A stretch of 64,000 nucleotides of DNA. Origin: a virus (taxonomy: Duplodnaviria; Caudoviricetes). Under the pieces are notes generated by a model, which was not told the DNA's origin, made no database searches, and saw only the letters and a program-made list of their open reading frames with translations. The DNA lies in IMG/VR virus record IMGVR_UViG_3300035522_000179, positions 128,001 to 192,000 of that record; one strand, given 5' to 3'. Positions 1 to 64,000 of the stretch are shown here, piece after piece. Position numbers and translations under genes: made by a program. Each line of letters opens with the position of its first letter. Position 1 is the stretch's first letter.

Positions 1-277
1 CGTACTCACGTGCACAGGTATTCTCGACTCTACATCCACGATAGTTCGACCATCCTTCGCAGAAATATGCAACATCTGCAGTTGAGAGAAGTTCCAGACT
101 CTTTGCCAAAAACCACAGAGGTCTTGCATCATGAGGAGCATTCTCAAAGAAGCTGTCGATCAATTCGATATCATCTGTTCCAAGCTCCTTCTTTGCTGTT
201 TGGATGGCGTCTGCTCTCTCTCGTTTAATCTCCTCATCTGTTTTGTCTCTCATTGGTTGACTAATAAAAAGTTTCAT
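1..277 (-). CDS. DUF4406 / nucleoside 2-deoxyribosyltransferase-like protein (partial, runs off window start)
   Basis: Not in the ORF track. Manual translation from ATG 277 (RBS GGAGG): MKLFISQPMRDKTDEEIKRER...SLELLSTADVAYFCEGWSNYRGCRVE, with the FISQPM and W..RGC..E motifs typical of this family. Confidence 0.7.
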   Translation of the reverse strand, partial: MKLFISQPMRDKTDEEIKRERADAIQTAKKELGTDDIELIDSFFENAPHDARPLWFLAKSLELLSTADVAYFCEGWSNYRGCRVENTCAREY

Positions 278-319
278 TGTTTCTTCCTCCATTTTTCTTT
301 TATGTTTTCATACTGTTTT

Positions 320-526
320 TCACTTTATTAAAATATAGAAATTTAACGATGCCAAAACGGTCATGATGAAGGATACAATCAGAATCGATATGAGAAGTGC
401 TACATACGTAGAACTTTCTTTCTTCATTTTTGGAAGACCGTTTCCAATCACCAATCCAATTCCCATACTAAGTAAAAACATAATAAACAAACCTGATCCG
501 TGCCAAACCCAAAGTATTGGACTCAT
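320..526 (-). CDS. small membrane protein, 2 TM
   Basis: Start moved to MSPILW (RBS AAGGAG); two hydrophobic segments. Confidence 0.6.
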   Translation of the reverse strand: MSPILWVWHGSGLFIMFLLSMGIGLVIGNGLPKMKKESSTYVALLISILIVSFIMTVLASLNFYILIK

Positions 527-671
527 TTTTAATCTCCTTTCTTCATTATTTTTCTCTTTGTGATTTAATAGATCAATATAACGATAATACAAAATATCAC
601 AAAGCAAAACCAAAACCAATCACTCACTTCATAGATCCTTTCTTTCCAGCTACAACTATGATGTCAAGAAA

Positions 672-679
672 ATAATATA
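672..679 (-). promoter_or_regulatory. putative early promoter TATATTAT
   Basis: Recurrent intergenic motif, always on the minus strand; resembles the phiKZ early motif TATATTAC. Confidence 0.6.
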
Positions 680-682
680 CGA

Positions 683-1498
683 TTAAAAATAATACAACTT
701 AAAGTAAATGTCAAAGTATTCATGGTCGATATGAACCCAAGCATAGTAAATCTTTACTAACCCGGAATTTTCCACTTTCCCACACATAAACTCCATAAAG
801 TTCTGTGTTTTCTCAGTAAAAAACGGAAACACTTGAACGTTTACCTCAATTTTTGGGTAATCCTTATATTGAATCGGAAAGATCTTTTTGATACTAAGTA
901 TCTCTTCATCTGACAGATCAATCTCTAATGGAAGAAACTCATTACTATCTTTTTTCAGGTGTTCCAATTCTTCGTTCATATGTTGAAGAAGACTCGTTGC
1001 TTTTTCCTCTGGAACAACCATTAGAGTCTGAGAATCTTCTGCTGTTTTTCGTATCAATTCTTTTTGCTCTATGAGTTCATCTACCAGATTCTTCAATAAA
1101 GCGATATCTGGAATATAGAGCATTTCATTTTTTCCTTCGGATTGTAAAATGCTTTGAATTAAAGGAATCAAATCTTCTTTTACTTTCAAAAGGTATTTTC
1201 CTTTTAAGGATTCCGTAGATATCTTTCCGGGAATCAAAAAGGTTCCATTATAAAGATAGAAATCTTTCCGATAAATCTTTGTAAGCTTTACTAAGAAATC
1301 TCGGAAGGCTTTCGTATCTTTTGTTAACTCTTTCTTTTTTTCTTTTAATTCTTTTGCTTCATCCATGATTCTACGTTTTAATTCTTTTAAACTTTTTAAG
1401 TCATGGTCTGGGCTATGAAGTTCTTCGAAATCCTCATAACCCAAGGCAACCATTCGTTTTTCAATATCTTCTTTTAAAGATTCTATTGTATCTGCCAT
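683..1498 (-). CDS. hypothetical protein downstream of DNA polymerase N-half
   Basis: 271-aa ORF with RBS GAGG, 10 nt after the pol stop. Confidence 0.7.
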   Translation of the reverse strand: MADTIESLKEDIEKRMVALGYEDFEELHSPDHDLKSLKELKRRIMDEAKELKEKKKELTKDTKAFRDFLVKLTKIYRKDFYLYNGTFLIPGKISTESLKGKYLLKVKEDLIPLIQSILQSEGKNEMLYIPDIALLKNLVDELIEQKELIRKTAEDSQTLMVVPEEKATSLLQHMNEELEHLKKDSNEFLPLEIDLSDEEILSIKKIFPIQYKDYPKIEVNVQVFPFFTEKTQNFMEFMCGKVENSGLVKIYYAWVHIDHEYFDIYFKLYYF

Positions 1499-1508
1499 AG
1501 TAATTACC

Positions 1509-3416
1509 TCAATCTAGTTTTGATTTCACTTTTTTATACAGGTCTTCAATAGATGGTAAGTTAAACCATTTATGTCCTGTATTCAACCAGTTCTTTGTTT
1601 GAAAGTTATCAAAGCATTCCTTTGCCACATCATCATGAAAGTCCGAAGACTCTTTTGGAAGAAGTGGTAAATGAGACATGGTATGAACGGGATGTTTTCC
1701 TCCTCGGATATCAAACTGAGCGGAATCCAGTAGGACTTTGAAATACAAAGTACTCGGGTCAATATTCATTGCAAATATGGTACTTGGATAAAACGAAGAC
1801 ATATCCATGTCAATTCCATATTGGAAAATATTATTGGTTGGTTTATCTCCATACAGAGCCATTCCCACTGGAAGATTTAATCTAGGGTCTCCAACCAATG
1901 CTCCTTCAAATCCTTTTTTCTTTTTTCCACTACTCTCTTCTTCGTCATCATCCTCTTCATCCGGTTCTTCTTGAGAACCGAAGGGTGTTACATTTTGGTT
2001 TTCGCCTGGAATCTTTCCACCCATTATGAAATCATAATACTGATAGTTTCGAAGTTTCACGGTTTGTTTAAACTCCGAATCATACGGTGTGATGTTTTGA
2101 TAAGCTGTCATGTAGTAGTTTTCCAAGTCTTTTGTCTTATCTTCGATTCCTTTTTGGAGAAGTACGTCTTTGATGTTATAAATGAAATACTTCTTGTAAT
2201 TTCGATAAGGGAAGAACTTAATACTTCCCTCTTCTCCATAGTCTAATTTGGAATCTTTTACGACTTTCTTACCAACGTAGTTTAAACTAAAGGAACGCAT
2301 TTCTGGCTGACTCTTTCGAATCGCTGCATACGTTCTCATTTGGCAGACATAGTTCGTATATCCGGTATTAAAAAAGAAATCCGTTTTGGATTTGATATCG
2401 AAATGAAAATTGTCTTTTTTAAACCAGCATTCTTTCACTTCGAAATCTTTATGGCAAAACAAATCTCTCGGGTCTAACCCTAAGACTTTCGCTCTCTCGT
2501 AAATATAGTTTACGTCGAACTCGAAGTTCCAAAACTCTACGAAATCAAATTTTCGTTTGTTGATTAATTCAAACAGATGCGTAATCATCTTTGCTTCATC
2601 TTTATAAAAGAAGAATTTATAGTCTAAGACACCATAAGATTCATCAAACATCTCATGAAGTTCTTTTTTCACTTCGTCTTGATGCTCGATGAAATCCATC
2701 TCCTGTAAATGTCTTTGTTCATGAAGCTCGTTTAAATAAGCTTGTTTTTCTCTTTGTTCTTGGGTCATGAAGGTAGTATCTTTTACTTGGTATTCTCTTC
2801 CTACCAAAGCAAAAGTATAACACTTCATCCCATCATTGTCAATTAACGTTACCAAATCAATTGGACAAGTATTTGGATCTGAGGAACCTTCCACATCTAA
2901 GAAGTCTACCTCGATGTCTGCAAATGCTTTGGAAATTGGTTTTGGTAAATCGTTATCATAGGTTGTAATCCATTTGTATCGATAATACGCTCGGATATCG
3001 TAATCTGCTCCATATACATATGGATACTTATAAAGTTCTTTTAATTCTCCAAATCGTTTTGTCTTATAGCAATCATCTGCAAATGCTTTGGTGGCATCTC
3101 CACCATCTTCAATAATTGCAGATAAAATATTCTTATACTCTACGGATTTCTTCTCTACCCTAGAGAGTAACTGATAATTTAAAGCATAAGGCTTCCCATA
3201 TCCATCCAAATGAGAAGTCCGATACTCTGGTTTCTCAAAATAAATATCCATCTTTGGATTCGGAACTGTGGTGACGTATTTTTCTAACGTCGTTAAATCT
3301 TTCCAGACGATATATAAAAAGTCTGGAGTTCCTTCTTTCTTATTTTCTTTTACGTATTGAATATCCACTAACATTGAATCTTCTCTACCAATTGACCGAT
3401 TCATAGTTTCATTCAT
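1509..3416 (-). CDS. split family B DNA polymerase, N-terminal subunit (3'-5' exonuclease + motif A)
   Basis: ExoI ADIEVDF, ExoII FWNFEFDV, ExoIII YNIKDV, motif A DMDMSSFYPS..AMNIDP; motifs B/C absent. Start likely 3416 or 3404 because the promoter motif at 3435-3446 overlaps the track ATG. Confidence 0.9.
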   Translation of the reverse strand: MNETMNRSIGREDSMLVDIQYVKENKKEGTPDFLYIVWKDLTTLEKYVTTVPNPKMDIYFEKPEYRTSHLDGYGKPYALNYQLLSRVEKKSVEYKNILSAIIEDGGDATKAFADDCYKTKRFGELKELYKYPYVYGADYDIRAYYRYKWITTYDNDLPKPISKAFADIEVDFLDVEGSSDPNTCPIDLVTLIDNDGMKCYTFALVGREYQVKDTTFMTQEQREKQAYLNELHEQRHLQEMDFIEHQDEVKKELHEMFDESYGVLDYKFFFYKDEAKMITHLFELINKRKFDFVEFWNFEFDVNYIYERAKVLGLDPRDLFCHKDFEVKECWFKKDNFHFDIKSKTDFFFNTGYTNYVCQMRTYAAIRKSQPEMRSFSLNYVGKKVVKDSKLDYGEEGSIKFFPYRNYKKYFIYNIKDVLLQKGIEDKTKDLENYYMTAYQNITPYDSEFKQTVKLRNYQYYDFIMGGKIPGENQNVTPFGSQEEPDEEDDDEEESSGKKKKGFEGALVGDPRLNLPVGMALYGDKPTNNIFQYGIDMDMSSFYPSTIFAMNIDPSTLYFKVLLDSAQFDIRGGKHPVHTMSHLPLLPKESSDFHDDVAKECFDNFQTKNWLNTGHKWFNLPSIEDLYKKVKSKLD

Positions 3417-3434
3417 CCTTTCTACATATAACCT

Positions 3435-3446
3435 TATACCCATGTT
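3435..3446 (-). promoter_or_regulatory. putative nvRNAP promoter AACA-TGGGTA-TA
   Basis: Exact RACA-N6-TA, back-to-back with the + strand copy at 3474. Confidence 0.65.
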
Positions 3447-3473
3447 TTTTGACGCTTAATTTACCATTCATTC

Positions 3474-3485
3474 AACAGATTCGTA
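3474..3485 (+). promoter_or_regulatory. putative late promoter AACA-GATTCG-TA
   Basis: Exact RACA-N6-TA, 33 nt before ATG 3518. Confidence 0.7.
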
Positions 3486-3517
3486 AAGCGAACTTATAAG
3501 AAAGGAGAAAGAACCTT

Positions 3518-4495
3518 ATGAGTAAAAAAGAACCTGACGAGTATGTACCGAAAAGAAGAAAGAAAGAAGACGTGTTAAAAGATCTGGATGATCTTGACAG
3601 TATTGAAAATATCTTTTTGGTTTCTTCCGTAAAAAAGAAGGAAGAAGAGAAAAAAGAAGAAAAGATAGAAGATGCTTCTAGTTATGATGGAGATTGGCTG
3701 GATACCTTAACGGCTCTTCGGACAGAGAAGAAAAGACACAAAGGAATTGCAGATCTGTTTGGAGATAGTGAATCGGATAAAAAGAAGAAAAAGAAAAAGA
3801 AGAAAGAAAACGGACCGGTCGATCATAGTGATGACTTTGAAAGAGAGATTATGCTCCTTCAGAGTATCTTAAATGATCAGACAAAACTCTCTTCTTCTTT
3901 ACAGAGTAGATACGACAGTTTGGATCGGCAGAAGTCTGCTGCTAGAGGAGTTGGTAAGTTTACAACAGATCTTATCACTACCTTAAACACTTCTAGAAGT
4001 TTGTCAAAAGATATCGTAAAAGAAATTGCAAATATCAAGAAGAATATTGCTGAACTGAACATGAAAGAAAAAGAGAAGTTTGCAAAAGATAGCATCTTTG
4101 ATGGAGAGAACATGGGTCAGTTTGCTTCCAGTTATTTAAAACAGATCATGGGAAATTCCAAAGAGTTTGGAGAAGGTGTTGGGTATGGAATTGACGATGT
4201 ATCCGACGGCGATGACTTCTTTGATGATATGGAGTTTAACATGAGAACTTCAGAAGGATATGAAGGAAGATCCGACAGTGCAGAGAAGTACTTGAAGTAC
4301 GAAGGATCCAATGTATCCGTAAAAGTGATGTATGATAAAGCATCCGATACCAAGACCTTTATTGCAGAAGACGAAGATGGAAACATCATTGATGATTATC
4401 CTCTTCCGAAAACGATTGACAGCATATCCATCAACCATTCTACTTTGGTTGCAACTGATAGATACGGAAAGAAGTATCCCGTAATTATGATGTAA
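3518..4495 (+). CDS. hypothetical late protein, coiled-coil with poly-Lys tract
   Basis: 325 aa, RBS AAGGAG, K9 run. Confidence 0.75.
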   Translation: MSKKEPDEYVPKRRKKEDVLKDLDDLDSIENIFLVSSVKKKEEEKKEEKIEDASSYDGDWLDTLTALRTEKKRHKGIADLFGDSESDKKKKKKKKKENGPVDHSDDFEREIMLLQSILNDQTKLSSSLQSRYDSLDRQKSAARGVGKFTTDLITTLNTSRSLSKDIVKEIANIKKNIAELNMKEKEKFAKDSIFDGENMGQFASSYLKQIMGNSKEFGEGVGYGIDDVSDGDDFFDDMEFNMRTSEGYEGRSDSAEKYLKYEGSNVSVKVMYDKASDTKTFIAEDEDGNIIDDYPLPKTIDSISINHSTLVATDRYGKKYPVIMM

Positions 4496-4498
4496 GAT

Positions 4499-4540
4499 AA
4501 TCGAAGATTGAGAACGTAACAATTCTCAATCTTCGATTTT
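4499..4540 (+). terminator. intrinsic terminator
   Basis: 16-bp inverted repeat AATCGAAGATTGAGAA / TTCTCAATCTTCGATT followed by Ts. Confidence 0.8.
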
Positions 4541-4562
4541 CATTTCTTCTTTTAAATGAAAA

Positions 4563-4574
4563 GACATTTAAATA
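4563..4574 (+). promoter_or_regulatory. putative late promoter GACA-TTTAAA-TA
   Basis: Exact RACA-N6-TA upstream of the tagged-protein cluster. Confidence 0.65.
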
Positions 4575-4604
4575 AGTATTTTTGATATAAGGAGGTGACT
4601 CTGA

Positions 4605-5306
4605 TTGAACATAGAGAAATTATCAGAACCTGTGAGTGCTAAAGTAGAAGGGGATATCTCTTATCTTGGAAATATAAAAAAAGAAATCAAAGAAATCAAA
4701 AATGATATTCATAGAGCAAAGCAATCAAATGATTTCAATTCTTTAAAGAGAGATGTAAAAAGAATTGATGGTATCATTTCTGATTTGGAAAGAATTAATA
4801 GTAAAATGGATTACAGTACAGATGTCAAGGAATATAGACAGATGTCTGCCGTTTTACTTTCTCTTGGTTCAGTAATCAGTTTACTGTGGGTAGTTCCTGA
4901 TGTGAAAAAGATGATTGACGAAGACAAGCATTACAATGATTCGTTGATAGAAAAATTCATGAGGGAACAGGAAGAAGAGGAAAAGAAAGCTCAGATAAAG
5001 CATCGCTATTTTAAGGAGAAATTATCAAAGCAAGCATATTCCTTAACGAAGTTTCTTGGAACTACCGCTATTGCTGGTGGTGCATACAATGCTTACAATG
5101 CACATTATGTGAATAGTGTAAAAAAGCAATTCAAGAAAACAATTGATACCTTAAAAGAGATGAGTAAAGAAACCAAAACGTATATCGCTACAAGAGGAAG
5201 ATCTATAAAAGAATCAGTAGAGGATATTAAGTTAGAAATTTACGAGTCTTGTAGATATGGGGATATCTCTGAAGAAGAGATGGAAATACTTTTAAATATG
5301 ATATAA
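4605..5306 (+). CDS. putative internal head protein with conserved C-terminal YES-GxIS tag
   Basis: TTG start with RBS AGGAGGTG; ends ESVEDIKLEIYESCRYGDISEEEMEILLNMI. Confidence 0.7.
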   Translation: MNIEKLSEPVSAKVEGDISYLGNIKKEIKEIKNDIHRAKQSNDFNSLKRDVKRIDGIISDLERINSKMDYSTDVKEYRQMSAVLLSLGSVISLLWVVPDVKKMIDEDKHYNDSLIEKFMREQEEEEKKAQIKHRYFKEKLSKQAYSLTKFLGTTAIAGGAYNAYNAHYVNSVKKQFKKTIDTLKEMSKETKTYIATRGRSIKESVEDIKLEIYESCRYGDISEEEMEILLNMI

Positions 5307-5320
5307 AGGAGAAAACGGAT

Positions 5321-5950
5321 ATGAATCATTTTGAAATGCTCGCAGAACAAGTTTCCGAGCAATGCTATGAGGAAGCAGAAGCTTATTTGGAAGGAGCAAA
5401 CACCGAAGTTTCTAGAATCGGTAAGAGTGCTCTGAGAGAAAACAAAGCATTATTAAAAGAAGCAAAAAGAGCTTATCGTTTAGGAGAAACGAAAAAAGCG
5501 AAATCTTTACTGGACAAAATCATGAAAAACTTGGATGATGCTCTTGATGAGATCGACAAGATTGACGAAACAACTGGATCTGCACTTATAGGAAATATCG
5601 TGCATTCGTTTATTATGTTTATAAAGTTATTTCTTATACAGCTACTCACGTTTGGTATCGGAACCGGTATTTACGCTATAAAGAAAATGATTGAAAATGT
5701 TGTTGGTACGTTGGATCAGTTTAAACGAGTAAAAGATGTATCTCCAGCAATCGCTAATGCTAAGAGACAATCCCTTAGGGGTATGATTATTAGCTTAAAG
5801 CAGGTTGTAAGTAAAGTGAAAAAAGAAATGGGTTCTGATGGAGAAGATGTAGAGGAATCCACAGGACTTCAACTCGATATTTATGAGTCTTGCAAAAATG
5901 GAAATATCTCAGAAAGAGAAAAAGAAATACTTCTAGATTTAGTACAATAA
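5321..5950 (+). CDS. putative internal head protein with conserved C-terminal YES-GxIS tag
   Basis: Acidic leader ending YLEG; ends ESTGLQLDIYESCKNGNISEREKEILLDLVQ. Confidence 0.7.
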   Translation: MNHFEMLAEQVSEQCYEEAEAYLEGANTEVSRIGKSALRENKALLKEAKRAYRLGETKKAKSLLDKIMKNLDDALDEIDKIDETTGSALIGNIVHSFIMFIKLFLIQLLTFGIGTGIYAIKKMIENVVGTLDQFKRVKDVSPAIANAKRQSLRGMIISLKQVVSKVKKEMGSDGEDVEESTGLQLDIYESCKNGNISEREKEILLDLVQ

Positions 5951-5957
5951 TAACTTT

Positions 5958-6008
5958 ATCCTAGGTGGAGGAGTACAATTCAAGTACCCCCCCCCCCTAG
6001 GATTTTTT
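5958..6008 (+). terminator. imperfect hairpin/terminator containing a C11 homopolymer
   Basis: ATCCTAGGTGGAGGAGTAC...GTAC(C)nTAGGAT followed by a T tract. Confidence 0.6.
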
Positions 6009-6028
6009 ATGTAAGGAGGATATAAAGA

Positions 6029-6571
6029 ATGAGTAGATTTGATGAATTATATGATGTAGTAATGGAAGCAAATGCATATAATAAATATGCAAATAAATTA
6101 CAGGATGCCTTTAATAAAGATCCATATGATGATAAAGTAACTGATGATTGGGAAGATTTTTGGCATGAAACCAATAAATTGATGAGGGTTGGTGGATCTC
6201 CTAGTGCTCACAATCCTATATATAACAGAAAAGGAAATCCTGATGACAGGGAGCACGCTAGACTCGGGAAGAAAGCCTGGATGAAAAATCATGGAGATGT
6301 TGGAAGATCTCCAGAAAATCGATACAGAAGAGGAAGATATTTCGACGAACAAAAAAGAATTGACAGCTCAAATAAAAACGATCCCTACCGCATCCGGCTT
6401 CGCTTTAAGGCTCCTGATGTTCGTGATATTAAAGATAGACTCGAGGAAAACAGGAAATCCTTAAATGGAACGAAGGAATCCGTGGATGATATCAAGTTGG
6501 AGATTTATGAGTCTTGTCGGTATGGAGAAATTTCAGAAGAAGAAAGAGATTTACTTTTGGAAATGATTTAG
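6029..6571 (+). CDS. putative internal head protein with conserved C-terminal YES-GxIS tag
   Basis: Leader ending VMEA; ends ESVDDIKLEIYESCRYGEISEEERDLLLEMI. Confidence 0.7.
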   Translation: MSRFDELYDVVMEANAYNKYANKLQDAFNKDPYDDKVTDDWEDFWHETNKLMRVGGSPSAHNPIYNRKGNPDDREHARLGKKAWMKNHGDVGRSPENRYRRGRYFDEQKRIDSSNKNDPYRIRLRFKAPDVRDIKDRLEENRKSLNGTKESVDDIKLEIYESCRYGEISEEERDLLLEMI

Positions 6572-6575
6572 TATA

Positions 6576-6611
6576 AAAAAGAAGGAGTGATATTTTTCAC
6601 TCCTTCTTTTT
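6576..6611. terminator. bidirectional terminator
   Basis: AAAAAGAAGGAGTGA / TCACTCCTTCTTTTT between convergent genes. Confidence 0.85.
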
Positions 6612-6614
6612 CTT

Positions 6615-6998
6615 TTAGTCATCTACGATCAAAACTGACCGTTCTTTTAACTTGTTTCCACGGTATCCGATTACTTTGTACACATCATAGTTCTTTGTAA
6701 TGATTCGATCTCCTTCTGCGGCAAGAAGTCCGTCCATGATCGCCGGTCTTTCGTTCGTGCTATGGAAGTTGCTTTCCGGGAAATCGTATAAGGTTTCCCT
6801 TTGATCAACGAATCTTCCTTTGTTGGATTTCTGGAATCCCAACACATCATTCCATGTATCCATTGGATATTCCTTAATTAAGATTAAGTTCTTCGGAACA
6901 TCATCCACCAGGATTGCCAGTGTCTCAATTCCCAGTTTGTTCCTTTTTGGAAAAGGCTTTATTTTTGTAATCGGACTACCTTTCATGAAGTGTAACAT
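6615..6998 (-). CDS. hypothetical early protein
   Basis: Start moved to MLHFMK (RBS AGGAGG); the early motif overlaps the track start. Confidence 0.7.
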   Translation of the reverse strand: MLHFMKGSPITKIKPFPKRNKLGIETLAILVDDVPKNLILIKEYPMDTWNDVLGFQKSNKGRFVDQRETLYDFPESNFHSTNERPAIMDGLLAAEGDRIITKNYDVYKVIGYRGNKLKERSVLIVDD

Positions 6999-7037
6999 TT
7001 TTGTCTCCTCCTTCAATATGTATTTTATTCCACAGGA

Positions 7038-7045
7038 ATAATATA
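7038..7045 (-). promoter_or_regulatory. putative early promoter TATATTAT
   Basis: Exact motif 40 nt upstream of ATG 6998. Confidence 0.65.
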
Positions 7046-7098
7046 TCACTCAAGAAAAGAAATCATCGTTTTTATAGAAGGTGTGAAATTAACCTGAA

Positions 7099-7110
7099 AA
7101 CAATTTTTTA
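7099..7110 (+). promoter_or_regulatory. putative late promoter AACA-ATTTTT-TA
   Basis: Exact motif upstream of the large RNAP beta gene. Confidence 0.7.
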
Positions 7111-7136
7111 ACGTTAAGGAAAGAAGGTGACAATTC

Positions 7137-10100
7137 ATGATATATACCAATGATGTCCCCGAACTTGTCTTGTTTTCAAAGAGGGTTTTCCTTCCCAAAG
7201 GAGAACCACCAACAAGAGGGACTCTGATATATCACTACACCGAATCAGTTTCAGATACCATTGCGGAAATAGAAAATCCGCTTAACTACACTCCACAGAG
7301 TGCTGCAATGTATCGATTCTATTTCTATACCATGACCTATTCTGGAAAGATTAAGAATCGAAGATTTTTTATTAAAGATGTAAAAGAGAAGAAAGACATT
7401 TATACGAAAATAAAAGACGAAACGAACTTAAAGACAGTTCCTACGATTACTTTAAGTGATTTTAATATGAACTGTTATTTTGAGATGTCTAAGTATCTTC
7501 AGATCTATTACAATATGACCGAAAAGATTGACTGTAAATCCAAAGTGCTTATCTTTTGGGATTATTTAACAAAGATTTTAGAAGACCCTACGACATCAAA
7601 TTATAAAACAAAAGTTCTTTTAATTAATGCAGATCGATATGATAATGCATTCAAAGGGAAATTAAAAGAGAAACTTAGAAATCCGTTGTTTATGATTTAC
7701 TATACCCTCTTAAAAGATCCTTCCATTTGTGCAAAGTTTGACCATGATATCTTCATTTATTATAAGAATCGATCTATTCGAATCAACCCTGCTCATGCAG
7801 AGAAATCAAAAACTGCTGCAAGATTTAAAACCTTGCTTTTACAGTTACTCTCTCATGTGTCAAGGGATATTGTTGCTTCTACGGATGAGACCTCGATTCA
7901 AAGTGATGAGAAAGAGGAAGTGGTAAAAGAGATTATCACAAAAGAATACAATCCTCATTCCCAAACAGTAATGAATCAGACCATGAATGTTGAAGCACTC
8001 CCTTCGGTCATCAATAAAGAAGAGGAGCAGAAGGAAGAACCAAAAGAAGATACCAAAGAAAAGAAGTTAGCAGAAGATATTGACAAATCTCTGAATAAGA
8101 AAGCAGAAGAGATTTCTGCGGATGTATCCAGTGAGGAAGAAGCAAAGAGATTAGCAGAAGAAGCCATTCAAAACGATAAAGAGCTTCTTTCCAAATTGTA
8201 CGATCAAGCAGTAGCAGATAACAAACCAACCTCTTCTGCTTCTACTGCAAGAGATAAAAAGATACGTGAAGAACAAGGAAAGATCGTCGTTGGAAATATG
8301 TCGATTGATAAAATTCGTTCGGTTCAGTCTACCCATATGCCGATTCCGGAATCTGACGTATCCAACGTTATGAAAACAACCAATGACAATATGAAGCATA
8401 AGAAGTTTTCAAACTTCGAGCAAACCTATACAGAAAAAGTATTTCCGAAAGATATGGTAAATGCATTTGCTTCCTTAAACGATAAATCCATTCCCATGAC
8501 GATTATTAAGTATGATGTGAAAGATACATCGGATGAGTTAAATTACAAAGATACTTATACGGTAGTACTAGAAGATGTCAATAGACAGCGTCATACCATT
8601 TCTGTTGATATTCCGAAGTTTATTGATAATCGTTATATGTGGATTGGTGGAAGTAAGAAGATGATTCTTTATCAGAACTTCTTATATCCTGTGGTAAAGT
8701 CTGGTCCGGATGAGGTTCAGATTGTAACCAATTACAACAAGATGTTTATTGCGAGAAAAGGAACCAAGTCCATTAGTTCCTTGGAAAGATTAAATAAGTT
8801 CATTCAGGCAGAAAGTCTTTCGGAAAAATACTTTATCCCTGGATATGCTGTAAAATTAAATGCTGAGTATATCACAACCGTAGAGTACGATGAACTATCA
8901 AAGCAGTTTCTTCGTTTCGAGAACGGAAATACCATTCTTTATTTTAGTCAAGCACAAGCAATTGAAGCGGCTGCAAAGAAAGGAATTACCATTGGTGATA
9001 ATGAGATCTTTATTGGGTTTTTCAAAGGAACTCCAGTAACGATTGATCAAAATACACAGAGAACTGGAAATGATAAATCCATTACGGATATTATTATTGA
9101 GTCTCTTCCAGAAGAGTTACAGATTGCTTATGAGAAAACGAAAGCTCCTAAGAGACTTCTGTATTCCGTTGCTACTACCATGAGACAGCCAGTAGCACTT
9201 GGATTGCTTCTTGGATTCTGGGAAGGATTATCCAGTGTGATGAAGAATCTTGGAATTGAGTATACCCTGGAGACAAAAGCTCCCAGTCATTTAAAGGCTG
9301 GTCAGAACTATTTACAGTTTGCTGATTGTACTTTGGTCTATTCCGAAACCATTGCGCAGTCTTTGGTAATGAATGGATTTCGAGCAATCGAAACGATTCA
9401 GTATAAGATTACCGAAATGGAAACCAAAGAGCCTTACATGGATTATTTGGTAAAGGTTTATGGAAAACGTAGTATCGCAAATGCACTTATGAACGTCTAC
9501 GAGTTTACCATTGACCCGATTACGAAAGAGATTTTGGAAGATTTGAATCTTCCTACTACTTTGGTTCCTTTGTGTATTTATGCAAACTCTTTGCTTGCAG
9601 ATTCTCAGTATACTCCGGACTATAACCAGAAATTATGTCGTATTCGTAGTTCTGAGATCGTTCCTTCGATTCTTTATGATGCAATTGCAAAGCAGTATAT
9701 TGTGTATAAGAACTCCAATGGGAAAAAGAAATTATCTCTTCCGAAGGATATCGTGATCAATCGATTACTAGAACTTCCTACAGTAGAAGATGTTTCTACG
9801 TTGAATCCTTTGTTGGAGATGGAAAGAAAACATACTACGATGTATAAAGGTTGGAGAGGAATTAACTCTGATCATACTTATACTCAGGATAAGCGAGTTT
9901 ATGATGATTCCATGATTGGCATTATTGGACTTGCAACATCCCCTGATGGTTCCGTTGGCGTACAGAAAGTATTGACTATGGAACCCAATGTTGTATCCGC
10001 TAGAGGATACTTAAAAGTAACAAATGATGAGAAGGAGTTAAAAGATGTCAATCTTTATTCTCCTGCAGAAATGCTCTGTCCTCTTGGTCCTACAAGAGAT

Positions 10101-12038
10101 GACCCTACACGAACAGGTCATGGTGTAAAACAGTCAAAGCACGTCATCCCTGTAAAGCATTCTTCTCCAGTCTTAATCTCAAATGGTGCAGAAGAATCCG
10201 TTCGATTTGATTTATCGTCTTCCTTTGTGATTAACGCAAAAGAAGATGGAACTGTTGTAGATGAAATCGTAGATAAGAATGGTGAAGTAACGATGCTTAT
10301 TTGTGAGTACAAAGATGGTACTCATCAAGCAATTGATTTGTCTCCGAAGATTGAGAAAAACGGTGGTGGTGGTTTCTACCTTTCAAACCGGATGCAATCC
10401 AATCTTCGTGTGGGAATGAAGTTTAAGAAGAATGATATGCTTGCTTGGCATAAAGATTTCTTCAAAGCGGGTCAGTATACTGGAAACCGAATGAACATGG
10501 GAACTATGGTAAAGATTGGAATTTTGTCTACGTACAATACGTATCAGGACTCCACTGTCATTACGGAAAAGATGTCCCATGAGATGGCAACGGAAATGGC
10601 ATTTAACCGACAAGTTGTAATTGGTAAAAATGCTACCGTGGACTTTATCGCAAACGTTGGAGATCGTGTTCAGATTGGATCTTCTTTGATTCAGTTTGAT
10701 ACTTCTTATGAAGACAACGAACTCAATAAGTTATTAAGTACTCTTTCCGATGAATTAAAAGAAGGAGTTATGGAGAATAGTAGAAACAACATCAAATCAA
10801 AAACCGCTGGGGTGATTGAAGATATCAAGATGTATTCTACCGTAGACTTAGAGGAGCTTAGCCCTTCTCTTAGAGCAATCTTTTCGAAGTATTATAAGAA
10901 AATCAACGAAAAGAAAAAGATGCTTTCGAAATATGACCCAAATGATTCCATTATGAAGTGTGGTGTGCTGTTTACCGAAACTACTGGTAAAGTAACTCCG
11001 AACAAATATGGAATGGTAAAAGGTCAGAAACTAGAAGATGGTGTGTTGATCGAGTTTTATATCAAGCACGAAGAGTATTTGGAGATTGGATCGAAGGTGG
11101 CGTATTTTACTGGTTTGAAAGCTACGATTGGTGAAGTGATTCCCGGAGGATACGAACCTTATTCGGAGTTTCGAAAGGATGAAGAAGTAAGTACTCTAAT
11201 CGCTTCCAACTCCGTATTGAAGCGTATGACCCCTTCCATTCTTCTTACCAGTTTTGGAAACAAATGTATTGTGGAATTGAAGAGATCTCTTAAAACCATC
11301 TTTGACCGAACACCTGATGATATAAAGTGTAAAGAAGAGATGTTATCTCTGATTTGTAGATTTTTCACTGCATTTGACAAGACAAAAACGAACACGAATA
11401 AGTATAAATCGATGTTTGAACCTATGACTCCTCCTGCATTTAGAAAGTGGTTTCGAGGGTTCTTTGAAGATGAAGATGCTTATTTGATTTTGGATATTGT
11501 AGATTACGAAAGAACGATTACCTTTGATGATATTGACCGCGCTGCGAAAGTAATTAACGTTCCTTTGTTTGAATATGTATATCTCCCTCATGTAACTATG
11601 GATAAAACCAGAATCATTCGTACAAGGGAGAAAGTTCCAGTTGGATATATTCACGTAAAGAGAACACAGCAAACGGTTGCAAAAAAGAACGGTATTTCTA
11701 CTTCCAGTAATATCCGTTCTGCGATGACAGGACAGGTAACTGGTGCAGATAAGAACGGACGAGAATCCGATCTGGAAAACTCCATGTTGGTTGCTCTGGA
11801 TATGCAAAACTGCTTAAAAGAGCTCAATGGTCCTCGAGCTGATGACATGGTTGCAAAAAGAGAAATGCTTTCGGATATTGCAAAACAAGGATATGTAAAA
11901 TATAGTGATTTGACTTATGATGTGAATAATAAGACAACACTTAATACGGTAGATACCTATTTCCTTGGAATGGGTATTAAAACAGATCTTGTGACAAAGG
12001 GACTTATGTTAAACTCCACTTTGAAGAAAGATATGTAA
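7137..12038 (+). CDS. RNA polymerase beta-like subunit, unsplit, probably virion RNAP
   Basis: Collinear beta motifs: DIPKFIDNRYMWIGG, TSPDGSVG (ETPEGPNIG), DDPTR..GVKQSKHVIP (DDANR..MQRQAVP), YNTYQDS (YNFEDS), GSKVAYFTGLKATI (GDKMAGRHGNKGVI), VPVGYIHVKR, GRESDLE; ~400-aa N-terminal extension; late promoter. Confidence 0.88.
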   Translation: MIYTNDVPELVLFSKRVFLPKGEPPTRGTLIYHYTESVSDTIAEIENPLNYTPQSAAMYRFYFYTMTYSGKIKNRRFFIKDVKEKKDIYTKIKDETNLKTVPTITLSDFNMNCYFEMSKYLQIYYNMTEKIDCKSKVLIFWDYLTKILEDPTTSNYKTKVLLINADRYDNAFKGKLKEKLRNPLFMIYYTLLKDPSICAKFDHDIFIYYKNRSIRINPAHAEKSKTAARFKTLLLQLLSHVSRDIVASTDETSIQSDEKEEVVKEIITKEYNPHSQTVMNQTMNVEALPSVINKEEEQKEEPKEDTKEKKLAEDIDKSLNKKAEEISADVSSEEEAKRLAEEAIQNDKELLSKLYDQAVADNKPTSSASTARDKKIREEQGKIVVGNMSIDKIRSVQSTHMPIPESDVSNVMKTTNDNMKHKKFSNFEQTYTEKVFPKDMVNAFASLNDKSIPMTIIKYDVKDTSDELNYKDTYTVVLEDVNRQRHTISVDIPKFIDNRYMWIGGSKKMILYQNFLYPVVKSGPDEVQIVTNYNKMFIARKGTKSISSLERLNKFIQAESLSEKYFIPGYAVKLNAEYITTVEYDELSKQFLRFENGNTILYFSQAQAIEAAAKKGITIGDNEIFIGFFKGTPVTIDQNTQRTGNDKSITDIIIESLPEELQIAYEKTKAPKRLLYSVATTMRQPVALGLLLGFWEGLSSVMKNLGIEYTLETKAPSHLKAGQNYLQFADCTLVYSETIAQSLVMNGFRAIETIQYKITEMETKEPYMDYLVKVYGKRSIANALMNVYEFTIDPITKEILEDLNLPTTLVPLCIYANSLLADSQYTPDYNQKLCRIRSSEIVPSILYDAIAKQYIVYKNSNGKKKLSLPKDIVINRLLELPTVEDVSTLNPLLEMERKHTTMYKGWRGINSDHTYTQDKRVYDDSMIGIIGLATSPDGSVGVQKVLTMEPNVVSARGYLKVTNDEKELKDVNLYSPAEMLCPLGPTRDDPTRTGHGVKQSKHVIPVKHSSPVLISNGAEESVRFDLSSSFVINAKEDGTVVDEIVDKNGEVTMLICEYKDGTHQAIDLSPKIEKNGGGGFYLSNRMQSNLRVGMKFKKNDMLAWHKDFFKAGQYTGNRMNMGTMVKIGILSTYNTYQDSTVITEKMSHEMATEMAFNRQVVIGKNATVDFIANVGDRVQIGSSLIQFDTSYEDNELNKLLSTLSDELKEGVMENSRNNIKSKTAGVIEDIKMYSTVDLEELSPSLRAIFSKYYKKINEKKKMLSKYDPNDSIMKCGVLFTETTGKVTPNKYGMVKGQKLEDGVLIEFYIKHEEYLEIGSKVAYFTGLKATIGEVIPGGYEPYSEFRKDEEVSTLIASNSVLKRMTPSILLTSFGNKCIVELKRSLKTIFDRTPDDIKCKEEMLSLICRFFTAFDKTKTNTNKYKSMFEPMTPPAFRKWFRGFFEDEDAYLILDIVDYERTITFDDIDRAAKVINVPLFEYVYLPHVTMDKTRIIRTREKVPVGYIHVKRTQQTVAKKNGISTSSNIRSAMTGQVTGADKNGRESDLENSMLVALDMQNCLKELNGPRADDMVAKREMLSDIAKQGYVKYSDLTYDVNNKTTLNTVDTYFLGMGIKTDLVTKGLMLNSTLKKDM

Positions 12039-12042
12039 AATA

Positions 12043-12080
12043 AAAAGAACTACTTAGGAAAAATCCTAAGTAGTTCTTTT
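12043..12080. terminator. bidirectional terminator
   Basis: AAAAGAACTACTTAGGA / TCCTAAGTAGTTCTTTT. Confidence 0.85.
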
Positions 12081-12084
12081 GTTT

Positions 12085-12552
12085 TTATTTAGACTCTTCA
12101 GTAGTTGCTTCCTTTGTTGTTTCTTCTTCAGAAGCTTCTTTACTCTCTTCAGTAGTTGCTTCCTCTGAAGTCTCCTGATTCTTCATCTCTTCAGCGAAAG
12201 TCTTTCTCTTTTCAGCAAAGTAATCATACTGGTCTTTTCTGAAGATGGTAGGTTTTACGGTCTCCTCTTCTTCATCCGTAATAATCTTATCTTCTTCCAC
12301 ATCGTAGAACTTACCGACAAAGACCCTCTTTTTCTCTGCTACATAAATGTAGTCTTCATGAATTGTATAAACGTTATCACCAATTACAACTCTGGTGTAT
12401 CCTTTATCGTATGTCTGAAGTTCATAGTCAGAACTACAAACGTCAATCCATCTATCTTTGTTTTTCAATACATATCCCCAGGCAATGCATTCTCCTTTTT
12501 TGGATTCTTCCAATGTCAGGGGTAAAAAGTAGTAGTCATAAGGGACATTCAT
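12085..12552 (-). CDS. hypothetical protein with acidic E/T-rich tail
   Basis: 155-aa ORF downstream of nrdD. Confidence 0.7.
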   Translation of the reverse strand: MNVPYDYYFLPLTLEESKKGECIAWGYVLKNKDRWIDVCSSDYELQTYDKGYTRVVIGDNVYTIHEDYIYVAEKKRVFVGKFYDVEEDKIITDEEEETVKPTIFRKDQYDYFAEKRKTFAEEMKNQETSEEATTEESKEASEEETTKEATTEESK

Positions 12553-12584
12553 ACTTTTCTTACCTTTTCACCTTTCTTATATTT

Positions 12585-15500
12585 TTACATGGATTTTCTT
12601 TCCTTAATCTCAGCCATCTTCGCAGCGTTCAATCTTGTCTGACCATGGACTCTGGAATAGGAAAGATATCCATTCATTCTTTCAATGGATACGATATTCT
12701 CGCTTCCACACTTAGGGCAAACATCCGTATCCGTACTTTCATGTCCGCATTCTTCGCAATAGCAGAGTTTGAAGTTTACTCCTTCATAAAGACCCATTTT
12801 CATTGCTCTGCGTACATAAGTACGAATGGCTTCCAAGTTGTAGTTGCAAGTATATTTTACATATTGGATTCTTCCGCCCTGGAACAAATCCCAGTAAGAA
12901 GCTTCCTTATCCTGTTTTTCGATTCCATCCATTTCCTCTGTAACATGACAGTGGAAGGAATTGCTTACATAATCTCGATCCGAAACGTTTTCAATAATTC
13001 CATACTTTTGTCTAAACTGAGTAACCTGAGTTCCACAGTTATGAACCAGAACTCCAGCGTCACCAATTAAGAAGTTATGGGTATCCAGTACTTCCAAATT
13101 GTAAACATCACAAGGATCATCTAAGAACTTCACCGATTTTACATAAGTACATTTTGCTTCACTTGCAAAGTTTACGTAGAAGGTCATCAAAACATCATTC
13201 TCTTGGAGATACTGTGCTTCTACATATCCAATACAATCATTTCCTCTTACGGCAAAAGGATGATCGGAGGTACAAATAAATTTATCTCCATCCGAAGTTT
13301 CTACTTCTACAACTCTTGCTCCTTTTTGTGTTAGGGAGGAAGCTACTACCGTTCTTAACTTAAATCGATTTGCATCATGATCATAGCTATACACCAGATC
13401 CCCTGCTTTTACATCTTTGATACATTTCTTTACACTTCCGTCAGAATCAATTCCACTTACCCACACTTTGGTGTCTCCAGCAAAACACAAACTCTCTGCA
13501 GGAGTTCCATAAATACCGTAAGCAATGTGGTCTTCTTTCTTAAACTCCAAAGCTTTCTTGTTAATGTATTCCATAACCTGTCTCGGAAATTCACCGTCTT
13601 CACGAATGGATTTCTTATTGTAGATTCGGTTTAATTCATTTAACGCAGTAATACCAAAACTTGCAGTTGCCTGATCAAGTAACGGTTTGATCTTATCACT
13701 AGGATTCAAATGACCACCATGAATCCCACCCTGGCAAAATGCCAAAGGATTCGTGGATGCTCTCATCTCACCAAGGTATTCTTTTGTCTTCACATGAACG
13801 TCCCTAGCGAGTTCCAAATATTCATCCAAAACTTCATAGAAGTCTCGGCTTTCCTGTTGTGCTTTCATATAAATCATCGGAAGATTTAAAGAAACCACAC
13901 CCATATTGAATCTTCCTGTAAAGTAAGGACGATCCTCTTCATCTGCCGGTTCAAATCCTCCTCTTTCATAATAAGGAGAAAGGAAGGAACGACAGTTATG
14001 AGAATAGATTCCAGATACATCAAAATGATCAGAATCTGTTGTAACATCGTAACTATAATCAAAATAGTTGTCACGATGTTTGATTTCAATAACCGTACCA
14101 TCCACAAAGGGTTCTGAATTACTGGATGGCTTAGACGATACATAATTCTTCTTATCTTCTATTACAATATAATTCTTCAAATCATCGATCAAATGGGCAT
14201 GTACGGTGTACGTGTCCTTTCCATAGTTTACTTCTGCTTGCATTCCAACCGATTGCATCAAAGCCATAATTTGAAGAATCAATTCCTTACCAGAACTTGA
14301 CAAGGTAATAGAAACAGTGGAATCCAAAGTCCACTTCATAATCACTCCAGCATACTCAATAAGCCCTGCTAAAAACGCAAGTTTGCATTCTCTACTTGAC
14401 CTGAAGATAATACTAGGAATAATCCGCATCTCTACATTCTGAGATGCAAATAATATCATCAATTTAGCAAGAGATGGTCTGCTATCAAATTTATAAATCG
14501 TGGATGATCTTTTATGGGGATAAGGATAATAATCTGTTCCTATCTCCGGTCCAATTTTTGAAAAATTCTTTTCCAATTCATTGAAAAATTTTTCCGTATA
14601 CTCTTTGGGTACATTCTCCGGAACTGCTATAGAATCGGTACGCTCATCTAAAGCAAGCAACAGCGTTCCTAACATCCAAGAAAAATCCGGTGTTATATCA
14701 TAATCGTTTACCCAGGTATGAACGTCATCCGTGATATCATCAGACACTTCGTTGTATTGGGTTGTGATAACGGGTATCACATCTCCAATTGAAATCTGAT
14801 CTGCTCTTGTTCTTCCTTTTCCTTTTACGGGGAAGGGATGATCCGGTGTACAAGTAATAACACGTCCGTTTTCCAAGGTAAGAGTAATCCATGACCTTGT
14901 TTCATTACGAACCATTCGACTCACATTCACGAATCCATTTTTTGAATCATAAATCTGAACGTCCATCAAGTCCATATAAAGATGGGATTCCCCTTCAATT
15001 TGAGGCATTGTACTGAATACTTTACGGATTCGACTCCACATTCTGGAGATGGATTCCACATAAAGATTTCCCTCAAACTTATAAGTTACTATTTCTTTTC
15101 CATCTACACAACCCATAGGAGCAATGATTTCTCCATAGTTGTGATACATCTCTGCAATGGTGGTATTACCATCCAAAGACAAATAATCGGGATACATTGC
15201 TTTGGAACTACACTTTACAGCGAGTTCAAATAAATCTTCCAGAGGTTTTCCTTCTCCGTGAAGATCTTCGGTATAAGTGAAAACAAGTTTCGGGAAAAGG
15301 ACTGCTCTTTTCTTTCCGGGAGCTCCCTGTCCACCCATTCTTGTTTCCAAACATTTTCTTGCTGCTAATACAGCAAATTTATCTGTCGATGCACCGATAG
15401 TAAATGTAGTAAAAGGGTAATCCCCTCTACTACTTGCAACGGTGTTTAATTTTATTTCCAGACCCTGGAATCCCTGTTCCATATCTCTTTCCAAGGTTGC

Positions 15501-16346
15501 CCAGGCTTCTTCCTCAACCTGTTTCTCGATCTCAGAATGTGTCTGTTCTTTTACTTCATCGGAAACCAAATCAAGGACTTTTTCTTTCTTCTCAAGGTAT
15601 TCCTTTTTATATTTTTCATAACTCTTCTTCGCATACTTAGATAAGATCTCATCAATTCTCGGAACTGTAAATCCGCCATACTGCTGACTTGCTGCGGAAA
15701 GAATGATATCACCAATCACATCAAATGCAGTGTCAAGAGTTTTCGGTTCATTGTAAAAAATATTTCCCATTTCAAATCCGTTTTCCAAAACGGACTTTAC
15801 ATCAAACAGACAACAGTTAAAGCCATCTCTTCTAGAGGACATATCATGAACGTAGATATATCCATCTTTACATGCCTGTAAGGTTTTTACATTCATAAAG
15901 AACTTCTGGTAAAGCTCTTTGTTTAACTGACCGTAAATAAGGCATCTCTTGGTACTTGCCAAAGCAGAATCCGAATTGGCATTCTCCTTATCTCCAATAT
16001 ACATAATGGACTGAGATTTCTTATATACGGAATCCAAAATTTCTACAAAGCTCTGTTTGTAGTCTCTATAATCTCTATAAGATTTTGCAACAATGGGAGC
16101 AACGCTATCCAATGCCTTCTCCACAATATTGTGCATCGTGGGAACTGTCACGTACATGATGTCATCCTCTTCTCGTTCCCAATTGGATCGATTTAAAAGT
16201 TCTTCCACTACGAACTCCTGCAGTTTATCTAATTCTTCCTCAGTAAAGGTGTATAAACTTCGATACGCCGACTTCTTTACTGCGGTAATGACCTTTTGAA
16301 TGTCAAAGTCCTGCAGGGTTCCGTCCTTTTTAATCACTCTAACCAT
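12585..16346 (-). CDS. nrdD: anaerobic ribonucleoside-triphosphate reductase with two inteins
   Basis: N-terminal ATP cone (VIKKDG), NCC, PMGC/RS, TPAESL/C, C-terminal CxxC..CPKCG and RMNGY glycyl-radical motif; 731 aa after removing the inteins. Confidence 0.95.
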   Translation of the reverse strand: MVRVIKKDGTLQDFDIQKVITAVKKSAYRSLYTFTEEELDKLQEFVVEELLNRSNWEREEDDIMYVTVPTMHNIVEKALDSVAPIVAKSYRDYRDYKQSFVEILDSVYKKSQSIMYIGDKENANSDSALASTKRCLIYGQLNKELYQKFFMNVKTLQACKDGYIYVHDMSSRRDGFNCCLFDVKSVLENGFEMGNIFYNEPKTLDTAFDVIGDIILSAASQQYGGFTVPRIDEILSKYAKKSYEKYKKEYLEKKEKVLDLVSDEVKEQTHSEIEKQVEEEAWATLERDMEQGFQGLEIKLNTVASSRGDYPFTTFTIGASTDKFAVLAARKCLETRMGGQGAPGKKRAVLFPKLVFTYTEDLHGEGKPLEDLFELAVKCSSKAMYPDYLSLDGNTTIAEMYHNYGEIIAPMGCVDGKEIVTYKFEGNLYVESISRMWSRIRKVFSTMPQIEGESHLYMDLMDVQIYDSKNGFVNVSRMVRNETRSWITLTLENGRVITCTPDHPFPVKGKGRTRADQISIGDVIPVITTQYNEVSDDITDDVHTWVNDYDITPDFSWMLGTLLLALDERTDSIAVPENVPKEYTEKFFNELEKNFSKIGPEIGTDYYPYPHKRSSTIYKFDSRPSLAKLMILFASQNVEMRIIPSIIFRSSRECKLAFLAGLIEYAGVIMKWTLDSTVSITLSSSGKELILQIMALMQSVGMQAEVNYGKDTYTVHAHLIDDLKNYIVIEDKKNYVSSKPSSNSEPFVDGTVIEIKHRDNYFDYSYDVTTDSDHFDVSGIYSHNCRSFLSPYYERGGFEPADEEDRPYFTGRFNMGVVSLNLPMIYMKAQQESRDFYEVLDEYLELARDVHVKTKEYLGEMRASTNPLAFCQGGIHGGHLNPSDKIKPLLDQATASFGITALNELNRIYNKKSIREDGEFPRQVMEYINKKALEFKKEDHIAYGIYGTPAESLCFAGDTKVWVSGIDSDGSVKKCIKDVKAGDLVYSYDHDANRFKLRTVVASSLTQKGARVVEVETSDGDKFICTSDHPFAVRGNDCIGYVEAQYLQENDVLMTFYVNFASEAKCTYVKSVKFLDDPCDVYNLEVLDTHNFLIGDAGVLVHNCGTQVTQFRQKYGIIENVSDRDYVSNSFHCHVTEEMDGIEKQDKEASYWDLFQGGRIQYVKYTCNYNLEAIRTYVRRAMKMGLYEGVNFKLCYCEECGHESTDTDVCPKCGSENIVSIERMNGYLSYSRVHGQTRLNAAKMAEIKERKSM
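13038..13487 (-). mobile_element. mini-intein (150 aa) in NrdD
   Basis: PAESL|CFAGDTKV...block B TSDHPF...VYNLEV..THNFL..VLVHN|C. Confidence 0.93.
13995..15110 (-). mobile_element. intein (372 aa) with degenerate LAGLIDADG domain in NrdD
   Basis: PMG|CVDGKE...TPDHPF...LAFLAGLIEYAG...YDVTT..HFDVSGIYSHN|CRS. Confidence 0.93.
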
Positions 16347-16374
16347 TCAATAAAACCTTCTTTCATTTTGTGAT

Positions 16375-16386
16375 TAACAGATTGTT
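16375..16386 (-). promoter_or_regulatory. putative nvRNAP promoter AACA-ATCTGT-TA
   Basis: Exact motif upstream of nrdD. Confidence 0.65.
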
Positions 16387-16447
16387 TTTTGGTGATATGA
16401 AATCAGAATTTTATAAAAAACTATACCCGAGTGAAAAGTGACCAAAA

Positions 16448-16459
16448 AACATTACTTTA
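16448..16459 (+). promoter_or_regulatory. putative late promoter AACA-TTACTT-TA
   Basis: Exact motif upstream of ATG 16487. Confidence 0.7.
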
Positions 16460-16486
16460 ACCCGATTAGAAAGAAGGTAAAATGAT

Positions 16487-19447
16487 ATGGAAACAAACAA
16501 TAATTCTTCTGGTTCTTATTCAGAAGAAGGTTTATTTCAAGAGTCTTATCTTTTGAATTATTTCTTTAATAAGGTAAAGTTAGCAAGAATTAGTTCGAAC
16601 CCTGAAATAGGTCGTAAGAACATGCTTGCATTGATTAAGATATTAAAAAAGAATTATATAAAACTTGGGAAAACCGACCGAGTAAAAAAGGTTCGTAAAT
16701 CAAAAGATGTTGGATGCTATTTATATCCAGCGGCTAGTTTTACATTTCCCGATAAAATGGAAGTAACGGTGTATATCTGCTTTGATGATAGTTCTTTTAC
16801 ACCAGGAGCAGCAAGTTATAATAAAGAGATTGGATATCACATCATTGTATATCCTGGTTTCTTTACAGATACAGAAGACCAAGCAATCTTTACGTTGTTG
16901 CATGAGTTTGGTCATATTCGTCTTGGGCACTGTAGAGGATACAATGCTCATCGAAATATTTTCGGAAAAGAAGATTATTCGGAGCACCGTGTAAGAACGA
17001 TGGCAAAAGGAGAAGTGATCTATCCTGAAAGTAATGCTGACTTGTATGCGGTATTAAACGGCGCAGATATGTATGCCATCTTAGGAATGTATACCCCAAT
17101 GGATCATGATGATAAATATGATTATCGTTATTCCAATGCAGAAGCGGCTGCAAGATACAAAGACGTATTTAAACGATATGGAAAACTGAGAGGATTTAGA
17201 GAAGGGGTGGAACTCTATCTTGGAGAGGATGAATCTCCTGTTACCGAAACACATATGGATACATTGGTCACCCGTCCGGAAGTTTATTTCAATAAGAAAT
17301 TTAAACTTTATCATTTCTCAAATTCAAAAAAAGATATCGTTGTTCCAATCACAGTAAATGCTGGAAACAAACTTGCAAAGCCAAGATTTTCTTCTTGGTG
17401 GACACCTCAAAAAAGTCAGATTGCTTGGGCGTTAGCAAATCAGCTTTTTGAAAAGTTCCCAGAGTGCAAATGGAAAAATGTTACCTGGGCGGTTTCCGAT
17501 TTTGATCAAGATGGACTAAAATACAAAGCCTTCAAAACCATAATAAGTGAAAGCTTTTTTAAGAAGCATGAAGACTTTATAAAGTCCATCGATATTTATA
17601 TGCATGAAAAAACCTTTAATGGGAAAGATCTTGGTCGAGGAAATGAATACAGTGTCGATGAGTTCACATGTGATTTTGCTGTAAAACCAGATAAAGTAAC
17701 TCGTGTTAGTTGGGACGAAATTATGGATTACATAAAGATCGTTCCGGATGAAGAAATGCCCGAATATATCAAAGTATTCAATGACATAAGACTGCATGAT
17801 AAAAACTGGCAGGATTTAATTCATCAGAAAAAAGAATGGCTTTATTGGGAATTTGATACGTCAAATGAAATCAGACGGAAATATTGCAAAGACCATAACA
17901 TTGAATGGTCAGTAGATGAAGAATACTTCCGATTCACTTACAAAGGAAAAGGGATCTATGAAGCTTTGAAAGAAAAAGTAGATCCTGAAACTTGGAAAAA
18001 ATTTTTAAGATCATCCATGTTTACATGGTTACCAAAGCCAGAGCAATATCCGAAAGGTTGTATATCGTACTTTACAAAAGAAGGAAGAAGACTTTTCACA
18101 AAAAGAGTATTACCAATTTGTGAGAGATATCTGGGAGAGGACATTGAATTCTCTAAGGTAAAGAATCTCACAAATATCGTATATAAAGATAAATATCAAG
18201 TGATTGTAGATACTTCTATAACAGAATCTGCATATGATGATATCTCTAATGAGCTTTTGGATTTCATTGTAGAAGCAACCGGTGATTCTCATTTTATCAT
18301 TGAAGGAATCTATCCGAAAGTATCGGAAGTATTAAAAACTCCAGTTGGAGATAAAGAGTTTAAAAGGGCAGTGGAAAACTTCATTGACAGAAACTCAGAA
18401 AAATTGCATGAACCTTGTCCGATTTCCATGATTGCTTTCACTGATGGTGATAAGAATCGATTCTATGATATTTTCAATGTCACAGAAAAAGAATTAAAAG
18501 AAATTGTATCGAAAGGAGTATCTGCAGTCTCAAGCCAAGCAAACTTCAAATTGGTAAATCAGAATCCCATTTTTAGTTTGTTTTACTGCGTTTTAAGATA
18601 CTATATTTTGAAAAATGATGAGCAAGGAATTAACGCTACCTTGGTAATTCATGCACTAGCATCTTACCCTTCAGTATTTAGTAAATACTTTAAGTATGGT
18701 GCAAATGCAGGAGTGATGCGTTATACAGCCGATCATCTTACAGAGAAGTTTATTTTCAAACAAGAAGGACATGTATTTGGAGCTCTTCGTGCAAGCATTT
18801 ACAGTTCTTATAAATTCTTAAAGCCTTACTTTAAGGATGGATCCGATAAAGAAGTAGTTCGTTATATTCAGCGTATTCGAAATGACCAAAACTCAATGAT
18901 CAAAAAGATTGCGAATGAATATAACAAAAACTACGTTGCTGGAAATACCATGACAACTCAAAACGAAACTTACGGTACGGGATCCTTAATCGATGATGCT
19001 GTAAATGATACCTCGAAAGTAGAGACCATTGGGCAAGCAGTGATCATCAGTATCCTTACCAATGGAATTAATCTGAATCTGTTAAATACTGCAGCCGCGA
19101 TGTCTCAGTTGTCTATTGTAGAACTTCGCTTGTATTTAACTCAGATTCTTACGGATAAACGATCTACAGAATTAGAAGATTTCATCAATGCGGTTTTGTT
19201 TGTTTATCTTTATGATGAAAAGCATCCCGTCAATGAAATCAAATCCAAAACGTTTTTGTCTTTTGGTATTGAATTATTTAGAAGAACCAATTCCAATAAT
19301 AAAAACATTGCTACGATTAAACGATTGCTTGATAAATGGGCGGAAGAAACTGGAATTCATTCTAGGTTCAAAAGAGAAGGTACGAGAATTTCTTATAAAA
19401 AAGGAATTTATTGGTACATTATGTTAACCATTCAAGCTGCAGCATAA
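16487..19447 (+). CDS. multidomain putative virion/internal head polyprotein (zincin metallopeptidase + ART-like domain(s) + helical C-terminal domain)
   Basis: LLHEFGH...ESNADLYA zincin motif; LYHFS...SSWWT...DEFT; domains separated by acidic E-S/E-A/E-T linkers; late promoter. Confidence 0.6.
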   Translation: METNNNSSGSYSEEGLFQESYLLNYFFNKVKLARISSNPEIGRKNMLALIKILKKNYIKLGKTDRVKKVRKSKDVGCYLYPAASFTFPDKMEVTVYICFDDSSFTPGAASYNKEIGYHIIVYPGFFTDTEDQAIFTLLHEFGHIRLGHCRGYNAHRNIFGKEDYSEHRVRTMAKGEVIYPESNADLYAVLNGADMYAILGMYTPMDHDDKYDYRYSNAEAAARYKDVFKRYGKLRGFREGVELYLGEDESPVTETHMDTLVTRPEVYFNKKFKLYHFSNSKKDIVVPITVNAGNKLAKPRFSSWWTPQKSQIAWALANQLFEKFPECKWKNVTWAVSDFDQDGLKYKAFKTIISESFFKKHEDFIKSIDIYMHEKTFNGKDLGRGNEYSVDEFTCDFAVKPDKVTRVSWDEIMDYIKIVPDEEMPEYIKVFNDIRLHDKNWQDLIHQKKEWLYWEFDTSNEIRRKYCKDHNIEWSVDEEYFRFTYKGKGIYEALKEKVDPETWKKFLRSSMFTWLPKPEQYPKGCISYFTKEGRRLFTKRVLPICERYLGEDIEFSKVKNLTNIVYKDKYQVIVDTSITESAYDDISNELLDFIVEATGDSHFIIEGIYPKVSEVLKTPVGDKEFKRAVENFIDRNSEKLHEPCPISMIAFTDGDKNRFYDIFNVTEKELKEIVSKGVSAVSSQANFKLVNQNPIFSLFYCVLRYYILKNDEQGINATLVIHALASYPSVFSKYFKYGANAGVMRYTADHLTEKFIFKQEGHVFGALRASIYSSYKFLKPYFKDGSDKEVVRYIQRIRNDQNSMIKKIANEYNKNYVAGNTMTTQNETYGTGSLIDDAVNDTSKVETIGQAVIISILTNGINLNLLNTAAAMSQLSIVELRLYLTQILTDKRSTELEDFINAVLFVYLYDEKHPVNEIKSKTFLSFGIELFRRTNSNNKNIATIKRLLDKWAEETGIHSRFKREGTRISYKKGIYWYIMLTIQAAA

Positions 19448-19882
19448 AAAAAAGAAGAGTATAGAGAGAAATCTCTGTACTCTTCTTTTTATCAAGAAGG
19501 GGTAAATTTGGAGGATCAAACATTCCGGAGTCATCCGGGTGAAGTCAACCAAATTTACATTTCGCGATGGGCTATCAGAATCATTACTACTTGTTTCATT
19601 CAGAATAAAAGCGCACAAATCAAGTGCATGGATAGTTTCGTTATTATCTCCCTCATTTATCCTTTCATGTGATTCCTCATAGCAAAGACATTCTACGAAG
19701 TTTGTAAAACCAGCAGTACTAAAGAAGCGAACACAACTGTCGTTCACATTCTGAATAGGTGGATCCTCGGAATATAACTCGTCGAGTGCACGTGCAACCT
19801 CTCCGATGTTGTTTCCGTAATACTTAAAGCCGTTTAAATCTGTCATAGAATCGAACATCTTTTCAGAAAATGCCTTATGCAT
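19424..19882 (-). CDS. hypothetical early protein (3' end doubtful)
   Basis: RBS AGGAGG; the ORF reads through the terminator hairpin. Confidence 0.6.
   Translation of the reverse strand: MHKAFSEKMFDSMTDLNGFKYYGNNIGEVARALDELYSEDPPIQNVNDSCVRFFSTAGFTNFVECLCYEESHERINEGDNNETIHALDLCAFILNETSSNDSDSPSRNVNLVDFTRMTPECLILQIYPFLIKRRVQRFLSILFFFLCCSLNG
19449..19490. terminator. bidirectional terminator
   Basis: AAAAAGAAGAGTATAGAGA / TCTCTGTACTCTTCTTTTT. Confidence 0.8.
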
Positions 19883-20017
19883 TTTTCTTTTGCCCTCCTT
19901 TACTTCTTTCGTTTTAAGAATTCGGTCGTACGTTAGTAATCATTCTCAAAACTACTTTGTATTTTTTGAGTAGAAATTCAGATGTTTTTCTGGTATATTT
20001 ATCTCGTACTCACTAAT

Positions 20018-20025
20018 ATAATATA
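20018..20025 (-). promoter_or_regulatory. putative early promoter TATATTAT
   Basis: Exact motif, ~135-nt leader to ATG 19882. Confidence 0.6.
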
Positions 20026-20058
20026 CAAATTGATTTTCTGATTTTTCAAAAAGACAAA

Positions 20059-20100
20059 AAAAGAAAGAGTACGTGATTTTTCTCGCGTACTCTTTCTTTT
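20059..20100 (-). terminator. intrinsic terminator
   Basis: AAAAGAAAGAGTACGTGA / TCGCGTACTCTTTCTTTT. Confidence 0.75.
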
Positions 20101-20327
20101 CATTTACACATGCATGAGTAAATTTCAACGATCGACTGCATAGACTCTGGCATAGATTCAATTACGGCTTTTAACTTAAAGTATTTATTTTCTGCGGAAA
20201 CCCGTCTTGCTTTCTCCTCTTCATATGCATTCACAAGATCTTGTTTGTCTCTTGTTAAAGAGACGATTTCATCTTTGTACTTTTTGGATACTTCTTCTCT
20301 AATACGTTCATATTCTTTTTGTGTCAT
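20100..20327 (-). CDS. hypothetical coiled-coil protein
   Basis: 75-aa ORF. Confidence 0.6.
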   Translation of the reverse strand: MTQKEYERIREEVSKKYKDEIVSLTRDKQDLVNAYEEEKARRVSAENKYFKLKAVIESMPESMQSIVEIYSCMCK

Positions 20328-20432
20328 GTTTTCTTCTAGCCTTCCATTCTAGTATTTTTCGTTTGTAAAAATCTTAAATCAGATAGAGCGAATAAAACAT
20401 CTTCCAAATTAATGTTAACGTTTTCGTACCAA

Positions 20433-20729
20433 TTAAATCTCCGACATATAATCTGTGAAGTCTTCTTCTAACAATCGGTTATCAATTACACCCGTAGAAA
20501 TTCCAACCAGATTGGATGAAGATATGTCCTGAATCAATTTCTTCAGGGAAAGTGTTGCTGCACTAAACCGGTCTGAAGAATTGATTAATTTCTTTTTATC
20601 CTTTTTGGATATCGTTCTTTTTCTTTGGTCAACCCGGATTGGATTTACCACATCATTTAAATTTGCATTTGCTTTCATCAAAGACTTTTCAATCTCAATC
20701 AAAGCTTCTGCAATTTCTTCATGTTGCAT
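20433..20729 (-). CDS. hypothetical early protein
   Basis: 98 aa, RBS AGGAGG. Confidence 0.65.
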   Translation of the reverse strand: MQHEEIAEALIEIEKSLMKANANLNDVVNPIRVDQRKRTISKKDKKKLINSSDRFSAATLSLKKLIQDISSSNLVGISTGVIDNRLLEEDFTDYMSEI

Positions 20730-20766
20730 AAGAACCGTCCCTCCTTATCTTTATTTATACAAAGAA

Positions 20767-20774
20767 ATAATATA
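20767..20774 (-). promoter_or_regulatory. putative early promoter TATATTAT
   Basis: Exact motif. Confidence 0.6.
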
Positions 20775-20816
20775 TAAATATATTTTTTCTTGCATTTCAC
20801 GCAAAATATTTTAAAA

Positions 20817-20828
20817 AACACTATTGTA
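20817..20828 (+). promoter_or_regulatory. putative late promoter AACA-CTATTG-TA
   Basis: Exact motif. Confidence 0.65.
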
Positions 20829-20894
20829 AAGCAATATGGATAGTATATGAAGATGTACTTGTGATTCGAATGAAAAGAAAAGGGGATTTTTGTT

Positions 20895-21608
20895 ATGACG
20901 GATGTATCAGAATCTATTGTACTACAGATTGTCGATACGATAAGCAAAACTCGAGTTGGTGTATATGTTCTTTGTCTTTCTTTGTTAATTGTTGTGATCT
21001 TTCCTATCATCAAATGGACGTATCCCATTATCCAAGAAAAGAAAGAGAAGAAGAAAAAACAAGAAGAAGAAAACAAAAGATCCAAAGAAGAAGAAAAAGA
21101 ATTTCGTAAGAATATGAATCGTGTAATTGAACATCTTCCAGAATTGGATACGCAGGTGTCCGTTCTCGCATCTGAAGTCAATTCTTTAAATAGTTTGAAA
21201 ACGGATCTTGCAGAAACCACGGAAACGTTTAAGAAATCCATTGAAACCTTATCTCAGGATATTCAAAAGATTTCTTCCGCTTCCGATACTGGGGATGAAA
21301 AGATCACAACTGAATTAAAAGAAACAAGAGAAATGGTAAAAGAATTGGCTTCCACAACCATGACTATAAAGTCAAACGTGGATGTGATGTTAGAAAGTGA
21401 TGTCAATGAGTTTCGTCTTTATTTGACGCAACTTCATGATAAATATATCAATAACAACGAAACCATGCCAAGAGGCGTAAAACAAGAACTTCGGATTAAG
21501 TTCAATTCCTATCGGAAAAAGGGTGGAAACGGATGGGCAGAAGAGATGTATAACGAATTAATGAATATTCCGAATGAACCACTCAATATTCACTTAGATG
21601 ATTTCTAA
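20895..21608 (+). CDS. membrane-anchored coiled-coil protein, holin-associated-like
   Basis: N-terminal TM, coiled coil, C-terminal Y..KGGNG...MY..L..IP motif recalled from Firmicute phage lysis-module proteins. Confidence 0.55.
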   Translation: MTDVSESIVLQIVDTISKTRVGVYVLCLSLLIVVIFPIIKWTYPIIQEKKEKKKKQEEENKRSKEEEKEFRKNMNRVIEHLPELDTQVSVLASEVNSLNSLKTDLAETTETFKKSIETLSQDIQKISSASDTGDEKITTELKETREMVKELASTTMTIKSNVDVMLESDVNEFRLYLTQLHDKYINNNETMPRGVKQELRIKFNSYRKKGGNGWAEEMYNELMNIPNEPLNIHLDDF

Positions 21609-21616
21609 AAAAAAAT

Positions 21617-21653
21617 AAATGAAGTAGAGTTTAAATAAACTCTACTTCATTTT
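21617..21653. terminator. bidirectional terminator
   Basis: AAATGAAGTAGAGTTTA / TAAACTCTACTTCATTT. Confidence 0.8.
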
Positions 21654-23095
21654 TAAAGGTATAAAGGTACAATTTCTTTTGCAACCTTTTCCATGAACTT
21701 CTCATGCTCTTGTTGCGATTGGATCATATAAGGAATGGTCTTATCTACCAAATCATAAAAGTAGGTATCCTCTCCTTTGAATCGATCCAGTCTTCCTTTC
21801 AACTGATGAGTTGTAATCTTGGAAGAATGTGGCTCTGCGCAAATGATACATTGTAAGTTCGGCGGGTTAAATCCCGTACCGCAGGACTTGATTGTAGAAG
21901 AAATGATATCACAGTTTTGATTTCTGAAATTCACTTCTTTACTATTATTTGAATAAATCGTTCCTATGGTTTTTCCTTCAATGAATCTAGAAACCATTTG
22001 AGCAATCCAATCCACTGATTCTTTCTTCGGAGATACAATTAAGATTTGTCCTTCATGTTCCAATGCTTCTGATAATGCATACTTTAATGCATTCTCTAAT
22101 CCACAGGAATAATCAGAATAGAGTGCAAAATCAATAAACTTAAAACTCGAAAATCCATGAGAATCTTTCATCCCAATGATATATTTCTGGCTCAATCCTC
22201 CTTTGTAGATGACTGGATGATAATGGATTTTTCTTTCTTTCTCTTCCAGTTTATCGTTGTATTTCGCAGAAGAAGAGAGCATGATATTAAAGATTTTGCT
22301 TTCTCTTGCATTACTCCGACCCATCGTTGCGGTTAGATAAAATGTCTTTCTAACATTGGTGTAGGAATCAATAACGAAGGATGAATTGATAAACTCATGT
22401 GCTTCATCATAGATCTTTAATCCAATTCCTGCAACAGACATGAACTCATTCACATCATTCCATCCATCGGACTTTGCAAAGGATTGAATGGTTTGGTGAA
22501 GGATAATATACACATCTCCTTCTACTTCCATCTCAATCACTTTTCGCATCATCTCTGAAGAGACTTGAATGATTCTCTCTTCTGGAATATTTGTGAACTT
22601 CATGATTTCACTTTTCCAGTGATCAGACAGATAGCTTCTATTTACAATCACTAACGTTTTATATCCCAATTTCGTAAAGGAAGCAATGGCACAATACGTC
22701 TTTCCACCAGCTGTTTCCAAATTCAAACTGTACTGGCAGTATGCTCGATTCCCTATGAAATTTTCTTGGGAAGTTAGAAAGTTAATAGAAGATCTTTGAA
22801 TCTCTGATCTTGGGTCTACCAAAACTTCGTAAGGTTGACTCATTTCTTTATAAGGCGTTGGCTCGTAGTTTTTTGTTGCTAAAACGCCGAAGTGATCTTC
22901 CAACACCTCTAAGTTAATCCCTTTCGGTAAATACAACTTATCATCATCAATGAAATATCCAACGGGTTCGTACTTCCCATGACTTCTGGTAATCTGAACC
23001 CATTTGGATAATGCTTTTTCTAATTCGAAATACTCCCCTTTTTTGTAAGGGGAGATTTCGATATGGGTATGAAATACATCAATTCTCTTATTCAT
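21653..23095 (-). CDS. uvsW: SF2 DEAH helicase, UvsW-like
   Basis: ETAGGKT, YDEAH, LTAT, GTGFN, QLKGRLDR. Confidence 0.8.
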   Translation of the reverse strand: MNKRIDVFHTHIEISPYKKGEYFELEKALSKWVQITRSHGKYEPVGYFIDDDKLYLPKGINLEVLEDHFGVLATKNYEPTPYKEMSQPYEVLVDPRSEIQRSSINFLTSQENFIGNRAYCQYSLNLETAGGKTYCAIASFTKLGYKTLVIVNRSYLSDHWKSEIMKFTNIPEERIIQVSSEMMRKVIEMEVEGDVYIILHQTIQSFAKSDGWNDVNEFMSVAGIGLKIYDEAHEFINSSFVIDSYTNVRKTFYLTATMGRSNARESKIFNIMLSSSAKYNDKLEEKERKIHYHPVIYKGGLSQKYIIGMKDSHGFSSFKFIDFALYSDYSCGLENALKYALSEALEHEGQILIVSPKKESVDWIAQMVSRFIEGKTIGTIYSNNSKEVNFRNQNCDIISSTIKSCGTGFNPPNLQCIICAEPHSSKITTHQLKGRLDRFKGEDTYFYDLVDKTIPYMIQSQQEHEKFMEKVAKEIVPLYL

Positions 23096-23742
23096 TTTCT
23101 TATTCCCTTCACAGCCGTTATGATGTTATCAGCTGTATTTTTAATCCCTTTACTCAAGTTGTTAAGGGCATCACTAAGTTTATATACATCTGAAATATCC
23201 GGAAGAGAATCTACCCATTCTTGAAGTTCTTCTAAGGCAGCTTCCCAATTACTACGGTCTGCCCGAATAACAAGACAGTTTTCTTTTAAATCTAGATTAT
23301 CGATATACCACGACAGGGGAAGATTCAAAGAAAACAAATCAAAATGTTCAAGATTCCTGAAATAGATATAGGGGTCACAACTTCCATGTCCTTCACAGCA
23401 GTATTCTGTAAGGTAACCTTTCTTGTTTAAGACAGAAATAATATCTGCGATGTTCGGATCCAAAACAATTAAGTCGAGATCTCTCCCTTCACATTCAGGA
23501 CATTTATCTATTCGAAAATGAAGCTCTGGGGAACTTACTACCACGTCAGCGTAGTTCTCCGAAACGGACGTTTGCCTTAAGAATACATATTGCTTTGCTC
23601 GTACGCGTGCCCGATAAATGTGATAACAGATCGGACACATAAATGCAATATCTCCCTCTTTTTGGTCAATATGATTATCAAAGCATAACGGTCCACATTC
23701 ATGTATATCGCAGAAATAATTTACTTTTAAGTTGTATTTCAT
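23092..23742 (-). CDS. hypothetical Cys-rich protein (LNKKGY.T..CCEGH motif)
   Basis: CPIC, CPEC and CCEGH; coupled to the helicase by an ATGA overlap. Confidence 0.7.
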   Translation of the reverse strand: MKYNLKVNYFCDIHECGPLCFDNHIDQKEGDIAFMCPICYHIYRARVRAKQYVFLRQTSVSENYADVVVSSPELHFRIDKCPECEGRDLDLIVLDPNIADIISVLNKKGYLTEYCCEGHGSCDPYIYFRNLEHFDLFSLNLPLSWYIDNLDLKENCLVIRADRSNWEAALEELQEWVDSLPDISDVYKLSDALNNLSKGIKNTADNIITAVKGIRK

Positions 23743-23811
23743 TTTTCGTCACCTCTTATTCATAATAGATTCCACTGTACTATCTTTCTAGCACAGTGGA
23801 ATCGAAAAGGT

Positions 23812-24033
23812 CTAGCACATAAATATGAAAGCGAATTTCATAATCAGGTATTTGTCTCCATCTGAAAATCCCTGAAGCAACTTATCGATATCAGCGGATC
23901 CTTTTGCGGAATCCTTTGCAACGCTAGCAGACATATTTCTAGCGATCTCCTTTGCTGCTTTCTTGATTGCAGCGTCCTTTTCCTCACGAATGTCATCCAT
24001 AGATGATTTCAGTTCTACAAAACTCTTTCCCAT
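23812..24033 (-). CDS. hypothetical protein
   Basis: 73 aa, RBS AGGAG. Confidence 0.6.
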   Translation of the reverse strand: MGKSFVELKSSMDDIREEKDAAIKKAAKEIARNMSASVAKDSAKGSADIDKLLQGFSDGDKYLIMKFAFIFMC

Positions 24034-24051
24034 TGTTTTAATCTCCTTTTA

Positions 24052-24651
24052 TTATTTTAATAATTCCAAAGCATTAAGTAAGCTTTTGCTCTTATAATGC
24101 TCTTTAAACATGGTATATCCTGCTCTTTCTTCGTAAAGACCTTCCAGAGTTTCCGGGAAGGCATCAATGTCTTCTTCAATATGAAGGAACTCGCTCTGGT
24201 CAGCATTCTCAAGAACATCTTTTGCCACCTTCAAGCAATAAGTCTTCAATCTTTTGATTACATCTTCATTATCGTAATTTGCAGATACCAATACGGAAAA
24301 CGCTACTTCGTGAACGATCCTGGGGCTTTCCGATATGATTGCGTCCTGATATGCAAACAAGACGTCCGCTCTCACGGTATAAACACCACCACCAAAAATA
24401 ATGGTGAAAGATATTTGAACCTCGGGTTTTGCAGATAATAACCCGGTCTCCAAAGTTGTTTCAAACAACTCCTTATAGGGGTTGTGGTAATACTGTATGT
24501 CACTACATTCGACTCTTAAGTCCTTAGCAGCATAAGTGTATTCCCCTTTGTTATCATTTAATATCTCACTCAATATTCCGATTCCAATTTTTCCCGGAAA
24601 TACTCTATCCTCCTCTTTGGGTTCTACTTCCTTTTTCTTAAAGATTGACAT
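24052..24651 (-). CDS. hypothetical protein
   Basis: 199 aa, RBS AGGAG. Confidence 0.7.
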   Translation of the reverse strand: MSIFKKKEVEPKEEDRVFPGKIGIGILSEILNDNKGEYTYAAKDLRVECSDIQYYHNPYKELFETTLETGLLSAKPEVQISFTIIFGGGVYTVRADVLFAYQDAIISESPRIVHEVAFSVLVSANYDNEDVIKRLKTYCLKVAKDVLENADQSEFLHIEEDIDAFPETLEGLYEERAGYTMFKEHYKSKSLLNALELLK

Positions 24652-24666
24652 AATTCCATCCTCCTT

Positions 24667-25392
24667 TTATTTATGAATTGCTTCATTTACATAAGTATCG
24701 ATATCAGATTCCTCCACAATATCCAGTCGGTCATTCTTGGATTTGTAACAAATGTAATTCCCAAAGGGACTTTCCGGATCTCCACCATTGTCTTTTACAA
24801 TGATGACACAATCCACTCCAAGAAGTTCAATGACCGTTTGCCAAACCACGGTAGAGATTTTTGTATCTCCATTGATGGTCTGAAAGATATTGGAGAAAGC
24901 ATAAGGTTTTGATAACTTCTTTCGATATCTTGCAGTTGAAGTTTTCTTAATAAGGAAGATGGTTTTAATAATCTTCTTTAAGAAATCATCCTCGGGTTTA
25001 ATCTCCGGCACATAAATCGAGGTAGAACTAGATGCCGGAGTAATCACCGTACTATCTACAAAGTTCATATCGTCAGTTGTCTTTGATAAAATCAAATTCA
25101 AACTGTTATTACACATTTCATCCACACTGATTTCGTCTTTGTTGATGACGCTGAAATCTGTTTCGATTTCATCATGTCTATCATATCGGATAGACGGGAA
25201 AATTGCATATCTCCCAATTCTAGCTCCTTTGGGATTATACATCCAAACACGGTTGTTATAGATGTATCCATAGCCATCCCGTAAAATCTCTTTTGGTGTT
25301 GAGAGAAAATTTCCCAATACCGTGAGCACATTTCCACAGCGATTTACATACTGTGGAAAGGAAACTTCACGTTCTTCTTTCTTCTTTCCCAT
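24667..25392 (-). CDS. hypothetical protein
   Basis: 241 aa, RBS GGGAG. Confidence 0.7.
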   Translation of the reverse strand: MGKKKEEREVSFPQYVNRCGNVLTVLGNFLSTPKEILRDGYGYIYNNRVWMYNPKGARIGRYAIFPSIRYDRHDEIETDFSVINKDEISVDEMCNNSLNLILSKTTDDMNFVDSTVITPASSSTSIYVPEIKPEDDFLKKIIKTIFLIKKTSTARYRKKLSKPYAFSNIFQTINGDTKISTVVWQTVIELLGVDCVIIVKDNGGDPESPFGNYICYKSKNDRLDIVEESDIDTYVNEAIHK

Positions 25393-25412
25393 TGCATTTT
25401 AACTCCCATTCT

Positions 25413-26096
25413 TTAATAATCATTACTCGGTATTTCGTCAAAGTAAGCATCTGGTGTGATTGCAAATTGATAGAGTAAGGGAATTATCATATTCATAATC
25501 TTTGGTGTTTGAAGATTATCCAAAGCTTCATACAATAATCTCCCCTCATCATATGTTACGTCCGCTACAGTACTAATTCCTGCAATCATAATTCGGAATC
25601 CTTCATAAGAAGGCATGATTACCGAGTTTTCGTTGTCTGTTCCAAATACTCTTCCCTTTACCACTACATATTCCATAGTCACCATCCGATTGTTAATCGG
25701 GCATTTCCTCGATAAAGAGAATGCAACATCTTTATTCAAGAGCAGTTCTCCTTTTGCGTAGTAGTAAAGATTTCTGGTTTTCATATTTTTTACCATATCG
25801 AAAACCATATCCTTTAAAAGCATTACTCCGATAGACGATAAAGACAAAGATGTTTGAGAATTAAATCTTCCTGTTTCATCTTTTAAATTGAAGCAGACAC
25901 TAAAGTTTGGAGATAAATTGACATAAGGTTCTCCAAGATTTCTAACTACTTGAGCCGTCGGTCTATCTACCATATGTCCAAACTTATTCTTCTCAGTTCT
26001 CAATAATCGCAATCGGATTCTAATGCTAATATCTGGATGAATGAAAGGGTAATCCATAAACAACTTAATCGGACGTTCCTTTTGAGGTTCCTCCAT
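25413..26096 (-). CDS. hypothetical protein
   Basis: Start probably MEEPQK (RBS GAGGAGG). Confidence 0.7.
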   Translation of the reverse strand: MEEPQKERPIKLFMDYPFIHPDISIRIRLRLLRTEKNKFGHMVDRPTAQVVRNLGEPYVNLSPNFSVCFNLKDETGRFNSQTSLSLSSIGVMLLKDMVFDMVKNMKTRNLYYYAKGELLLNKDVAFSLSRKCPINNRMVTMEYVVVKGRVFGTDNENSVIMPSYEGFRIMIAGISTVADVTYDEGRLLYEALDNLQTPKIMNMIIPLLYQFAITPDAYFDEIPSNDY

Positions 26097-26481
26097 TTTC
26101 TTCTTCCTCCTCAACAGGTATGATTTCATTTACAATGTAGTTCGAATCGTTTGAATGAGTGACTCTATCCAATACATTGCAGATGCTTCCGACATACGCC
26201 ATAACAATTTCCGGAACTTTATCTGGAGTCTTTTCATCTAAGCATACCTGAATTGCATCATCTGTCCATTTTTTAACATATACCAATTTTCTTATCGTCT
26301 TTTTAATCAAGCGCTTCGTATATAGATTCAGGATGAAATAGAAGAACGTACATGCGATTTTGATGACAAATGTCACAATCAAATATGCCAGTACCGTAAT
26401 AATTATCGTAATCAAGATCGGATGAAAACCTGCATCTAATAAGATCAGTGCAAGATTTGCAATTTGATTAATGATATTCAT
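26065..26481 (-). CDS. membrane protein
   Basis: Long N-terminal hydrophobic segment. Confidence 0.65.
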   Translation of the reverse strand: MNIINQIANLALILLDAGFHPILITIIITVLAYLIVTFVIKIACTFFYFILNLYTKRLIKKTIRKLVYVKKWTDDAIQVCLDEKTPDKVPEIVMAYVGSICNVLDRVTHSNDSNYIVNEIIPVEEEEENGGTSKGTSD

Positions 26482-26516
26482 TTTTCTTTCCTTTCCTTTG
26501 AGGTAGAAGAGTATTG

Positions 26517-28695
26517 CTACTCTTCTACGCCGTCCTCATACTCTTCGGAATCTATGATTCCTGTTTCGTGCTCTGCTACCATATCCGGTTCTTTCTCGAA
26601 GATTACCGTAGGAGCATTCCTGTCTACTGCATAGACTCTGATATCATCGTCTAAGAAATGCTCTACATAACACATCACATCGTAGTAATCCTCTTTGGTT
26701 TCAAACTCCACCATGATAGCATCTTTTCCTTCTTCTTTAAAGACGCGGTTCAAATCCTTCATGAAATCAACCAAGAAGGAATCTGGTTCCCCATCGTTAT
26801 TGAAGTACAATCCTTTTATCTTACTAAAAGGTGATAAAATACCGCTTGTGCCTGGCAAATGTATTTTCTACATTTAGATTATATCTTCATCTACTCTAAT
26901 CTATTACCAATTAAAGTAGAGCTCTCCGTTTGGGATTTTTGATCTATACTATAAATATAATATATCTCTCACCTACATTTCGTCCTATGATTGGACCTAC
27001 TCGCTTCGTGTAAGTATTTCAACTTACCTTATTTTCAAACCACCTAGAATAATCTATTTCGATATTTCTATCAATATGGTTGTCTAGCTTTCCCTAATCG
27101 TTGAAGCCATATCTCATCATTGTGAGATACTTTCTTGCGTCGATTGTCTCTATTCTTTACCTTTTTACTATACCTTTGGAGTTACCCATTGCCACTAGAT
27201 ATGTTACCATTCTAGTTTAGTAGTAAAGACTTAACGAGTTCGTTCCCGCAATTAGAAGAGAATTGAAACTGTTATTCACATAACAGCCTGACCCTTTATG
27301 CTGATCAGAATTGCCACAAGTTAGTAAATCAAATTCACTGATATAACTCGGATGAAGTCCACGGTATCTTGCTGAAATATTATTTCCGTTTTTGTTACCA
27401 AGAGAGTGCTCACCCTTTGATGTCCATTTGAACTTCGAGAAGAAGTCCATGTCGTTAATACAGTCATTGAAACGAAGGATTCCACTGGAATGCATTTTGG
27501 AAATAAGTAGTGACCCCGGGAACTTGAATATATCCACAACGTTTTCCAATGTCGCTTTCGAACCCATATTAATGATTCGATTCAAGCGAATTGAAAACTC
27601 TTTGGTCAAAAGAGATGCAATCTGTTCGTTACAGCGTAATCTCTTATTATCCAAATCCAAGTTGTCTTTCATTCGAAGTTGATTGAATTCCATCATTGCC
27701 CATCGGATAATCGCATACACATCTTTCTTATGATATTTATTCACCATCAAGATTCTTCTTGTGGTTTCATCCAGCATTCGGTTGAACGACGTTAAGGTAT
27801 CCAATCCTTTCTCCAAGGTGTTCGATGGAGTCAACTTCTTAATGAACTGCTCTTTGTTATTCACCATAGAAAGATCAAATCGATTTGTCAGGATTTCCAT
27901 CACACCCGCTGCAACACCCTGGACATATTGATACTTATCAAACATCTCCTTATGTACTTCTAAGAAGCATTTGGAAGAGATTTGAAAGTAAATATATCCT
28001 TCTTTTCTATTATCTAACGAAGGAATCAGTTTCATAATGGAATCTACCTTCATATAGATTAGGGCGTATTCAATTCCCATTTGGGATGCAACGAATAGCA
28101 TAATGTCGGTCTCTCTATGGAAGACAAACGTTCGAAATACCGGGAGCAGATATCCTGTTCCATCTACATCTGTGTAGTAGATTGGTACTCGTTTGATAAC
28201 CACTGGCATCAGAGATTTCACAACGGTAGACATGGACGTAGTGTACGTTGATTTTTCCAGTAACTGGTAAATCAAATAATACTTTCTCCCGTTGATAAAC
28301 AAATATCCATCATCATCTGTGATGGGAATCAACATGTCTTTATTGATTCGTTTCTCTCTTACTTTTTCCAAGCCAGTCTTTGGATCTTTCTCTGTAATAC
28401 TGATTAAGAGATGTACCGTAAGAAGACCAACCCGATCATCGTTGATTAACTTATAATCGTATTGGTATTTCTTTGGTACTTTCTTGTTTCTTTTGAAGAT
28501 ATGACGGTTGATGTCAATCTCGGATTCTTTGGTATTGTATTCATAACCTAAGAACTTGATGTACTTTAACACTTCCAAAGACTTCCATGCGTCGACTACA
28601 TATTCGACTAAGTCTCCGTCTGCTTCTTTGTTCATCAGTTGGGTGTTTAGATTTTTCTCATAGTCACCAACGTAGTCTGATAAATATTCGAGCAT
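26517..28695 (-). CDS. RNA polymerase beta N-terminal half, probably non-virion RNAP; spliced join(27304..28695,26517..26855), 576 aa
   Basis: IP.TDDDGYLFINGRKY, RGLHPSY; splicing restores LLTCGNSD|PGTSGILSP in frame (464+112 codons). Confidence 0.88.
26856..27303 (-). ncRNA. group I self-splicing intron, 448 nt, no homing endonuclease ORF
   Basis: 5' exon ends in U (UCUGAU) pairing with IGS GGGUCAGG via G.U; P AAUUGCGGGAAC, Q AAUCGACGCAAG, R UUCAACGAUUAG, S AAGAUAUAAUCU (P7 GAUUA/UAAUC); terminal G. Confidence 0.92.
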
Positions 28696-28727
28696 TTTAT
28701 TCTCCTTTCTTTTTGTTCTCCACTAAA

Positions 28728-28735
28728 ATAATTTA
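28728..28735 (-). promoter_or_regulatory. putative early promoter variant TAAATTAT
   Basis: One mismatch; upstream TTTGA element as in other copies; precedes the nvRNAP beta-N gene. Confidence 0.5.
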
Positions 28736-28849
28736 TCATTTCAAATATTTTTCCATATAAAAAATGAAAAATCATTAGAAGTTACGAAGATAACTGATTG
28801 CTAGAGAAATCGATCAATCAAATCTCTCTAGCAATCAAGTCCAGGAATC

Positions 28850-29569
28850 TTACTCGTTCGGCTTCGTTGCCTTTCCATCATCCTTGATGGTGAGCTTATC
28901 GTACACATTGGGTTTAAAGGATATCTCAACTCCATCCTCTAAAATCCTTGCGTAAACATCATAACATCCTGCCATGTTAATCCGATGCTCAAAGACGTCA
29001 AGTTCTGCTCTTTTTAACTTCATATACTCAACGACTTTGTCATGGATCAGACAAAATAAGGGCATAATAATCTCCGGATTCGCTGACTGAATATTCAGTC
29101 TTGACTGAAGCTTCTCCGTTGCCGCCTTGGTAATCGCTTTGATCGGCGTAATGGACTGGGTAATGTTTGCCTCGTTCCACTGGGTACAACGAACTACTGA
29201 ACTAGGCTCATTCTCATCCACATCCGTCAACTTGTTATTCTCAATATGTTTCATGTAAATCATGAAGTTTCCAAGTTTCTCCATGTCGGAATTTTCTTCG
29301 ACATCAAAACTTGTGGTGTAACCAATCTCCAGTCGATTTGCAATGTTGATCTTAAGAGTTTCTTTGGTTGCCTGAATCTCTTTTAAATACGCCATGATGC
29401 AATCGAAGATGGTTGCATAGATTGCAATCGGTACATAGCTGGCACCCAGCCGAATCTTCAACTTCTGATAGATTACCGGATTTGCCATTTCTCCTATGGA
29501 CTCGACTTCCTCTCTGTCTTCTACGACGATTTCATTAAATACCTTTTCTGCCTGAGTCATCCTCTTCAC
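28850..29569 (-). CDS. hypothetical protein, possible tandem HU-like fold
   Basis: 239 aa; two helix + beta-ribbon units (KINIANRLEIGY; RINMAGCYDVY..ISFKP). Confidence 0.6.
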   Translation of the reverse strand: MKRMTQAEKVFNEIVVEDREEVESIGEMANPVIYQKLKIRLGASYVPIAIYATIFDCIMAYLKEIQATKETLKINIANRLEIGYTTSFDVEENSDMEKLGNFMIYMKHIENNKLTDVDENEPSSVVRCTQWNEANITQSITPIKAITKAATEKLQSRLNIQSANPEIIMPLFCLIHDKVVEYMKLKRAELDVFEHRINMAGCYDVYARILEDGVEISFKPNVYDKLTIKDDGKATKPNE

Positions 29570-30168
29570 TCACCTTTCCTGATTCCGCCATAAATGTGAC
29601 GGTTCGAAATTTTCTCTGATGAATTGTTCGCATCGGCAGTCTGATAATATCCAGGAACGTGCTGTTTATAAGACGGAGAATGATAATTGTTTCCGTAAGG
29701 TTTCTTACGCTGACCTCCATTTCCATATTTCTTTCCGGAATTATGGTTGTCGAATTTCCTCTTCCCCTGGAATTTCTTCTTATACGCTTCTGCCTTTTTC
29801 TTCTTTGCTTCTTCTTCTGCCTTTGCGAACCATTCCATCTCATTTAATAATATATCTTTCAAATAGTGAAGTGAGATATCCGGTGAGTTCATGGTAGAAT
29901 TTTCAAACAAGAGAGAAAGGTTTCTTCCGTTAATGATAAAGGTGGTAATCGCCTGATGATTCTCAAAAACGTAAAGAGCAATCTTAGTATCTTTCTTTCC
30001 GGCTTTCTCATCTTTATGGGATACCCGGAAAATCACGGAAAAGCTTCCTGCAGATTCCTCTTTCTTATCATTTATTTCGGTAGTAATTTTCAGTTTCTCA
30101 TGGGTGTTTAAAACCTTCATCAAATCATTGAGCTTCTCCACCCATGCGTCTTTGTTCATAAGTTTCAT
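29566..30168 (-). CDS. hypothetical protein with basic low-complexity tail
   Basis: 200 aa. Confidence 0.7.
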   Translation of the reverse strand: MKLMNKDAWVEKLNDLMKVLNTHEKLKITTEINDKKEESAGSFSVIFRVSHKDEKAGKKDTKIALYVFENHQAITTFIINGRNLSLLFENSTMNSPDISLHYLKDILLNEMEWFAKAEEEAKKKKAEAYKKKFQGKRKFDNHNSGKKYGNGGQRKKPYGNNYHSPSYKQHVPGYYQTADANNSSEKISNRHIYGGIRKGE

Positions 30169-30205
30169 AGTAATCTTTCCTTTCCTTATTTATTTTCTGT
30201 GGAAA

Positions 30206-30727
30206 TCAACTATCAAAAATAATGTCTTCCGTGTTAAACATGTCAACGGTTACCACGGTACTCTTGCTCTCTACTTTCGCTTTCGCTTCCGAAGGAGTGA
30301 TGTTCCAGGATTTCGCAATGGAATCATAAATGTCTTGCCCGGAAAGAAACTCAGCAAACTTAAGAACAACGTTATTTTCATCAACGTGTGAAAAAGATGC
30401 ATAAACAAGTAAGTTCTCGATGGCATATTCCACGTTGGATCCAAACTCATCCATGCAAGCAATATTCACTCGGTAAATTCCAGGAGGAGTATTTGTGTTA
30501 AGAAGATCTCCAATCTTTGAAGCATCTGTTTCATACCAGATAGCAAGATCTCCTTTCTTTTTCTTCCCTCCAAATCTCCTGTTCAATTCTTTCTCCAAGG
30601 AGGGAGATTTCTTTTTCTTCTTTTTCTTCTTCTTTGAAACATCATTAAAGAAGATATCATGTTTTTTGGATTTCTTTGAAGTTACTACTTTCGTAGATTT
30701 TCCAAAGACTTTGCTGTAATCACTCAT
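30206..30727 (-). CDS. hypothetical Lys-rich protein
   Basis: Start moved to MSDYSK (RBS GAAAGGA), downstream of the promoter at 30760; K8 run. Confidence 0.7.
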   Translation of the reverse strand: MSDYSKVFGKSTKVVTSKKSKKHDIFFNDVSKKKKKKKKKSPSLEKELNRRFGGKKKKGDLAIWYETDASKIGDLLNTNTPPGIYRVNIACMDEFGSNVEYAIENLLVYASFSHVDENNVVLKFAEFLSGQDIYDSIAKSWNITPSEAKAKVESKSTVVTVDMFNTEDIIFDS

Positions 30728-30759
30728 AGATTTAATTCCTTTCGTGGTATTTTTATAGC

Positions 30760-30771
30760 TAAATAGTTGTC
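30760..30771 (-). promoter_or_regulatory. putative nvRNAP promoter GACA-ACTATT-TA
   Basis: Exact motif. Confidence 0.6.
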
Positions 30772-30830
30772 GTTTCATTAATGAAAATTTAGTAGGGGTG
30801 AAGATAAACTCCACCCCGCCGTATGGTCAA

Positions 30831-31391
30831 TCAATCTTCTTCGTTGTCCTCTTCCTCATCATCATCTTCCTGAGGAGAATCATTCATCATTTCTGCTTCC
30901 ACCCGCTCATTCACATACTCATCATGCAGGATGTAATTGATCAAGGAATCCTCCAGATCGGAATAACTTGCTTTCTTGATCTTGGATCCATACATGATCT
31001 TTGCGATCTCTTCCTTATCTGCAGATTTGGAAAGATCGTTCAAATAATCTCTGAAGGTTATGGAATCCTCACCGGGACGAAAAACCGTAGGAAACTGCTT
31101 TGGAGTCTTATACACCAGTACATCATGATCTTTTCCATCCTTACGAAACTCCAAGGAATAAATTCCTTTCGCATCGGACTTTAAGAACTCTCCATAATTC
31201 CCGACACTTTTCCCCTGCTCTTTCTTAGAATCATACTTCTTTAAGTGCTCCTTGTTTTTATTCGGGAACACCTTAGACTCTTTGGAATGAGCAGGTTTCT
31301 TCTTGTCTTTCTTTTTGTCTTTCTCCTTTCCCTTCTTCTTTTTCTTTTCTCCTTCGTTCATATCGAAGATTGACCAATACTCTTTACCCAT
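30831..31391 (-). CDS. hypothetical protein, basic N-terminus and acidic C-terminus
   Basis: 186 aa, RBS AGGAGG. Confidence 0.7.
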   Translation of the reverse strand: MGKEYWSIFDMNEGEKKKKKGKEKDKKKDKKKPAHSKESKVFPNKNKEHLKKYDSKKEQGKSVGNYGEFLKSDAKGIYSLEFRKDGKDHDVLVYKTPKQFPTVFRPGEDSITFRDYLNDLSKSADKEEIAKIMYGSKIKKASYSDLEDSLINYILHDEYVNERVEAEMMNDSPQEDDDEEEDNEED

Positions 31392-31427
31392 TTTCTTTTC
31401 CTCCTATTTTGGGATTTTCTTTATAAT

Positions 31428-33533
31428 TTATTTGGAATACTTCTTAAGAAGTTCTTCCTTTAAATTATCAATTGGTATAATTTCTACTCCTCGTTTGATT
31501 GCCGCAGCGGTCTTCGAGGAAGATACGGATAAGTCAGGGACAACACAATAGGTGGTATCATTTGTAATCGAGTTTACCGTTTTACCGCCAAGGGATTCAA
31601 TAAACTCTTCCATCTCTTTATCCCTAATCTTTGTAAAGCAGACAGTGAATTTTGTATTTGCAGTATTCTCATGATAGATCTCCAATTCTTTCATTAAGAA
31701 CTTAATCAGAGATTTGTTGTCTTTGATTCCTTTGATTAATGCATTGGCTTTCTTTTCTCCAATACCATTGACCAACGTAAGAATCTCTTCATCTCCTGCT
31801 TTTACAATATCAAACAGATCATTGATCGTAAACATCTGAAGAATCTTTGCAAAGTTCTTCTCTGCAAGTCCGTCAATTCCAATTGCTCCAAGAAGTGCAT
31901 AATCCGGAACTCTTCTTTTACTTTCAATCTGGTTTACCCAGTTATCGAACGAAACTTCTCCAAATCCTGGATGATCTACGATCTCATCCTTATGATCTTT
32001 TAAGGAATACAGATCTTCAATCTTTGTTAAGATTCCCATCTCGTAAAGCTCGTCTACCGTCGCATAAGAGATATCCTGAATCCGAAGTTTCACAAGATAA
32101 TTTAGTATCTTACCCTTCCTTCTGCAATCACAATCTGGATTGGTACAGAATAAGAATGCACCTTTTCTTTCCAGTTTCTCTCCACAGCTAGGGCACTTCT
32201 CTTTCGGACGAATCATCTTATTGAGACTCCTGTGTTCTTCACACTCATTATCCAAAGTAGCATACGGAATGATATCATAAAGAATCTTAATCTTATCTCC
32301 CTTTGCTAACTTCAAATACTCCAATCTGTCAATACTACTAAGAGACGCAGAGTTGATCGTATTTCCTTTTAACTTCACCGGTTTTACTTTTACCACTGGA
32401 GTAATTCTCCCAAGAAGTCCTACCTGAAACTCTACATCTTCTACTTCTGTATACGCATACTCTTCCGTAAACTTATAAGCAACCTCAAAACGATTTTTGT
32501 CGTTTGCTCTTCCTAAGATCTTTTGTATTTCCGGATCGATGATATGAATCACTGCTCCATCACAACGAAGCCCTCTGGTAAACCGATGCTCTTGCGCGAA
32601 TGCTTCGATGGCATCAAATGCTCCAAGCTTACAACGAATATACGGACTATCAAATACCTGAGGGCAGAGACTTTCAATCTCTTCTCCTTCCTTCATATAA
32701 CGAAGCTGAACGATCACAAGATAGTTATTTCTTTCATCCGGTTTATCCGAATTTAAGATTCCGGAAACGATTGCTCTAGACTGCTTGTAATCTTTTTCAT
32801 ACATCTTGTTGTATTCAATCACAGAAGACTCTAACATCATTACTTCTGTCTTAAGACCATACGGAACGTTTTCCTCAATTGGTCTTGTTAATCCTTTGAA
32901 ATGTCTGGTGATGTTTTCTGCAGTGTTTAATTTGGTATATCCTCTAGTAAGTGCTTTCTCAATCTTACCATCTTTATCAAACTCAAAGATCACAGAACAT
33001 CCATCCCACTTCGGGAACACATAACATTCCACTTCTTTGAAATCCAAATGTCTTCCCGTTCTTTCCAGATACAATTTCTCGGTAGATTCAATCCAGGATT
33101 CCAAAGATCTTCTGGACTTTGCAGCCTTCTCTTTCGGCTGAGCAAGATAATGAATCTTAGAAAGAGTTCCTCTTAATACCGGATACTTATGATAATCCAC
33201 ATTATCATTTGTTTCATCTTCCAATATAGGAAGTGATACAAATTCTTCTTTCCCATTTAACACAATTAACTCATAGAGCTTATCGTATTCCGTATCCGAC
33301 ATTCCTGTCTCAGATGAGCTATAGGTGTAAATGTAATATGCAATATAGATTGCATCTGCTAAGGTCTGCAATGTGGAATCTTCTAATGCAACTACTCCTT
33401 CATCAAACTGAGAAACCATGTCATGAATAAAATCCTGACTATCTAGTCTTCTCATAAATTTCGAAGCATCTTGTGGCGTAAGGATTCCAGATTCTAACCC
33501 CTCTTTTATCGATGTGAAATCTGCATTTGCCAT
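31428..33533 (-). CDS. ligA: NAD-dependent DNA ligase
   Basis: SDTEYD, PKWDG adenylation Lys, DGAV, AYKF, QVG..GRITPV, C4 Zn finger, HhH repeats, BRCT; start MANADF (RBS AGGAGG). Confidence 0.95.
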   Translation of the reverse strand: MANADFTSIKEGLESGILTPQDASKFMRRLDSQDFIHDMVSQFDEGVVALEDSTLQTLADAIYIAYYIYTYSSSETGMSDTEYDKLYELIVLNGKEEFVSLPILEDETNDNVDYHKYPVLRGTLSKIHYLAQPKEKAAKSRRSLESWIESTEKLYLERTGRHLDFKEVECYVFPKWDGCSVIFEFDKDGKIEKALTRGYTKLNTAENITRHFKGLTRPIEENVPYGLKTEVMMLESSVIEYNKMYEKDYKQSRAIVSGILNSDKPDERNNYLVIVQLRYMKEGEEIESLCPQVFDSPYIRCKLGAFDAIEAFAQEHRFTRGLRCDGAVIHIIDPEIQKILGRANDKNRFEVAYKFTEEYAYTEVEDVEFQVGLLGRITPVVKVKPVKLKGNTINSASLSSIDRLEYLKLAKGDKIKILYDIIPYATLDNECEEHRSLNKMIRPKEKCPSCGEKLERKGAFLFCTNPDCDCRRKGKILNYLVKLRIQDISYATVDELYEMGILTKIEDLYSLKDHKDEIVDHPGFGEVSFDNWVNQIESKRRVPDYALLGAIGIDGLAEKNFAKILQMFTINDLFDIVKAGDEEILTLVNGIGEKKANALIKGIKDNKSLIKFLMKELEIYHENTANTKFTVCFTKIRDKEMEEFIESLGGKTVNSITNDTTYCVVPDLSVSSSKTAAAIKRGVEIIPIDNLKEELLKKYSK

Positions 33534-33560
33534 TTCTTTCCCTCCTTTTAATCTAAGTAA

Positions 33561-33568
33561 ATAATATA
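33561..33568 (-). promoter_or_regulatory. putative early promoter TATATTAT
   Basis: Exact motif 28 nt upstream of the ligase ATG. Confidence 0.65.
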
Positions 33569-33593
33569 TTCTTAAAATGAAATACATAAAAAA

Positions 33594-33629
33594 TTAGTTG
33601 GATTCCATAAAAATACGGAATCCAACTAA
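33594..33629 (-). terminator. intrinsic terminator
   Basis: TTAGTTGGATTCC / GGAATCCAACTAA. Confidence 0.75.
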
Positions 33630-33633
33630 AAAA

Positions 33634-34380
33634 TTATTCGTCGCTTGATTTACGATATTTTATTTCTCCATTATATCCATACAGTTGTAGGTTCTTTAAG
33701 ATGATTGCAGCGGTAGAAGGACTTTGTTGTTTTCCAATCTCCAACGTATAAAGCCCATCACTTGCTTTGATATACATATCATCCATACTAAAATTCTTAT
33801 CTCTTAGATCAGACCTAAGCTGTATGATTTCGGATTTACTTGTAGAGGATTTTACTCTCACATAGTAATACTTATTATTTCCACCGGCTTGCCATTCTGG
33901 GTTTCCTTTTCTGGTTCTCTCGATCTCACGAATGATTTTATTGAAATCATAAACGGTAAAATTCGTAAGTTCATCATACTTCCAAAAGCTAAACAAATCT
34001 TCCGTGGTTTTAATCTTTCCAGCAGGAACTCTTCGGTACAAATTGGAATGAGGTTTATCCGTAACATACTCTTCTGAATAACCTCTCTTTAAAATTTCCA
34101 TTTGTGCAATGATACAGTTTTCAATGGAATCAAAACCTTCCATAAAGGTTCCTTCTTCTTGTAAACCGATTCCAACCAGATTATTATCCATAATGCGGTT
34201 GTTGAAATAATTTGTATAAATCAAAGACATTGCATAAGCAACATCTACTTTGATATTAAACTCCACTGCATAAGTGATATATAAATTCAGGATGTCTTCC
34301 TGATAAAAATTATTTGTTTGTGAATACTTGACCAACTGGTATTCTGTAGCAGAACTTGGTCCAATAATCGATATACTCAT
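33634..34380 (-). CDS. GH73 glucosaminidase-like domain (apparently inactive) + SPOR-like domain
   Basis: IIG.S.AT..Q, DVAYAMSLIYTNYF (cf. AFAQ..LETG.F), NNLVGIG, FDS..CIIAQ; C-terminal YYVRV..YTLEIG..L..GY.G. Confidence 0.6.
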   Translation of the reverse strand: MSISIIGPSSATEYQLVKYSQTNNFYQEDILNLYITYAVEFNIKVDVAYAMSLIYTNYFNNRIMDNNLVGIGLQEEGTFMEGFDSIENCIIAQMEILKRGYSEEYVTDKPHSNLYRRVPAGKIKTTEDLFSFWKYDELTNFTVYDFNKIIREIERTRKGNPEWQAGGNNKYYYVRVKSSTSKSEIIQLRSDLRDKNFSMDDMYIKASDGLYTLEIGKQQSPSTAAIILKNLQLYGYNGEIKYRKSSDE

Positions 34381-34406
34381 ACAGGCATTCTTCCTTTCAT
34401 GTTGAT

Positions 34407-34418
34407 TAAAAAAATGTT
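34407..34418 (-). promoter_or_regulatory. putative late promoter AACA-TTTTTT-TA
   Basis: Exact motif. Confidence 0.65.
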
Positions 34419-34503
34419 TTTTCACTGTTTAAATACAAAAAAAGAAGAGGCTGAAAATCAACCCCTCCTTTCTTTTGCTTGCTTCAAGAGCTAGCACGGA
34501 TCA

Positions 34504-34788
34504 TCACTCAGCAAACTCGTCATCACCGATAACCTGGTTTGCAAGGTCCTGCATCTTCTTCTCCTCCTCCTTCCTCTTCTTGCACTCATCATTGGCTAAT
34601 CTCACCTGATGGCGGAATGCTTCAATGCAAGACCAGAAGAAGATGGAGCCAGCAGCAGTTAAAGCCAAGTCGAAGACCAAATGCCGATCACGAAAAGCCC
34701 TAACGCCAGACTTGTTAGCTGCAGAGCGCGCATTTGTTACATCACAAAGCTCACGATAATCCTTTACAAAATCCTTCATCTTACTCAT
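34504..34788 (-). CDS. small early membrane protein
   Basis: Start MSKMKD (RBS GGAGG); one TM segment. Confidence 0.6.
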   Translation of the reverse strand: MSKMKDFVKDYRELCDVTNARSAANKSGVRAFRDRHLVFDLALTAAGSIFFWSCIEAFRHQVRLANDECKKRKEEEKKMQDLANQVIGDDEFAE

Positions 34789-34880
34789 AATCATTTCCCT
34801 CCATGATTGAATAAATTCCAGAATCGTTCGTAAACCTACTAGATATTCTGGTTGGTATGTAATATGAAATTTCATTCTGA

Positions 34881-34888
34881 ATAATATA
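34881..34888 (-). promoter_or_regulatory. putative early promoter TATATTAT (variant TATATCAT at 34925-34932)
   Basis: Exact motif. Confidence 0.55.
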
Positions 34889-34975
34889 ACTTTCTCAAGG
34901 CTATATTTATTCGAATTCACAATAATGATATATCAATGATAAAAATGACTTTACGCCTATTTTAAATCAAAAAAA

Positions 34976-34987
34976 AACAATTCTTTA
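34976..34987 (+). promoter_or_regulatory. putative late promoter AACA-ATTCTT-TA
   Basis: Exact motif. Confidence 0.7.
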
Positions 34988-35013
34988 ATATTGATACTGT
35001 GAGGGATTATACT

Positions 35014-36117
35014 ATGGACCAAGAAAAAATTTACGAAATGTTGGAGTCTTGTAAATCGTTAAAAGAAGCAAGAGAACTTGCTTCGAAAGTAAAGAAACTC
35101 GCAAGTAAATATGATGCGAATTTTTATTTTGTTACAGATGGCGCTTCCTGTACATCCAATAAAGGAAATGAAGCAGTAAAGGTTGCCAGAGATGCTGTAG
35201 CAAAATGGGAAAAAGATCACGGATTTGACGATAAAGAAGACTGGAGTAAAAATCCAGATGACTTCTCAAATTATCGTTTGAAAAAAGAATCAGAAAACTT
35301 AGGAGGTCTTGAGATGTCGTACTTATACGATGATGATTACGATCTTTATGAAGAAGATGTGAAGAAAACAATTGGTCAGACCTATGTTAAAGGAAAAGAG
35401 ACAGTTTCTAAAGTAAAAAGTAATGTTAAAGATGGATATGAGAATGTAAAGAACTCCCCTGCTGGTGTGGTTGTAAAACCGATAGCATCTGCCGGAAAAG
35501 GAATTTCAAGAGCTCAGATGGGTGCTAGATATGGTGTAGGAAAAGTAGCGGCTACTGTTGCAACTCCCATTGTAAAAGCTCAAGTGGAGAAGGATGTAAA
35601 AAGTGGAAAAATTTTGGAAGATGACAAGTATGAAGAGCTGAAGAAAAAACTGCAGATTGTCGCTGATTCTGCTTTTATTGCAGCTACTGCATTTGAGCAG
35701 TTTTTGATTCCCGGACCTTTAAATCCTATTTTGTATACCATGGATGCGATTGCTAGATCTTACATTAAATCTCCGGAAGAAAAAGATAAAAATATGAAGA
35801 ATTGTGTAACTGCATATTTCGCACTTTTCGCTACTATTAAAAAAGCACTTGAAAAAATTAAAAAGACGAAAGAGCTTCCGTCTCAGGAACAAAGAATGAC
35901 ATGGATTCAGAAATTGGATAAGACTTTAATGACTTGGGCAAATCGTGGAAATGATAAACCGGTTCAGTTTAAGCCAATGAAAGGACCTGAATACAAGAAA
36001 GCGACTTTCAAAAAGAGTGCTCCAGAAGAAGTAAAAGAAGCTGCTATGGTAGAAGTCTATGAAAGTGGTTATATTTCAAAAGAAGAGAAACTTTATCTGT
36101 TAGAATCCCTTCGATAA
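35014..36117 (+). CDS. putative internal head protein with divergent C-terminal YES-GxIS tag; internal start at 35314
   Basis: Leader MDQEKIYEMLES; ends EAAMVEVYESGYISKEEKLYLLESLR. Confidence 0.65.
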   Translation: MDQEKIYEMLESCKSLKEARELASKVKKLASKYDANFYFVTDGASCTSNKGNEAVKVARDAVAKWEKDHGFDDKEDWSKNPDDFSNYRLKKESENLGGLEMSYLYDDDYDLYEEDVKKTIGQTYVKGKETVSKVKSNVKDGYENVKNSPAGVVVKPIASAGKGISRAQMGARYGVGKVAATVATPIVKAQVEKDVKSGKILEDDKYEELKKKLQIVADSAFIAATAFEQFLIPGPLNPILYTMDAIARSYIKSPEEKDKNMKNCVTAYFALFATIKKALEKIKKTKELPSQEQRMTWIQKLDKTLMTWANRGNDKPVQFKPMKGPEYKKATFKKSAPEEVKEAAMVEVYESGYISKEEKLYLLESLR

Positions 36118-36118
36118 A

Positions 36119-36156
36119 TAATGAGACTAGTTGGAAATATCCAACTAGTCTCATTT
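36119..36156. terminator. bidirectional terminator
   Basis: AATGAGACTAGTTGGA / TCCAACTAGTCTCATT. Confidence 0.85.
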
Positions 36157-36161
36157 TATTT

Positions 36162-37169
36162 TTACACTACATGGAGTGCGGTTTTGTAGGACTTGCCTTT
36201 TGCAGTCCATTCTTTATCCGGATTTTTTAATTTTACGATATTACTCTGATACAAAGCAGTTGCTTTCGCCATTCCATTTCCAAAGACAGGTGTCTTTCCG
36301 GAATCTGCTTCAATGCTTCCAGTATAATATCCCATGGTTTTCATCAGTCTCTCAAGAGCAGTAACCGACTTGTGACTCTTATTCTTGGAAGTGCTGATGG
36401 TGACTGTTTTTTCCAGTACCTCTTTTGCAGTTCCATTGGGAAGTCCAAGAAGACTTGCCATCTCTTTGTAGAAACCAGTCGATACATAATCCGTAGCAGT
36501 TTCTTTCTCTTCAGTTGTCTTTATAGCAACGGTAGCAGTCTCCAAAGCTTTTGCTTCGATATCGACATACCACTCATTCAAATCTACCACACCGGAAATT
36601 CCGTTTACGACACCAGAAGAAGACCACTGCCATCCATAAATCGTTTTGTTAAGACTAGGACGCTTACTAGCGTCAGGATCTTTCTCATTATCTACTTTTG
36701 CACTTGAGGGGTACTTTGCAACCCAGAACGGGTAGTCCAGTTCACTCTCATACTGCTTCAAGTAAGAGTTGTAGAAGGAAATATAGGTGTAAACACCAAA
36801 TTCCAACCCAGCCGCTTTAATGACTTTTCCATACTCTTTGATTCCCTCAACCAACGTATGACCAAGGGTTCTAAGGGACTGATCCTCAATATCAATCCAT
36901 ACCATTGTCTTTCTTCCGTTCAAAATCTTAACAACTGCTTCTGCATCGGTTTTGAACTTCGCAACAGTGGTAGCATACGAATAGTTGTAAACACCTTGAA
37001 TAGGAACTCCCTGATTCGTGAATCCCTCCCAGTGAGTTTCAAACAACTTATCCGGGTTTAAGTCTTTACGAATAACCTTCAAGATAACAAAATCCACGTT
37101 ATCTTTTGCAGCCGCTTCGTAATCTTTTACTACGTTATAACAGCTTAAGTCAATACCTTTGTAGGTCAT
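36162..37169 (-). CDS. GH25 muramidase endolysin with C-terminal PG-binding-like domain
   Basis: KGIDLS, WIDIE, WVAKY, WQWSS.G.V.GI...VDLN. Confidence 0.9.
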   Translation of the reverse strand: MTYKGIDLSCYNVVKDYEAAAKDNVDFVILKVIRKDLNPDKLFETHWEGFTNQGVPIQGVYNYSYATTVAKFKTDAEAVVKILNGRKTMVWIDIEDQSLRTLGHTLVEGIKEYGKVIKAAGLEFGVYTYISFYNSYLKQYESELDYPFWVAKYPSSAKVDNEKDPDASKRPSLNKTIYGWQWSSSGVVNGISGVVDLNEWYVDIEAKALETATVAIKTTEEKETATDYVSTGFYKEMASLLGLPNGTAKEVLEKTVTISTSKNKSHKSVTALERLMKTMGYYTGSIEADSGKTPVFGNGMAKATALYQSNIVKLKNPDKEWTAKGKSYKTALHVV

Positions 37170-37173
37170 AATC

Positions 37174-37560
37174 TTACTCCTCCGTAGTCTCTTCTGTCTC
37201 TGTACTCGTTACGGAATTATTAATCTTTCCATCATCCAGAAGATCCTTTACTGCAACAAACCACTTCTGAATAATAACTCGCAAGGTATCCTCACTTACA
37301 AAGACCTGAACATACTTGGGAAGAAGGGAATAGGCGGATGTAACAACCCAATCCATCTTCTTCACACCTGCTCCAGACTCAGTGAAAGACTTCTCTGCCT
37401 GAAGGAATAATTTATAAACATCCTCTCTGATGTCATTGATGGATTTGTTTCTAAGATACAGATACCCCAGAAGCAAAACAATCACAATCGCACCAACGAT
37501 GACGCCTACAACGGTAACATCTGTGTTTGTAGTAACGGTATCAATGATTGACTGAATCAT
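37174..37560 (-). CDS. holin (LL-H-like)
   Basis: One N-terminal TM, AE....G.G..K..WV motif, directly upstream of the lysin. Confidence 0.75.
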   Translation of the reverse strand: MIQSIIDTVTTNTDVTVVGVIVGAIVIVLLLGYLYLRNKSINDIREDVYKLFLQAEKSFTESGAGVKKMDWVVTSAYSLLPKYVQVFVSEDTLRVIIQKWFVAVKDLLDDGKINNSVTSTETEETTEE

Positions 37561-37603
37561 AATGATTACCTCCTTATAAAAATAAATTTATCCCTCTTGG
37601 GAT

Positions 37604-37615
37604 TATGTAATTGTC
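37604..37615 (-). promoter_or_regulatory. putative late promoter GACA-ATTACA-TA (lysis operon)
   Basis: Exact motif. Confidence 0.65.
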
Positions 37616-37696
37616 TGAGATTTATCTTCTTAGATTTGATAGATTTGACCCCGAAAAACAATCTACTTAATATAGAAGAAAGGTGGAAACTAAGAG

Positions 37697-38674
37697 ATGA
37701 TAGGAACAAACTATGATTCTTCTGTTTTTATGGAAGCATCCATGTCAGACTCTTTTATATATGGACTATTTAATTCCTCCGGTGAAATTCAAAAAAGAAT
37801 TTTGCAGGCATTAAAAGAAGGAATTCCCCTTGGAGAAAGTTATATCGAAGAACAGCTTCTTCAGATGGAGAGAAGTCGTATTTCTCCATTACTGAGTAAA
37901 GTATTGGAAGCTTATAAAGACGGATACGTTCGTTTGGTGTATTGGAAGTCTACTACCCAAAAGATGACGAAGTCCATTCCGTTTGTACTTCACAAATCTC
38001 AAAATGGACCTGTGGTAAGTATCTTTATCAGTTCTTTTGGAAAATTGACTGCTGACGAAACCAGATTAAATATTGATATGAAGACGCTTTATATCTTAAT
38101 GGAAGCTGGATTCGTTGCTTTGAATCTACAGATTCGACCAAATGTATTTAAAAGAAATACCACGATCATGCGTTGTTGTAATGAAGTGTACACGAATATG
38201 TTCATGCGAGTTTTAAACCGAGACTATGCATTGTCTTTGGACACTGCGCTTCATGATAAAGTATCCTTTACCATATCCAAATTCTTCTTGGATAATATCT
38301 GGGAACTTGGAAATTCAGATATGTCAACAAACTATGCATTGCAGACAACAACTGAAAAGAATCTACAGAGTTTGGATTTAACGTTGGCAGATTATCAGAA
38401 TGCAAAAGCTACGACCGTGGAAGAACTCTTTGGTGTATTAAAACAGATCTCTCCTAGAATGCAATCTCTTACGGTGCGGTATTTTGTAGAGAGATTCTTA
38501 AATACGTATGGTGGATCTTCCATTCTTGCAATTGATTATTTACCTTATGTATTTTTTATGATTCAGAATACCCTTGCTGGTGGATTCTTAGTAAGTCAGA
38601 CAACCTTGTCCGATATTGTAAAGAATACGAAAGACATAAGAAAGTTCTATCCAGAACTTTCCAAATCTGTTTAA
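37697..38674 (+). CDS. putative virion structural protein
   Basis: Promoter variant AACA-N7-TA at 37657; leader ending FMEA; upstream of the tail-fibre-like genes. Confidence 0.55.
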   Translation: MIGTNYDSSVFMEASMSDSFIYGLFNSSGEIQKRILQALKEGIPLGESYIEEQLLQMERSRISPLLSKVLEAYKDGYVRLVYWKSTTQKMTKSIPFVLHKSQNGPVVSIFISSFGKLTADETRLNIDMKTLYILMEAGFVALNLQIRPNVFKRNTTIMRCCNEVYTNMFMRVLNRDYALSLDTALHDKVSFTISKFFLDNIWELGNSDMSTNYALQTTTEKNLQSLDLTLADYQNAKATTVEELFGVLKQISPRMQSLTVRYFVERFLNTYGGSSILAIDYLPYVFFMIQNTLAGGFLVSQTTLSDIVKNTKDIRKFYPELSKSV

Positions 38675-38691
38675 GAAAGGAATAAGAGAAA

Positions 38692-39357
38692 ATGAAAAAT
38701 TTGTTATCCGGTTTTTTATTAACTCGTGATAAAAATACAGAAACCTTAAAACCGATGGTTTTAAGAGTACTTGCACGTTGTGTTTATTTCCCAGATGGAA
38801 ATACACTTCTTGATAAATGGAACGAATATGTTTCCGCTGGGGTTACGGTTGTTCACAGTTCCGAAGTTGCTTCCTACGATAGCAATTCTTATAATTGGTC
38901 ATGTCTTACTTATGGAAGTGAGAAGTACCAACTGAGTGGACATTTCCGCCCGAGTATTGCAAATCAATATAAGGAAATCACAAATCCAGCTGCAGAGCAT
39001 GGAAGTAGTATTTCCATTACGAAAACCAATTCGGATGGATCCACTACACAAGAAGAGATTCCTTATGGAACGACTGGTGAAATTCATCAGTATCAATTCG
39101 TTCTTCCTCTTCCTTCCAAATTTGCTAATGGGAAGAATTATGATTACGAAGATGCAACGGTGATTGTAACGGAAGGACCTGATTCCAACTTTATTAAAAA
39201 CCATACATTCCATAATGTAGCAGTAGAGCAAAAAGATGGATCTCTTTTAATCTGTGTAAATCATTACAATGGTTTGGATGGAATTGATCTTGATGCCCTT
39301 CCTTATATCACTGGAGATTTTAATGTCTATGTAGATGGACTGTTTTTAAATGTATAA
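38692..39357 (+). CDS. putative tail-associated protein
   Basis: 221 aa, beta-rich, adjacent to the fibre genes. Confidence 0.5.
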   Translation: MKNLLSGFLLTRDKNTETLKPMVLRVLARCVYFPDGNTLLDKWNEYVSAGVTVVHSSEVASYDSNSYNWSCLTYGSEKYQLSGHFRPSIANQYKEITNPAAEHGSSISITKTNSDGSTTQEEIPYGTTGEIHQYQFVLPLPSKFANGKNYDYEDATVIVTEGPDSNFIKNHTFHNVAVEQKDGSLLICVNHYNGLDGIDLDALPYITGDFNVYVDGLFLNV

Positions 39358-39364
39358 TACCTAG

Positions 39365-39429
39365 GATGTTTTGAAATGATGGGAACTACTGGAAAACCAG
39401 CCAAGCCCTCATTTCAAAACATTCTTTTA
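39365..39429 (+). promoter_or_regulatory. hairpin (terminator-like) whose 3' arm contains late promoter AACA-TTCTTT-TA (39418-39429)
   Basis: ATGTTTTGAAATGA / TCATTTCAAAACAT inverted repeat. Confidence 0.6.
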
Positions 39430-39505
39430 ATGTGAAAACCATAAGAAATTCAAAATTATGGTACGAAATATATAGGAATTTATTCATAAGGAGGTCTTTA
39501 AAAAT

Positions 39506-41170
39506 ATGATTAAAACAACAAGACATCATATTGAAATGACTCAACTTGATTCCAAAGGGAATCAATATATCTTATATCCAAAAAATACATTAGATGATGT
39601 AAAAATGACTTCGAAGAGTGGGGAATCCATTCGCGGGAAAATTATATTTTATGGGGTATGTGATACAAGTGCTACTGAGAAAGGAAAGGTAGTAGATGGA
39701 GTTGAAGGATTTACTTTAACTTCCGGTCAGCATATCACCGTAGCATTCACTAATGAGATCTCAGTAGATGGGGTTAGTCTGAATGTGAACTCTCTGGGAG
39801 CAAAGCCGTTGTATCGAAATGGTGCTCCTTTGGAAGCAAATATCATTCCTGCTGGTACTAATGTGGAATTAGTATATGATGGTGAGAATTTCAATATCGT
39901 TGGTGGAACTAGCATTGATGCATCCGATATAAAAACTGGTATTTTAAGCAGTGATAGATTAGAAACAAGCGGGGTTACGGCTGGAACTTATGGTCCTAAT
40001 AAAAATTCATCACTTTACTCGAGAGCAACGTTTTTAGTTCCAAAAATAACAGTAGATGAATATGGGAGAATTGTATCATCAGAAAATATTAAGTTCACGT
40101 TTCCTCCTATAACAGATAGCAATGTGTCAACAGAAACTGAATCGACCGAAATTTTCTATATTGCTGGAACTACTGATAAAGAAGGGGAGACTGGAACTCT
40201 TAAAATTCATCCAGATATTTATATAGATTCAAAATGGAGTTTGTTGACTGCTAAAAATATGTATGTAAGAAATACACTTGAATTCGGGTTAGATGGAAGC
40301 GATAATGATGATTATATGGAAGGGTCTATTTCTGCATCGCAATATACTGGTAATGCAAACACATCATCTAGAACTGGAAGCATAACTGATCATATCGTCG
40401 ACAGTTGTGATTTCGATGATGCGTATGGAAGATCAGAAAAAGCTCTATCAGCTAATCAAGGGTATTACCTGCTTAATAAATTAGATACAACATTTTCTAA
40501 TCTGGATGATCGAATCGATACTGTAAAGGATACCGTGTCGGATTTGGAATCCAACTATGGGAATTTAGATACATCTGTCAATGAAATAAGTGATGGTTTA
40601 TATAAATCTGAGGAACTGATACCAAATCTTATCAGTATAGCAGGAATATACCCCAAAGCATATTTATCAGAAAACTCATCATATACTGATTATAAGCACG
40701 TATATAACAATTTATTTGGGCTATCTCATCTGATGATGTATGATTACCCAGAATATTTTAATCTTGAAACCTATAGTGGACTTGTTATTGGAGAAAAAGG
40801 ATCATCAATATCAATTACCCTTCCTATAGATTATGATGAAGATACTGAATATATTTCGTCTATCAGGAAATCATCAGATACTAATACCTCTTATTCACCA
40901 TTTACTAACAAACTCGTGCACATTATCGAGAGTGGTAATGCAAAATTCGCATCTTATATAAATACAGAAAAATCTGGACTTTACCAAGATGATATAGTTA
41001 ACTCAATAAATTCTGATCTGGAGGATAACCAGATCACCTTTGACATAGAATTAAAAGAAAATAGTGGAATCGCACTAGGATATTTCTGTTACTATATATA
41101 TAGACAAAACAGTAATGTTTATCCTTATCCTCTAATGGTAAATCAATGGTTTGTAATTCTTTCAGTATAA
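39506..41170 (+). CDS. tail fibre / receptor-binding-like protein, paralogue A
   Basis: YPKNT..DV N-terminus, LNVNSLGAKPL...VYDG, GVTAGTY..ITVD.YGR, ALSANQG repeats typical of phage fibres. Confidence 0.75.
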   Translation: MIKTTRHHIEMTQLDSKGNQYILYPKNTLDDVKMTSKSGESIRGKIIFYGVCDTSATEKGKVVDGVEGFTLTSGQHITVAFTNEISVDGVSLNVNSLGAKPLYRNGAPLEANIIPAGTNVELVYDGENFNIVGGTSIDASDIKTGILSSDRLETSGVTAGTYGPNKNSSLYSRATFLVPKITVDEYGRIVSSENIKFTFPPITDSNVSTETESTEIFYIAGTTDKEGETGTLKIHPDIYIDSKWSLLTAKNMYVRNTLEFGLDGSDNDDYMEGSISASQYTGNANTSSRTGSITDHIVDSCDFDDAYGRSEKALSANQGYYLLNKLDTTFSNLDDRIDTVKDTVSDLESNYGNLDTSVNEISDGLYKSEELIPNLISIAGIYPKAYLSENSSYTDYKHVYNNLFGLSHLMMYDYPEYFNLETYSGLVIGEKGSSISITLPIDYDEDTEYISSIRKSSDTNTSYSPFTNKLVHIIESGNAKFASYINTEKSGLYQDDIVNSINSDLEDNQITFDIELKENSGIALGYFCYYIYRQNSNVYPYPLMVNQWFVILSV

Positions 41171-41211
41171 AATCTGTATTATATTAAAAAATCAAGGAGG
41201 TCTTTAAAAAT

Positions 41212-43092
41212 ATGAGTACGACAAGACATCATATTGAAATGGATCATTACGATTCCGATGGGAATCGATATATTTTATTTCCAAAGAATACTTTGGACGA
41301 CGTCGTCATGACGATGAAGAGTGACGAAACCCTTCGGGGAAAGATTATCTTCTACGGTGTTTGTTCTACCCCTGCAAGCACGGTTGATAAAACCGTGATT
41401 GCAACAGGGTTCACGTTAACAAACGGACAACATATCACCGTAGCATTTACCAATGAAATTTCTGTAGCGAGTGCTACATTGAATGTGAACTCCTTGGGTG
41501 CAAAACCGTTGTATCGAAACGGAGCTCCTTTGGAAGCAAATATCATTCCTGCTGGTGCCAGAGTAGAGATGGTATATGATGGAACCAATTTTAATGTGAT
41601 CAGTGGTGCTAGTAACACCATCACTTCGAAATTGACGAATAAGAAAATTTATTTGACTGGTACAACCTCAGATGAAACATCTGTAAGGAAAAATGAGTAC
41701 TATGATACCGGTGTATATATTACAGCAGAATCTGGAACTCTCCATGCAGAATCCTTTGAAGGAAAAGTGAATGCTGATAATATCACGGATGGAACTTTAG
41801 ATCCCGAAAGATTGGGATTAAGTGGAGTGACAAGTGGAACTTATGGCACTCCTAGTGATCAGGATATCGATCTGGGAACTGGCGGTTTCTTTATGGTTCC
41901 GAATCTCACAATTGATAGTCATGGAAGAGTAACTTCTGCTAGCGAAGCACAGGTGTATTTTCCCGCTGCACCGAATGATAAAGTAAAAACAGAATTATGG
42001 GAAAACGATGGAATTATTAAATTGGTAGGAACCATCGATGGCGGGACAGGATCTCTTTTGTACTATCCCGGTATATACATTGAATCACAATATGGACAAT
42101 TGTGTTCTCGTAAGATATATACAAAAAATATAGAATTTGAAATAGATTATGGCGACAATGATTATGCTTATATTGATGGAATAGATTACAGTGGAACTGC
42201 AGCAAAATCAAAAACAACTAATAGCATAACAACTCACATTGTCGATAGTACAGATGAAGATACTAAAGGAGAAACATCCAAAGCTTTGTCAGCAAATCAG
42301 GGATATTTACTAGATAAAAGAATTACTAATGTATCTGAATGGATACAAAATAATTCTTCATGTATTTCGACATATGGTACTAAAATCAAAACACTTGAAG
42401 AGTCTGTAACTGACCTGGAATCAGAATATGGTGATTTGCAAAATGACTTCGACGAGTTTAAAGAGTCTTTTCAAAATGGCTGCTTTGATGGTATAGCTTC
42501 CGCTCTTGCAGCCTTAGTAGATTATACCGGAAGCAGTGACTCTAACTATTTTTTAACTGATAATACAAAAGAGTATTATTGGAAAAAAGTTGCATCGGCA
42601 ACATTATTACCAAATTGGAGTAACCTATTAAAATTCATGGCAATGAATAGATCAGAATTTGCAGGAACCGATCCTAGTGTATCAGGGATACAACCTGTTT
42701 ATTTTTGTAGACCGGGGGAGTTATTAAAAATAAAAGCATACTTTTCATTTTCAAATACATCAGATACTATTGAAATAACTACTCGTAATGACGATACATA
42801 TTACTTAGATGGAGAATATATATCACTATTATCTAATTATGGATTTAGTAATGATGATATTGTTTACAACGTTAGCCACTCAACATCATCTGGTAACTAT
42901 TGTTGGTATATGGATATGACTATAAGTATATATGACAATGAAACGACAGACGACAGTGGATCCCTTATTTCCAAAGGGCATTCTACTGAGGGAATATCTA
43001 TATTCCAAATAAGCTTCAAGCATCGATCTAGTAGTTCAGTTATCTTTATTAGGGGTAATTTCCTTTTTGCGGTAGTGTCGTCCTCGTATTAA
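41212..43092 (+). CDS. tail fibre / receptor-binding-like protein, paralogue B
   Basis: Same motifs as paralogue A, unrelated C-terminal domain. Confidence 0.75.
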   Translation: MSTTRHHIEMDHYDSDGNRYILFPKNTLDDVVMTMKSDETLRGKIIFYGVCSTPASTVDKTVIATGFTLTNGQHITVAFTNEISVASATLNVNSLGAKPLYRNGAPLEANIIPAGARVEMVYDGTNFNVISGASNTITSKLTNKKIYLTGTTSDETSVRKNEYYDTGVYITAESGTLHAESFEGKVNADNITDGTLDPERLGLSGVTSGTYGTPSDQDIDLGTGGFFMVPNLTIDSHGRVTSASEAQVYFPAAPNDKVKTELWENDGIIKLVGTIDGGTGSLLYYPGIYIESQYGQLCSRKIYTKNIEFEIDYGDNDYAYIDGIDYSGTAAKSKTTNSITTHIVDSTDEDTKGETSKALSANQGYLLDKRITNVSEWIQNNSSCISTYGTKIKTLEESVTDLESEYGDLQNDFDEFKESFQNGCFDGIASALAALVDYTGSSDSNYFLTDNTKEYYWKKVASATLLPNWSNLLKFMAMNRSEFAGTDPSVSGIQPVYFCRPGELLKIKAYFSFSNTSDTIEITTRNDDTYYLDGEYISLLSNYGFSNDDIVYNVSHSTSSGNYCWYMDMTISIYDNETTDDSGSLISKGHSTEGISIFQISFKHRSSSSVIFIRGNFLFAVVSSSY

Positions 43093-43132
43093 TTTATTAG
43101 TCACACATTTAATATGTGAGCATAAATGATTA

Positions 43133-43174
43133 AATAAATGATACTAACAATTTTGATTGTTAGTATCATTTATT
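43133..43174. terminator. bidirectional terminator
   Basis: AATAAATGATACTAACAAT / ATTGTTAGTATCATTTATT. Confidence 0.8.
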
Positions 43175-43178
43175 CTTT

Positions 43179-45299
43179 TTAAAATGAAATCATATTTGTG
43201 AAGTTTTCGGTTTCTCTGTTTACTCCATTCTTTGAGTATCCAGTAACCACACAATTTAATTTCAGCAAATCTGTTACGGATTTAAACGGTCCCATAATGT
43301 TTCCAATCACACTTCCGTAATCAATATAAGGTTTTACCCAATCAGGGATTTGTCCATTTGCAGGAAGTGCTAACACTTGTAATCCTTTGGATTTTACATT
43401 TACTTTTCCGTCTTTTATTTTTTGTGTCACGAAGATTCCACTCTTATCTTCAAACACTTCTTTTTTCAAAACTCGATAAATCTCAGGGTGAGTTCTTTTT
43501 AACGGTTCAATATCTTCTTCTTTAAATAACGTCAGTTTTAACATCTTTACTTTTGCTGGTAAATCAATCTTACTATCTGGATTTAAAGAGTTCCATGCAA
43601 TCACTCCTCGTACGGATTGTTCACTGCCAGGGTCTGCATAAGCACTTAACTCTTTTGCATTTGCAATCGGTAAGTAAGTCAAATTTCCAGCTTCAATATC
43701 AGCTCGGATTTTATTCTCCAGTTTCCGTAATTCTTCTCGCAATCCTTTTACATCAATGGTGTCTGCTTTTAGCAAATAATCTTCGGATAATTTCGTAAAG
43801 ATTTTCTCACACACATCCGACGTAGAGGCTTTCTTAAAGTCAAATCCTTTGATATCGGTTTTCGGAGGATTTAACAAATTTCCTTCTCTTAATTTAAACA
43901 ACGACATATATCGTTTCTTTACTTCAGATACCACCAGTCTTCTCATAAAGAACTCATTCTTCATATTGTATCTAGGGCGAAACTCTTCTGGAATATTCGA
44001 GCATTTCCCATAATAAAGTAACGTATCTGTAATCAGAGTTGTGAGAGCGTAGGTGATGGTATTGATGATAATAAACTCTTTGTTTTCTTGGTCTTTATCC
44101 GAATCGGTTATAACTTCATTTAAGATAAAGGACACCCATCCATCTAATACCAAGATATTACTATCGGTATCAATAACCATAACGGTTTTTCTTCCGAAAT
44201 TTTTCAGTCGATAAATTCTATCAAATACCAAATATCTGGTATAAACATATTTCATGTAATATCCAGTCAACTCCTCAATCTCTTCTTTTACCGATTCTGG
44301 AATATTATTCGGATCCATGAATGCTTCGTTACAAGCAAATGCATTGTACTCATTTGCTGTACTAAACGTTCCTCTAAATTTCTTAGGGATTTGGTCTTCC
44401 CAGTTCTCATCATGTTCCACTGTATCTTTTGATAATACTGGGTAAACATTGATATTTTTCATAATTGTCCTATGAAGAGATTGAATGATATTATGATCTC
44501 TTGTAAACTCTTCTAGTCTATTTCTATAATAAATTCTCGTAAGTTCATTCTGACTTAAATGAGAAACATATTCTCTTAAAGGTTCTTCGTAAGAGTCTTT
44601 CCACTCTACAAACATTCCTCGTAACTTTTCATATACTTCATTGGTATCATGAGGCACTACCCAAAAATCCGTTTCCGGGTCTTCCTCTATTTGTTCTCTT
44701 ACGATTTTCAACCAATTCATACATTCATTCAAATCGTAAAACAAAAAGTTGTCACAGATAAATCCTTCAAACGTGGAATAACATGTTGAAATAACAGATT
44801 GAGCAGAACTTGTTGTAGCAGGTCCGCTCCATTTCGAAAAGAATGCAGAAGCCGGCATACCAGAAGCACCATAGTATGAGTTGGCGTTGACTTTCTGAAT
44901 TTGCTGTTTCAAGTCCAAATCCTTGTATTTATCTGACGTCTTATCTTCTACTTTAAACATCTCTTTCTTAAATGCTTTTCTTTTCTTTAACATACCATCC
45001 AACATATTCGCAATAGGATTTTCTCCATCATATTGATTCTTATAAAACGTTCCATTTCCAGCAATCAATGCTTCATCATGTCCTAATGACCAATCAAATA
45101 TGGTAAGTAATTTTGAAGCTTCTGTGGAATGGATAAAGTTGTTATCAATTACAACATCTGGATTAGAGAAGTTTTTCTTCATTTCATTATAAACGATTTC
45201 TTCCACGTCTTCTCTGTTCCATTCTGGGTTCATTTGAAGAAGTGCATTTACTGCATCTTCTTTATAATTATCTAAAAACGCACTATTTACTTTTTTCAT
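43179..45299 (-). CDS. split family B DNA polymerase, C-terminal subunit
   Basis: Motif B QQIQKVNANSYYG, motif C IDTDS, KKRY, IKGFDFKK; start MKKVNS downstream of the promoter. Confidence 0.92.
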   Translation of the reverse strand: MKKVNSAFLDNYKEDAVNALLQMNPEWNREDVEEIVYNEMKKNFSNPDVVIDNNFIHSTEASKLLTIFDWSLGHDEALIAGNGTFYKNQYDGENPIANMLDGMLKKRKAFKKEMFKVEDKTSDKYKDLDLKQQIQKVNANSYYGASGMPASAFFSKWSGPATTSSAQSVISTCYSTFEGFICDNFLFYDLNECMNWLKIVREQIEEDPETDFWVVPHDTNEVYEKLRGMFVEWKDSYEEPLREYVSHLSQNELTRIYYRNRLEEFTRDHNIIQSLHRTIMKNINVYPVLSKDTVEHDENWEDQIPKKFRGTFSTANEYNAFACNEAFMDPNNIPESVKEEIEELTGYYMKYVYTRYLVFDRIYRLKNFGRKTVMVIDTDSNILVLDGWVSFILNEVITDSDKDQENKEFIIINTITYALTTLITDTLLYYGKCSNIPEEFRPRYNMKNEFFMRRLVVSEVKKRYMSLFKLREGNLLNPPKTDIKGFDFKKASTSDVCEKIFTKLSEDYLLKADTIDVKGLREELRKLENKIRADIEAGNLTYLPIANAKELSAYADPGSEQSVRGVIAWNSLNPDSKIDLPAKVKMLKLTLFKEEDIEPLKRTHPEIYRVLKKEVFEDKSGIFVTQKIKDGKVNVKSKGLQVLALPANGQIPDWVKPYIDYGSVIGNIMGPFKSVTDLLKLNCVVTGYSKNGVNRETENFTNMISF

Positions 45300-45341
45300 A
45301 TTCTCATCTTCCTTTTTATTTGAATTTGGTATTTTCAATAT

Positions 45342-45353
45342 TAGGAAAATGTC
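45342..45353 (-). promoter_or_regulatory. putative nvRNAP promoter GACA-TTTTCC-TA
   Basis: Exact motif. Confidence 0.65.
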
Positions 45354-45387
45354 AAAAAAGATATAAAAAAGAAAGATTCGTAATTTT

Positions 45388-45600
45388 TTATACAAATCTT
45401 TCTATGGTCACTCCGCTCCTTTCATCTGGATCAATATCCTTTATGATTATCTTATCCGAAGAATTTTTTATCTTTCGGTTCTTCTTTTTCTTATACACGT
45501 CTTGATATTTTACAAGAGGTGGTTTACAATCACGTTTCTCGAATGCCTCCTGATGTTTTACAGGATCTTCCCGATCTTTTTCAGGAATTGCATCATTCAT
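45388..45600 (-). CDS. hypothetical protein
   Basis: 70 aa; coupled by a TAATG overlap. Confidence 0.55.
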   Translation of the reverse strand: MNDAIPEKDREDPVKHQEAFEKRDCKPPLVKYQDVYKKKKNRKIKNSSDKIIIKDIDPDERSGVTIERFV

Positions 45601-45899
45601 TATTTCAGCATGTTATGTGATAACAAAGTTTTCTGCATGGGAATCATTGCATCATTGATTTTCATCACGTTGCTATCCAGTGTCGCAATGTTCGTATTGA
45701 TGTCCGTGATCATGCTCTCACATTTCGACACATGCATTCTCAGTTCATCAATCTCCTGTTGCATCTTCTTATTCTTATTCGTTGTGGCTGCAAATGTCAC
45801 CGCCGACATGGTTATTCCAACTACTCCACAAGCTACCCCAGCCCCTGCAGCGATCATAAGATTTCTTTCTCTTCTTTTTCTTTTCTTCGACATAAACAT
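45600..45899 (-). CDS. small membrane-anchored coiled-coil protein
   Basis: TM segment IAAGAGVACGVVG; start after the early motif at 45949. Confidence 0.6.
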   Translation of the reverse strand: MFMSKKRKRRERNLMIAAGAGVACGVVGITMSAVTFAATTNKNKKMQQEIDELRMHVSKCESMITDINTNIATLDSNVMKINDAMIPMQKTLLSHNMLK

Positions 45900-45948
45900 A
45901 GCAAATTTTCCTTTCTTTTTACTGTTGTTTTCTAGTATTTTCAAATAA

Positions 45949-45956
45949 ATAATATA
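45949..45956 (-). promoter_or_regulatory. putative early promoter TATATTAT
   Basis: Exact motif. Confidence 0.6.
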
Positions 45957-45965
45957 TCATTTAAA

Positions 45966-46009
45966 AACGAGGAATTTTTCCATATTTGCGTATGGAAAAA
46001 TTCCTCGTT
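45966..46009 (-). terminator. long hairpin terminator
   Basis: AACGAGGAATTTTTCCATA / TATGGAAAAATTCCTCGTT. Confidence 0.75.
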
Positions 46010-46023
46010 ATGTTGTTAGAAAG

Positions 46024-46446
46024 TTAGGTCAAGTTCAGTAAATAACTGACAAGAATATACATTCCACCCGTTACCAAAACCTGAGCCATATGGGCAAATT
46101 GATCTTCGCATAAATTGATGGAGTGTTTATTTGCTTTCTCATTATCAACGATTGCATGAATAACCGAATTTAACAAGGTAGTCGTCAAAAAGAGTTGCCA
46201 CATTGTGCCAAAGATTCGTTCGCTGAGCATCTGGTACAGATAAATTGCTACCGGGATGTGTATGAAGATTGACCAGTAAAGGGAGTGCTCGATTAAAGCA
46301 CAAAGATAATCTTTATTATACATCTCGTCTGAACAATTCTCCTTCCACCATTCTTTCTGTTTTGCAGATGCCAACCAACCTTGTAGATTGTAGTCAGCAA
46401 TCAAATGAAATAAGATCATTCCCAAAATCATCAGTAACTGTTTCAT
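46024..46446 (-). CDS. DUF3307 family membrane protein
   Basis: HLIADYNLQ, H..IVD..K, DQFAH. Confidence 0.75.
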   Translation of the reverse strand: MKQLLMILGMILFHLIADYNLQGWLASAKQKEWWKENCSDEMYNKDYLCALIEHSLYWSIFIHIPVAIYLYQMLSERIFGTMWQLFLTTTLLNSVIHAIVDNEKANKHSINLCEDQFAHMAQVLVTGGMYILVSYLLNLT

Positions 46447-46476
46447 CGTTTCGTTCCTTTCTCGGTATTAATCATT

Positions 46477-46695
46477 CTAGAAGTTATACAAAAACGGACG
46501 AGTGCATTCATCAATCCTAGCTTTCAAATCGTCCACCGTTGCAGAATCTGGTAATCTTTCATAATTGTAAGGGCGGACCAACGTATGCAGTTGACCCTCT
46601 CTTGGTTTAATATCAACTCTAAGCCCTTCAATTTCTTTCACCTGTTTCATGAGCTCTTCAAGCGTAACCAGATCCGGACTTTCTTTCTTCTCCAT
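46477..46695 (-). CDS. hypothetical protein
   Basis: 72 aa, RBS AAGGAG. Confidence 0.6.
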   Translation of the reverse strand: MEKKESPDLVTLEELMKQVKEIEGLRVDIKPREGQLHTLVRPYNYERLPDSATVDDLKARIDECTRPFLYNF

Positions 46696-46731
46696 TATTC
46701 CGTCTCCTTTCGCTTTTATCGAATTCCATTG

Positions 46732-47040
46732 CTATAACGATTTTCCAAATTCTATCGCTATAACTTGGTCTTCGTACGGCTCAATGGATCGGTATTGCAT
46801 AATTGATATATCTCTAGGAGACTTTTTGATATATTCCTCTAACAATGCTTTCGCATCAACTTCCGATTCTGCTAAAACAAATGCAGTTGCAAACCGAGTC
46901 TTCACTTCATCCCGGACCTGGACTTTTTCATCATTATCTGCATATCGGAAATCGACTTCAAACATCCGTTTTTCTTTCTTCTTGTCAGGTCCTTTCTTTT
47001 CAAAGAACTTGTTCCAAGGCTCAAGTGTTAATTCTTTCAT
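46732..47040 (-). CDS. early paralogue family A, copy 1
   Basis: MKELTLEPWNKFFEKKG...FEV.F.Y...AFV.A.SE.D.K. Confidence 0.65.
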   Translation of the reverse strand: MKELTLEPWNKFFEKKGPDKKKEKRMFEVDFRYADNDEKVQVRDEVKTRFATAFVLAESEVDAKALLEEYIKKSPRDISIMQYRSIEPYEDQVIAIEFGKSL

Positions 47041-47366
47041 ACTGATTATTCCACCCTTCTTTTTATTTTTTATAAGCACAAGATTTAGATCAAAGACCAC
47101 ACACGAAGACAACAGGCTCATTATATGGTATAATACTTTTATATAATGTGATCCTCTTCCTAGGAAAGCGCTGTCGGAAGATATTCTCTAACACAGTTTT
47201 CACGTCCTCTTCTGATTGTGCAAAAACAAATGCGTCAACAACCGTGCTTTCAAGATATTGACCGTTTCCAGTGTCCTGATCTAAATCAGTGTACGTGAAA
47301 ATAACTTCAAACGTATGATTTTCTTTCTTTTTTGCATGTCCTTTCTTTTCAAAGAACTTGTTCCAA
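46989..47366. repeat. 29-bp exact direct repeat (46989-47017, 47338-47366)
   Basis: gtcctttcttttcaaagaacttgttccaa. Confidence 0.85.
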
Positions 47367-47389
47367 AGTTTAAGTGCTGATTCGTTCAT
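47090..47389 (-). CDS. early paralogue family A, copy 2
   Basis: MNESALKLWNKFFEKKG...FEV.F.Y...AFV.A.SE.D.K. Confidence 0.65.
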   Translation of the reverse strand: MNESALKLWNKFFEKKGHAKKKENHTFEVIFTYTDLDQDTGNGQYLESTVVDAFVFAQSEEDVKTVLENIFRQRFPRKRITLYKSIIPYNEPVVFVCGL

Positions 47390-47413
47390 ACGGATTGTTA
47401 CACCCTTTCATTT

Positions 47414-47896
47414 TTATAAGTAATCAACATACTCTTCGTATTCATATTGAATCACGTCTTCTCTTTCGTATTTATAGGGATGATAATTAGACGCCACAGT
47501 GGTTCCATCTGGCATTAAATAACAAAGGTCAATATTCACTTCTAATGTGTCCTTGACCTTTCGCAGTCCCTCTGCAATATCGTACGCCTGATTATAATCC
47601 GTGTAAGTATTCTGATAAGAAAAGGGAGCCATTACCCCATGGACATCCATTTGAGTATTTACCGACATAACATAAAATTCAATGGGGGTTACTCTGTTTA
47701 AATGCTTTTCTGATGCAATCACATTGCGAACGTTAATGCAAGGGATTTCGGCTAAAATAGCATTCTCGATTACCTTCTCGACTGATCCATCTTGTAACAA
47801 CCACTCTTTAATATCCAGACCATCAGACGTTCCTTCATCAAGATAAATACTCAGCTCCATTGTTACCTTATGTATTGTTTTGGACATTTTTTTCAT
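47414..47896 (-). CDS. early paralogue family B, copy 1
   Basis: Shares the C-terminal pattern V.S...G.......Y.D...A...A..L.K. Confidence 0.6.
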   Translation of the reverse strand: MKKMSKTIHKVTMELSIYLDEGTSDGLDIKEWLLQDGSVEKVIENAILAEIPCINVRNVIASEKHLNRVTPIEFYVMSVNTQMDVHGVMAPFSYQNTYTDYNQAYDIAEGLRKVKDTLEVNIDLCYLMPDGTTVASNYHPYKYEREDVIQYEYEEYVDYL

Positions 47897-47916
47897 CCTC
47901 TCTTTCTTTCTGATAT

Positions 47917-48342
47917 TTATACGAAAGCAAGTCCATCCCTTACATAGGAATACAAATTCTCCTCACAAATAAGTTTTCCGTTAGAATTATAGATGTAGTT
48001 ATCTACGCTAATAAATAAGATTACATCACTCTTCTCAAGTTCCTGTGCATCTCGCAATGCTAAATCCTTATCATGGTAAGTTGTCTTTTTGTCAAAGATT
48101 TCATTCTTCCCATTAATAGTCCGGATACTTTTAACTTGTAATACATATCTACTCTTAATGGATACTCCTGCTTTTCCATTTTTATTGGAAGACTTGAGTT
48201 TTTTCGTTTCGATATGCTGTATACCTGCAGATTCCAAAACACGACAAACCGCACTATGTATTCCCATCGTGAAATCAAACACTCCAATCATGTTATCCTT
48301 TACATCAAAAGATACCTCATATTTTACTTTTTTCATTTTCAT
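47917..48342 (-). CDS. early paralogue family B, copy 2
   Basis: MKKVKYEVSF; LQVKSIRTINGK...YHDKDLALRDAQELEKSD. Confidence 0.65.
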   Translation of the reverse strand: MKMKKVKYEVSFDVKDNMIGVFDFTMGIHSAVCRVLESAGIQHIETKKLKSSNKNGKAGVSIKSRYVLQVKSIRTINGKNEIFDKKTTYHDKDLALRDAQELEKSDVILFISVDNYIYNSNGKLICEENLYSYVRDGLAFV

Positions 48343-48775
48343 TCATCCTCTCTTTCTTCATTCCTTATTTCTTTTATTATATAAGAAAACACATCCTATA
48401 CTGGAATACGTAGATCTATACTCAGTAATACTCACCCGTGAGGTCGCATCTTTCTTTACAAATTGTCCAGCCCTTTCCAATGCTAAAGGTAAGTCATAAA
48501 AAGTTTCTTTATGTTTAGATACCTCATTATTTATACCATCGATGTTTTTAACACTTGTGACTTCCATTATCCACTCTGTAGAGTCTTCTGTGTGTTGATC
48601 TTCACCGGAATCGACAGGAATATGTTTTATATCAATCTCTTTCGCATTCAATTTATCCATGAAACACAAAATTCTATCACCAATCTCTTGGTGAGTGCGA
48701 TGATACTCGGAAGTACGTTCTTCTTCCGAATAAACGTCCATCACAAAAGATACCTCATATTTTACTTTTTTCATT
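48306..48775. repeat. 32-bp exact direct repeat (48306-48337, 48744-48775)
   Basis: caaaagatacctcatattttacttttttcatt, encoding MKKVKYEVSF on the minus strand. Confidence 0.85.
48358..48774 (-). CDS. early paralogue family B, copy 3
   Basis: MKKVKYEVSF; MEVTSVKNIDG...ETFYDLPLALERA. Confidence 0.65.
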   Translation of the reverse strand: MKKVKYEVSFVMDVYSEEERTSEYHRTHQEIGDRILCFMDKLNAKEIDIKHIPVDSGEDQHTEDSTEWIMEVTSVKNIDGINNEVSKHKETFYDLPLALERAGQFVKKDATSRVSITEYRSTYSSIGCVFLYNKRNKE

Positions 48776-49229
48776 CGTCACCATCCTCCTCCAATCCATG
48801 TTTTTTATATAAGAAAACGATCCCACCATCCGTGGTGACAGGAATTTCTGTTTTATTCTCTGAAAAGAATCCCTGATAAAAATAAGTGTGGACAGTAAGT
48901 TCTACCATTAAGGTAGTATCACTTTTTGAATAATCCTCCGCAGTTTTCAACGCTATATCACGACTAAAGAAAATGGTTTCTCTTTGGAATACTTCTCTTT
49001 TTCCATTGATATTCAAAAAACTCCTAACAGTTAATTTCCAAAAATCCTCATGGAGTTTCTCTTTAATATTAAAATTCTCAGGTTTCATACTTTTCACTTC
49101 GATGTTCTTGACACCATTAAATCTCGAAATAGGATAAAGGGCATCCAATATCTTACGTCCAAACACGATTTCAAAACGGTCTGCCTCAGAATCATCGGTA
49201 TCAATAGCCACTTCATATGTTAATTTCAT
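48771..49229 (-). CDS. early paralogue family B, copy 4
   Basis: MKLTYEVAI; LTVRSFLNINGK...ETIFFSRDIALKTAEDYSKSD; VFLYKK. Confidence 0.65.
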   Translation of the reverse strand: MKLTYEVAIDTDDSEADRFEIVFGRKILDALYPISRFNGVKNIEVKSMKPENFNIKEKLHEDFWKLTVRSFLNINGKREVFQRETIFFSRDIALKTAEDYSKSDTTLMVELTVHTYFYQGFFSENKTEIPVTTDGGIVFLYKKHGLEEDGDE

Positions 49230-49482
49230 TCACTTTTCCTTTCCATCTGTAAATTTCAACAGATCCATTTACTGTTTCCGCAAGAAGAACAAAATCCCCT
49301 GTTCCATATTCCATCCCAGTGTAGGTCATGAAGATATCATCATTGAGAAACTTCTTCAATTTCCTTGAAAATAAGATATGTTTTCTATCGCAATTTCTTA
49401 CCACTGCATAAGAAAACAAACCTGTTTTTTCTACATGGGAAATACTTTCTTTTCCAAATATCGTTATATCTTCTCTCCGCAT
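49213..49482 (-). CDS. hypothetical protein
   Basis: 89 aa, RBS AAGGAG. Confidence 0.6.
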   Translation of the reverse strand: MRREDITIFGKESISHVEKTGLFSYAVVRNCDRKHILFSRKLKKFLNDDIFMTYTGMEYGTGDFVLLAETVNGSVEIYRWKGKVNEINI

Positions 49483-49599
49483 TTTTATCTCCTTTCTAAT
49501 GCATGTAATACAAATAAATATTACATCATTATATTTCCTGTCAAAAATCGATATTTTTAAGGGATGTATGATATAAATACATCCCTTAAAATAAGTAAC

Positions 49600-51933
49600 T
49601 TAATCAATTTCTACATTGATCAAATCCACTTCAGAAGTAATCTCTTCCATAGATTTAATCTCTTTTCTTACAGGTTCTACTTCAGTGCAATTCACGAAGA
49701 AATCTTTCTTATCGTCCCAAGCACCAATAAAGTACTTTCTAGATTCAATCTCTTCATCAATCATTTCCTGAAGCTCATCGTTGTTTAAGATTCCATACTC
49801 ATGCAAAATCTCTTCCGCAATTTCATTTCTTCTATCCAGAAGATATTTTTCGTACGGAGTACAGATACAACTTTTTCCGTTACTCAGTTCAAAGAACTCC
49901 AATTCATCCGAAGAGAGTTCCACAAGATCATCATCAGAATCTAAGAAGTTAATCTCAAATCCCAAAGACTTTAAAATAATCTCAAAGAACTCTGCCACAC
50001 GAGAATCATAAGACTTGTCAACATCAATCACCGGCTTATTACTAAGCAGTGCTTTTCCGAGATCTCTACGACCTTTTACAGAAGTTCGATACAGTGCATG
50101 AATTAATACCACCTCTTCAGGCATACATCCGATTGAAAAATTCAATGTTTCGAATTCTCCGAAGCGTATAGCCGTTGAAGAGAATAGGTCTTTATGAGAT
50201 TTCGACTTGTAACTTCTTTCTGGTATTCCTTTTGCATTTACAGCTCCAATTCCTCTTACACTGAATCCTTTCTTTGCTGTTTGTTTCAGCATCAAGATGT
50301 ACATATTTGCGATATAAGAAGGTTCGATACATTGTATCTCTCTACCAAACTTTTGTATGTACATTGTATCCGGTGCTAGTAGATCTTTGTATTTCTCCCG
50401 GATAGCATCAAGTCTGTAGAAGATTGGTGATTCTTCTGTCATAGACGGTTGATGGAAATGAATTTTATGATTCATACAATAATCCATCCACGCTTGTTTC
50501 TGCTTAGTAGATAAATTCTTATACTTATCCTTTAAATACTTCGCTTCTTTGGAGTTGAACATGGTAAGAACATCGAAATAGATTTTCTCACGTTCTTTCA
50601 ATGTAGTAAGTTGTGTTCTCATATATTCACTGATTCGTTTTCCAATGAAGTTTGTAGCAAGTTCAAAGATTGGTGCGGCAGTGGTTCTATTGACAATTGC
50701 TAACAGATTCAAGATTAACTGTACATGAACTTTATTTCCATCTGCATTATAGTAATACGGCATATCCTCTTTCTTACGAATCTGAGATATAACAGATTTG
50801 TTTCCACTTCGTCCAGTAATCTTTTGACCAACTGAAGGACCAACTTCCCTTTCCACTAGGATGTGAACCTGAACATTGGAGAAAGCACTGTCTTTTTCTT
50901 TCCATTTCTTTTTCAAATCCAACATCTCGTTTGCTCTCTTGTAAAGATAATCTATATCCGCTGAGTAATCCTCTCCGGAAGCAAAGATCTCTTCACAAGT
51001 TTCTACAATCTTGGTATAGTATTCATTCTGAGCTACCCAGTAAGTATAAATCTGGTGATAGAAAGAATTATCCTGCAAGTCCTCATTATTGCAATAGATA
51101 TCAATATCCATCACTTTTCCTTTCAGATAATACTTTGTATCCGTATCAAGTACTTTAGAAAGCATATCTGCCTTAAAATCATGGAGGACTTGGTTGTTAA
51201 TCTTTCTTCTGGAAGCTACCAAGATACCATTGGATTCCTCTCCGATGTCTGGGAAGGTTTTGTAATTTACTTCATCTCCATACAGATTTAACGGATAATC
51301 ATTGTCGTTAAAGGTTGCAATGTTTTCTTCCGATTCGGTACAAACCAGTTTATCCATCAAATCATCAGAGATGACTGCAGCGTCCTCAGATGTATAGGGA
51401 TCCAAAGAATACATGGTCACCACATCTCTTCCATAAGAGTAGTTCATACTCTGGTCATAAGAAACGGATTTGTATGCAACGGTTCCCTGATCGATTTCTT
51501 GCCCCTCAACAAAGGAGTCAATCATCTCGTTGTTATTCCGATATCCGTATACTTCGGATAAATTCTCTAGGGGTTTTCTTTCCAATACCTCATACCGATT
51601 CTTCTTTTTGTTAAAGAGAAACAGTTTGTAAACTGTAGGATTTTCTACCAATCCCTCGAACTTTACAATCTTTCGAAAGATAATAGATTCGTCCAATACT
51701 TTGTAGGAGGTATTGTGCTTTCCTACCACATTTTCTCCACCAGAAAAGAACTGGGGGAAATCAGAATAAAGCTGCGTCTTAAACTGATTTAAGTGAGAAG
51801 CAAACATGACACTTCTCATACTATTTACGTATTGCGGGAATGTCAACATTCCTTTTCCTTCAATGGAAGGATCGCCGCGATATTTCTCGTCGGCTGCTAA
51901 TAATTCCTCTCGTAAATTATACTTCTCTTTCAT
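49600..51933 (-). CDS. RNA polymerase beta C-terminal half, probably non-virion RNAP
   Basis: RSVMFASHLNQ, TSEDAAVIS, GQKITGRSGNKSVIS, LNLLAIVNR, YILMLKQ, RFGEFE; early-motif variant CATATTAT at 51972-51979. Confidence 0.9.
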   Translation of the reverse strand: MKEKYNLREELLAADEKYRGDPSIEGKGMLTFPQYVNSMRSVMFASHLNQFKTQLYSDFPQFFSGGENVVGKHNTSYKVLDESIIFRKIVKFEGLVENPTVYKLFLFNKKKNRYEVLERKPLENLSEVYGYRNNNEMIDSFVEGQEIDQGTVAYKSVSYDQSMNYSYGRDVVTMYSLDPYTSEDAAVISDDLMDKLVCTESEENIATFNDNDYPLNLYGDEVNYKTFPDIGEESNGILVASRRKINNQVLHDFKADMLSKVLDTDTKYYLKGKVMDIDIYCNNEDLQDNSFYHQIYTYWVAQNEYYTKIVETCEEIFASGEDYSADIDYLYKRANEMLDLKKKWKEKDSAFSNVQVHILVEREVGPSVGQKITGRSGNKSVISQIRKKEDMPYYYNADGNKVHVQLILNLLAIVNRTTAAPIFELATNFIGKRISEYMRTQLTTLKEREKIYFDVLTMFNSKEAKYLKDKYKNLSTKQKQAWMDYCMNHKIHFHQPSMTEESPIFYRLDAIREKYKDLLAPDTMYIQKFGREIQCIEPSYIANMYILMLKQTAKKGFSVRGIGAVNAKGIPERSYKSKSHKDLFSSTAIRFGEFETLNFSIGCMPEEVVLIHALYRTSVKGRRDLGKALLSNKPVIDVDKSYDSRVAEFFEIILKSLGFEINFLDSDDDLVELSSDELEFFELSNGKSCICTPYEKYLLDRRNEIAEEILHEYGILNNDELQEMIDEEIESRKYFIGAWDDKKDFFVNCTEVEPVRKEIKSMEEITSEVDLINVEID

Positions 51934-52031
51934 AATAGTGTAATTACCCCTTTCTAAGTCGTTCTCAATTTATAATATGTGATTATAAATATAAAACGAA
52001 GATTATTTGATTGTGAAAGAGAAAATAAAAA

Positions 52032-52068
52032 AGAAAAGGTGTATACGCAAAACGTATACACCTTTTCT
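52032..52068 (-). terminator. intrinsic terminator
   Basis: AGAAAAGGTGTATACG / CGTATACACCTTTTCT. Confidence 0.8.
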
Positions 52069-53307
52069 CTAAACGATATCCCAATCAACAATATCATTTT
52101 CCCTGCCTCTTCGAAGTAATTCTTCTTTTACTCGAAGATGTCTGGCTTTTAAAGATTTTTCATCTTTTAACTCAAATACTTTGGAAAGAATCACGGGATC
52201 GGTTTCCCGTGCAAATACCTTCATAAAGTTGATCAATTGTTGAGTTGCAACAACGGATACTCTTACTCCTTTCTTCGGAAAGGGACCAAACTCGGATCGA
52301 ATTTGTTTCACTTCTTCATCGACTTCATTCTTCTTAGGAGCAATCTCTTCAGGAATTTCAATCTTGCTGATTGCTTCATCTTCCGATGAGTACACTGTTT
52401 CGTTTATCTCTCCTTCTGAAATTGGATAAGGTTTTGTGTATTGTGTTGGTCTCATATGAAGCAGTGCTTCTTCTTCCGGAGTAAATTTCAGATCCGAAAG
52501 AATCGGATCTTTCGTAAGCAGATTTTTTGTCTCCTGGTAGGTTCCAGGTTTATCCTTTCTCCGTTTCACATGTCTGTTTTTCTTTTTCTTGGAAACTGGA
52601 GATTGAGAAGTAGTTACCCTCTCCTTATTTGATTCATTCTTTACCGGCATTGGTTCTTGAGGTTTCGGAAGCTTCATAATTTCTCTGTTATGAAGATTTC
52701 TTTTACAAGCTGCAGAAGCAGAGGATAATGCGCCATCCACAAAACAAATGGTTTGGACTTGTGTTTTCTCTCCTTCCGCAAAAACGTCTCTTCCATCTGC
52801 ATAAAGAATCCGGTCGGTTCCTCTCGCATACGGGAAACGAATATAACTAATCTCATGATTCTTCATGAATTTGAGTTTGTATTCTTTTATGTCCTCCTTG
52901 ACTTTTTCATATTCTTCTTCATCGGATGCAATGATTGCTCTACTGGATCGAACGAACAAATCAAATACTTCATCCGGGCATACGGAATAAATTGAGGTAT
53001 GAAATTCGATTGCATCACTTAACGTAATCGTTTTTATGTTTCCAGGGTTAATGAAAGATATCCAACTAGAAGACATATCCGTATTGGAAATCTGAAAGAT
53101 TGGAATATCCATTTCATTACTCGGTGAAGTATAAAGCGGACAGTACGTAATCTTCGTTCCAAATTTTCCATAATCTAGCATATTGGAATCACTTACAATT
53201 AGGCACGGTCTTTCTTTATTCTCTGGTTTGATCCCTCTCACAATCGTTCTTTTGGCAAGACCATGTGCCATACCAAAATATTGGTTTAATTGATATTCAT
53301 GTGACAT
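52069..53307 (-). CDS. protein with N-terminal PemK/MazF-like domain and long C-terminal extension
   Basis: KERPCLIVSD.N...ITYCPLYTS...IKTI matches the RP.LVVS...V.P.TS...I.TI pattern. Confidence 0.5.
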   Translation of the reverse strand: MSHEYQLNQYFGMAHGLAKRTIVRGIKPENKERPCLIVSDSNMLDYGKFGTKITYCPLYTSPSNEMDIPIFQISNTDMSSSWISFINPGNIKTITLSDAIEFHTSIYSVCPDEVFDLFVRSSRAIIASDEEEYEKVKEDIKEYKLKFMKNHEISYIRFPYARGTDRILYADGRDVFAEGEKTQVQTICFVDGALSSASAACKRNLHNREIMKLPKPQEPMPVKNESNKERVTTSQSPVSKKKKNRHVKRRKDKPGTYQETKNLLTKDPILSDLKFTPEEEALLHMRPTQYTKPYPISEGEINETVYSSEDEAISKIEIPEEIAPKKNEVDEEVKQIRSEFGPFPKKGVRVSVVATQQLINFMKVFARETDPVILSKVFELKDEKSLKARHLRVKEELLRRGRENDIVDWDIV

Positions 53308-53374
53308 AAGTATTCTCCTTTCTTTTTATATAGAAAAGGGAAGTATGGAATCTACTTCCATACCCCCACTTTTT

Positions 53375-54658
53375 TTAATAATCCATTTCTTCAGGAACCA
53401 CTTCCAACTCTTCCTGTTCGATACTAGAGAGTTTGGATTCCAATTCCGGACGAATATTATCAAAGAGAATCTTATAAAGGTTCTTTCTTACCCGGAACTC
53501 ATGATGAAGATTCTTCAAAGAGAATTTATCATCTTTATCGGAGTTAAAATAAAAGCAGTTCTTATTTCCACCGGTAAGTCCAAGATCTTTTGCAAAGTTG
53601 ATAGAAGAACGGAGGGTATCAATTCCTCTTACCTTATCATACACCAGATTTACAAATCGACCTGCCTGGTTTCCTCTGGATTTAATTACCAAAACTCTTA
53701 CACCAAATCCATCGAATCCATCGTCTTCTTCGTTGTATTTCTCTGATCCAACAGCGATAAACTTTAACAGAATATGACATAAGAACTGAGGAGATTTTCC
53801 CCCAGGCAATGCCTCATCCGGAGACAGATAAAAAATCTCAGAGGGTTCATGCGTAAATCCAAGTTGGGGTTTTGCTTTAATCTGGTTGATGCAAAGCAAA
53901 ATAATATTTGCTCTTCTTAAATAAGGAAGAATCTCATTAAAGAATCTTCCAATCTCTCCAGTGATTCTCATTCGTTCTGTCTGGCTACCAACCTCTTCCA
54001 ATCGAGCGACATCCTTTTTGTCATTCTCATTAAATCCAACAGACATGGATGCAATGGAATCAATGATGCATACCGTGGGTTCGAATACTTCAATTTCTTC
54101 TCCAAACTCATTTAACTTACCAGTTTTATAACGATATTTGTCGGGGTTTCTCGTCTTCTCAAAGTAAATATCCATGATAGACTTCTTAATGTCGTTAATC
54201 GTGGTAAGCTCTTGTCTTAAGATATATTTACCAGCTTTCATCTGAGTCATGGTAAATTTCGTTAAGTTCTGAATACGAGAATAGTTCATTGCCTGCTCCA
54301 TATCAAAGTGCACAATGATTCCATTCTCAAATGGTCTTACAATGTTTGCAGCAATCTGTACTGCAGTGGTTGTCTTTGAGGTACTAGGTTTTCCAATAAA
54401 GGTTACCATGCATCCTCCAGTGATTCCAATCGACGGATAGGAATCGATGACTTCGTCATCATCATTATAGACATTCACCCGATATCCCAAGTAATAATCT
54501 AACTGGGGAATACCTGTCTTGTAGGTGACAACCGAAGCATTTCTCTCAAAATAATTCTCACCTTTCTTTCCGGTTCCCTGCAAATTGGAAACCAGATCAA
54601 TTGTCTTTTTTGGTTTATTTACCAAATCTTCTTCTTCGATTTCTTTCTTGGTTGCCAT
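53375..54658 (-). CDS. uvsX: UvsX/RecA-like recombinase
   Basis: TGIPQLD, GKPSTSKTT, FDMEQA, IIDSIA, INQ, PGG; promoter variant TACA-N6-TA at 54684-54695. Confidence 0.9.
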   Translation of the reverse strand: MATKKEIEEEDLVNKPKKTIDLVSNLQGTGKKGENYFERNASVVTYKTGIPQLDYYLGYRVNVYNDDDEVIDSYPSIGITGGCMVTFIGKPSTSKTTTAVQIAANIVRPFENGIIVHFDMEQAMNYSRIQNLTKFTMTQMKAGKYILRQELTTINDIKKSIMDIYFEKTRNPDKYRYKTGKLNEFGEEIEVFEPTVCIIDSIASMSVGFNENDKKDVARLEEVGSQTERMRITGEIGRFFNEILPYLRRANIILLCINQIKAKPQLGFTHEPSEIFYLSPDEALPGGKSPQFLCHILLKFIAVGSEKYNEEDDGFDGFGVRVLVIKSRGNQAGRFVNLVYDKVRGIDTLRSSINFAKDLGLTGGNKNCFYFNSDKDDKFSLKNLHHEFRVRKNLYKILFDNIRPELESKLSSIEQEELEVVPEEMDY

Positions 54659-54715
54659 TTAAGCACTTCCTTTCTCTATGAATTAGAGAAATGTAAAAAA
54701 AGAAATAGAAAAAGA

Positions 54716-54752
54716 GGTAAGAAGTGATGAAATAAAATCATCACTTCTTACC
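54716..54752 (-). terminator. hairpin terminator
   Basis: GGTAAGAAGTGATGA / TCATCACTTCTTACC. Confidence 0.7.
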
Positions 54753-54758
54753 GAAGGT

Positions 54759-55097
54759 TTAAAAGGTAAATCGATACCCGTCTTTTGCAGAAGAGCTCAT
54801 ACCTTTTTCCAAAATTCCGAGAAGTTCCAGTCTGTCAATGGCTTCTTTTACTTTCTTCTTTTTGATTAAGAGTTCTTCTGAAATCACAGACGGAGAAACC
54901 GTAAGAAAGTTCAAAGGGTCTTTGTTATTCCTTTGGGTTTTTCTCCTCTCATAATTATAACCATTCAAAATGGTTACTAAGTACATGAAGACTCTCAACT
55001 CTTCTTTTGATAAGTCTTCGTTTACGATGATATCTCGAAATCTTTGTTTCGGAATATGCGTCGTGTCACTGTATTGCGTGATCTCTATGGTTGCCAT
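54759..55097 (-). CDS. winged helix-turn-helix DNA-binding protein
   Basis: LSKEELRVFMYL...SPSVISEELLIKKKKVKEAIDRLELLGILE. Confidence 0.65.
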   Translation of the reverse strand: MATIEITQYSDTTHIPKQRFRDIIVNEDLSKEELRVFMYLVTILNGYNYERRKTQRNNKDPLNFLTVSPSVISEELLIKKKKVKEAIDRLELLGILEKGMSSSAKDGYRFTF

Positions 55098-55128
55098 CGC
55101 AATTCTCCTTTCGTGTTTATCTATGAAA

Positions 55129-55136
55129 ATAATATA
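55129..55136 (-). promoter_or_regulatory. putative early promoter TATATTAT
   Basis: Exact motif. Confidence 0.6.
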
Positions 55137-55156
55137 GCTTTCAAATAGAATCTCGT

Positions 55157-56344
55157 TTATAAAACCAACGTGATTTTATCGGATGCTCTGGTAACCATGG
55201 TATAAAGACTTTTCTTTTGGAAATCTTTATCTCCATAGAGTTCTGCAAGTGCTGTTACATTCTCCCACTGAGAACCCTGTGCGGAATACACGGTGATGGC
55301 ATTTGCAAACTCGAAGATATCCAACCGGTCAAATGGATTTCCAAGTTGCGCTTCTGGGTGTTTATAACTCATCAGTGCTTTATAGTCAATTAAAAGATTT
55401 CGGAAAGTCTTTGTAGTAAAGTCTGGTTGGAAATCAATCTTTATGGATTTTCCATTGTAAGATTCTCGATCCACATAAGTAACATAACCAACAGTTCCAT
55501 TGGTTAAAAAGAGATTATCTCCTACACTCTTCTTCCAGTTATTTCTTCTACAGATGATCTTCTCTCCCACATAAGGAAATTCCTGTCTTGCATAAGCATA
55601 GTATTCTTCTCTAAAAATCTTATTAATTTCATGTCTGAGTGCATTAGTTCCACTTAAAATAATATCACTGCTCTTTAAAGTGTACTCATTCAAATCTTTC
55701 TTACGAATGATTGCACTCTTTCCATAAATTCCAAACTTCAAATCATATCCATCTAAGATACGATGAGCAATATAGATAATCGGGTCGTCTTCTGCCTGTC
55801 TCATCAGTTTTCTTAACGTGACATTTGGATTCACCAAGAATACGGATTTTCCAAAGACAGGAGGTAACTGATTGGTATCCCCTAATGCAAAGATGGGAAT
55901 CCCAAAAGATTCAATCACGCTTTTCATTTCCTGATTTACCATCGTTGCCTCATCAATACAAATTGCTTTGTAACTCTTATCCAGATATTCTTTCGGTTTG
56001 AATACCATCTTCTTTTTGATTTTTCCATTTGGTAAAATAATCAAACTTCCATTTTCATCCCTATCTGGTTCTTTACAAAACTCATAGAATGCTGAGTGAC
56101 AGGTTCTTGCAGGCAATCCGTTTCTGGATAACTGCGTTGCTGCTTTTCCTGTATATGCCACAAACAAAACATCCTTTAAAGGATTCAAACCAATCTTTTG
56201 TAAGATGTATTTGATGGAAGTAGTTTTTCCGGTTCCAGCTGCTCCTGAGATTTCAAATATCTGATCAGAAGAAGCAGACTTCCACCATTTCTCAGCTTCA
56301 TAAGAAGCAAATATTTGATCGGAGTTTAATTCAATGGCTCCCAT
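55157..56344 (-). CDS. SF1B helicase, Dda/RecD-like
   Basis: GAAGTGKT, AYTGKAA, IDEATMV, GDTNQLPPV, RQA, AITVYSAQGSQW, YTMVTRA. Confidence 0.9.
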   Translation of the reverse strand: MGAIELNSDQIFASYEAEKWWKSASSDQIFEISGAAGTGKTTSIKYILQKIGLNPLKDVLFVAYTGKAATQLSRNGLPARTCHSAFYEFCKEPDRDENGSLIILPNGKIKKKMVFKPKEYLDKSYKAICIDEATMVNQEMKSVIESFGIPIFALGDTNQLPPVFGKSVFLVNPNVTLRKLMRQAEDDPIIYIAHRILDGYDLKFGIYGKSAIIRKKDLNEYTLKSSDIILSGTNALRHEINKIFREEYYAYARQEFPYVGEKIICRRNNWKKSVGDNLFLTNGTVGYVTYVDRESYNGKSIKIDFQPDFTTKTFRNLLIDYKALMSYKHPEAQLGNPFDRLDIFEFANAITVYSAQGSQWENVTALAELYGDKDFQKKSLYTMVTRASDKITLVL

Positions 56345-56362
56345 GTCTGGTCTTCCTTTCTT

Positions 56363-56770
56363 TTATACATCAGTTATTTCTATAGATCCTGCTAAGGAAC
56401 TAATTCTTCTGATTGCTTCCTCAGGTGTATGACCATCCCATTTCGGGGCTCTCTCCAATTCCTTTACATGGAACATATCCCAGTAAGGTTCAATATCATA
56501 ATGATACGTTGCTGGACCCTCTGGTGTATCAATCCCAACGATAAACATTCCGTCATACATATCCCCGGTATCATGCCGCAAGGATTTCCAAGCCGAATCT
56601 TTAAATAAACTGCATATCACAGAAAATAATACCGCTCTATGATGATACAACTCATCAAAGGTATGATACCCATCCGATACCTTTCCAGTTTTTGTAAGGA
56701 GCTTATTGATTTCAATTATTCCATTTTCATTTTTACAAATTCTTTCTACTTCATTTTCTACAAAACTCAT
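56363..56770 (-). CDS. WDGH-motif conserved phage protein
   Basis: DGYHTFDELYHHR ... WDGHT; promoter variant AACG-N6-TA at 56799-56810. Confidence 0.75.
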   Translation of the reverse strand: MSFVENEVERICKNENGIIEINKLLTKTGKVSDGYHTFDELYHHRAVLFSVICSLFKDSAWKSLRHDTGDMYDGMFIVGIDTPEGPATYHYDIEPYWDMFHVKELERAPKWDGHTPEEAIRRISSLAGSIEITDV

Positions 56771-56853
56771 TTTCATTTCTCCTTTCATGGATTTTTGTTA
56801 GTACAACGTTAAAAAACAAATAGATTGCTACTAGAAATTTCAGGAATAAAATT

Positions 56854-56865
56854 GACATTCTTATA
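56854..56865 (+). promoter_or_regulatory. putative late promoter GACA-TTCTTA-TA
   Basis: Exact motif. Confidence 0.65.
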
Positions 56866-56892
56866 AGTCATATAGAAAGGGGAACTAAAAAG

Positions 56893-57924
56893 ATGGCTAA
56901 GAAAGATTGTACGCTTTTTGGATTTATCGGTCAGGTCTGTAAAGATCTGTCAGATAACATGAAAGAAGATGGTGGAACGATTCCTACAACAGAAGATGTA
57001 AAATCCTTGGTAAGTGAAATTGTTACCGAGACTTATATACATTCTTTGTCTGCTAAAGTAGATGCTCCTACGATCGAGACGATTGATGGTGCTACCTATG
57101 TATTTGCAAATGGTACACCGGTTACGATTGAAGCAAGAGAAGATGGTGAAGACGGTGCAATCATTAAGTGGAATGGTGGAGAGGAAGTTGTAACTCCCAA
57201 CACCAATGTATTTGGTGGTAGACACGATGATGATACCTACACCAATTCAAATATTACTGTCAATGGTGGTTATGTGAATAACGTTGTTGGTGGTGGACTT
57301 CATAAGTCTCACACGGTTTCTGCAACGATTCATATGAATGGTGGTAAAGTCAAAGGAATCAATGGTGGTGGTTGTTCTTCTCTTACAAAGAAGTGTGGAT
57401 GTGAGAATGCAACTACTTGGTATGCTGGAGATCCGAAGGAGAGTCCTTGTGTAACTGAAGAAGCAAATATCGTTCTTCTTGGTGGAACCTCTACTTCCCT
57501 TGTCTTTGGCGGTGGTGAAGGAATCTCCTATACGAAGAAAGCTTCCATTACCGTTGGTGGAACCTTCGAGGCTTACTATCTGACCGTTGGTGGAAGCAAT
57601 GGTGAGACAACCGTTGGTTCTGTTGTTGTCAATGGTGGTAAGATTAAAGTCCTTCAGGGAATTAACCGTGGTAACATGGAGCAGATCAACATCGTTGTTA
57701 ATGGTGGTAAGATTGAGTCTGCTTATGCTGGTGGCGAGGTTCCCTTCGTTGGAACTTCTGAGAAACCTAATGGTAATGATGCTAGTGGTAGCTTTACAAA
57801 ATCTACCATGGAGATCAATGGTGGAACCATTACGACTCTTTCTCTTGGTGGAAATAACTATCAGGCGATTGAAGAGGGAACTGAAGAGGCAAATGCCGTT
57901 ACGCTTGTCGATAATCGTAAGTAA
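56893..57924 (+). CDS. Gly-rich beta-helix repeat protein, putative virion surface/adhesin
   Basis: Repeated I.VNGG.V...GG units. Confidence 0.6.
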   Translation: MAKKDCTLFGFIGQVCKDLSDNMKEDGGTIPTTEDVKSLVSEIVTETYIHSLSAKVDAPTIETIDGATYVFANGTPVTIEAREDGEDGAIIKWNGGEEVVTPNTNVFGGRHDDDTYTNSNITVNGGYVNNVVGGGLHKSHTVSATIHMNGGKVKGINGGGCSSLTKKCGCENATTWYAGDPKESPCVTEEANIVLLGGTSTSLVFGGGEGISYTKKASITVGGTFEAYYLTVGGSNGETTVGSVVVNGGKIKVLQGINRGNMEQINIVVNGGKIESAYAGGEVPFVGTSEKPNGNDASGSFTKSTMEINGGTITTLSLGGNNYQAIEEGTEEANAVTLVDNRK

Positions 57925-57925
57925 T

Positions 57926-57964
57926 AAGAAAAGAGGTATACGAATTTCGTATACCTCTTTTCTT
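57926..57964. terminator. bidirectional terminator
   Basis: AAGAAAAGAGGTATACGA / TCGTATACCTCTTTTCTT. Confidence 0.85.
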
Positions 57965-59217
57965 TACATTTTTCTTAGTTCAATTGCTCCAGCAATCTGG
58001 AAATCACCAGTAGCATTCTCATTCAAGAATTTATACGTAACTGAAGTTAAGAAATAAGTTCCATTGTATTTATTTCCAATGCTTCCATCTTCAAATACCA
58101 AAGTCATCTTTTTGTTTGGAGCAAGAGCAGAGATATCAAAGTCTGCTATGGTTCCACTCACGACGACGGAGGAAGAAGATGTCTGTGCAGTATAAGTAGA
58201 ACCTAACCACTCATTATCGGTTGTATTTTCAATCACTGCTTTATTTGAACTTCCATTGGTCACCGTATTACTTGATGAAGTTGTAGTGGTTCCATCGGTT
58301 GCGTTTACTACCACAGCATCTGTTCCTTTTAATACATCGGTGGATACGGATTTATTAGAAAACGTAACTTTATCGTATTGCCAAGCAATGTAATACTTAT
58401 CGTTGCTATCATTATCCACACTTCCTGCATTTGCAGTATTGTCCGATTCTGGAAGAGGGATTAAGAAAACCGTTTCTTGTTTTTCTCCACTTTCATATGC
58501 AGTACATCCACCTTTGTATTTCAGGATGTAACTTCTTAAAAAATCAAAAAAGATAATGGATCCAGTTTTGTAAAAACCATAATAAGCATCCAGATGTGCA
58601 AGGCATCTGCTTACTGTAAGCGGAGGAAGTAGCATAGTATCATAGGTCTTGTTATTCTCCAAAGGACTAATCAAACAGTTGTTAATTCCTCCTTTGGTCA
58701 GTAGATACCCAATTGCAGATGTGAGTGTGGTATTTACTAGGACTTCATTAATCTGGGTTTTCATTGTCGTTGCTACTTCTTCTCTATATAAATACAACTC
58801 TAATTCATTCTGTGGTTCCTTCAAATTGTAAGTACTATCGGTTTGCGTTTGATTTTTTAACAATAACTGACTGGAATCTCTTTGAATATTTAAATCGTCT
58901 TCAATGGTTGCAAAAGTTGCATTGATAAAATCTTTTCTAGGAGAGTTATAAGTTTTCTCCGGATTTTGAAAATACTTTTGAAGATTCAAATTAATCTTTA
59001 ATGTCGTTTTGTTTTGGGAAGCTGCATAATAAACTTCATTGTCCAATAAGAAAACGACTTTTAAAATCGAAAATGTATTAGTAAGAAAATCTGATTCGAT
59101 CTCAATGGAAGAAACGTTTCGCCCTTCCAACGAATAGGACTTTCCATTGATAATCATTGTGCAAGCATTTACTACGTATCTCCATTTCTGGATTGCACTT
59201 GGATTAAATAATGCCAT
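57964..59217 (-). CDS. putative baseplate hub-like structural protein
   Basis: 417 aa beta-rich; C-terminal L.P.K...F....Y.G.Y.LTSV.Y.F pattern of hub proteins; own late promoter. Confidence 0.5.
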   Translation of the reverse strand: MALFNPSAIQKWRYVVNACTMIINGKSYSLEGRNVSSIEIESDFLTNTFSILKVVFLLDNEVYYAASQNKTTLKINLNLQKYFQNPEKTYNSPRKDFINATFATIEDDLNIQRDSSQLLLKNQTQTDSTYNLKEPQNELELYLYREEVATTMKTQINEVLVNTTLTSAIGYLLTKGGINNCLISPLENNKTYDTMLLPPLTVSRCLAHLDAYYGFYKTGSIIFFDFLRSYILKYKGGCTAYESGEKQETVFLIPLPESDNTANAGSVDNDSNDKYYIAWQYDKVTFSNKSVSTDVLKGTDAVVVNATDGTTTTSSSNTVTNGSSNKAVIENTTDNEWLGSTYTAQTSSSSVVVSGTIADFDISALAPNKKMTLVFEDGSIGNKYNGTYFLTSVTYKFLNENATGDFQIAGAIELRKM

Positions 59218-59242
59218 AGTATTCCGTCCTTTCTATAAAAAA

Positions 59243-59275
59243 ATAACCTTAGGAAATTGTCTTTCCTAAGGTTAT
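59243..59275 (-). promoter_or_regulatory. terminator hairpin with embedded late promoter GACA-ATTTCC-TA (59250-59261)
   Basis: ATAACCTTAGGAAA / TTTCCTAAGGTTAT inverted repeat; the motif spans the loop and downstream arm. Confidence 0.65.
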
Positions 59276-60366
59276 ACAGTTAATTCTTCAAGCATCAGTC
59301 GATTTTCAAAATATGCGTGGTTATTATATTCCAAAAGTCCGTTGTTATTCGACCGATCAATCAGTTGCGCTTTGATATCATAGATCTGTTCTAGCGTCAA
59401 ACGAGACACCATTGATTCAATATCCAAACACAAATAATTTGATTCCACATCCGGTTGAAGGTCTTCTGGAAAGATGGTCTTAAGCATATCGATTCCATTG
59501 GTATTCATAGTAAGATCATTGTTTCTCATACCATCTACAATCATTCGAAGAAGTCTACCACTTCCAATGTTTTGAATTCCATCTACACTTCGGTACTGTT
59601 CTCCAAGGGTTGCAAATAATAAAGAGTAATATCCTTTGTTCGAATAGATATTAATCTCTTCACTATAATCCTCATTGCTCTTCCTGATTAAAGAGCGTAA
59701 ATGACCATCTACGGAACAACTGATGGTAGATGCCATAGGACTTCTCCTTATGTAATGGCATAAGAATCCACTGCACATGGAATACTCCGTGTCTACATAT
59801 TCTGAGGTAACCACCAGATTTTTTCTGGAACTATCCACTTGAGAGACAACAAACGGAACGACTGAACTATCAATATTCCGTGATGTAACGAAATAGACTC
59901 CACGAATATTTTCGGTAATCATTTTCACCCTAGGAATAATTTCATTTATTAGTTTCTCCCCCATCAAAGAATACTTTGGATTTTTCAAATACTTCACCAG
60001 ATAATACGAACGAAAATCTGGATTGAATTGTGATTCATTAAATACGGTGGAATTGACGTCTGTCATATACAAAATGACATTAGTATCAAGTCCATCTGCT
60101 CGAAAGAATTTTCGATAATGTGCGGCAAGGTTCACAAGATTCGCCGCAATCATCATAGAAAAGGTATCTCCCGCATTGTAAACCTTTTTATCTACATCCT
60201 TCAAACTCGATAGCAATTTAAGAACAGATTCTACATTGACAAATACGTTGACTTTATCTCCAGGTCGCAAAAAATGAGAATCTTCAATGGTTTGAGCATA
60301 TTGTGCATATCGAATTTTCATGATATTGAAACAAATTGAAAAGGAATCAAAGTCCTGTGGTTCCAT
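59272..60366 (-). CDS. divergent FEN/5'-3' exonuclease (T4 RNase H-like) family protein
   Basis: PIN-like alpha/beta N-terminus and H3TH-like LGEQYRSVDGIQNIG; several expected acidic residues appear replaced; promoter variant AACT-N6-TA at 60396-60407. Confidence 0.5.
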   Translation of the reverse strand: MEPQDFDSFSICFNIMKIRYAQYAQTIEDSHFLRPGDKVNVFVNVESVLKLLSSLKDVDKKVYNAGDTFSMMIAANLVNLAAHYRKFFRADGLDTNVILYMTDVNSTVFNESQFNPDFRSYYLVKYLKNPKYSLMGEKLINEIIPRVKMITENIRGVYFVTSRNIDSSVVPFVVSQVDSSRKNLVVTSEYVDTEYSMCSGFLCHYIRRSPMASTISCSVDGHLRSLIRKSNEDYSEEINIYSNKGYYSLLFATLGEQYRSVDGIQNIGSGRLLRMIVDGMRNNDLTMNTNGIDMLKTIFPEDLQPDVESNYLCLDIESMVSRLTLEQIYDIKAQLIDRSNNNGLLEYNNHAYFENRLMLEELTV

Positions 60367-60466
60367 TTTATTCCTTTCCTTTCTTCATATTTTCTTAACA
60401 AAAAGTTCTTGTGTTGAAAAACGAGTATGGAGTAAACCAAAATGATTTACTCCATACCCTTTTATC

Positions 60467-61180
60467 TTACTGACGATTCAAGCTGCCGCGCAGGATCTTA
60501 GAAAGTTTATCATTAACTCCCTCGTTCCTCTTTCTCTCACGGGGCTTCTTCATCACTCGGTAACTACAATTATCCCGGTCGATCTTCTCATATTCTGCCT
60601 CAACCACATAAGCCGGAGCATGAGTCTTCGGATTAATCTCACTCTGATTTTTCTTCACCATGGTGGAGAATACACGAATCGGGTCAATCAGGAATACCAC
60701 CGTCTTAGAGTTGTGGTCTCCGATTCTCATCATCTTAGGAGAGCACAGTCCTGCAATCTCTCTTGCTGCTGTTGTGCTGATTCCAAGCTTTGCCTTGTAG
60801 TCACTGCTGTTTAAGAATGCTTTCTTATCACCCTTTACATAAACGAAGGAAGATACGGCATCCCAAACCGGCTCCTGCAAATTTGCAAGCTCTCTGTTTT
60901 CATCGTTCTGGAACACTTTCATTACATGGTCTCCAGATTCACTGGTTCTCTTCTTGATTGCTTCCTCAGGAAGAACCGCTACGAAAGGAGCGAACTTCTT
61001 GGAATAAGGCATACTGATCAAAGTGATCTGCACATCTTCGCAATTGCTCCCTTTCTGTCTTGCAGCGTTAATCATCATATTGATTCTTTGCTGCAGAAAA
61101 TCTCTTACATCGTTCGTAGTGAACTTGTAAGTCTCAACAGTTTCAATCGGTGAATATCCGATTCTGTTTGTGTCGCTCAT
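60467..61180 (-). CDS. hypothetical early protein
   Basis: 237 aa, RBS AGGAGG, early motif at 61257. Confidence 0.7.
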   Translation of the reverse strand: MSDTNRIGYSPIETVETYKFTTNDVRDFLQQRINMMINAARQKGSNCEDVQITLISMPYSKKFAPFVAVLPEEAIKKRTSESGDHVMKVFQNDENRELANLQEPVWDAVSSFVYVKGDKKAFLNSSDYKAKLGISTTAAREIAGLCSPKMMRIGDHNSKTVVFLIDPIRVFSTMVKKNQSEINPKTHAPAYVVEAEYEKIDRDNCSYRVMKKPRERKRNEGVNDKLSKILRGSLNRQ

Positions 61181-61256
61181 AGTTTGAGCCCTCCTTTAAT
61201 ATAAATGATATGATACTCAGATAGGAAATTTTTATCCCTCTGCTATATCCAAGTAA

Positions 61257-61264
61257 ATAATATA
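61257..61264 (-). promoter_or_regulatory. putative early promoter TATATTAT
   Basis: Exact motif. Confidence 0.6.
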
Positions 61265-61315
61265 TTGCTCAATCGATTTTTTCGATTACAATCTTGTTAT
61301 GATTGGTATGCTTTT

Positions 61316-62086
61316 TTATTTAAAGAAGGAATGTCCAACCTCATCTGTAAACAGATAAGTTCCATAAAACTCTGTGACAGAGTTTGCTGCAAAGTAAAGT
61401 GCTCCATTGGTGTAATCCGGAGTACTTGCATCCAATGCTTCTTCTACTGCTTCTTTTGTTAAATCCGTAATTTCTACAGTGTAGTATCTTCCATCATTAA
61501 AGGAAGAACTTGCATTTGGATAGGTGAGTGCATCATAGAGATTGTCCACACAACTGAAGGTTTCATCGTTTTCTACACGATTCATAAATACTTGGGCAAC
61601 GCGAATTTTTGCTAGTTTCATTTCTTCTTCATTCACGTTATTTCCTTTGTACTTATACTTTTCTCCAGTGACTTCTGCTTCCACAACTCTTAATAGCACA
61701 TTATAAGTTTCTTCATCGATTTCCATTCGATATGCTACGGTATCTTCTACTTCCTCTTCTGGAATTTCTTCTATAACAGGTTCGAAGATTTCATCTCCCT
61801 GTAATTCCATGAAACTAGGATCTGCCATAATTGCATGATTGTAATACAATTTGTTTGTGACGACAACTACTTCGGAAGTAATTGGTTCACACTCTTCTTC
61901 CGGCGTAATCTCAATAATTTGAGATTTGGTATGCCCAAAGAAATCTGTTATGTTTGAATACGTAGTGAATGCAAAAACGAATGATAACGCAAAAACAAGT
62001 TGTACCATAGATACTCTAAGTAGTACCTCGATTTCATAGATGTCTTTCATGATGTTTCTCGGGTTTCGCATGTATGCGTTGTTCAT
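61316..62086 (-). CDS. membrane-anchored SleB/Hydrolase_2 cell wall hydrolase
   Basis: N-terminal TM; LLRVVEAE, VAQVFMNRV, D.TNGALYF, GHSFFK. Confidence 0.8.
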   Translation of the reverse strand: MNNAYMRNPRNIMKDIYEIEVLLRVSMVQLVFALSFVFAFTTYSNITDFFGHTKSQIIEITPEEECEPITSEVVVVTNKLYYNHAIMADPSFMELQGDEIFEPVIEEIPEEEVEDTVAYRMEIDEETYNVLLRVVEAEVTGEKYKYKGNNVNEEEMKLAKIRVAQVFMNRVENDETFSCVDNLYDALTYPNASSSFNDGRYYTVEITDLTKEAVEEALDASTPDYTNGALYFAANSVTEFYGTYLFTDEVGHSFFK

Positions 62087-62135
62087 GATTTTATGCCTCC
62101 AAATTCATTAATTAAGTATTTTCAGTTCTCTCTTT

Positions 62136-62483
62136 TTAGCTCTCGTCTTTTATCCTCTCGATCGCCGCCATATCACATTTTCTCATCCATATTCTTCCAC
62201 CTTCCGCATGAATATTTGTAATTTTTTTATCATAGATTTCAAAATCAGAGAATAGCTTGTCTTGTGGATGAAGGAAGGATTTATCCAAATTTTGAGATAT
62301 TAATAACGCATCCGCATTAACATATGCACGACGAGATCTAGGACAAGTTTTTGCCCATGCTTCTCGGTAGATTCTATTTTCTTCTAATTGGTATTTGGTT
62401 GCATTTGCTCGATACCCATTTGCCTCTCGAGAGCACCTGATCATATCCAGGAAGGCTTCTACGTCTTCCCCTGTGTATATCAT
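62136..62483 (-). CDS. hypothetical protein
   Basis: 115 aa, ATGA overlap. Confidence 0.6.
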   Translation of the reverse strand: MIYTGEDVEAFLDMIRCSREANGYRANATKYQLEENRIYREAWAKTCPRSRRAYVNADALLISQNLDKSFLHPQDKLFSDFEIYDKKITNIHAEGGRIWMRKCDMAAIERIKDES

Positions 62484-62896
62484 TTCTCTTCTCCCATCAT
62501 TCCATATTGATAATTTCCAATAAAATGCCGAATCGCACTTTCTACACTAAGGACGCTAGTGTAATTAAAAATACTTTCCGTTTTTCTGGTATATGGAACC
62601 ATCTCATATCGGATAAATACCATCGAAGATAAAGATTTGTGGGGTCTACCATCAATATATGGCAACGACATATGCGCAGTCGTAACATAGTGCAATAAAC
62701 TATCATATTCCATTAAACTTGCACGGTTATCAACTATCGCCAAATAACGTTGAGAGTTTTGTATAGCATTCACATCGAGACCCATTGAATGAACATTTGA
62801 AATCTTCTTATTAAATGCCCTCTCACCAATATCATCAATTCGATAAAATTCTTTTAAATCGTGAAGATTCTTAAATATGTTTAAACTTTTATCCAT
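62480..62896 (-). CDS. hypothetical protein
   Basis: 138 aa, RBS AGGAGG. Confidence 0.6.
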   Translation of the reverse strand: MDKSLNIFKNLHDLKEFYRIDDIGERAFNKKISNVHSMGLDVNAIQNSQRYLAIVDNRASLMEYDSLLHYVTTAHMSLPYIDGRPHKSLSSMVFIRYEMVPYTRKTESIFNYTSVLSVESAIRHFIGNYQYGMMGEEK

Positions 62897-62921
62897 AGCA
62901 TTTGTCCTCCTTTCCTTTTAC

Positions 62922-63341
62922 TTAACAGTGTGAACACCATTTTAAAGTGTAAGCGCCATTAACAAGAGTGCTACGACTCATAGAACGATATAAAACCTCT
63001 CCGGAAATAGCTTCTTCTAGTATATCAGAAGAACTGTGTAAGTTACTCGAGTGGCGATTGGTAACCGTTACATATTCACGATGTGTCAATAATGATGAAG
63101 ACCGACTATTACATTCATAATTGTGTATACCCACAACACAAGTAAATTTAAGATAAGGAGACTCAAATGGAGTGCAGTGGTTTCCAATCACCACTGCACG
63201 TTCATCCCAAAGCAATCTGGTATCATCACACTCCGGATTACTATTGATATAAATTTCATTCTTTTCATGATCCCCGATTTCTTGATCATGACCCACAACC
63301 CTATTACAACATTTATTTATTGATATTCTTTCTTGTAACAT
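62922..63341 (-). CDS. hypothetical protein
   Basis: 139 aa, RBS GAGGAG. Confidence 0.6.
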   Translation of the reverse strand: MLQERISINKCCNRVVGHDQEIGDHEKNEIYINSNPECDDTRLLWDERAVVIGNHCTPFESPYLKFTCVVGIHNYECNSRSSSLLTHREYVTVTNRHSSNLHSSSDILEEAISGEVLYRSMSRSTLVNGAYTLKWCSHC

Positions 63342-63392
63342 TATACTCCTCCTCGATTTTATTTTATGCTGATATTATATCCATGCATAGTT

Positions 63393-63749
63393 TCAAACAT
63401 CCATAGTTTCGTAAAAACAACTCTCATTGTTTATTTTTCTTATACTTTCTCTTCTTTCAAATGCATTCCAAGGGACTATGTCAAGCCACTTGTATTGTGT
63501 AGGGGTATTGTACGGCTTACTATAGAAAATAGGGGTACCTCTTTCTTCTCCATAATTAAAATTCATCTTTACCCTAACGACTTCACCGTATTTATCAACT
63601 TCTTCAATCATAGATGTAAATACATTCGTTGTATTATATTCATTTATAGGATACTCACTTGTTCCTATAAGATTACAACTTATATAATCACCACAACGCC
63701 TGTTATAGGTTGCAATGATTTGATGTACGGGTTCATAAGATTTATCCAT
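63393..63749 (-). CDS. hypothetical protein
   Basis: 118 aa, RBS GAGG. Confidence 0.6.
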   Translation of the reverse strand: MDKSYEPVHQIIATYNRRCGDYISCNLIGTSEYPINEYNTTNVFTSMIEEVDKYGEVVRVKMNFNYGEERGTPIFYSKPYNTPTQYKWLDIVPWNAFERRESIRKINNESCFYETMDV

Positions 63750-63796
63750 TGATTATCCTCTTTCTAACTTTATCTTACTTACACAAACTCAATAAA

Positions 63797-63804
63797 ATAA
63801 TATA
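63797..63804 (-). promoter_or_regulatory. putative early promoter TATATTAT
   Basis: Exact motif. Confidence 0.6.
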
Positions 63805-63838
63805 TCGATATTTGAAAAATCTGAATTTCCGTATTTAA

Positions 63839-63850
63839 AACAATCCTTTA
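63839..63850 (+). promoter_or_regulatory. putative late promoter AACA-ATCCTT-TA
   Basis: Exact motif. Confidence 0.65.
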
Positions 63851-63909
63851 ATGCAATGAATTCAATTTATTGAAATAAAATAACTATTTGAAAGTGAGGA
63901 TAAAAGACT

Positions 63910-64000
63910 ATGTATAAATTGGTCATGAACGACTCTACTACTTATGCATTGGCTTCGTTGCCCTATGAGGATACAATCACAAAGAAGGGTGTACAAAAGA
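63910..64000 (+). CDS. late gene, 5' fragment (MYKLVMNDSTTYALASLPYEDT...)
   Basis: RBS GAGGA, open to the window end. Confidence 0.55.
   Translation, partial: MYKLVMNDSTTYALASLPYEDTITKKGVQK

Follow-up and report, generated by a model that had tools for sequence, protein, structure and literature searches.

Why should neighbouring, presumably late genes of a phage, encoding proteins with different bodies, all end in the same stretch of about 31 residues? The question is raised by a 64,000-nucleotide window of the 249.6-kb genome of an uncultured phage related to Bacillus phage AR9. An initial annotation had reported that three adjacent ORFs and a fourth, distant one share a C-terminal module there, and had proposed that this module loads unrelated payloads into the prohead and is then trimmed off. 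All four ORFs (P0001 to P0004, table 1) do end in the module, although the count of four copies proved far too low. A profile built from the four tags was searched against all six-frame ORFs of the genome and gave 13 matches (E 1e-19 to 7e-7), the next one reaching only E 0.14, and each of the 13 lies at the extreme C-terminus of its ORF. A larger profile added two divergent C-terminal copies, in proteins of 455 and 177 aa. The genome thus holds 13 canonical and 2 divergent copies, C-terminal in all 15 tagged genes, which are dispersed over the genome. The P0004 copy, whose loop is three residues shorter, was matched by the profile at E 1.4e-10 and by hhalign at P 4e-6. A gene judged by eye to be of lysis type adjoins P0004.

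Table 1. Features of the tagged genes and of the prohead protease gene. Coordinates refer to the window unless marked as genome coordinates; arrows mark candidate cleavage points.
Feature	Coordinates	Strand	Remarks
Late-promoter-like motif GACA-N6-TAA	4563..4575	+	42 nt 5' of P0001 start
P0001	4605..5306	+	Body family B, 233 aa; helical, with a single hydrophobic helix; TTG start after GGAGG; lacks an N-leader
P0001 tag	5211..5303	+	31 aa; C-terminal helix-loop-helix, after I-K-E↓S; 68 bits
P0002	5321..5950	+	209 aa; body family E; one hydrophobic helix
P0002 N-terminal acidic leader	5321..5392	+	Ends Y-L-E↓G; leader profile E 2e-9
P0002 tag	5855..5947	+	31 aa; C-terminal, after V-E-E↓S
Inverted CCTAGG pair around C11 run	5960..6001	.	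Intergenic, P0002-P0003
P0003	6029..6571	+	180 aa; body family A; no hydrophobic helix
P0003 N-terminal leader	6029..6067	+	13 aa; ends V-M-E↓A; leader profile E 1e-11
P0003 tag	6476..6568	+	31 aa; C-terminal, after T-K-E↓S; 72 bits
Terminator-like hairpin and T-run	6579..6616	+	Directly 3' of P0003 stop; read from sequence
Late-promoter-like motif AACA-N6-TAA	34976..34988	+	38 nt 5' of P0004 start
P0004	35014..36117	+	367 aa; body family F
P0004 tag	36037..36114	+	Divergent, 26 aa; C-terminal, after V-K-E↓A
Peptidase_S80 prohead protease gene	genome 205591-206529	-	Pfam PF20034 and PHROG

Each tag was predicted by AlphaFold2 to form a helix-loop-helix (pLDDT about 80-91), and invariant E, S, G, I and L residues stand out in the alignment. 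No Pfam, PHROG or PDB family matched the module, and no PDB sequence was significantly similar to the tag profile; a known stand-alone domain, which would have told against the initial proposal, was not found in these collections. An EF-hand was considered and rejected: the loop has Gly and Ile and no Asp/Asn ligands, it is shortened in P0004, and the sole match (12 bits) fell on one divergent copy.

The bodies were said to be unrelated, and this is correct for some pairs. P0003 and P0004 are similar neither to one another nor to P0001 or P0002; by hhalign, family A of P0003 was unrelated to families B to F, and no relative of P0004 (family F) was found among the other tagged proteins by iterative and hhalign comparison. 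P0001 and P0002, however, are linked. Their bodies have no BLAST similarity, and families B and E nevertheless have 18 jackhmmer matches in common and were aligned by hhalign with a probability of 58% (P 1e-4). The two proteins are probably remote paralogues, and to speak of three unrelated bodies was therefore an overstatement. Among the tagged proteins of the genome, BLAST detected paralogous bodies in family A (n = 5), family B (n = 3), and family C (n = 2). The paralogues of P0001 lie at genome positions 33853-34578 and 125239-125970, while P0003 has four, all within a locus at 33-44 kb. The module in this genome sits on body families A, B/E, C, D, and F and on the 455-aa and 177-aa proteins. 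Searches of P0001 to P0004 against Pfam and PHROG returned only sub-threshold coiled-coil noise, and the ESM Atlas provided no usable look-alike for P0003, an Arg-, Asp-, and Asn-rich protein with an Atlas model of low confidence. The 455-aa protein carries H-E-x-x-H and E-E-F-A-D motifs; with a predicted model of pLDDT 38 and no support from Pfam or PDB sequences, it is these motifs by themselves that make it a possible metalloprotease.

The initial annotation had expected many unrelated N-termini to be fused to the tag, and such fusions were found on a much wider scale in public metagenomes (1.84 billion representatives). The tag profile retrieved 191 protein clusters at E<=1e-3, and 169 body segments fell into 86 BLAST-level groups, with GNAT and HAD domains among the payloads. 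The description of the module as a C-terminal docking tag suits most of these proteins, since in 117 of the 156 scanned a copy ends no more than 8 residues from the C-terminus, but it is too narrow. Among 193 copies scoring at least 15 bits, there are 44 internal ones and 26 that begin no more than 12 residues from the N-terminus; body-tag-body-tag fusions occur naturally; and many relatives carry two or three copies, while some consist of two tags and a linker without any payload. That the module is portable and attached to unrelated payloads is well supported by these distributions. The tag was absent at E<=1 from the cultured relatives PBS1-like Goe21 and Staphylococcus SA1, and nucleotide and protein searches of a cultured-phage collection revealed no relatives of the locus or of P0003.

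What the module does is suggested by another gene of the same phage. The genome encodes a prohead protease that matched Pfam PF20034 with 35.6 bits (34.4 in the genome scan; cutoff 23.4) and PHROG 3014 (head maturation protease) with E 1e-16; the Peptidase_S80 match is present in jumbo phage G001, too. The protease gene is followed on the same strand by one (genome 204267-205574) for an acidic protein of 435 aa. When a profile of 155 tag sequences was compared by hhalign with the alignment of this protein, two internal hairpins were detected (P 1.7e-5 and 3.3e-5), together with a third, C-terminal one that is not significant alone (P 0.008). Even as a single sequence the protein ranked right behind the 15 tagged ORFs among 231 ORFs (P 1.1e-4; best background P 0.005). 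The only nonterminal tag homologues in the genome are those inside the gene directly behind the prohead protease, and the same pair of genes, with the same hairpins, also exists in the complete jumbo phages G001 and G004, that is, in three independent phages. From its gene position, acidic composition, and predicted helices, we infer that the 435-aa protein is the scaffold; it had no family match in Pfam, PHROG, or the cultured-phage collection. The tag is homologous to an element of this scaffold-like protein, and with the same module placed inside it, beside the head protease, the tag most likely serves as a head address label.

The initial annotation had also placed the tagged genes behind RACA-N6-TA promoters, which was found to apply to several tagged genes, among them two of these four. 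P0004 is preceded by an AACA motif, and the GACA motif of P0001 is a one-base variant of AAAACA-N6-TAA, a motif that in this genome precedes structural genes, including those for the protease and a tube-like protein. The motif of P0004 matches the late consensus of AR9, AACA-(6N)-TA/G (PMC5312081), from which the one in front of the P0001 operon likewise departs by one base. Neither P0002 nor P0003 has a motif of its own, and P0002, which starts 14 nt past the P0001 stop, is probably co-transcribed with P0001. Upstream regions were also inspected for nine tagged genes behind a 44-bp palindrome, and no clear late motif was seen.

Short leaders ending in Y-L-E↓G, V-M-E↓A, and M-L-E↓S had been pointed out, and they are present. 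The layout of leader, payload, and tag recurs in 9 of 13 genes of the genome: a leader profile matched only nine ORFs, all of them tag-bearing (E<=2e-9; next 0.49). The same leader occurs on several body families and on more than 25 tagged metagenomic proteins, and its 13 residues resemble the first helix of the hairpin. Peptidase_S80 proteases, including phiKZ gp175 and SPN3US gp245, cut after Glu in A-x-E with Ser favoured at P1' (PMC10052503). Of 125 C-terminal copies, 88 are preceded by a comparable site of the type hydrophobic-x-E-[SAG], and of 26 N-terminal copies, 18 are followed by one, about 70% against 13-15% in body windows of the same size; some of this excess stems from the search itself, K-E-S and L-L-E being positions of the profile. 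The capsid protein (genome 224018-225769), of which the clade holds more than 500 homologues, has five such sites within its first 110 residues, and the Glu of its K/R-E-S site at E109 is invariant across 37 homologues. The K-E-S junction before the tags resembles this conserved site, which ends the N-terminal region of the capsid protein. Taken with the scaffold-like hairpins and the late motifs, this likeness indirectly supports a link between the tag and head assembly.

We propose that the module of about 31 residues is a portable interaction hairpin that copies the repeats of the scaffold-like protein, and that its bearers are cargo to be loaded, trimmed, and ejected; we give this reading an even chance of being right. 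A late protein bearing the hairpin, usually together with the 13-residue leader, would co-assemble with the scaffolding core and so be enclosed in the prohead. The Peptidase_S80 protease would then cut at the hydrophobic-x-Glu↓Ser/Ala sites that flank leaders and tags, and the freed payloads would be retained in the head and ejected with the DNA.

The hairpin may instead be a general association module, by which late proteins form complexes outside the capsid, for example in membrane-anchored assembly, lysis, or exclusion; its likeness to the scaffold-like protein would then reflect the same kind of self-association hairpin and nothing more. We regard this as unlikely, though as the likeliest of the alternatives. 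Families B, C, D, and E each contain a single, strongly hydrophobic helix rich in Gly and Ala and flanked by coiled-coil-like segments (19-residue Kyte-Doolittle means reaching 2.0-2.6), a feature that fits membrane proteins as well as ejection proteins and in this respect speaks against an address. Multivalent networking is suggested by the many proteins with two or three copies and by those made of tags and linker only, the neighbourhood of P0004 is in keeping with a role in lysis, and weak matches to PHROG spanin-like families were obtained for 3 of 142 relatives. On the other hand, a hydrophobic helix is lacking in P0003 with its family A, in P0004, and in the enzyme payloads, the nonterminal homologues are confined to the gene behind the prohead protease, with the same arrangement in three phages, and the leader and junction motifs fit sites of that protease.

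A second alternative, which we consider decidedly unlikely, keeps the module in the head and leaves it untrimmed there, as a permanent cross-linker forming an inner-body-like network with the scaffold-like protein. It would account for the three copies in that protein (if the weak third is counted) and the two or three in many relatives, and the payload-free miniproteins point to cross-linking rather than to a pure address. Moreover, the conserved E-S, G, and S/T-x-x-E may simply cap the helices of the hairpin and not be protease sites, and 42 head proteins of SPN3US are uncleaved (PMC10052503). However, the K/R-E-S junction before C-terminal tags is kept even where the adjacent residues vary, and most N-terminal copies have a hydrophobic-x-E-S/A site behind them. 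Nor was tag-tag packing within one chain confidently predicted: in the model of a tag-linker-tag miniprotein the two hairpins were not packed together with confidence (pTM 0.31), and an intramolecular bundle is unsupported.

The tag could also be a divergent SHOCT domain (Pfam PF09851) that has no special link with the capsid. SHOCT is a widespread, short, C-terminal two-helix domain whose function is not known (PMC3581485), and the tag shares its length of about 30 aa, its two amphipathic helices, its preference for the C-terminus, and a G-x-I-S/T-x-x-E core in which Gly and Glu are conserved. These common residues are generic helix-capping features, which makes convergence plausible, and SHOCT is mostly cellular whereas the tag occurs in phage proteins. 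None of 7 tag peptides was matched by the SHOCT model at E<=10, SHOCT is missing from the 25 families listed for the 142 relatives (E<=0.01), and when all six frames of the genome were scanned (E<=10) no tag position was hit, the sole match lying elsewhere with 14.5 bits against a cutoff of 27; the tag does not reach this gathering score of 27 bits. Membership in SHOCT, which we judge improbable, would not exclude a capsid role, since SHOCT has no known function.

The tags had been described as differing largely at synonymous positions, and this was confirmed. Between those of P0001 and P0003, 22 of the 93 nt are different; the codon differences comprise 13 synonymous and 6 nonsynonymous ones, and 21 tag pairs together show 176 synonymous against 99 nonsynonymous ones. 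For the tags, dN was 0.04-0.14 and dS 0.2-1.0 or saturated, as compared with a dN of 0.33-0.93 for the bodies of the same gene pairs. Selection on the tag peptide is thus well supported, and the synonymous divergence rules out recent gene conversion as the cause of the tags' likeness. An ordinary paralogue family with C-termini kept alike by recent gene conversion or recombination is accordingly hardly tenable: although several bodies are paralogous (A, B, and C), B and E are remotely related, and P0001 and its paralogue at 125239 have DNA that stays identical beyond the stop codon, reaching into the ribosome-binding site and start codon that follow, this explanation is already contradicted by tag DNA differing at 11-31 of 93 positions, by the separateness of families A and F in hhalign, and by a module that occurs on 86 body groups and on enzymes and that may also be N-terminal or internal.

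According to the initial annotation, no portable C-terminal tag of this kind had been described, but the concept has precedents, namely, the capsid targeting sequence (CTS) and the C-terminal processing of Alt in phage T4 (PMC9026906) and the cargo-loading peptides of encapsulins (PMC8346489). A head address provided by the tag would extend a principle known from T4. The CTS is a short signal on IPI, IPII, IPIII, and Alt that directs unrelated, fast-evolving proteins to the scaffolding core; the prohead protease gp21 cleaves it off after Glu, Alt being processed at both ends, and the payloads are ejected into the host (PMC9026906). As in T4, one short signal is common here to otherwise unrelated proteins; gp21 and Peptidase_S80 belong to the same protease clan; and the 13-residue leader is like the CTS in length, position, and hydrophobic-x-Glu end. 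Unlike the CTS, an N-terminal propeptide of 10-19 residues, the putative main signal is a predicted helix-loop-helix of about 31 residues, which is usually C-terminal but also N-terminal or internal and has homologues in the repeats of the scaffold-like protein; a second signal often accompanies it at the opposite end. To the removal of the CTS after Glu correspond, in this phage, the motifs K/R-E↓S before tags and V-M-E↓A after leaders and the presence of the S80 gene.

Helical C-terminal elements that bind the capsid are also known from scaffolding proteins. Examples of such a helix-turn-helix are P22 gp8, the 80alpha scaffold with SaPI1 CpmB, lambda C/Nu3, and the tail of the HK97 protease, and in these systems the C-terminal hairpin or tail, common to different proteins, brings a protein into the procapsid. 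The elements are common to two or three assembly proteins, whereas the tag is carried by at least 15 diverse payloads; and the hairpin of P22 is basic, whereas the tag is strongly acidic. In encapsulins, short, conserved, portable, and mostly C-terminal peptides load diverse enzymes into an HK97-fold shell, and such a peptide fused to a foreign protein suffices for loading (PMC8346489, PMC11866011). These peptides are extended motifs; they attach directly to the shell protein and stay on the cargo, which is encoded beside the shell gene. The present tag is predicted to be a folded hairpin, the tagged genes are dispersed, and the shell is a phage capsid: the 250-kb genome has genes for RNA polymerase, DNA polymerase, and protease as well as tail-like ones, so that the system is that of an infectious jumbo phage, which has a maturation protease and a scaffold-like core. 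Closest in its protease, which is of the same family, are the phiKZ-like giant phages, which eject many internal head proteins into the host; apart from the protease itself, all known substrates in phiKZ and SPN3US have propeptides of 20-254 residues removed from their N-termini, and no common portable tag like the present one has been reported for them (PMC10052503).

If the hairpin is a general association module, it would still be an undescribed, widespread, and strongly conserved module of phage proteins. If it is a head address, it would provide a rule by which the injected proteins of a large group of uncultured jumbo phages can be listed from metagenomic sequences, about 190 clusters being visible already. 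It would also mean that cargo signals can arise by copying the scaffold's own interaction hairpin, and it would offer a compact, folded, position-independent tag for bringing foreign proteins into large capsids. More tentatively, and with somewhat less than even confidence, we suggest that an AR9-like clade of uncultured jumbo phages uses a two-part address code derived from the scaffold, a half-hairpin leader and a full tag bounded by protease sites, by which dozens of interchangeable, fast-evolving payloads would be packed for injection, among them membrane-active proteins, GNAT and HAD proteins, and a possible metalloprotease. Were this so, the code would be a natural plug-and-play cargo system, and the catalogue of its payloads would be a ready list of new effectors of host takeover or anti-defence.

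The four ORFs described in the initial annotation, P0001-P0004, and their ~31-aa C-terminal tags were all found exactly where it had placed them, and a profile search, which it had expected to reveal further copies, did so both in this genome and in other phages. When a profile from the four tags was compared with every six-frame ORF, 13 ORFs were matched (E 1e-19 to 7e-7; next match E 0.14), with the tag at the very end of the protein in every case. Nine tagged genes were located at 33-44 kb, one at 125 kb, and three were adjacent (P0001-P0003), plus P0004. With a profile of 155 tag instances, two further divergent C-terminal copies were found, in proteins of 455 and 177 aa. The former, encoded within the 33-44 kb locus, has several hydrophobic helices, and its homologue in another phage (P0150, 44% identical) carries an N-terminal leader and a canonical tag. 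The protein is a candidate Zn-metalloprotease payload; no support for this reading came from Pfam, PDB or a structure model. Just 5' of the window, a P0001 paralogue is followed at once by a repeat of the P0001-P0002 junction, with the same ribosome-binding site and ATG, and then by two short ORFs that lie in different frames, one with the first half of a tag and the other with the second; this looks like a decayed, frameshifted tagged gene.

The tag is portable. Among 1.84 billion cluster representatives, 191 proteins matched its profile at E<=1e-3 (27 of them at E<=1e-10); the low-scoring matches include a few repeat proteins that are false positives. A copy lay within 8 residues of the C-terminus in 117 of 156 scanned proteins, and about 50 of the 156 had two or more copies. 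For the 193 copies scoring at least 15 bits, 26 start no more than 12 residues from the N-terminus and 44 occupy internal positions. Natural body-tag-body-tag fusions occur, and proteins of ~100 residues (P0030, P0080, P0107, P0113 and others; alignment A4 of metagenomic tagged proteins) consist of an N-terminal tag, an acidic linker, a C-terminal tag and nothing else; these may be bivalent adaptors or mini-scaffolds. The tag-masked body segments formed 86 BLAST-level groups, 67 of them singletons, and recognisable enzyme payloads (GNAT, HAD and a weak transglutaminase-like match) were rare. A known stand-alone domain was looked for, but no Pfam or PHROG family covered the module and no PDB sequence matched it. 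Two other complete IMG/VR jumbo phages, G001 and G004, carry the tag, and the cultured relatives Goe21 and SA1 gave no match at E<=1. For this lineage's capsid protein, >500 homologues were found in metagenomes, with many of them on 240-300 kb contigs.

BLAST on the proteins with the tag removed grouped the bodies into family A with five members (including P0003), B with three (including P0001), C with two, and the singletons D, E (P0002) and F (P0004), with no cross-family match except a common 11-residue N-terminus. Iterative searches with tag-masked sequences joined B and E through 18 shared intermediates, and hhalign aligned them over 52 N-terminal columns (probability 58%, P 1e-4); P0001 and P0002 are therefore probably remote paralogues. 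Families A and F matched no other family (best P 0.03; most >=0.13). Thus, the proposal that the three adjacent bodies are unrelated stands for P0003 but probably fails for the other two. A leader of 13-19 residues, with a Met-x-x-Phe-Asp/Thr-Glu-Leu start and a hydrophobic-x-Glu-Ser/Ala end, was found on 9 of 13 tagged genes, across families A, C, D and E, and resembles the first helix of the tag. Within this genome its profile matched those nine ORFs and no others (E<=2e-9; next 0.49), and elsewhere it matched >25 tagged proteins of other phages; P0001 has no leader, and the short M-L-E|S start of P0004 was missed.

The virus record to which the window belongs is a single sequence of 249,613 bp. 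GC content is ~0.35, and strong GGAGG-type ribosome-binding sites stand ahead of the genes. No nucleotide match was found in the cultured-phage collection, and the large RNA-polymerase-like protein is ~30% identical to those of Bacillus phages PBS1 and Goe21, Staphylococcus jumbo phages, Listeria phage LPJP1 and Yersinia phage phiR1-37. Head-cluster genes, among them the protease and tube-like genes, have AAAACA-N6-TAA 38-65 nt upstream, as do P0004, the 325-aa gene at 3518 and the large RNA polymerase gene at 7137. The expectation that all tagged genes follow RACA-N6-TA was borne out for P0004 and P0001 (a GACA variant at -42), but not for P0003, which has no late motif of this type, or for P0002, which starts 14 nt after P0001; the tagged genes sited behind 44-bp palindromes show no clear late motif. 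The AAAACA-N6-TAA motif and its GACA variant resemble the AR9 late consensus AACA-(6N)-TA/G (PMC5312081), which makes late expression of the trio and P0004 plausible. The homopolymer tract between P0002 and P0003, like a similar C12 run ahead of the tagged gene at genome 42729, is long enough that length variation or assembly sensitivity could occur. The NrdD-like protein aligns with its family in three blocks set apart by helicase-like and unknown segments, a pattern suggestive of at least one intein or other insertion.

Features of the tagged-gene system and its surroundings (w, window; g, genome positions)
Feature	Position	Strand	Details
P0001	w 4605-5306
P0002	w 5321-5950
C11 run	w 5960-6001		inside inverted CCTAGG pair
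P0003	w 6029-6571
RNA polymerase beta-like, 1633 aa	w 7137-12038	+	directly 3' of trio; late motif 38 nt upstream; first ~310 and last ~240 residues outside the matches to cultured jumbo phages
NrdD-like anaerobic ribonucleotide reductase, 1253 aa	w 12585-16346	-
P0004	w 35014-36117
455-aa protein	g 35300-36664 (L001:5300-6664)	-	divergent tag, P 1.4e-7; H-E-x-x-H (H-E-I-G-H) and E-E-F-A-D
177-aa protein			divergent tag, P 2.6e-6
P0001 paralogue	g 125239-125970
Repeated junction	g 125937-126301 (L002:7937-8301)
213-aa protein	g 202644-203285 (L004:6644-7285)	-	orthologue in G001, L010:7547-8167
Peptidase_S80 prohead protease	g 205591-206529	-	Pfam/PHROG family match
Scaffold-like protein, with homologues	residues 166-198		tag profile, P 1.7e-5, 79% probability
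Scaffold-like protein, with homologues	residues 230-250		tag profile, P 3.3e-5, 72% probability
SHOCT-model match	G000:C1:223496-223549	+	14.5 bits, sub-threshold
Major capsid protein	g 224018-225769	-	PHROG major head protein, E 2e-38
G001	278,849 bp		7 tag copies
G004	275,512 bp, terminal repeats		10 tag copies

The module is homologous to repeats in a protein of the head cluster. The gene after the S80 protease, on the same strand, encodes a 435-aa protein that is very acidic, contains a tract rich in Asp, Ser and Gly, and matched no family (the scaffold-like protein); two of its internal hairpins matched the tag profile, and its C-terminus did so weakly (P 0.008). In a control covering every one of the 231 ORFs with 150 residues or more, the 15 tagged ORFs ranked first and this protein next (P 1.1e-4), followed by a gap to 0.005, which is about chance level there. 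In G001 and G004, too, these two genes occur as a pair and the hairpins recur. The 213-aa protein of this cluster also begins with a loose tag-like first helix, as does its orthologue, although this is not significant alone (hhalign P 0.01). The N-terminal 110 residues of the major capsid protein hold five hydrophobic-x-E-S/A sites, and the other 470 hold a single one. At position 109 lies a K/R-E-S site that shares its local motif with the K-E-S junction preceding tags; its Glu is invariant in 37 homologues. The S80 protease of SPN3US cleaves after A-x-E and prefers Ser at P1' (PMC10052503).

The mechanism we consider most likely, with about an even chance of being right as a whole, begins with a tag that copies an interaction hairpin of the scaffold-like protein. 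Tagged proteins would then co-assemble with the core, because they carry its own hairpin, and be enclosed in the prohead; the S80 protease would cut the Glu sites bounding leaders and tags, much as T4 gp21 cuts the capsid targeting sequence and both ends of Alt (PMC9026906), and the payloads would stay in the head for ejection. It is unlikely, though worth weighing, that the tag serves as a general association hairpin in some complex other than the capsid, possibly one bound to the membrane; families B-E each have a single Gly/Ala-rich helix that is strongly hydrophobic, and family A has none. Slightly less probable again is a permanent, untrimmed cross-linker within the head.

In an AlphaFold2 model of a tag-linker-tag miniprotein, each tag is predicted as a helix, a 4-5-residue loop and a helix (pLDDT ~80-91), with low confidence in the relative placement of the two hairpins (pTM 0.31). 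The invariant E-S, G, I and S/T-x-x-E are as expected for a helix C-cap, turn glycine, hydrophobic staple and N-capping box. A divergent SHOCT domain without special capsid link is improbable: the likeness to SHOCT (PMC3581485) comes from common helix-capping and turn residues, and the SHOCT model itself did not match the tags. Its sole sub-threshold match in the genome lies outside all tagged genes, in a 99-aa open frame that closely follows the major capsid gene.

Selection acts on the peptide, as first proposed, since synonymous sites are saturated between the P0001 and P0003 tags while only ~10% of non-synonymous sites differ. Across 21 pairs, codon differences between tags were 176 synonymous vs 99 non-synonymous; by Nei-Gojobori counting, the tags had dN of 0.04-0.14 and dS of 0.2-1.0, and the bodies of the same gene pairs dN of 0.33-0.93. 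A paralogue family homogenised by gene conversion is hardly credible, being contradicted by the divergence of the tag DNA (11-31 of 93 positions), which with dN/dS rules out conversion as the source of tag likeness, and by the hhalign comparisons and BLAST-level groups of the bodies.

The principle of such loading is already known from the T4 capsid targeting sequence and encapsulin cargo peptides, and scaffold and protease proteins with common capsid-binding tails are a further precedent. New here is a folded, acidic, position-independent helix-loop-helix homologous to scaffold-like repeats, which is paired with a half-hairpin leader, occurs on many unrelated payloads and is so far confined to an uncultured clade.
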